Shown here in pieces: positions 1 to 24,829 of a stretch of DNA of 24,829 bases (positions are counted from its first letter, which is position 1; the number at the start of each line of letters is the position of its first letter). The position numbers were made by a program, and so were the translations under genes. Source of the stretch: Sulfurimonadaceae bacterium (GTDB taxonomy: Bacteria > Campylobacterota > Campylobacteria > Campylobacterales > Sulfurimonadaceae); assembly GCA_041571435.1 (NCBI GenBank), contig JBFFUI010000033.1:1-24829 (forward strand). Reading direction: 5' to 3'. The notes below the pieces were generated by a model, which saw only the letters and a list, made by a program, of their open reading frames with translations, had not been told where the DNA came from and ran no database searches.

Positions 1-315
1 AGTGAAGCGTTGATGGCTTACCTGGACGATCAGCTCGAGGGGATCGACCTGGACTATGAAAACCTTATTATTGCCTACGAGCCGGTCTGGGCGATCGGGA
101 GCGGCCTGACACCGAGTGCTGATGAAGTGGAGTTGATCCATACGGCGCTTCGTCAAAAGATCGCTTCGCCGATCCTCTACGGCGGCAGTGTCAAAACCTC
201 TAACGCCGAAGAGCTGCTGTCACTCAACAACGTCGACGGTGCCCTGATCGGAAGCGGTGCTTTGAACGTTGAGGATTATTGCGAGATCCTCTCTATTGCG
301 GAGAGCCTTAAGTAG
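1..315 (+). CDS. tpiA: Triosephosphate isomerase, 3' part (5' end outside window)
   Basis: Frame is open from base 1. TIM motifs AYEPVWAIGSG, LYGGSV and VDGALIG are present. TAG at 313-315. Confidence 0.96.
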   Translation, partial: SEALMAYLDDQLEGIDLDYENLIIAYEPVWAIGSGLTPSADEVELIHTALRQKIASPILYGGSVKTSNAEELLSLNNVDGALIGSGALNVEDYCEILSIAESLK

Positions 316-372
316 CTCCTGCTGCAGACCGGCGCGCTGCGGTCTGTCCACTTTTTATTCTCTTACATTAAA

Positions 373-870
373 TTACCGTTTTGTTGTACCTATAACCGGC
401 ATCGCGTTGACTTCATCGACGTGCGAAGGTTCTTTTGTCTTGTTGGCATCGCGTTTGGCTCTGTTTTCCAAATAAACGCCGGCCTTATCTACATAATACT
501 GAAGGGTAAAAGAGCTGTTGTCATCGTTGTCAGCAGTGGTATTGCTGTCGGTTTCTACAGATATATGTTTATTGTCACTGTTACTAATATTCCCATCAGC
601 GGCACGCTTTTCCGTCAGTGGGACCCACTCATTCTCTATCCACGCATTCGTACTTTTTTGCAGATAACGGTGCTCTTCGTTGTCGGCACTGTTGGTTTTG
701 GAAGGGGAGATACTCTGTAAGGCGCTGTTCACGGAAGGTGACATAATCTTGCTGTTCGCATCTTTTTTTTGACTGTCACCGTCAATAAGGTCTTGGAGGG
801 CATGCCCGCTACAGCCGTATAGCAGGGCAACAGTAAAGAAGGTCATAATGTGTTTTATAAATAGAATCAT
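373..870 (-). CDS. Hypothetical lipoprotein, 165 aa
   Basis: Hydrophobic N-terminus ending in lipobox LYG-C. S/N/D-rich low-complexity middle. No recognisable family. Confidence 0.75.
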   Translation of the reverse strand: MILFIKHIMTFFTVALLYGCSGHALQDLIDGDSQKKDANSKIMSPSVNSALQSISPSKTNSADNEEHRYLQKSTNAWIENEWVPLTEKRAADGNISNSDNKHISVETDSNTTADNDDNSSFTLQYYVDKAGVYLENRAKRDANKTKEPSHVDEVNAMPVIGTTKR

Positions 871-964
871 AGACAGGAGCTTACAAGGTTAAATCTAAAA
901 GAAATATTAACTATATATTATATATAGACAATGAATCACTTTCGTAATATTTGGGAGATTTGGA

Positions 965-984
965 ATGTGATAAATATGTGATAA
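965..984. promoter_or_regulatory. ATGTGATAA direct repeat with 11-bp period; candidate regulator binding site
   Basis: ATGTGATAA at 965-973 and 976-984, with a third TGTGATAA at 1042-1049. Lies in the divergent lipoprotein/porin intergenic region. Confidence 0.45.
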
Positions 985-1030
985 GGCCCACAAAACAGGG
1001 ATTTGAATAAAATTATCAATAAAAGAAATC

Positions 1031-1052
1031 TTTAAGATAACTGTGATAAACT
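1031..1052 (+). promoter_or_regulatory. Putative sigma70 promoter of porin 1 (extended -10)
   Basis: TTTAAG (1031-1036) followed by TGaTAAACT (1044-1052). SD AAGGAG precedes the ATG at 1098. Confidence 0.5.
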
Positions 1053-1097
1053 TTACGCAGACAAATTCTTACGTCGAGCTATTCTTAAGGAGAATAT

Positions 1098-2348
1098 ATG
1101 AAATTAGTTAAAATGAGTTTACTGGCGGCAACGCTTATCACATCAAGTGCATTTGCAATTGACAATGTAAAAGTATCGGGTGATGCTGAACTGTACTATG
1201 GTACAACCGATATGGAAAATGCCAAAGATGTTGGTTTTTTCCATAGAGACACTTCATATGGTCAAGCAGGCCTTGATCTAGGTCTTACTGCTGATCTGGC
1301 TGAAGGCGTATCTGGTGGTGTTGCACTTCAGGGTCTTTCTACTCTAGGTCTTGAAAACCAATTGGTTAGCGGTATTTGGGCTGGTCAAAGTCTTCAGACT
1401 CAGTACTGGTTCTCGGAAGCATACGTTGCTGCAACACTAGGTAAGACTACAGCTAAGATCGGTCGTCAGACACTTGACACGCCACTTGCGTTCACAGAAA
1501 CGTGGAACATCGCGTCTAACACATTCGATGCGGCAGTACTTCTTAACCAGGATATCCCGGATACGACATTGGTAGCTGCATGGGTAGGTAAAGGCAATGG
1601 TGCATCCGGTTCTGTTGTTGTCTCTCCGGTAGATGTAGCGGGTGCACAAACAGATTCGTTCAATACATTTGCTGTTTCTGGTGCATATGCTTTAGCTGCT
1701 GTTAACAACTCTTGGAAACCATTGACTGCACAACTATGGTACTACAATGTAAGACAAGCTGCGGACGCTGCGTGGGTTCAAGCTGATCTTGCACTAGATT
1801 TCGGTCTTGTTGCCGGTTTCCAATATGCATCAATCACAACAAAAGGTGCTCTTGATCTTGCAGATGACTCAAGTGCAATGGCTGGAAAACTTGGTTACTC
1901 TAATGCAGATCTAGGTCTTACTGTATCTGCTGCATTCTCACAGACAGACAAAAAAGGTGCGATCGATATCTCTAACGTTGCAACTGGTCACACAGCAGCT
2001 TCTCAGTCTAAACTGTACACTGAAGCGTGGTGGAACTACGGTTATGTAGGTGCAGCTGACATGACAGCGATCAATGTGACTGCAGAATATGCAATCAAAG
2101 ATGTTGCAGACCTTGGTCTATACGTAACTAATGTAACTGCAGGTGATGAGCTTGTAGGTGGTGGTGCAGGTACAAGTCGCCATGCAGATATGATGGAAGT
2201 GGCACTGACTGCCGGTACATCATTCGGTCCACTTGATACAACTGTGGCGTATATCTATACAGATGCTGAAGACCAAAACATCAAAGCTGGTGACACTACA
2301 GGTACAGCATACTCTACACTTCAAGCTTACCTAACGCTAAACTTCTAA
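1098..2348 (+). CDS. Major outer membrane porin (Campylobacter MOMP/PorA-like), paralog 1
   Basis: Signal peptide MKLVKMSLLAA...SAFA and DNVKVSG resemble the PorA N-terminus. Beta-barrel-like alternation and a C-terminal Phe (YLTLNF). Highly-expressed codon bias. Confidence 0.85.
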   Translation: MKLVKMSLLAATLITSSAFAIDNVKVSGDAELYYGTTDMENAKDVGFFHRDTSYGQAGLDLGLTADLAEGVSGGVALQGLSTLGLENQLVSGIWAGQSLQTQYWFSEAYVAATLGKTTAKIGRQTLDTPLAFTETWNIASNTFDAAVLLNQDIPDTTLVAAWVGKGNGASGSVVVSPVDVAGAQTDSFNTFAVSGAYALAAVNNSWKPLTAQLWYYNVRQAADAAWVQADLALDFGLVAGFQYASITTKGALDLADDSSAMAGKLGYSNADLGLTVSAAFSQTDKKGAIDISNVATGHTAASQSKLYTEAWWNYGYVGAADMTAINVTAEYAIKDVADLGLYVTNVTAGDELVGGGAGTSRHADMMEVALTAGTSFGPLDTTVAYIYTDAEDQNIKAGDTTGTAYSTLQAYLTLNF

Positions 2349-2385
2349 TCCTTTAGAAGTCTTACTTTCCGCCTCCGGGCGGAAA
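2341..2385 (+). terminator. Double hairpin after porin 1 (terminator or 3' stabiliser)
   Basis: ACTTCTAA-tcct-TTAGAAGT (2341-2360, covers the stop codon), then TTTCCGCC-tccg-GGCGGAAA (2366-2385). U-tract is weak. Confidence 0.65.
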
Positions 2386-2537
2386 CTTCAATTTTCATCT
2401 TTCTACATTTTATTACGATCTCGTAAAAGAGCTTTTCTGTTTTTATTTTAAAACACGTTTTACGACTGTAAAATACCTTTACAATGTAGTGATTACAATT
2501 TAATCAGATTAATGTCTAACGCTCTTTCTAGATGTAC

Positions 2538-2543
2538 TATACT
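2538..2543 (+). promoter_or_regulatory. Putative -10 box of porin 2
   Basis: TATACT about 30 nt upstream of ATG 2573, with SD AAGGA before the start. Confidence 0.45.
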
Positions 2544-2572
2544 TCCTTGAATCTAAAAATTTAAGGATAAAC

Positions 2573-3847
2573 ATGAAACTAGTAAAAATGAGTCTTTTAG
2601 CGGCAACGCTGATCGCATCAAGTGCATTTGCAATCGACAACGTAAAAGTATCGGGAGATGCGAAATTGTTTTACGCAACACTTGATGCTGCTGACGGCAC
2701 GCTGTTCAACACTGTAGACAGTGCAGGTCAAACATCGTTAGGTCTAGGTATTACGGCTGACCTTACAGAGGGTGTCTCTGCAGGGGCACACTTGACTGGG
2801 ATCTCGGCAATGGGTCTTACGAACATTGTTGGAGGCGTGTGGGAAGCTGGTCTGGATGATGAGTTCCTGTTCGATGAGGCATGGCTTGCTGCCACAGTCG
2901 GTAAGACGACTGCAAAAGCGGGTCGAATGACACTGGACACACCACTTGCATTTACAGAGACATGGTCGGTTGCCTACAACACATTTGAAGCTGCCGTACT
3001 TATGAACACGGATATCCCGGATACGACATTGGTCGGTGCCTACATCGGAGCTGCCAACAACGGTAATGAACTAGGTAACTGGGGCACGCCATTCGGTCTT
3101 GGTGGTGCAGCTGGTACAGGTATTGGTGGTGTTATCAGTACTTTTGATCCGACAACTGCATCCGGATCAAACTTCTCTCTAGTTAACAATGGTAACGGTG
3201 CTTACGCGATCGGTGCTATCAACAACTCATGGGTACCGTTGACGGCACAGGGTTGGTACTACAACCTGCCGGAAACGGCATACGCATACTGGCTTCAAGC
3301 TGATCTTGCCCTTGATATGGGTCTGACTGCGGGTCTCCAGTTCACCGGCATAGAACTTAAAAATCAGGTACCTACTGCTGACACAGGTAATACGGCAGTT
3401 GCAGGTAAAATCGGTTACGAGATGAAAGACACATTCGCACTCTCTGTTGCAGCTTCACAGACGGGTGAAAACAATCAATTTATTGGTGCCGGTGCAAACG
3501 TCTTCGGTGCACAGAGTAAACTGTACACGGAAGCATGGTGGAACTTTACCTATGTTGAACGTCCGGATACAACGTCTATCAACGTAACAGCAACGACTCC
3601 GGAAGAGTTGACGTATGTTGCGTTGGGTCTTTACGCTACACAAGCAACTGTCGGTGAGAACGGTACAGGTGTAGACCTCAAACAAGATATGATGGAAGTT
3701 ACGCTTGAAGCGGCTAAATCTTTCGGTCCTCTTGATGTCGGTCTTTACTACATCTTGACAGACGCTGAAGATCAGAACCCTGATGCCGTTACAGGTGAAG
3801 GTCAATCTTACAACACTGTTCAAGCTTACCTTACTTACAACTTCTAA
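2573..3847 (+). CDS. Major outer membrane porin (MOMP/PorA-like), paralog 2
   Basis: Signal peptide nearly identical to paralog 1. Shared blocks TLDTPLAFTETW, DIPDTTLV, QSKLYTEAWWN and SFGPLD. C-terminal YLTYNF. Confidence 0.85.
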   Translation: MKLVKMSLLAATLIASSAFAIDNVKVSGDAKLFYATLDAADGTLFNTVDSAGQTSLGLGITADLTEGVSAGAHLTGISAMGLTNIVGGVWEAGLDDEFLFDEAWLAATVGKTTAKAGRMTLDTPLAFTETWSVAYNTFEAAVLMNTDIPDTTLVGAYIGAANNGNELGNWGTPFGLGGAAGTGIGGVISTFDPTTASGSNFSLVNNGNGAYAIGAINNSWVPLTAQGWYYNLPETAYAYWLQADLALDMGLTAGLQFTGIELKNQVPTADTGNTAVAGKIGYEMKDTFALSVAASQTGENNQFIGAGANVFGAQSKLYTEAWWNFTYVERPDTTSINVTATTPEELTYVALGLYATQATVGENGTGVDLKQDMMEVTLEAAKSFGPLDVGLYYILTDAEDQNPDAVTGEGQSYNTVQAYLTYNF

Positions 3848-3885
3848 TCCTTTAGAGGTGTAACCTTTCCGCCTTCGGGCGGAAA
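3840..3885 (+). terminator. Double hairpin after porin 2 (terminator or 3' stabiliser)
   Basis: ACTTCTAA-tcct-TTAGAGGT (3840-3859), then TTTCCGCC-ttcg-GGCGGAAA (3866-3885, cUUCGg loop). Confidence 0.65.
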
Positions 3886-4189
3886 CCCTACTCAGATCTA
3901 CGTTTTACATACACTCTGACGATAACAACTTTTCCTATTTGCGTTAATATCAAAACCTGACATTTATTCAACTTCCGGCATCTATTATTATTATCTGCAC
4001 TTACTGTTTTACCCGTAAACTTCGTGCTGTAGACCTACTGTACCTGTCCGAGCCAAACAGACCTATCCCTATCTTTTAATACTGAGTTCTTTCATCTTCT
4101 TGTTATTGTTGTTAGTCTGGCGATTTACCGGATGGCTGTATATATTGGGTATATGACATGAGGACTACTAACGCTATAGACCCTGTCTG

Positions 4190-6502
4190 TTATGTGTTAG
4201 TGAGGTAGCTCTGGAAGGCCTCGACCGGCAGTGGTCTGGATGCGAGGTAGCCCTGGTAATAGAGCGTGGGCTTTATCTCTTCGAGCAGGCGTCTCTGCGA
4301 CTCCTCTTCGATCCCTTCGGCCACGATCTGATAGTTGAACTGCTCGGCGGTGTGGATGATGGCGCGGATAAGTTTCTCATCCTCGGGATCGTCAAGAATG
4401 TCCTGGACAAAGGATTTGTCGATCTTAAGCGCAGTGAACGGGAGCCGTTTGAGGTAGGAAAGTGATGAGTAACCGGTTCCGAAGTCGTCGATGATGAAGT
4501 CGATACCCGCATCATTCAGTCTTCCGACGACCTCTTGTGCCTTGTCAAAATTGGTGATAAGCGCGGTTTCGGTGATCTCCAGTTTTATCAGGCTTTTTTC
4601 GATGCTGTATTGCTCCATCATCGCCAGCATATCGTCGGCAAACCCTTTTTCAAGCAGGTGGCGTGTACTGATGTTGATGGTGATGTATTCGAGTGTAAAC
4701 TGACCGCTCTTTTGCCATCTGCTGATCTGTTTACATGTCTCCTCAATGACCCAGTCACCAATCGTGTTGATGAGTGACGACTCTTCAGCCACGGAAATCA
4801 GCTTGTCGGTCGGAATAAATGCACCATCATGCTGCCAGCGCAGCAGGGTCTCCGCCGCAATGACTCTGTTGGTGTTTATGGTCAGGATCGGTTGAAAATA
4901 GAGCGAGAGCTCCTCGCGTTCGATAGCGTGGCGCAGGTTTTTTTTCATCTCGATATAACTCTGCATCTGACGATCCATCTCGGGATCGTAAAAACTGGTC
5001 CGTTTTCGTCCTGCTGCTTTTGACTGGTACATGGCCATATCGGCGCGGCGCATGATCTCATCACTCTCTTTGTGTTGTGCATTGAAAAGAGAGATACCGA
5101 TACTGGTCGACGTAAATAGAAGATGGGCGTCAATGGAGAATGCTTCGCCCATCACGTCATGGATCTTCTGGGCGACTTCATAGGCATGCCGGAGCGCAGC
5201 ATCTTCATCCTGGGAGAGCTCAGGCAACAAGATGACGAACTCATCACCGCCGAGGCGGCTCAGCGTGTCACTTTTACGGAGTGTCTGTGACAACCGATCG
5301 GCAGTTGCGGTGAGAATCTTGTCACCGATGGCGTGGCCCAGGGAATCGTTGATCTGTTTAAAATGGTCCAGGTCCAGAAAGAGTAGTGCTGAATAGGCGT
5401 GGTGGCGCTCTTGTTCGATTAAGAGCTGCGACATCCGCTCTTTAAGCAGTTTACGGTTGGGAAGAGAGGTCAAGGGGTCGTGGAGTGAGAGAAACTCCGC
5501 TTCCATGCGCATAGCGTACTCTTTGGTCTTGTCCTCCATCATACAGAGACCCCCCTGCGATTTTCCGTTGGCATCGATAAGCGGGGTCATCTGGATCTTG
5601 ACAGTGAGATCGAGGCCCGCGATCTTACTGTGGTAGGGGCCTTCATATTGTGTCGGTATGCCTTCTGCGACGGAGGAACGAATGGCCTCCAGAGGACGGG
5701 AGTCCGGAAGATTATTCAGGTTCAGGCCTATGAGCTGCTCTTTGGAGGCATGCATGATCGATGCAAGCTGCTGGTTGCAGTCAAGCAACGTCAGGTCATT
5801 ATCATAGTAGAAGACACCTATCGGGGCCTGATCAAACATCATATGAAGCCGTTTCTCATTTTCAATAAGCTTCTCTTTGGCAATATCGTAGAGATCATGG
5901 GTCTTATAGGTATCAACAAGGGTGGCATGAAGCTTGCGCGCGGCACTGCTGACAATTATAAAGTACAACAGGATCAAAATAGTGATGACGGCGAAGAAGG
6001 GATTGTCCGATCGCCAGAAGATATAGAGCAGCGGCAGCAAAAGTGCGTAGATGTAGATGTGAGACAAGCGCAGATCGGCGGCGAGGGTCGTTATGGCACC
6101 GGCACTCATACCAAAGATGACAAAGGCGATAAAAAAGTTGACAGGCAGATCGGACTCAGACATAAAAAGCAGCGGGATAAGACCCCAAAGCAGTGCAGAA
6201 AAGACGACGCCTAGTGCAAAATGCTGATACCAGTAAGAAAATGTGTTTTTCTCTTTACCTTTTATATAGAAGCGCGCATCTATAAAACGGAAGAGCGTCA
6301 ACGTCGTTATAGCGGCATACCAGATCGAAATCGTCGTATGGTCAACAAAGGGCCATAGGACATAGAACAGGAAACTTGCGACGACAATCATCACATAGGA
6401 GGATTTGAGAAAGTTGGCGTAAAGAAGATCAAGCAGGCGTGCTTTTATCTCCTCACTGTATGGGGTAGGTGAAAGTGCAAACAGTGATAAAAATTTATCC
6501 AT
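4190..6502 (-). CDS. Membrane-bound PAS-GGDEF-EAL protein (diguanylate cyclase/phosphodiesterase)
   Basis: Several N-terminal TM segments and a PAS-like region. HDPLTSLPNR, DLDHFKQIND, RLGGDEF with an RxxD I-site (RKSD). EAL domain with ETLLRW, DDFGTGYSSLSYL, EGIE and QGY. Confidence 0.95.
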   Translation of the reverse strand: MDKFLSLFALSPTPYSEEIKARLLDLLYANFLKSSYVMIVVASFLFYVLWPFVDHTTISIWYAAITTLTLFRFIDARFYIKGKEKNTFSYWYQHFALGVVFSALLWGLIPLLFMSESDLPVNFFIAFVIFGMSAGAITTLAADLRLSHIYIYALLLPLLYIFWRSDNPFFAVITILILLYFIIVSSAARKLHATLVDTYKTHDLYDIAKEKLIENEKRLHMMFDQAPIGVFYYDNDLTLLDCNQQLASIMHASKEQLIGLNLNNLPDSRPLEAIRSSVAEGIPTQYEGPYHSKIAGLDLTVKIQMTPLIDANGKSQGGLCMMEDKTKEYAMRMEAEFLSLHDPLTSLPNRKLLKERMSQLLIEQERHHAYSALLFLDLDHFKQINDSLGHAIGDKILTATADRLSQTLRKSDTLSRLGGDEFVILLPELSQDEDAALRHAYEVAQKIHDVMGEAFSIDAHLLFTSTSIGISLFNAQHKESDEIMRRADMAMYQSKAAGRKRTSFYDPEMDRQMQSYIEMKKNLRHAIEREELSLYFQPILTINTNRVIAAETLLRWQHDGAFIPTDKLISVAEESSLINTIGDWVIEETCKQISRWQKSGQFTLEYITINISTRHLLEKGFADDMLAMMEQYSIEKSLIKLEITETALITNFDKAQEVVGRLNDAGIDFIIDDFGTGYSSLSYLKRLPFTALKIDKSFVQDILDDPEDEKLIRAIIHTAEQFNYQIVAEGIEEESQRRLLEEIKPTLYYQGYLASRPLPVEAFQSYLTNT

Positions 6503-6610
6503 ATAGGGACCTCCCTATGAGCGTCATCTATCTCGCTATATAATACAACACTATTTTTTAATGATTACTATTAACCGGCATACACTATGAAAGTGTATGG
6601 TCGCGCAGCA

Positions 6611-7711
6611 TTAAAGCTCCTCATGTTCGTGCAGCGAATACTCTTCTCCCTCCGTCAAGGCCCAGACACTGAACGGGATCATCTCTACCGGTACAAACGG
6701 GTGCTGCAGGGTAGACTCATTGCTCATGGTGACGATTTCGACCTTTTGAATACCGTGGGTGATGATAAAACCCTCGACTTTCTCTATCTTTTTAAAGAGG
6801 GCCTCCTGGTTGCCAAAGGGCATGCAGATGACGATACGGTTCTGGTCCGGTAAGTAGAAGTCCACCTCTTCGTCATAGAAGAGCGTGAACTCTTTTTTGA
6901 TCATCTCGAGATAGATCATGTTCTCAAACAGGCGGCCAAAATGCTTTTGCGTGGAGAGGGCATTTTTAACGGCGGTGTCGCAGAGGTAGAGTTTTTTGGC
7001 CGCCCGGGGATGGTTGTATTTTTCGAGCTGGTGGAGGTAGCCTTGACGTATGATAGTCTCAAAGTTTCTATAGAGCATGTCTTTCGAGATCTTGCGCGTT
7101 GTTTTGAGGCGTTCATACAACATATGGGCCGAGACTTTCTGGGTGATCAGGTTGGTACTCAAAAGCATAATGTCAAAACCGATCTCGGACAGGGCGTGCT
7201 GAAGGCTGCGCTGGATATGACGGGTACGTTCTTCAGAGGGGACTCTGTGCATGGCAGGGAAACCACCGAGCTGGAAAAAATGGTTCAGCGCGCTCTCGTC
7301 ATAACGGGGTTCAAAAGCGAGAAAACCTTCGAAGTCCAGAGGGTAGAGCCTGATGGTCTTGAGCTCGCTGTAATCATAGTGGTCCACACTGGCAATGATA
7401 AGCTGGTTGACTTTGGGGAGGGTTATCGCTTCTCTATAGTTGTCCAATGCGACTACCGTTATGTCGTTCTGATTACAGAACCGGGTCAGGGTCTCGTTAA
7501 GTGATGGCGTGTCGATCCGCAGGTCATCACAGTCTATATAGAGGTAACTGTTTTTTTTGTATCCCAGCAGGGTGTGTTTGATGAGCGCTGATTTACCGGA
7601 TTGGCTGATGCCGTTGATCTGATAGGAACCCTCTCCAAGAAAATAGCGCCGTTCTATATATTGCGGCGCATGCAGGTCTTGTCTGTAATACTCTTCAAGC
7701 AATATATCCAA
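6611..7711 (-). CDS. ATP-binding protein, AAA_14/DUF4143-like
   Basis: Walker A GISQSGKS, Walker B-like VVALDN, GGFP, KKLYLCD and G-LFENMI motifs typical of this family. TTG start with GGAG SD. Confidence 0.75.
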   Translation of the reverse strand: MDILLEEYYRQDLHAPQYIERRYFLGEGSYQINGISQSGKSALIKHTLLGYKKNSYLYIDCDDLRIDTPSLNETLTRFCNQNDITVVALDNYREAITLPKVNQLIIASVDHYDYSELKTIRLYPLDFEGFLAFEPRYDESALNHFFQLGGFPAMHRVPSEERTRHIQRSLQHALSEIGFDIMLLSTNLITQKVSAHMLYERLKTTRKISKDMLYRNFETIIRQGYLHQLEKYNHPRAAKKLYLCDTAVKNALSTQKHFGRLFENMIYLEMIKKEFTLFYDEEVDFYLPDQNRIVICMPFGNQEALFKKIEKVEGFIITHGIQKVEIVTMSNESTLQHPFVPVEMIPFSVWALTEGEEYSLHEHEEL

Positions 7712-7801
7712 AATGACTCCTTCTATTTGCTACAGATTTTACCATTTCCTTTTAAAAAGGAAATAAAATCTGACAAATTTCTTAAAATAGCCCCTGTAAC
7801 C

Positions 7802-7830
7802 TTGAACTATTGTCAGTATTTCGGTACAAT
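7802..7830 (+). promoter_or_regulatory. Putative sigma70 promoter of the S10 operon
   Basis: TTGAAC (7802-7807), 17-bp spacer, TACAAT (7825-7830), upstream of rpsJ. Confidence 0.7.
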
Positions 7831-7887
7831 CCCGCTCTCTATATATAGTCAGACTTGATCTGACGAGTTCTTTATGAGGAAAATTTT

Positions 7888-8199
7888 ATGGAAAAAATTC
7901 GTTTGAAACTAAGAGCTTACGACCATCGTGTACTCGATCGTTCAGTAAGTTCAATCGTTGAGGCAGTAAAGAGAACAGGCGCGGAAATCCGTGGTCCGAT
8001 CCCTTTGCCAACTAAAGTACGTAAGTACACTGTTCTTAAGTCAGTTCACGTTAACAAAGATTCTCGTGAGCAGTTTGAGATCCGTATGCATGCACGTCTT
8101 ATCGACATCGTTTCTGCTACGCCGGAAACTGTTGATTCACTAATGAAACTAGATCTTGCACCGGAAGTGGACGTTGAAGTCCGCTCTATGGACAAGTAA
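7888..8199 (+). CDS. rpsJ: 30S ribosomal protein S10
   Basis: [29 protein letters not shown]. Confidence 0.99.
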
Positions 8200-8210
8200 G
8201 GAGCTGAGAG

Positions 8211-8786
8211 ATGGAATATATTGTTGAAAAAATCGGCATGAGCCGTACAATTACTGTCCCTTCAGTACCGGTTACTCTTTTGAAACTAAAAGAAGTAAAA
8301 GTATGTGAAGTCAATGATGGTGTTGCGATCGTATCTTACAACGATGGTAAAAAGTCAGACAAAGCAATCGAAGGTCAGCAAAAGAAATATAACCTTTCTG
8401 CTGAATTCAACCGTTTCGCAACAATGACTGTTGCTAACACTGAAGCAGGTGATCTTGATCTTGCTCCACTTGCAGAAGCGAAAGTGATCAAAACATCTTT
8501 TGCTACTAAAGGTCGCGGTTTCGCGGGTGTTGTTAAACGTTGGAACTTCGGTGGTGGTCCAGGTTCTCACGGTCACCGTTTTCACCGTACAGGTGGATCG
8601 ATCGGTAATGCTGAGTGGCCAGGTCGCGTTATGAAGGGTCGTAAGATGTCAGGACACTACGGTAACACAAAAAATACTGTAAAAAATGAGATCGTTTCTT
8701 ATGACGCTGAAAATGGTGTTATCGCTGTTAAGGGTGCTGTATCAGGACCAAACGGTGGTCTAGGTCGTATAAAGGTAGTTAAATAA
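8211..8786 (+). CDS. rplC: 50S ribosomal protein L3
   Basis: [36 protein letters not shown]; operon position. Confidence 0.98.
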
Positions 8787-9400
8787 TGAGCGCAATTGTT
8801 CTTAATAATAAATTTGAAAAAGACTCTGAGCTAGCGCTTCCAGAGAGCTTTTCGGGTATCAACCCACACAACCTTTACCTATACGTTAAGTCGTACCAGG
8901 CTGGTATCCGTGCAAACACTGCATCTACTAAGACTCGTTCTGAAGTAAGCGGTGGTGGTAAGAAACCATGGGCTCAAAAGGGTCGTGGTGGTGCTCGTGC
9001 CGGTTCTACTCGTTCTCCTGTATGGGTTGGCGGTGGCCAGGTCTTCGGTCCAAAATCGAACCGTAACTATGACCTGAAAGTTAACAAAAAACAGAAACGT
9101 GTTGCATTGGAGTTCGCTCTTAATGAACTTTCTGAAGCTGGAAAGCTTTTCATTGTTGATAGCATTGAAGTTGCTTCTGGTAAAACTAAAGATGCAAATG
9201 CGATCTTTAAAGCACTTGACGTACGTGACGCTCTTTTTGTAAAAGAGATCATCGACGAGAAGACTTTTATGGCATTCCGTAATCTTCAATCTTGCTACCT
9301 TGTAGAAGGTAATGAGTTAAATGCTTTCTTGGCAGCGACTTATCGTTCAGTAGTGATCGAAAAAGCTGTTTGGGAACAAATCGTAGAAGGGGCTAAATAA
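8786..9400 (+). CDS. rplD: 50S ribosomal protein L4
   Basis: [30 protein letters not shown]. Confidence 0.98.
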
Positions 9401-9681
9401 TGGCAGATATTACTGATATCAAGTCTATCTTGTATACAGAAAAGACCCTTGGTCTTCAGGAGTCAGGTGTTGTCGTAGTACAGACTTCTCCTCGCATGAC
9501 AAAAACTGGTCTAAAAGAGATCTTCCGTGAGTACTTCGGTATCGTGCCGACACGTATCAACTCACTGAACCAAGCGGGAAAAATTAAAAAATTTCGTGGT
9601 GTAACTGGTAAGCAGAACGACTTCAAAAAGTTCTATGTAAAACTACCAGAAGGTGCACAGATCGAAAGTTTGGCGGTATAA
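9400..9681 (+). CDS. rplW: 50S ribosomal protein L23
   Basis: ILYTEK and KKFYVKL; lies between rplD and rplB. Confidence 0.97.
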
Positions 9682-9682
9682 G

Positions 9683-10528
9683 ATGGCAATTAAAACATAT
9701 AGACCAATAACACCGAGTCGTCGTTTTTATACAAACCTTGACTCTAAAGATATTACAGCTAAGCCAAGTGTACGTTCACTTCTTAAGAAGCTTCCTACAA
9801 CAGCTGGCCGTAATAACAACGGACGTATCACTTCTCGCCACAAACAAGCGGGTGCTAAAAAACTATATCGTATCATCGATTTCAAACGTAACAAGTTTGA
9901 CATCCCTGGTACTGTTTCGACTATCGAGTACGATCCGTACCGTAACTGTCGTATTGCACTTGTAACGTATGCTGACGGTGAAAAACGTTACATCATTCAA
10001 CCAAGCGGTTTGAGTGTTGGTGATACAGTTCAAGCAGCTGAAGCCGGTCTTGATATCAAGCCTGGTAACACAATGAAATTGAAGAACATCCCAGTGGGTA
10101 CATTGATCCACAATATCGAGCTTAAACCAGGTAAAGGCGGCCAGATGGTTCGTTCTGCCGGCGGTTCTGCTCAGATCATGGGTCGTGATGGTAAATACGT
10201 CTCTCTACGTCTTCCATCATCTGAGATGCGTCTTGTTCTTAGCGAATGTCTTGCAACTATCGGTACTGTAGGTAACGAAGAGTTCGCTAACATCGTCTGG
10301 GCAAAAGCAGGTCGTTCACGTCACCGTGGTATCCGTCCTCAGACGCGTGGTTCTGCGATGAACCCTATCGATCACCCGCATGGTGGTGGTGAAGGTAAAA
10401 CAAACTCAGGTCGTCACCCGGTTACTCCATGGGGTAAACCGACTAAGGGTGCTAAGACTCGTCGTAAGAAATCGTCTGATAGACTGATTATTACACGTCG
10501 TAAACCAAATGCTAAAAGGGTAGGTTAA
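9683..10528 (+). CDS. rplB: 50S ribosomal protein L2
   Basis: True start MAIKTY at 9683 (the ORF track start at 9653 overlaps rplW). [28 protein letters not shown]. Confidence 0.99.
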
Positions 10529-10530
10529 TT

Positions 10531-10809
10531 ATGGCTCGTTCAGTAAAAAAAGGTCCATTCGTAGACGACCACTTGATGAAGAAAGTTCTTGCTGCCAAAG
10601 AAGAAGGTAACAAGAAACCGATCAAAACATGGTCACGTCGTTCAATGGTACTTCCAGAGATGATCGGCTTGACACTTAATGTTCACAACGGTCGCCAATT
10701 TGTTCCTGTATACGTTACAGAGAACCACATTGGTTACAAACTAGGTGAATTCGCACCAACACGTACATTCAAGGGCCACAAAGGTTCTGTACAGAAGAAG
10801 GTAGGTTAA
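10531..10809 (+). CDS. rpsS: 30S ribosomal protein S19
   Basis: [28 protein letters not shown]. Confidence 0.99.
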
Positions 10810-10811
10810 TC

Positions 10812-11129
10812 ATGGCTAGAGCACTATTGAAATTCATCCGTGTTTCACCGATCAAATCTCGTCTTGTTGCACGCGAAATCCAGGGTATGAATGCTGAAGA
10901 AGCTCTTGCAGCTCTTGAGTTCACACCAAACAAAGCGGCGAAGATCATCTATAAGGTACTTGCATCTGCAGTAGCGAATAGCGGTCTTGAAGCTGAAGAC
11001 TGTGTTGTTAAATCTTGTCGTGTTGACAATGGTCCGGTACTTAAACGTTTCCGTCCACGTGCTCGTGGTATGGCGTCAGGTATCCGTAAACCGACAGCAC
11101 ACATCTTAGTAGAAGTAGAAGGGAAATAA
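10812..11129 (+). CDS. rplV: 50S ribosomal protein L22
   Basis: [27 protein letters not shown]. Confidence 0.98.
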
Positions 11130-11131
11130 TT

Positions 11132-11836
11132 ATGGGTCATAAAGTTAATCCTATCGGTCTTCGCCTTGGCATCAACCGTAACTGGGAATCTCGATGGTAC
11201 CCATCGTTTGACTCTGCTGCGGAAAATCTTGGTGAAGATTACAAAATCCGTACTTTCTTGAAGAAAGAGCTTTACTATGCTGGTGTTGCTAACATCATCA
11301 TCGAGCGTACTGCAAAACGCCTTCGCGTTACTATTGTTGCTGCTCGTCCAGGTATCATCATCGGTAAGAAAGGTGCGGACATCGAGAAGTTGAAGAACAG
11401 TCTTCAGAAACTTATCGGTAAAAACATCGCTGTTAACATCAAAGAAGAGAAGAAAGCAATGATTTCTGCTCAACTGGTAGCAGAGAATGTTGCAACACAA
11501 CTTGAGCGTCGTATCGCGTTCCGTCGTGCTATGAAGAAAGTTATGCAAAATGCACAACGTTCAGGCGCAAAAGGAATCAAAGTTTCTGTTGCAGGTCGTC
11601 TTGGTGGTGCTGAAATGGCACGTACTGAGTGGTACCTAGAGGGACGTGTTCCTCTTCATACACTTCGTGCAAAGATCGATTACGGTTTTGCTGAAGCACA
11701 GACTACATACGGAATCATCGGTATTAAAGTATGGATCTTCAAAGGTGAAGTACTGACTAAAGGTGTTCCTGCTGAAGTCGAAGAAAAAACTGAGAAGCGT
11801 GAGCGTCGTCCTCGTGCTCCAAGAAAGGCTGATTAA
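11132..11836 (+). CDS. rpsC: 30S ribosomal protein S3
   Basis: [35 protein letters not shown]. Confidence 0.99.
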
Positions 11837-11838
11837 TC

Positions 11839-12264
11839 ATGTTAATGCCTAAAAGAACAAAATACCGTAAGGTAATGAAAGGTCGTAACCGTGGTTACGC
11901 TCGTTCTGGTTATAAATTAGCGTTCGGTGACATCGCATTCAAAGCAGTAGAAGCTGGTCGTATCAACTCTCGTCAGATTGAAGCGGCACGTATCTCTGCA
12001 ACGCGTCACATTAAACGTCAAGGAAAGATCTGGATTCGTGTATTCCCTGCGAAACCACTAACTGCCAAGCCTCTTGAAACTCGTATGGGTAAGGGTAAAG
12101 GTCCAGTTGACAAGTGGGTTATGAATATTAAGCCAGGTCGTATTATTTTTGAAATGGGTGGTGTACCTGAAGAGCTAGCGCGTGAAGCATTGACGCTTGC
12201 GATCCACAAGCTTCCATTCAAATGTAAAATTGTTACTGCGGAGATGAACAATGAAATATTCTGA
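11839..12264 (+). CDS. rplP: 50S ribosomal protein L16
   Basis: [24 protein letters not shown]. Confidence 0.99.
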
Positions 12265-12436
12265 TTTAGCAGATAAAAACGTATCTGAACTTCAAGCGAT
12301 GATCAAAGAGAAGAAAACTGAGCTTTTCACTCTTAAGATCAAACAAAAAATGATGCAATTGACTAACACTAGCGAACTTCGCGACGTTAAAAAAGATATT
12401 GCTCGTATCAACACTGCTATTGCAGCAGCGAAGTAG
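12251..12436 (+). CDS. rpmC: 50S ribosomal protein L29
   Basis: 61 aa with KKDIARINT; operon position. Confidence 0.97.
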
Positions 12437-12446
12437 GGAGAGCACT

Positions 12447-12686
12447 ATGAGTCAACGTGAAATTCAAGGTGTAGTAGTAAAGATCTCTGGAGATAAGACA
12501 GCTTCTGTATTGGTAGAGCGTCGTGTAATGCACCCGCGTTACCACAAAGTTGTTAAGCGTTTTAAAAAGTATCTTATCCACGATGAGAACAACACGCTTA
12601 AAGAAGGTGACAAAGTTGTTGCTGTTGAGTGTCGTCCACTTTCTAAAACGAAGTCATTCAGACTTAAAACTGTAGTAGGAGCATAA
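12447..12686 (+). CDS. rpsQ: 30S ribosomal protein S17
   Basis: Start MSQREIQG at 12447 after a [27 protein letters not shown]. Confidence 0.98.
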
Positions 12687-12688
12687 TA

Positions 12689-13057
12689 ATGATCCAAAGT
12701 TTTACTCGTTTAAAAGTAGCTGATAACACAGGTGCTAAAGAGATTATGTGTATCAAAGTGCTTGGCGGATCTAAGCGTCGTTATGCATCTGTTGGTGATG
12801 TAATCGTAGCTTCTGTTAAGAAAGCGATTCCAACTGGAAAAGTTAAAAAAGGTCAAGTTGTTAAGGCCGTTGTAGTACGTACTAAAAAAGAGGTACAACG
12901 TGAAAATGGTTCACTGATCCGTTTTGACGACAACGCTGCTGTCATTCTTGACGCTAAAAAAGAGCCTATTGGTACTCGTATTTTCGGGCCTGTAAGTCGT
13001 GAAGTTCGTTACGCTGGTTTCATGAAAATCGTATCTCTAGCGCCGGAGGTTGTTTAA
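12689..13057 (+). CDS. rplN: 50S ribosomal protein L14
   Basis: [31 protein letters not shown]. Confidence 0.99.
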
Positions 13058-13059
13058 TT

Positions 13060-13290
13060 ATGGCAAAGTTTAATTTCAAAAAAGGTGATACTGTCGAGAT
13101 CATCGCTGGTGACGACAAAGGCACTAAAGCGGCGGTACTTGCAGTAATGCCTAAAAAAGGTAAGGTAATTGTTGAGGGATGTAAAATCGCTAAGAAAACA
13201 GTTAAACCTACTGAAGAGAACCCAAAAGGCGGATTCATGAATAAAGAGATGCCAATTGATATCTCTAATGTCCGTAAAGTGGAGGCGTAA
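13060..13290 (+). CDS. rplX: 50S ribosomal protein L24
   Basis: [15 protein letters not shown] (KOW motif), EMPIDISNV. Confidence 0.97.
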
Positions 13291-13293
13291 TTC

Positions 13294-13845
13294 ATGGCAC
13301 GTTTAAAAGAAAAATATCTAGCTCTTAAGCCACAGCTTCAAGAGCAGCTTGGTATCAAAAACGTTATGGAAATTCCTGCTATCGAGAAGATTACTATCTC
13401 TGTAGGTACTGGTTTTGCGATGAAAGATAACAAGCTTATCCAAAACATCCAGGACACTATCTCTGCGATCGCTGGCCAGCACGCTGCTGTTGTTACTTCT
13501 AACAAATCAGTTGCAGGTTTCAAAGTTCGTGAAGGTATGCCGGTTGGTGTTCGTGTAACACTTCGCGGTGCAAAGATGTACGAATTCCTTGATCGTCTTG
13601 TTTCGATCGCACTTCCACGTGTGAAAGACTTCCGTGGTGTACCTCGCAACGGTTTTGACGGTCGCGGTAACTACAACTTCGGTCTTAACGAGCAGTTGAT
13701 CTTCCCTGAAGTGGATTACGATTCAGTAATGCAGGTTCACGGTATGAACATCACTGTTGTAACGACAACTCAAAGCGACAAAGAGGGCTTGGCTCTTCTA
13801 GAAGCAATGGGTATGCCGTTTACTAAGGAGCGCAACAATGGCTAA
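13294..13845 (+). CDS. rplE: 50S ribosomal protein L5
   Basis: [26 protein letters not shown]. Confidence 0.99.
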
Positions 13846-14023
13846 AAAATCAATGATCGCGAAAGCGAAACGCACACCTAAGTATGCGGTTCGCGCTTAC
13901 ACACGTTGTCAGATCTGTGGTCGTCCACACTCTGTACTACGCGACTTCGGTATCTGTCGTGTTTGCTTTAGAAAAATGGCAAACGAAGGTCTAATCCCAG
14001 GTGTTAGAAAGTCTTCTTGGTAA
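13838..14023 (+). CDS. rpsZ: 30S ribosomal protein S14 type Z (zinc-binding)
   Basis: 61 aa with CQIC...CRVC and PGVRKSSW. Confidence 0.98.
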
Positions 14024-14093
14024 GCTCCGGCTTCCGTGAAGAAACTCCTAACAATAGCAAGTACATTACGTACTTAGCAATAAAGGAAAAACA

Positions 14094-14489
14094 ATGGTAA
14101 ATGATTTAATTTCGGATTCTTTAACACGTATCCGTAATGCTGCAATGCGTCGTTTGGACGTAACAACACTTATGCACTCTAAAAGTGTAGAAGCTGTTGT
14201 AAGTATCTTGGCTGACAAAGGTTACATCGAATCTTTCAATGTAATCGAAAACGGTCCTAAAAAAAGCATCAACGTAGTGTTGAAATATGATGAGAACGGC
14301 AAGACTGTGATCAATGAGATGAAACGTGTTTCTAAGCCAGGGCGTCGTGTATACAAGCCTGCTGCTGAGATCAAACGTTTCAAAAACGGTTACGGAACGA
14401 TTATCGTTTCTACATCTAAAGGCGTACTTCCTAACGATAAAGCTTTCGAGCTTGGTATCGGCGGTGAAGTTATGGCCACAATTTGGTAG
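14094..14489 (+). CDS. rpsH: 30S ribosomal protein S8
   Basis: [30 protein letters not shown]. Confidence 0.99.
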
Positions 14490-14501
14490 GGGGTAGATAA
14501 T

Positions 14502-15038
14502 ATGTCACGTATTGGAAAAAATCCTATTGAAGTACCTGCTGAAATCAAAGTAAGCGTTGATGGTGCGATTATCTCTTTCGTTAAAGGAAAAGATACACGT
14601 ACACTAGACACTAAAGGCAATGTTGCTATCGAACTTGATGGCCAGACATTGACGTTTAAAAACCTGTCTGACTCTAAAGAGCACCGCGCTTTCTGGGGAA
14701 CATACCGTGCACTTTCTGCTAACATCGTTAAAGGTCTTACAGAAGGTTTCACTAAACAACTAGAGATCAACGGTGTTGGTTACCGTGCTGCTGTAAAAGG
14801 TAAAGTACTTAACCTTCAGCTTGGCCACTCTCACGATATCAACTACGATATCAAAGACGGTCTTGAGATGACAGTTGACAAGAACGTGATCACGATCAAA
14901 GGTAGCGACAACCAACAAGTTGGTCAAGCTGCTGCTGAGATCCGTTCATTCCGTCCACCAGAGCCTTACAAAGGTAAAGGTGTTAAATACATGGAAGAGC
15001 ATATCGTGCGTAAAGCCGGTAAAACTGCTAAGAAATAA
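14502..15038 (+). CDS. rplF: 50S ribosomal protein L6
   Basis: [25 protein letters not shown]. Confidence 0.99.
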
Positions 15039-15049
15039 GGGGCGTTGAG

Positions 15050-15406
15050 ATGAATGCAAGAAATTTAAAAACAAAAGCTAACAAACGCGTCCAACGTAAA
15101 CGTCGTATTCGTGCGAAGATCTCTGGATCAGCTACACTTCCACGTGTATCTGTTTTCCGTTCTAATCGTTACTTTTCTGCGCAAGCGATCAACGATGAGA
15201 CTGCTACGACATTAGCATCTGTACACTCTAAGGCTGCTGGTCTTAAAGCGAACAAAGAAGACGCTGCGAAGCTTGCTGAGCAATTTGCTGCAAACCTCAA
15301 AGCTGCTAATATCACTGAAATTGTATTTGACCGTAACGGTTACCAATACCATGGTGTAGTTGCTGCTTTCGGTGATGCACTTCGTGCAAACGAAATTAAG
15401 TTCTAG
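15050..15406 (+). CDS. rplR: 50S ribosomal protein L18
   Basis: [20 protein letters not shown]. Confidence 0.98.
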
Positions 15407-15412
15407 GGGCTG

Positions 15413-15859
15413 ATGATGAACACAATCAACAGAGAAGACTTCGAAGAAGCGATCGTAAACATCGGTCGTGTAACAAAAGTTGTAAAAGGTGGACGTCGTT
15501 TCCGTTTTACTGCACTTATTGTTGTCGGTGACAAGAATGGTACTGTAGGGTACGGTGTAGGTAAAGCGAAAGAGGTTCCAGACGCTATTCGTAAAGCAGT
15601 AGATAACGCCTTCAAAAACTTAACAACTGTTAAGATTAAAGGTACTACTATTGCTCACGATATTGAGCACAAATTCAATGCAAGTCACGTATGGATGGCT
15701 CCAGCTTCAGAAGGTACAGGTGTTATCGCCGGTGGCGCACTGCGTCCAGTACTTGAACTTGCTGGTATCCAGGACATCTTGACGAAATCAATTGGCTCAA
15801 ACAATCCAAACACCGTTGTACGTGCTACAGTTGAAGCACTTGCAAGAATGAAAGGATAA
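15413..15859 (+). CDS. rpsE: 30S ribosomal protein S5
   Basis: [29 protein letters not shown]. Start is at 15413 or 15416. Confidence 0.99.
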
Positions 15860-15862
15860 GTC

Positions 15863-16261
15863 ATGGCATTAGAAAACTTAACACCTGCAGAAGGTTCAAC
15901 ACACTCTCGTAAGCGTGTTGGCCGTGGTCAAGGTTCAGGCATGGGTAAAACATCTACTCGTGGTCAGAAAGGTCAAAAATCTCGTACAGGTTACAAGCGC
16001 AAGCGTAACTTCGAGGGTGGACAGCAGCCGTTGGCACGTCGTCTTCCTAAGATCGGTTTTACGTCACGTGTTGAAAAACCGTACGTGATCAATGTAGAGC
16101 GAGTAACTGCAGTTGCAGAACTTGCTGAGATCACAATGGCTACAATTCGTGAAGTACACAAAATTAGCAAAGAGACAACAAAGATCAAACTTGTTGGCGC
16201 TTCTGCTAAAGACCTTGCTTCTAAAATTAAAGACGAAAACGTTACTACAACTGGCAAATAA
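15863..16261 (+). CDS. rplO: 50S ribosomal protein L15
   Basis: [27 protein letters not shown]. Confidence 0.99.
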
Positions 16262-17523
16262 TGAACCAGCAATTAGTAAACAAGATCTTAATAACGATCG
16301 GTTTTCTTTTTATCTACCGTCTACTGGCATACGTGCCGGTACCCGGTGTTGATACAGCGGTAATCGCCTCTTTCTTTGACTCACATCAATCTGATGCGCT
16401 TGGACTTATGAACATGTTCAGTGGAAATGCAGTCGAACGTCTCTCAATTATTTCACTCGGTATTATGCCTTACATCACCGCCTCGATCATCATGGAACTG
16501 CTTGCAGCGACATTCCCTACTTTGGGTCAGATGAAAAAAGAGCGTGATGGTATGGTGAAATATATGCAGATCATCCGCTATGCGACGATCGCTATTACAA
16601 TTGTACAGGCGATCGGTGTGAGCATTGGTCTACAGAGTTTGCAGGGTCCTGACGGATCGAGCGCGATTTTAACAGACCACACGACATTTATCATCATCTC
16701 GGCATTCTCGATGCTTGCCGGTACGATGTTGTTGATGTGGATTGGTGAACAGATTACGCAAAGCGGTATCGGTAACGGTATCTCTTTGATCATCTTCGCC
16801 GGTATCGTTTCTGCGATCCCGTCTGCTATCGGTCAGTCGGTCTCTATGATCAACGAAGGTGCTATGAGCTTCTTGACGCTATTGGCTATCCTTGCATTGA
16901 TCCTGGTGACTGTCGGTGTTATCATCTATGTCGAACTGGGTGAGCGTCGTGTACCGGTTACATATGCGAAGAAAACAATGATGCAAAACCAGAATAAGCG
17001 TGTAATGAACTACATTCCTATTAAGGTAAACCTGTCGGGTGTAATCCCGGTCATCTTTGCATCGGCGATCTTGATGTTTCCAATGACGGTACTATCTAGT
17101 AGTACTAACCCAACGGTCCAGGCGATTGCGGACGTGTTGAACCCGAACAGTTATTTCTTTAACTTTCTGACCTTTGCCTTTGTTGTCTTCTTTGCGTTTT
17201 TCTATGCATCGATCGTCTTTAATGCGAAAGATATCTCAGAGAACCTGAAGCGTCAGGGCGGGTTTATTCCTGGAGTTCGTCCGGGAAGTTCGACAGCAGC
17301 CTTTCTTAATGAAACGGCATCACGTTTGACAATTACCGGTGCACTCTACCTTGGTCTGGTGGCAACACTGCCGTTCATGATCATTAAAGGAATGGGTGTT
17401 CCTTTCTTTTTCGGTGGTACTGCGGTTCTGATCGTTGTTCAAGTAGCCCTTGACACAATGCGTAAGATCGAAGCTCAGATCTACATGAGCAAGTACGATA
17501 CTATCAGTGCGGTCGGTCTATAA
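16261..17523 (+). CDS. secY: Preprotein translocase subunit SecY
   Basis: SLGIMPYITASII, GIGNGISLIIFAGI, FIPGVRPG, GGTAVLIVV. Confidence 0.99.
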   Translation: MNQQLVNKILITIGFLFIYRLLAYVPVPGVDTAVIASFFDSHQSDALGLMNMFSGNAVERLSIISLGIMPYITASIIMELLAATFPTLGQMKKERDGMVKYMQIIRYATIAITIVQAIGVSIGLQSLQGPDGSSAILTDHTTFIIISAFSMLAGTMLLMWIGEQITQSGIGNGISLIIFAGIVSAIPSAIGQSVSMINEGAMSFLTLLAILALILVTVGVIIYVELGERRVPVTYAKKTMMQNQNKRVMNYIPIKVNLSGVIPVIFASAILMFPMTVLSSSTNPTVQAIADVLNPNSYFFNFLTFAFVVFFAFFYASIVFNAKDISENLKRQGGFIPGVRPGSSTAAFLNETASRLTITGALYLGLVATLPFMIIKGMGVPFFFGGTAVLIVVQVALDTMRKIEAQIYMSKYDTISAVGL

Positions 17524-17525
17524 AA

Positions 17526-18284
17526 ATGGCCATTGCGATTCGCAAAAACGCTGAAATCGATAAACTTCGCGCTGCTAACAAAATTGTTGGCGGCGCGCTT
17601 AACCTGCTTCGGGAAAACACCAAAGTAGGTGCTTCGCTTAAAGAGCTTGACGCCATGGCGGAAGACTATATCCTTTCGCATAAAGCACTTCCCTCGTTCA
17701 AAGGCCTTTACGGTTTCCCCAATGCAGTCTGTACCTCCCTTAATGAAGTGATCATTCACGGTATACCAAGTGACTACAAACTGCAAGAGGGTGACATCAT
17801 CGGTTATGACATTGGAACGAAACTTGACGGTTATTACGGCGATGCTGCGATAACAGTCGGTGTCGGTGAGATAAGTGAAGCGGATGAGGCACTCATCGCA
17901 TGTGCCAAAGATACACTTTATCATGCTATAGAGAACATTAAAGACGGTATGCGTTTTAAAGAGCTCTCTTACATGATGCAGGAGTTTATCAAAAGCCGTG
18001 GTTTTGTGCCGCTTCGTGACTTTTGTGGTCACGGTATCGGTAAACGACCGCACGAAGATCCTCAAATTCCAAACTATCTTGACGGGGGCAGCCCGAAATC
18101 GGGTCCCAAGATCAAGAACGGTATGGTCTTCTGCCTTGAGCCGATGATCTGCCAAAAAGAGGCGAAGCCCGTGATCCTGGAGAACGGGTGGGATGTCGTT
18201 AGTAAAGATGGCCTACGCGGGTCACATTATGAACATACTGTTGCTGTCATTGGCGGCAAAGCAGAAATACTTTCACAAGGATAA
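17526..18284 (+). CDS. map: Methionine aminopeptidase type I
   Basis: CTSLNEVIIHGIP, GYYGD, CGHGIG-RPHEDP, EPM, HYEHT. Confidence 0.98.
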   Translation: MAIAIRKNAEIDKLRAANKIVGGALNLLRENTKVGASLKELDAMAEDYILSHKALPSFKGLYGFPNAVCTSLNEVIIHGIPSDYKLQEGDIIGYDIGTKLDGYYGDAAITVGVGEISEADEALIACAKDTLYHAIENIKDGMRFKELSYMMQEFIKSRGFVPLRDFCGHGIGKRPHEDPQIPNYLDGGSPKSGPKIKNGMVFCLEPMICQKEAKPVILENGWDVVSKDGLRGSHYEHTVAVIGGKAEILSQG

Positions 18285-18287
18285 TTC

Positions 18288-18506
18288 ATGGCAAAATCAG
18301 ACGTCATTGAAGTTGATGGGAAAATAGTTGAAGCACTGCCGAATGCAACATTCCGCGTAGAGCTTGATAACGGGCATGTGATCCTTTGTCACATCGCCGG
18401 TAAGATGCGTATGCACTACATTAAAATTCTTCCGGGAGACAAGGTTAAGCTAGAGCTTACACCATACTCTTTGGATAAGGGACGCATTACTTATAGATAT
18501 AAGTAA
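18288..18506 (+). CDS. infA: Translation initiation factor IF-1
   Basis: [31 protein letters not shown]. Confidence 0.99.
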
Positions 18507-18513
18507 TCCTTCC

Positions 18514-18654
18514 AGCTTCGGCGCGATTTGCACCGGAGTTCACCGCTCGACGTCAAAGAGAGCCTAACGGCTTTTACTGATGTTACTTTACTCCTTAAAA
18601 GCAAGTCCCCAGCTTCCTTTCTTAACAGGAGATATCGCCTTCGGTCTGAGTAAA
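18514..18654. other. Multi-hairpin structured segment downstream of infA (unclassified)
   Basis: Three stems: 18514-18540, 18549-18584, and 18587-18593 pairing with 18648-18654. Confidence 0.4.
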
Positions 18655-18747
18655 ACACAATCTACACCAAATCTGAAACTTGTCTAGTTTATTATTTAGC
18701 TTTTCCATTTTTTTATAATTCAACATTCAACATTCAAAACACTGCGT

Positions 18748-18753
18748 TATAAT
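18748..18753 (+). promoter_or_regulatory. -10 box of redoxin gene (leaderless geometry)
   Basis: TATAAT separated from ATG 18760 by 6 nt (CCCCCT). No SD. Confidence 0.6.
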
Positions 18754-18759
18754 CCCCCT

Positions 18760-19281
18760 ATGAAACTATTCGACTATAAAAGCTGGAATGTCAAAAAGAT
18801 CGCAAAAGAGATCGCTCTTCTGGGATTGATGGTGCTGGTGATCAGCAATGTCATGAGCTATCTTCGTAAACCGGATCTTCCGGATACAAAACTGCCGCAG
18901 ATCAATGCGCGGTTGATCAGCGGCGAGATCTTCAGGGCACAGGATCATACGGGCAAACCATTGCTGGTGCACTTCTGGGCGACGTGGTGTCCTGTCTGTA
19001 AAACAGAAGCCGATAATATACAGCGGTTATCAAGCTATTATGATGTCGTGACCATTGTGGTTAAGTCCGGAAGTGATGAGGCGCTGCAAAGCTATATGAA
19101 AGAGCGTAATTTTGACTACCCGGTCATTAACGATGAACATGGGGAGTGGGCAGCGAGATTTGATATTGAAGCCTACCCGACAACGTTTATCTACGACAGT
19201 TCGGGCGAGATCGCCTTTAGTGAGGTGGGGTACACCTCGAGTGTGGGGTTACTGCTGAGAATGTGGTGGGCAGGACTTTAA
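18760..19281 (+). CDS. Membrane-anchored TlpA-like thiol:disulfide oxidoreductase (redoxin)
   Basis: N-terminal TM segment, HFWATWCPVC, and cis-Pro loop AYPTTFI. Confidence 0.9.
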   Translation: MKLFDYKSWNVKKIAKEIALLGLMVLVISNVMSYLRKPDLPDTKLPQINARLISGEIFRAQDHTGKPLLVHFWATWCPVCKTEADNIQRLSSYYDVVTIVVKSGSDEALQSYMKERNFDYPVINDEHGEWAARFDIEAYPTTFIYDSSGEIAFSEVGYTSSVGLLLRMWWAGL

Positions 19282-19970
19282 TCGTTCTCTTTTTTGGTCA
19301 GTGTCATCGCATAGAGCCACTGCTGGAGCGGTAAAAACTGTTCGTAGTGGCGGTAGAGCTCGGGTATAAACTGCTTGCAGGAGATGGTTGATGCTTTGGT
19401 GGTGTAGTAGACGGCCACCGATTTCATGCGTGCCAAATAGGCGTGGCTCATCGCTTTGTCAAACCCTCTCGGCAGTCGTTTATAGTAGGGCTCTTCTATG
19501 ACATATCCCTGTTCTTTCAGTCGTTCTAAAATTGCATGCAGCTCTTCACGGTGTTGGTCGACCTTGATGTAGTCTCGATAGGCCGCCAAAAGATCGGGAT
19601 CAAAGGTGCGAATACCCGATGCGACCAGGAGCTCTTTAGGGGAGAAGTGCAGGTAGAAACAGCTCGACTGCATCCGTATATGTTTGCCCTGCCAGAAGAT
19701 GACACCGATCTTCGACTTAATAGGGGTTTTGTCTTTTGAGAAGCGGGTGTCGCGGTAGATGCGAAAGAGGGAGTGGTTAATCTTTGGGATGGCGTTGATG
19801 GTCGGTACCAGCGCCTGCAGGTGTTCACCCATCTCTTCGACAAAAGCCCGGCTTGGCTCCAAAATGTATTGTGTGTACTCCTCTTTATGCGCCTCGAACC
19901 ACTCTTTGTTGTTTTTCTGAATTGACTTTAAAAAGGGAATGGACTCTTTTGGGTAGTGGACAAAAGACAT
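19278..19970 (-). CDS. DUF2461 / TIGR02453 family protein
   Basis: NNKEWFEAHKEEY and LFRIYRDTRFSKDKTP signature. Start reassigned to 19970 because the ATG at 20000 overlaps a TGnTATAAT box and an AAGGG SD precedes 19970. Confidence 0.88.
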   Translation of the reverse strand: MSFVHYPKESIPFLKSIQKNNKEWFEAHKEEYTQYILEPSRAFVEEMGEHLQALVPTINAIPKINHSLFRIYRDTRFSKDKTPIKSKIGVIFWQGKHIRMQSSCFYLHFSPKELLVASGIRTFDPDLLAAYRDYIKVDQHREELHAILERLKEQGYVIEEPYYKRLPRGFDKAMSHAYLARMKSVAVYYTTKASTISCKQFIPELYRHYEQFLPLQQWLYAMTLTKKEND

Positions 19971-19998
19971 AGAAAGACCCTTGCTATAGATTTTTGAC

Positions 19999-20007
19999 AT
20001 TATAACA
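19999..20007 (-). promoter_or_regulatory. Extended -10 promoter of the DUF2461 gene
   Basis: Minus strand reads TGtTATAAT. Confidence 0.6.
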
Positions 20008-20247
20008 CTTTGTCCCGGCAGTAGATTTTCTGTTTTTAGTTAAAACAAGAATGGTCCTGATGTAGAGAGGAACATCGGTGTAGAGCCAAGAATATGAGAC
20101 TCTCTTTTAATAACATCACCGCTCGATATGTTATAGTTAATAAACCTGACTAAGAAAGAGTTGTTATACAGAATAACCACTATTTCAAGTTGCAATAATG
20201 GCAGAAATGTTTAGATCGCAGTTGGTGAGTAATGAATGTTTTGAGTC

Positions 20248-20877
20248 CTACAGCAGTGCTTCGAGCTCGTGCAGCGTTTTGATGCGGTGGGTAGCGTTGC
20301 TGAAGTCATGGCTGATGGTGAAGTGGTTATGGACGACAACACAGTCGATGCCGGCATTGACAGCGGAGCGGAGTCCGCGCTCTGAATCTTCAACGACGAT
20401 CGCTTCATGTTTCTCGCCTCCAAAACGTGCCAGTCCGTTCAGGTAGGGGTCAGGGTGTGGTTTTGAACGGCCGTACTCACCACTGCAGAGCGCAAATTCC
20501 ATGTGATCGGTGATGCCGCGCTTGGCATGGATAAGCTCGAAGTCCTCGCGACGGGCCGAGGTGATGATGCCCATACGATACTTTTCGTTGAGTGCAGCCA
20601 GCACGTCATAGACGCCCTCAATGGTGATGTCTTCCGTTTCCAGATAGTGCTGATAGAGTTCATTGCGTCTGTCGCGGGCCGCTTCAACGCTGGCGCTGTC
20701 AAACCCCGCCTCTTCGGCCAGCAGAAAAGCGCTTTGCCCGTTCACCATGATGTCACGGTACCGCTCTTCATCCAGGGTGATGCCCATAGTCTTGAGGATC
20801 TCTACGTTGGCTAGGTAGTACCATTTTTCGGTCTCGACGAGGACACCGTCGTTGTCAAAGAGTATGTATTTTTTCAT
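20248..20877 (-). CDS. HAD-superfamily hydrolase (subfamily IA phosphatase)
   Basis: Motif I FDNDGVL, motif II ITS, motif III KPHPDPY, motif IV VEDS. Confidence 0.93.
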   Translation of the reverse strand: MKKYILFDNDGVLVETEKWYYLANVEILKTMGITLDEERYRDIMVNGQSAFLLAEEAGFDSASVEAARDRRNELYQHYLETEDITIEGVYDVLAALNEKYRMGIITSARREDFELIHAKRGITDHMEFALCSGEYGRSKPHPDPYLNGLARFGGEKHEAIVVEDSERGLRSAVNAGIDCVVVHNHFTISHDFSNATHRIKTLHELEALL

Positions 20878-20883
20878 GCGGGA

Positions 20884-20892
20884 ATTATAGCA
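20884..20892 (-). promoter_or_regulatory. Extended -10 promoter of the HAD gene (leaderless geometry)
   Basis: Minus strand reads TGcTATAAT-tcccgc-ATG. No SD. Confidence 0.65.
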
Positions 20893-20962
20893 GATAACCT
20901 ACTTGTTAAAGCGTTTTATCACATTGGAAACTGTAGGTAAAATTGTGACTTTATAGACGTGT

Positions 20963-21198
20963 CTCTTTCCTTTTTGTTCCGCCAAAAAGGAAACGAAAAA
21001 GCTCTCGCAACGGCTGCGAGGTCGGCGGGCTGCCGACTACCATCCTTCCTCTCTATCACAGCCTAAAAACGACAAACTCGCTACGCTCAGACAAGCCGTT
21101 TTTTTAACGGCTGCGCTAGAGTTCCAGTCTGCTCTGTAGATGCTGCGAAAAGAACCAAGCGGTGACGCATTGATTTAATTTAAAAGCTGACGCTTTTA
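20963..21198. repeat. Structured ~240-bp repeat, copy 1
   Basis: Aligns end to end with 21457-21696. At least four stems are conserved, several by covariation. Confidence 0.85.
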
Positions 21199-21234
21199 GC
21201 ATTGTTAGAAATTGTCAATTACTTACTACGTCTT

Positions 21235-21366
21235 GGTACAGTGGCTGAAGCCGGAGGGATTTCGTGGTGTTGAGAATGGATGGTTCAATGAGTGACTGTA
21301 CCCGCCTTCGTACTCTCTTTTTTTCCTCAAGGTTTTTTCTCTGTACGAGCAGAGAAAAAAAGTTGA
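21235..21366. other. Structured module between the repeat copies (hairpin plus pseudoknot-like pairing)
   Basis: GGTACAGT (21235-42) pairs with ACTGTACC (21295-302). 11-bp stem 21333-43/21350-60, with loop TACGAG complementary to TTCGTA (21307-12). Confidence 0.6.
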
Positions 21367-21456
21367 ATACTAGGGCTATGAAGTAATTCAAAAAGTGTAA
21401 TTGTTCAACATAACACTGTTGTCATAGACTTTGAATATCTAACTTTTGTTATTTCA

Positions 21457-21696
21457 CTCTTTCCTTTTTTTACCGCAAAAAAGGAAACGAAAAAGCTCTC
21501 TCAACGGCTTCGAGCCCGACAAGCTGTCGGGTACTTTCACTCCAGTCGTTCATTCGCTAAAAATCCCTAACTCGCCTACGGCTCAGACAGAGTGATTTTT
21601 TTAACGCTCTTTCTCTCCTTACGTTCAACTCTGCAGATGTTTCGAAAACATTCAAGCGGTAACGCATTTATTTGTATTTAAAAGCTTCCGCTTTTA
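21457..21696. repeat. Structured ~240-bp repeat, copy 2
   Basis: Direct diverged copy of 20963-21198, offset by 494 bp. Confidence 0.85.
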
Positions 21697-21841
21697 TCCC
21701 AATTTTTGTCGTAGGGGGAGTTGTTATCGCTGGTGTCGCAATAAGATTGTGAAAAGCAGATTATCGCAATTTCTGAAAGGCATCTTGCTTCATAATTCTT
21801 AAAACCAAACTGTTAAATAATCCTATTACACTCGCTTTCGC

Positions 21842-21847
21842 TATAAT
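21842..21847 (+). promoter_or_regulatory. Putative -10 box of mnmG
   Basis: TATAAT about 48 nt upstream of ATG 21895. Confidence 0.5.
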
Positions 21848-21894
21848 TGCACTATTAAAAGACAGAGAACTGTCAAGAAAATAATGGACAAACT

Positions 21895-23769
21895 ATGAAT
21901 TATGATGTAATCGTCGTCGGCGGCGGCCATGCGGGTATTGAAGCCTGTCTGGCTTCGGCGCGTATGGGGCATAAAACGCTATTGGTATCGATGCTGGCAG
22001 AGAATGTCGGTGCGACGAGCTGTAACCCGGCTGTCGGCGGACTGGCCAAAGGGCACTTGGTAAGAGAGCTTGACGCCCTTGGCGGTGAGATGGGGCTCAT
22101 TACTGATGAGGCCGGGATACAATTCCGCATTTTGAACAACACCAAAGGACCTGCTGTCCGCGGTACACGCGCCCAGATCGATATGGACCAGTACCGTGTG
22201 ATCGCCCGTAATATCGTCTTGAACACGCCGAACCTTGAACTGTTGCAGGAGACGGTGGATGACCTGTTGATAGAAGACGGCGTGGTCGTCGGTGTGCGTA
22301 CCGATCTTTTAAACGAGTACGGCGCCAAAAAAGTCATCTTGACGACAGGTACGTTTTTACGCGGTGTCGTGCACATCGGTGAGGTCACCAAAGAGGCGGG
22401 CCGATTCGGCGAGTTCGCGGCCAACAAGCTCTCTATCTCCCTGATGGATGCCGGACTTACCATCGGCCGTCTGAAAACGGGGACCTGCCCGCGTATCGAC
22501 ACCTCGACCATCGACTTCTCCGTCATGGAGGAGCAGCCGGGCGACGAACTGCCGACGCCGTTCAGTTTCCGTACCGACCGCGAGGCCTTTAAAGAGAACA
22601 AAGAGCAGCTGCCGTGTTACATCACCTACACCAACATCGACACGCATGAGATCATCGAGAAGAACTTCTACAGAGCACCGCTCTTCACCGGTCAGATCGA
22701 AGGGGTCGGCCCGCGCTACTGTCCGAGCATCGAAGACAAGATCAACCGTTTCCGCGACAAGGAACGTCACCACCTCTTTATCGAACCGCAGACCATGGAC
22801 AACACGGAGTGCTACATCAACGGCATGAGCACCTCGCTGCCGCCGGAGGTACAGCAGGAGATGGTCCACTCCATCAAAGGGATGGAGAACGCCAAGATCG
22901 TCCGTTACGGCTATGCGATCGAGTATGACTATGTCGACCCGACGGAGCTGACCCACTCGCTGGAGACCAAGAAGGTCAAAAACCTCTATCTCGCCGGTCA
23001 GATCAACGGGACGACGGGCTACGAAGAGGCGGCCGCGCAGGGGCTGATGGCGGGGATCAACGCCGCTTTGAGCCTGCAGGAGAAAGAGCCGCTTGTTCTC
23101 GGACGCGACGAGGCCTATATCGGCGTGCTCATCGACGACCTGGTGACCAAGGGGACGAAAGAGCCTTACCGCATGTTCACCTCGCGTGCCGAGTATCGCC
23201 TGCTGCTCCGCGAAGAGTCGGCGGACATGCGTCTGAGCCGTTACGGCCACAATATCGGGCTGATCGACGATGCGACGATGGCGGCGGTCGACGAAAAGAT
23301 CGCGCAGATCAAAGAGGGTGTCGACATCATCAATGGCACCGACTACACACCGAACAAAGAGTTTGTTGCCTTTTTGGAGAGCATCGGCGAAGAGCGCATC
23401 AGCGACAAGATCAACGCCCAGCAGATCATCTCACGCAAGAGTTTCACCCTTGACAAGCTGACAAAACTGCTGCCGGAGCTCTCAAAGTTCAGCGACTACA
23501 TCCAGGAGCAGATCCTGGTCGAAGCCAAATACGCCCGCTATGTCGAAAAGCAGCAGGAAGACATCGAGAAGATGAAGAAGAACATCCACGTCAAGATCCC
23601 CGAAGGGTTCGACTTTGCAGCGGTGCGCGGTTTCTCCAAAGAGGTGATCGACAAGCTCGAGAAGTTCCAGCCGCCGACGCTGCAGGCCGCGTCGCAGATC
23701 TCGGGGATCACCCCGGCGGCCATCGAGATCCTGCACATCTACATTAAAATGGCGGAAAAGAAGCAGTAG
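21895..23769 (+). CDS. mnmG: tRNA uridine-5-carboxymethylaminomethyl(34) synthesis enzyme MnmG (GidA)
   Basis: [67 protein letters not shown]. Confidence 0.99.
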
Positions 23770-23795
23770 GCTTCAATCTTTTCTTATCTAATTTT

Positions 23796-23826
23796 CTCGT
23801 TCCCACGTTGTACGTGGGAATGCATA
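23796..23826. repeat. REP-like palindrome (may double as bidirectional terminator)
   Basis: CTCG-TTCCCACGT-tgt-ACGTGGGAA-TGCATA, a 9-bp perfect stem. Resembles the CGTTCCCACG...CGTGGGAATGC REP class. Confidence 0.65.
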
Positions 23827-23949
23827 TTAAACTCCGAGCTACCAGAACCGTTCAACTGTCAAAAGACCGGTTACCCTTCATAGCCTCTTGCACTACTTTT
23901 GCCGATATCGTCACTTTGCGCCACAAGATGCAGATGCTTGCTGGCAGGG

Positions 23950-24618
23950 TTACGGGATGAGCCCGGTCGCTTCGTCAAACCCGAGCATCAGGTTCATGTT
24001 CTGCACTGCTGCTCCCGAGGCGCCTTTACCGAGGTTGTCGAGCCGTGAGATCACGACGATGTAGAGTTCGTTCTCATAGACCGAGAGTTCCAGGCGGTTG
24101 GTGTTGTTGCAGGCCGTGGCATCGAGAAAATCATCATCGAGGTAGGTCTCGTTCGTCTCGATCACTTTGACGAAGGGCTCATCGGCGTAATACCTTTTAT
24201 AGCATGCCAGCAGCGATTGGCGGGATGTCCTCTGTACCAATTGCTCCTTGACAAGGTAGGTCATGACCAGCATGCCCTGAAAAAAGTTTCCGACGCTCGG
24301 CGTGAAGAGAGGCGGGTATTGCAATCCGGGGATATGGTGCATCTCCGGCAGGTGCTTGTGGTCGAGCAGCAGCGCATACGGCCGTTGGCTTACAAACTTT
24401 CCGCTGTTTTCCGGGGCTTCATAGCGCTCGATCAGTGCTTTCCCGCCGCCGCTGTAGCCGGTGATGGAGTGGCAGATGACCTTGTGTGTTCTTGCCATGA
24501 TGCCGTTTTCCACGAGGGGATTGACCGCCATGATCAGACCGCTGGCGTGACAGCCCGGTACACAGACCCGTCTGCCGTTTCTGATGAGGTCGCGGCGCTC
24601 GGCATTGAGCTCGGGATA
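23950..24618 (-). pseudogene. argC: N-acetyl-gamma-glutamyl-phosphate reductase (type 2), 5'-truncated fragment
   Basis: Frame reads YPELNAERRDLIRNGRRVCVPGCHASG...GYSGGGK...HKHLPEM...DNLGKGASGAAVQNMNLMLG. In-frame TGA at 24625-24627. No ArgC N-terminal NADP-binding sequence is recognisable in 24619-24829. Confidence 0.8.
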
Positions 24619-24619
24619 T

Positions 24620-24684
24620 AGGGGTCAGCTCTTCAATCTTCAATTTCCAAATTACACCTCAGGGGTTGAATCTCCATTTTTAAT
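24620..24684. repeat. Two degenerate AGGGGT...TCT.CA.T..TT.AAT direct repeats at the argC breakpoint
   Basis: AGGGGTCAGCTCTTCAATCTTCAAT (24620-24644) and AGGGGTTGAATCTCCATTTTTAAT (24661-24684), about 17/25 identical. Confidence 0.45.
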
Positions 24685-24829
24685 GACTTTGGAAACAAGC
24701 GATTTCAATATGTTGAAGCATCGTGCACTATCTGCTGTCAAGTGCGGAGTGCAACGCCGCGTCCGTCACATTCTCTCTTATTTTCATGTTCAGTCTCTTC
24801 TAACTATAATCTGGTATAAATGCCACGAT

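Follow-up and report, generated by a model that had tools for sequence, protein, structure and literature searches.

The spacer between a HAD hydrolase gene (20248-20877, - strand) and mnmG (21895-23769, + strand) of a Sulfurimonadaceae bacterium poses the question of what maintains two diverged repeats whose helices have been kept while their bases have changed. The spacer (20878-21894) lies in the window, i.e. the whole 24,829-nucleotide stretch of contig JBFFUI010000033.1 that was analyzed, and holds no frame longer than 58 aa in the ORF listing. A sequence-only reading of the window had claimed two ORF-free direct copies of ~240 nt, 20963-21198 (copy A) and 21457-21696 (copy B), with selection acting on the fold and not on coding, and had offered two candidates: a structured ncRNA, and a non-autonomous mobile element whose single strand folds. 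Both copies are real: a repeat search of the window aligns 20963-21081 with 21457-21575 at 76% over 119 nt, together with two more blocks, and blastn of copy A against copy B gives 74%. The five hairpin comparisons with compensatory changes that were offered can be read in the sequence and are borne out on 45 copies of the family described below. The scope of that reading was too narrow, the window copies being two of nine in the genome and of hundreds in relatives, and its hairpin list, although correct, missed a long-range helix (P1), the extension of another helix (P3) and a repeated tail of 200 nt (21199-21400). The 258 nt separating the copies are not unique sequence.

The predicted fold consists, 5' to 3', of a hairpin H1, a three-way junction (P1, P2, P3), a small hairpin with a GYRA loop and an A/U-rich 3' hairpin. 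The corresponding features of the window are as follows.

20940-20962, + strand: 5' leader of copy A, semi-conserved and AT-rich (..GACTTTATAGAC..), from the flank alignment
20963-21198, + strand: core module of copy A, ~236 nt, from nhmmer and covariance model (CM) matches
20966-20993, + strand: hairpin H1 of copy A (TTTCCTTTTTG / CAAAAAGGAAA), both-side changes in 11/11 pairs across genera
21005-21020, + strand: long-range helix P1 of copy A, 5' strand (partner 21132-21148), from RNAalifold and pair counts
21021-21037, + strand: hairpin P2 of copy A (GTCGGC-n5-GCCGAC), 5/6 pairs changed on both sides, 98.5% paired
21041-21131, + strand: long irregular helix P3 of copy A, from covariation, with mutual information for the outer part
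21041-21061 with 21111-21131, + strand: outer P3 of copy A, from mutual information over 115 copies
21062-21074 with 21095-21110, + strand: inner P3 of copy A, A-tract/T-tract, from RNAalifold and pair counts
21080-21086, + strand: tip hairpin of P3, copy A
21132-21148, + strand: P1 of copy A, 3' strand, from RNAalifold and pair counts
21159-21168, + strand: small hairpin GCG-GTGA-CGC (GYRA loop) of copy A within the conserved word AAGCGGTRACGCATT, sequence-conserved
21181-21198, + strand: 3' hairpin TAAAAGC-TGAC-GCTTTTA of copy A, 6/7 pairs changed on both sides
21199-21400, + strand: copy A tail, structured and itself a second repeat module, with the end ..ATGAAGTAATTCAAAAAG, recurring on contigs C46 and C3
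21327-21366, + strand: hairpin in the tail of copy A, with compensatory changes
21434-21456, + strand: 5' leader of copy B, from profile matches and the flank alignment
21457-21696, + strand: core module of copy B, CM score 252.5 bits
21460-21487, 21499-21514 with 21628-21644, and 21515-21531, + strand: H1, P1 and P2 of copy B
21655-21664 and 21678-21695, + strand: GCG-GTAA-CGC hairpin and 3' hairpin of copy B
21697-21760, + strand: short tail fragment of copy B (ATCCCAATTTTTGTCG..GTGTCGCAATAAGAT), resembling the ATCCCTGTTTG..GTGCCGCAATGAGAT module that trails many copies

The limits of the core are marked by a 236-nt metagenome contig with ends exactly at 20963 and 21198, and the word CTTTATYGAC recurs 5-10 nt before the core in the aligned upstream flanks of 43-44 copies. 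The earlier failure to match the repeats to a known RNA family holds up against the databases: ARAGORN reports no tRNA or tmRNA gene in 20500-22000, the best Rfam 15 model reaches an E-value of ~1 on 20500-22200, and three long composite loci give no Rfam match at E<=1. A consensus scan of the region yields one promoter-like and two terminator-like sites, not above shuffles. Several local candidates were discarded: a 40-aa frame behind GGAGG in the tail is not kept in other copies; a CTCG..CGAG hairpin considered as a - strand terminator uses bases that covary with the distant P1 partner; and a TAGCGA word considered as a single-strand origin on the - strand changes with a covarying stem. DNA contigs from four sequencing runs over the region show only high repeat depth and cross-copy joints. 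Since copy A by itself folds only modestly better than its shuffles (z of -2.19 for the + strand, -3.29 for the - strand), the case for structure rests on comparative data.

Such data are plentiful. In the 2.16-Mb genome of the window (66 contigs) an nhmmer profile finds nine copies on five contigs: two in the window, two on C3, two inverted on C36, two in tandem on C46, one of which has a 78-nt insertion, and one with an internal deletion on C6. Their sites lie between unrelated housekeeping genes (HAD|mnmG, YfiH-like|dxs, DEAD helicase|dUTPase, AI-2E|lgt, truD|thiF, POR|tetR). By blastn the element is present in 15/15 other genomes of the genus, 2/9 other Sulfurimonadaceae genera and 0/16 other families of the order. 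A CM trained on the 45 copies extends this to 26/61 Sulfurimonadaceae genomes and 14/23 genera, with hundreds of copies in all, at 1 to at least 34 matches per element-bearing genome and 9 to at least 34 in the genus of the window; 0/5, 0/4, 0/4 and 0/4 genomes have it in genera g2, g3, g5 and g10. A search of 185,579 species genomes for a pattern of two words finds 20 loci, all in MAGs, labeled Sulfurimonadaceae (9), Helicobacteraceae (5), Campylobacterota (5) and Campylobacterales (1), and no match is found in plasmids and phages by blastn or in viral contigs by pattern. Such an element was not found described in literature on Sulfurimonas or Sulfuricurvum. One paper names Sulfurimonas merely in a REP table. 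The direct adjacency of the two window copies and their 74-76% likeness would suit a HAD-mnmG spacer that was duplicated locally and has decayed, its pairing a matter of chance or a by-product. However, seven more copies lie on four other contigs and hundreds in other genomes, and no control attains the covariation described next; a lone duplication is ruled out by the homolog search, and this explanation as a whole is scarcely credible.

RNAalifold, run on 50 and on 45 copies, recovers the hairpins of the sequence-only reading and adds P1, which closes a domain with P2 and P3. Mutual information over 115 distinct copies reveals an extra register (consensus i + j = 253) that lengthens P3 outward up to P1 and P2 and therefore makes the domain a three-way junction in which hardly any linker is left free. 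Outer P3 interleaves covarying Watson-Crick pairs (e.g. CG 78 / UA 23; UA 50 / CG 23 / AU 22; CG 60 / AU 18 / GC 11) with conserved pyrimidine-pyrimidine mismatches (TC, CT), at positions that are fully paired in a minority subfamily. Among the 45 copies exchanges are seen in the H1 closing pair (UA 22 / GC 12), in P2 (GC 27 / CG 15, UA 30 / CG 15, AU 30 / GC 14, CG 25 / UA 19), in P3 (CG 25 / UA 15; GC 22 / CG 15), in the small GC-tac-GC stem (GC 34 / CG 8), in the 3' hairpin (AU 22 / UA 12 / GC 5 / CG 4) and in P1 (UA 24 / AU 8 / CG 7; GC 27 / AU 15; AU 29 / GC 8 / CG 6). The GCG-GYRA-CGC hairpin keeps its sequence, with almost no covariation. Totals for three alignments are given below.

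Alignment A2 (MAFFT; 45 copies, 54 pairs): paired cells 93.9% versus 83.4% shuffled; double-change cells 271 versus 85 shuffled and 11-28 with partners slid; 31/54 pairs changed on both sides
Alignment A3 (other genera, fitted to the CM; 34 distinct copies, 54 pairs): paired cells 89.9% versus 71.3% shuffled; double-change cells 338 versus 94 shuffled and 11-50 with partners slid; 40/54 pairs changed on both sides
Alignment A4 (all, fitted to the CM, with outer P3; 115 distinct copies, 63 pairs): paired cells 90.9% versus 74.3% shuffled; double-change cells 1182 versus 347 shuffled and 109-162 with partners slid; 53/63 pairs changed on both sides

For each alignment 0/500 shuffles attain the observed paired percentage or double-change count, in counts where related copies are not independent and where the outer P3 pairs were chosen and counted on one same alignment. 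Judged by this comparison of sequences, a single-stranded fold is under selection, as had been proposed for the two window copies. Covariation between subfamilies could nevertheless mirror constraint on a few source copies and not on each copy.

Signals that might identify the acting strand conflict. The + strand is favored by a conserved G.U in P1 (41/45 copies, and 92/110 in a larger count), by the GTGA/GTAA (GYRA) reading of the small-hairpin loop, and by the 3' hairpin, where G.U outnumbers A.C by 21 to 4. A.C on one strand is G.U on the other, and A.C exceeds G.U at Watson-Crick positions by 176 to 113, and in P3 by 84 to 24 (hand sums), which favors the - strand. On that strand tandem 5'-GA-3'/3'-AG-5' and other purine pairs take the place of the outer-P3 mismatches, and the folding energy is lower in 92/94 copies, with a mean difference of 12.3 kcal/mol. 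Single copies in tandem gene contexts are sense in 11 cases and antisense in 5, according to crude ORF calls of which some are wrong; in convergent or divergent spacers the distinction is trivial.

The core is part of a larger, mosaic unit. The tail segment 21199-21388 recurs after a copy on C46 (C46:2310-2500, ~81-90% alike), and 21308-21388 recurs on C3 (C3:70539-70619, 97.5%), ~190 nt downstream of the C3 copy; the tail of copy A also trails the core in other species, where its hairpin has compensatory changes. Structured tails in the genus of the window measure 175-400 nt, and tails and 5' modules are common to copies in patches, with small insertions within copies. In genome G010 the 20 copies fetched, of 30 CM matches, have a common unit of ~455-520 nt with the order REP-like hairpin (10/18 aligned copies), AT-rich leader, core and 175-nt tail, the last of which itself contains covarying hairpins and finishes with the conserved ..ATGAAGTAATTAAAAAAG. 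The REP-like hairpin TCATTCCGGGCTTGACCCGGAATCTAC was considered as a genome-wide target and rejected: it is absent from the genome of the window, and only 7 strict matches occur in G010, most of them next to elements. Because the reversed tail end aligns, weakly, with H1 and the linker (score 19.8 versus 14.5 shuffled and 16.9 same-strand), the tail may be a degenerate inverted arm. A full inverted copy in the tail was rejected, the CM with filters off on a long composite giving hairpin-level matches only and no reverse copy.

An inverted arrangement is explicit in genus g7, where 16/21 matches in genome G083 are arranged as 8 pairs; 7 of these stand tail-to-tail, 21-67 nt apart. Typing of these pairs shows that 7/8 consist of one a arm and one b arm, the eighth having an a-like arm. 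The two arm types in g7 can be told apart by the 3' hairpin, the P1 strands and the 5' leader (at least 50 nt), and the a-type core directly adjoins a TATGAT/TATTAT word. Arm identity in G083 is 0.63-0.73 within a pair and has a mean of 0.71 and a maximum of 0.91 between pairs; since identity within pairs equals that between pairs, it was the heterotypic pair that multiplied, and not a fresh palindrome.

So elaborate a module might encode a structured RNA that stands alone and acts in trans, the copies being sibling ncRNAs that serve perhaps as part of an RNP, as guides or as scaffolds. A complex architecture conserved in 14/23 genera is what such genes would show, as are the long-range closing helix, three-way junction, conserved unpaired words, G.U and internal-loop mismatches, the old copies within a genome (<=89% identity) that are yet 91-94% paired, and in g7 the conserved leaders proper to each arm type with the TATGAT/TATTAT word at the a-type core. 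Their borders are less suggestive of genes: no peak for a -10 box at fixed distance is seen in 73 anchored upstream regions, and no terminator-like end is found, the 3' hairpin holding only two G-C pairs. A copy number of 0 to at least 34 between related genomes, with whole genera lacking the module, is moreover uncommon for an RNA that is needed. Truncations, interruptions and insertions occur among the copies, and the strand signals conflict. We consider ncRNA genes of this kind unlikely.

Variable occupancy of orthologous sites is directly seen. Upstream of mnmG, 12 genomes can be judged, with two copies in 3 (G000, G002, G009), one in 3 (G005, G008, G010) and, in the available upstream DNA, none in 6 (G001, G003, G004, G006, G011, G015); the HAD-mnmG spacer of G004 is only ~380 nt. 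At this site the core can still be aligned across genomes and the surrounding spacer cannot. Between G002 and the genome of the window, whose flanks are 90-96% identical, two convergent spacers measure 669 and 711 nt versus 28 and 48 nt, i.e. filled versus near-empty; another site holds two copies in the genome of the window and one in G002, and further sites vary in copy number or module content. Neither a target-site duplication nor a sharp border or clean terminal inverted repeat is found at the two filled/empty sites or in 18 full G010 copies, where borders are fuzzy and a short duplication could be missed, and single units lack clean inverted ends. The most alike copies are 89% identical over 454 nt in G010 (20 of 30 matches compared) and 0.91 identical in G083; there is thus no sign of recent movement, near-identical copies being absent. 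Among 69 placed copies 26 lie between convergent and 11 between divergent genes by crude ORF calls, which fits a tolerated position at gene ends.

On this evidence the favored, still tentative reading, to which we give a probability of roughly 0.45, is a non-autonomous, mosaic MITE- or foldback-like element whose arms act as RNA within neighboring transcripts. The full unit would be the inverted pair of diverged a and b arms seen in the other genus, and the 175-400-nt tail in the genus of the window would be a worn-down inverted partner arm. The element would be gained and lost between genes, marking variable spacers, at times with small accessory cassettes. Its arms would be transcribed along with neighboring genes, and selection would then act on the RNA fold of one strand or the other, which may function in processing, stability or termination at gene borders, as for bcr1 and ERIC. 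A 250-nt three-way junction with conserved unpaired words exceeds the needs of a MITE and counts against this reading, as do the lack of a duplication, of recent copies, of a transposase and of a fixed promoter or terminator signal, and the conflicting strand signals.

The cassettes bear on a different use of the fold. Small accessory genes are enclosed or bordered by modules at five loci in three other genera: an AbiC/AbiP-like gene (PF16872, E = 4.7e-21) and two unknown proteins of 263 and 349 aa, unrelated to each other, are enclosed by inverted arms, RelB and YafQ genes sit between two tandem copies, and a BrnT/BrnA-like pair adjoins one copy. The genes between arms include no transposase; they are AbiC-like, toxin-antitoxin or unknown, and mutually unrelated. 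A linked mobility gene, which the sequence-only reading had suggested seeking among Y1 transposases, reverse transcriptases, recombinases and nucleases, did not emerge in the searches made. TnpB and IS110 have no match in the genome of the window. Its single Y1 transposase is RAYT-like, sits inside an unrelated inverted repeat (perfect, 28 nt) and is on a contig with no element copy. This RAYT-like gene, the one gene profiled against element presence, is not correlated with the element, since over 61 genomes both occur in 13, the element only in 13, the gene only in 16 and neither in 19. The single reverse transcriptase, retron-like by PADLOC, is on contig C52, which has no element copy. The integron integrase model TIGR02249 scores above cut-off in 2/5 element-bearing genomes tested (G073, G083), on contigs that carry none of the listed element matches, and does not reach it in G000, G044 or G051.

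The fold might be used as single-stranded DNA, in recombination or transposition sites such as attC-like borders or the ends of IS200/IS605-like or other single-strand transposons, with an enzyme that would recognize it during replication, transformation or conjugation. In attC sites structure is conserved more than sequence and mismatches within the helix are conserved, and the module shares both features. No one RNA strand is singled out by the signals, modules bracket or adjoin cassettes, including toxin-antitoxin and Abi-type genes, in the 5 loci, arrays of modules have a 500-900 nt period, and hairpins stand at both element ends. Known single-strand sites are short end hairpins or single hairpins of 57-141 nt, unlike a branched fold of the whole 250-nt unit. 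Copies, none of them recent, are scattered over many loci and do not form one array; the integrase is found in 2/5 genomes tested and not adjoining, neither TnpB nor IS110 is present, and the Y1 gene shows no correlation. Cassettes occur in only 3 of ~20 pairs examined and beside 2 further copies, an association that could simply reflect shared permissive spacers. Use as single-stranded DNA is on balance improbable. It is also rather unlikely, in our judgment, that an undescribed system has the module as its nucleic-acid component. The module would then be either a recombination site of a new class, large and folded (~250 nt, three-way junction), that encloses and moves small defense and toxin-antitoxin cassettes at many chromosomal loci without an integron, or a new multi-copy structured RNA acting together with a protein. 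The comparative data support the original pair of proposals, structured ncRNA or mobile element folding as a single strand, as alternatives.

In each case the module constitutes a well-supported new structured family of 63 pairs with a three-way junction, present in hundreds of copies in 14/23 sampled genera of a little-studied host group among the sulfur-oxidising Campylobacterota, and with nothing corresponding in Rfam. It explains variable spacers between conserved genes and the assembly breaks there, and its covariance model can be used for annotation. The inverted pairs of a and b arms, some of which enclose Abi or toxin-antitoxin genes, raise the question whether the repeats mark or drive cassette exchange. 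Should the fold turn out to work as a recombination site, or as RNA together with a partner protein, the family would represent a new system and not one more repeat.

Among known repeats, REPINs are inverted doublets of 20-40-nt REPs that lie between genes and are associated with RAYT (Y1) transposases. The element likewise forms inverted doublets between genes, in a genome with a single RAYT-like gene, but that gene has its own unrelated inverted repeat and does not co-occur with the element. IS200/IS605-derived elements have hairpin ends, no terminal inverted repeats or duplications, and multi-stem RNA of 150-300 nt, and the HEARO and IS605-orfB motifs are in Rfam. The end hairpins, the apparent lack of clean terminal inverted repeats in single units and of duplications, and the multi-stem fold resemble these elements and the TnpB/IscB guide RNAs; the differences are that there is no TnpB, no Rfam match, no Y1 correlation and no conserved target word seen in the left flank. 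The intergenic mosaic and minimal mobile elements of Neisseria are modular arrays in conserved-gene spacers of a naturally transformable lineage, with exchangeable cassettes adjoining, in which short repeats are bounded by 20-bp dRS3 sites; to our knowledge no comparable fold is conserved in them. Mosaic spacer arrays beside cassettes are the likeness here, with no sequence relation.

ERIC, Correia/NEMIS and other MITEs are, like the element, non-coding, multi-copy, near gene ends, variable in presence and able to fold, and they can be co-transcribed (PMC3184786). Their short terminal inverted repeats, their duplications (TA or other) and their single long hairpin (PMC3184786) set them apart from an element in which each arm folds alone, paired arms are 63-73% alike and no duplication is found. 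The element shares with MITEs its many non-coding copies and presence/absence differences between relatives, and with bcr1 the compensatory changes that keep its fold. The same source describes bcr1 and bcr5 of the Bacillus cereus group as repeats of 155-310 bp that are scattered between genes and differ in distribution between relatives, bcr1 being transcribed with a cruciform-like RNA fold kept by compensatory changes, bcr5 copies flanking both ends of a gene cluster, and ERIC as co-transcribed and affecting mRNA decay (PMC3184786). In that description bcr1 is a cruciform of two hairpins with direct repeats of 5 bp, whereas the Sulfurimonadaceae element has a three-way junction and three hairpins and no such repeats were seen; there is no sequence likeness, the phylum is another, and transcription, established for bcr1, is only proposed for the element. 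The dispersed intergenic positions and varying distribution of bcr1 and bcr5, the compensated fold of bcr1 and the gene-flanking copies of bcr5 all have their counterpart here, and a dispersed repeat with compensatory changes is of a kind already known in other bacteria, as in bcr1 and ERIC (PMC3184786).

Two hairpins of the window keep their pairing while sequence around them or within them changes between species, one in the tail, i.e. the second structured module 3' of the element core, and the other in the leader of mnmG:

Window 21327-21366: tail hairpin, TCAAGGTTTTTTCTCTG / CAGAGAAAAAAAGTTGA
Window 21842-21847: TATAAT of mnmG, conserved
Window 21861-21874: mnmG leader hairpin, GACAGAGAACTGTC, 3' of the TATAAT

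The pairing of the tail hairpin is preserved in other species although its bases change, as CTTTG/CAAAG, CTTCTTG/CAAGAAG and CTTTCTG/CAGAAAG. Sequence comparison at the mnmG site shows that both sides of the leader hairpin are changed in other species (GGCAGAG..CTGCC, GACAAAG..TTGTC); the surrounding spacer diverges and the pairing is retained. The mnmG region with its TATAAT and leader hairpin spans 21842-21874, and the hairpin was also scored as terminator-like, on the - strand, in a consensus scan.

Some element copies are themselves interrupted, as in the tandem pair on contig C46 of the window's own genome (locus L023):

C46 2041-2092 and 2593-2644: GC-rich palindromic insert of ~50 nt (..AGTTCCGCCCTGTGCGGCGCTTTAGCGCT..), loop of the 5' hairpin H1
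C46, within copy 2610-2979: 78-nt insertion, long irregular helix P3

Each of the two C46 copies has the palindromic insert in its H1 loop, and the insert occurs nowhere else in this genome. Inserts resembling it are found in other genomes in either orientation, within or adjoining element copies; the insert has the appearance of a very small nested repeat. The 78-nt insertion breaks P3 of the second C46 copy, and insertions of 30-120 nt occupy the equivalent region of other element copies.

A further hairpin adjoins elements of another genome, G010:

G010 loci L126-L145: REP-like hairpin TCATTCCGGGCTTGACCCGGAATCTAC, then a T run, ~70 nt upstream of the cores

This hairpin with its T run precedes 10 of the 18 aligned G010 copies, with compensatory variants present; of its seven strict matches in G010 at least four adjoin elements. 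A sequence search of the window's genome did not find it.

Genes for a transposase, integrases and a reverse transcriptase in element-bearing genomes are as follows:

Window's genome, C1:148-1028 (L074): gene for a RAYT-like Y1 transposase of 257 aa, PF01797 with a C-terminal helix-turn-helix
G073, C54:1434-2378: integron-type integrase
G083, C51:162715-163656: integron-type integrase
G083, C11:56355-57296: integron-type integrase
Window's genome, C52 (L088:1468-3051): reverse transcriptase, 527 aa, between a Ham1-family gene and a methyltransferase

A perfect 28-nt inverted repeat encloses the single RAYT-like gene of the window's genome. Of 61 genomes of the family, 29 contain relatives of this gene, frequently more than one copy each. 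All three integrases, from genus g7 of the Sulfurimonadaceae, score 393-417 bits, over the curated cut-off of 265 bits. The 235 nt upstream of the C52 reverse transcriptase could be the place of its ncRNA; the top PADLOC matches of this enzyme are retron-type reverse transcriptases (RT_II-A, E = 1.6e-43).
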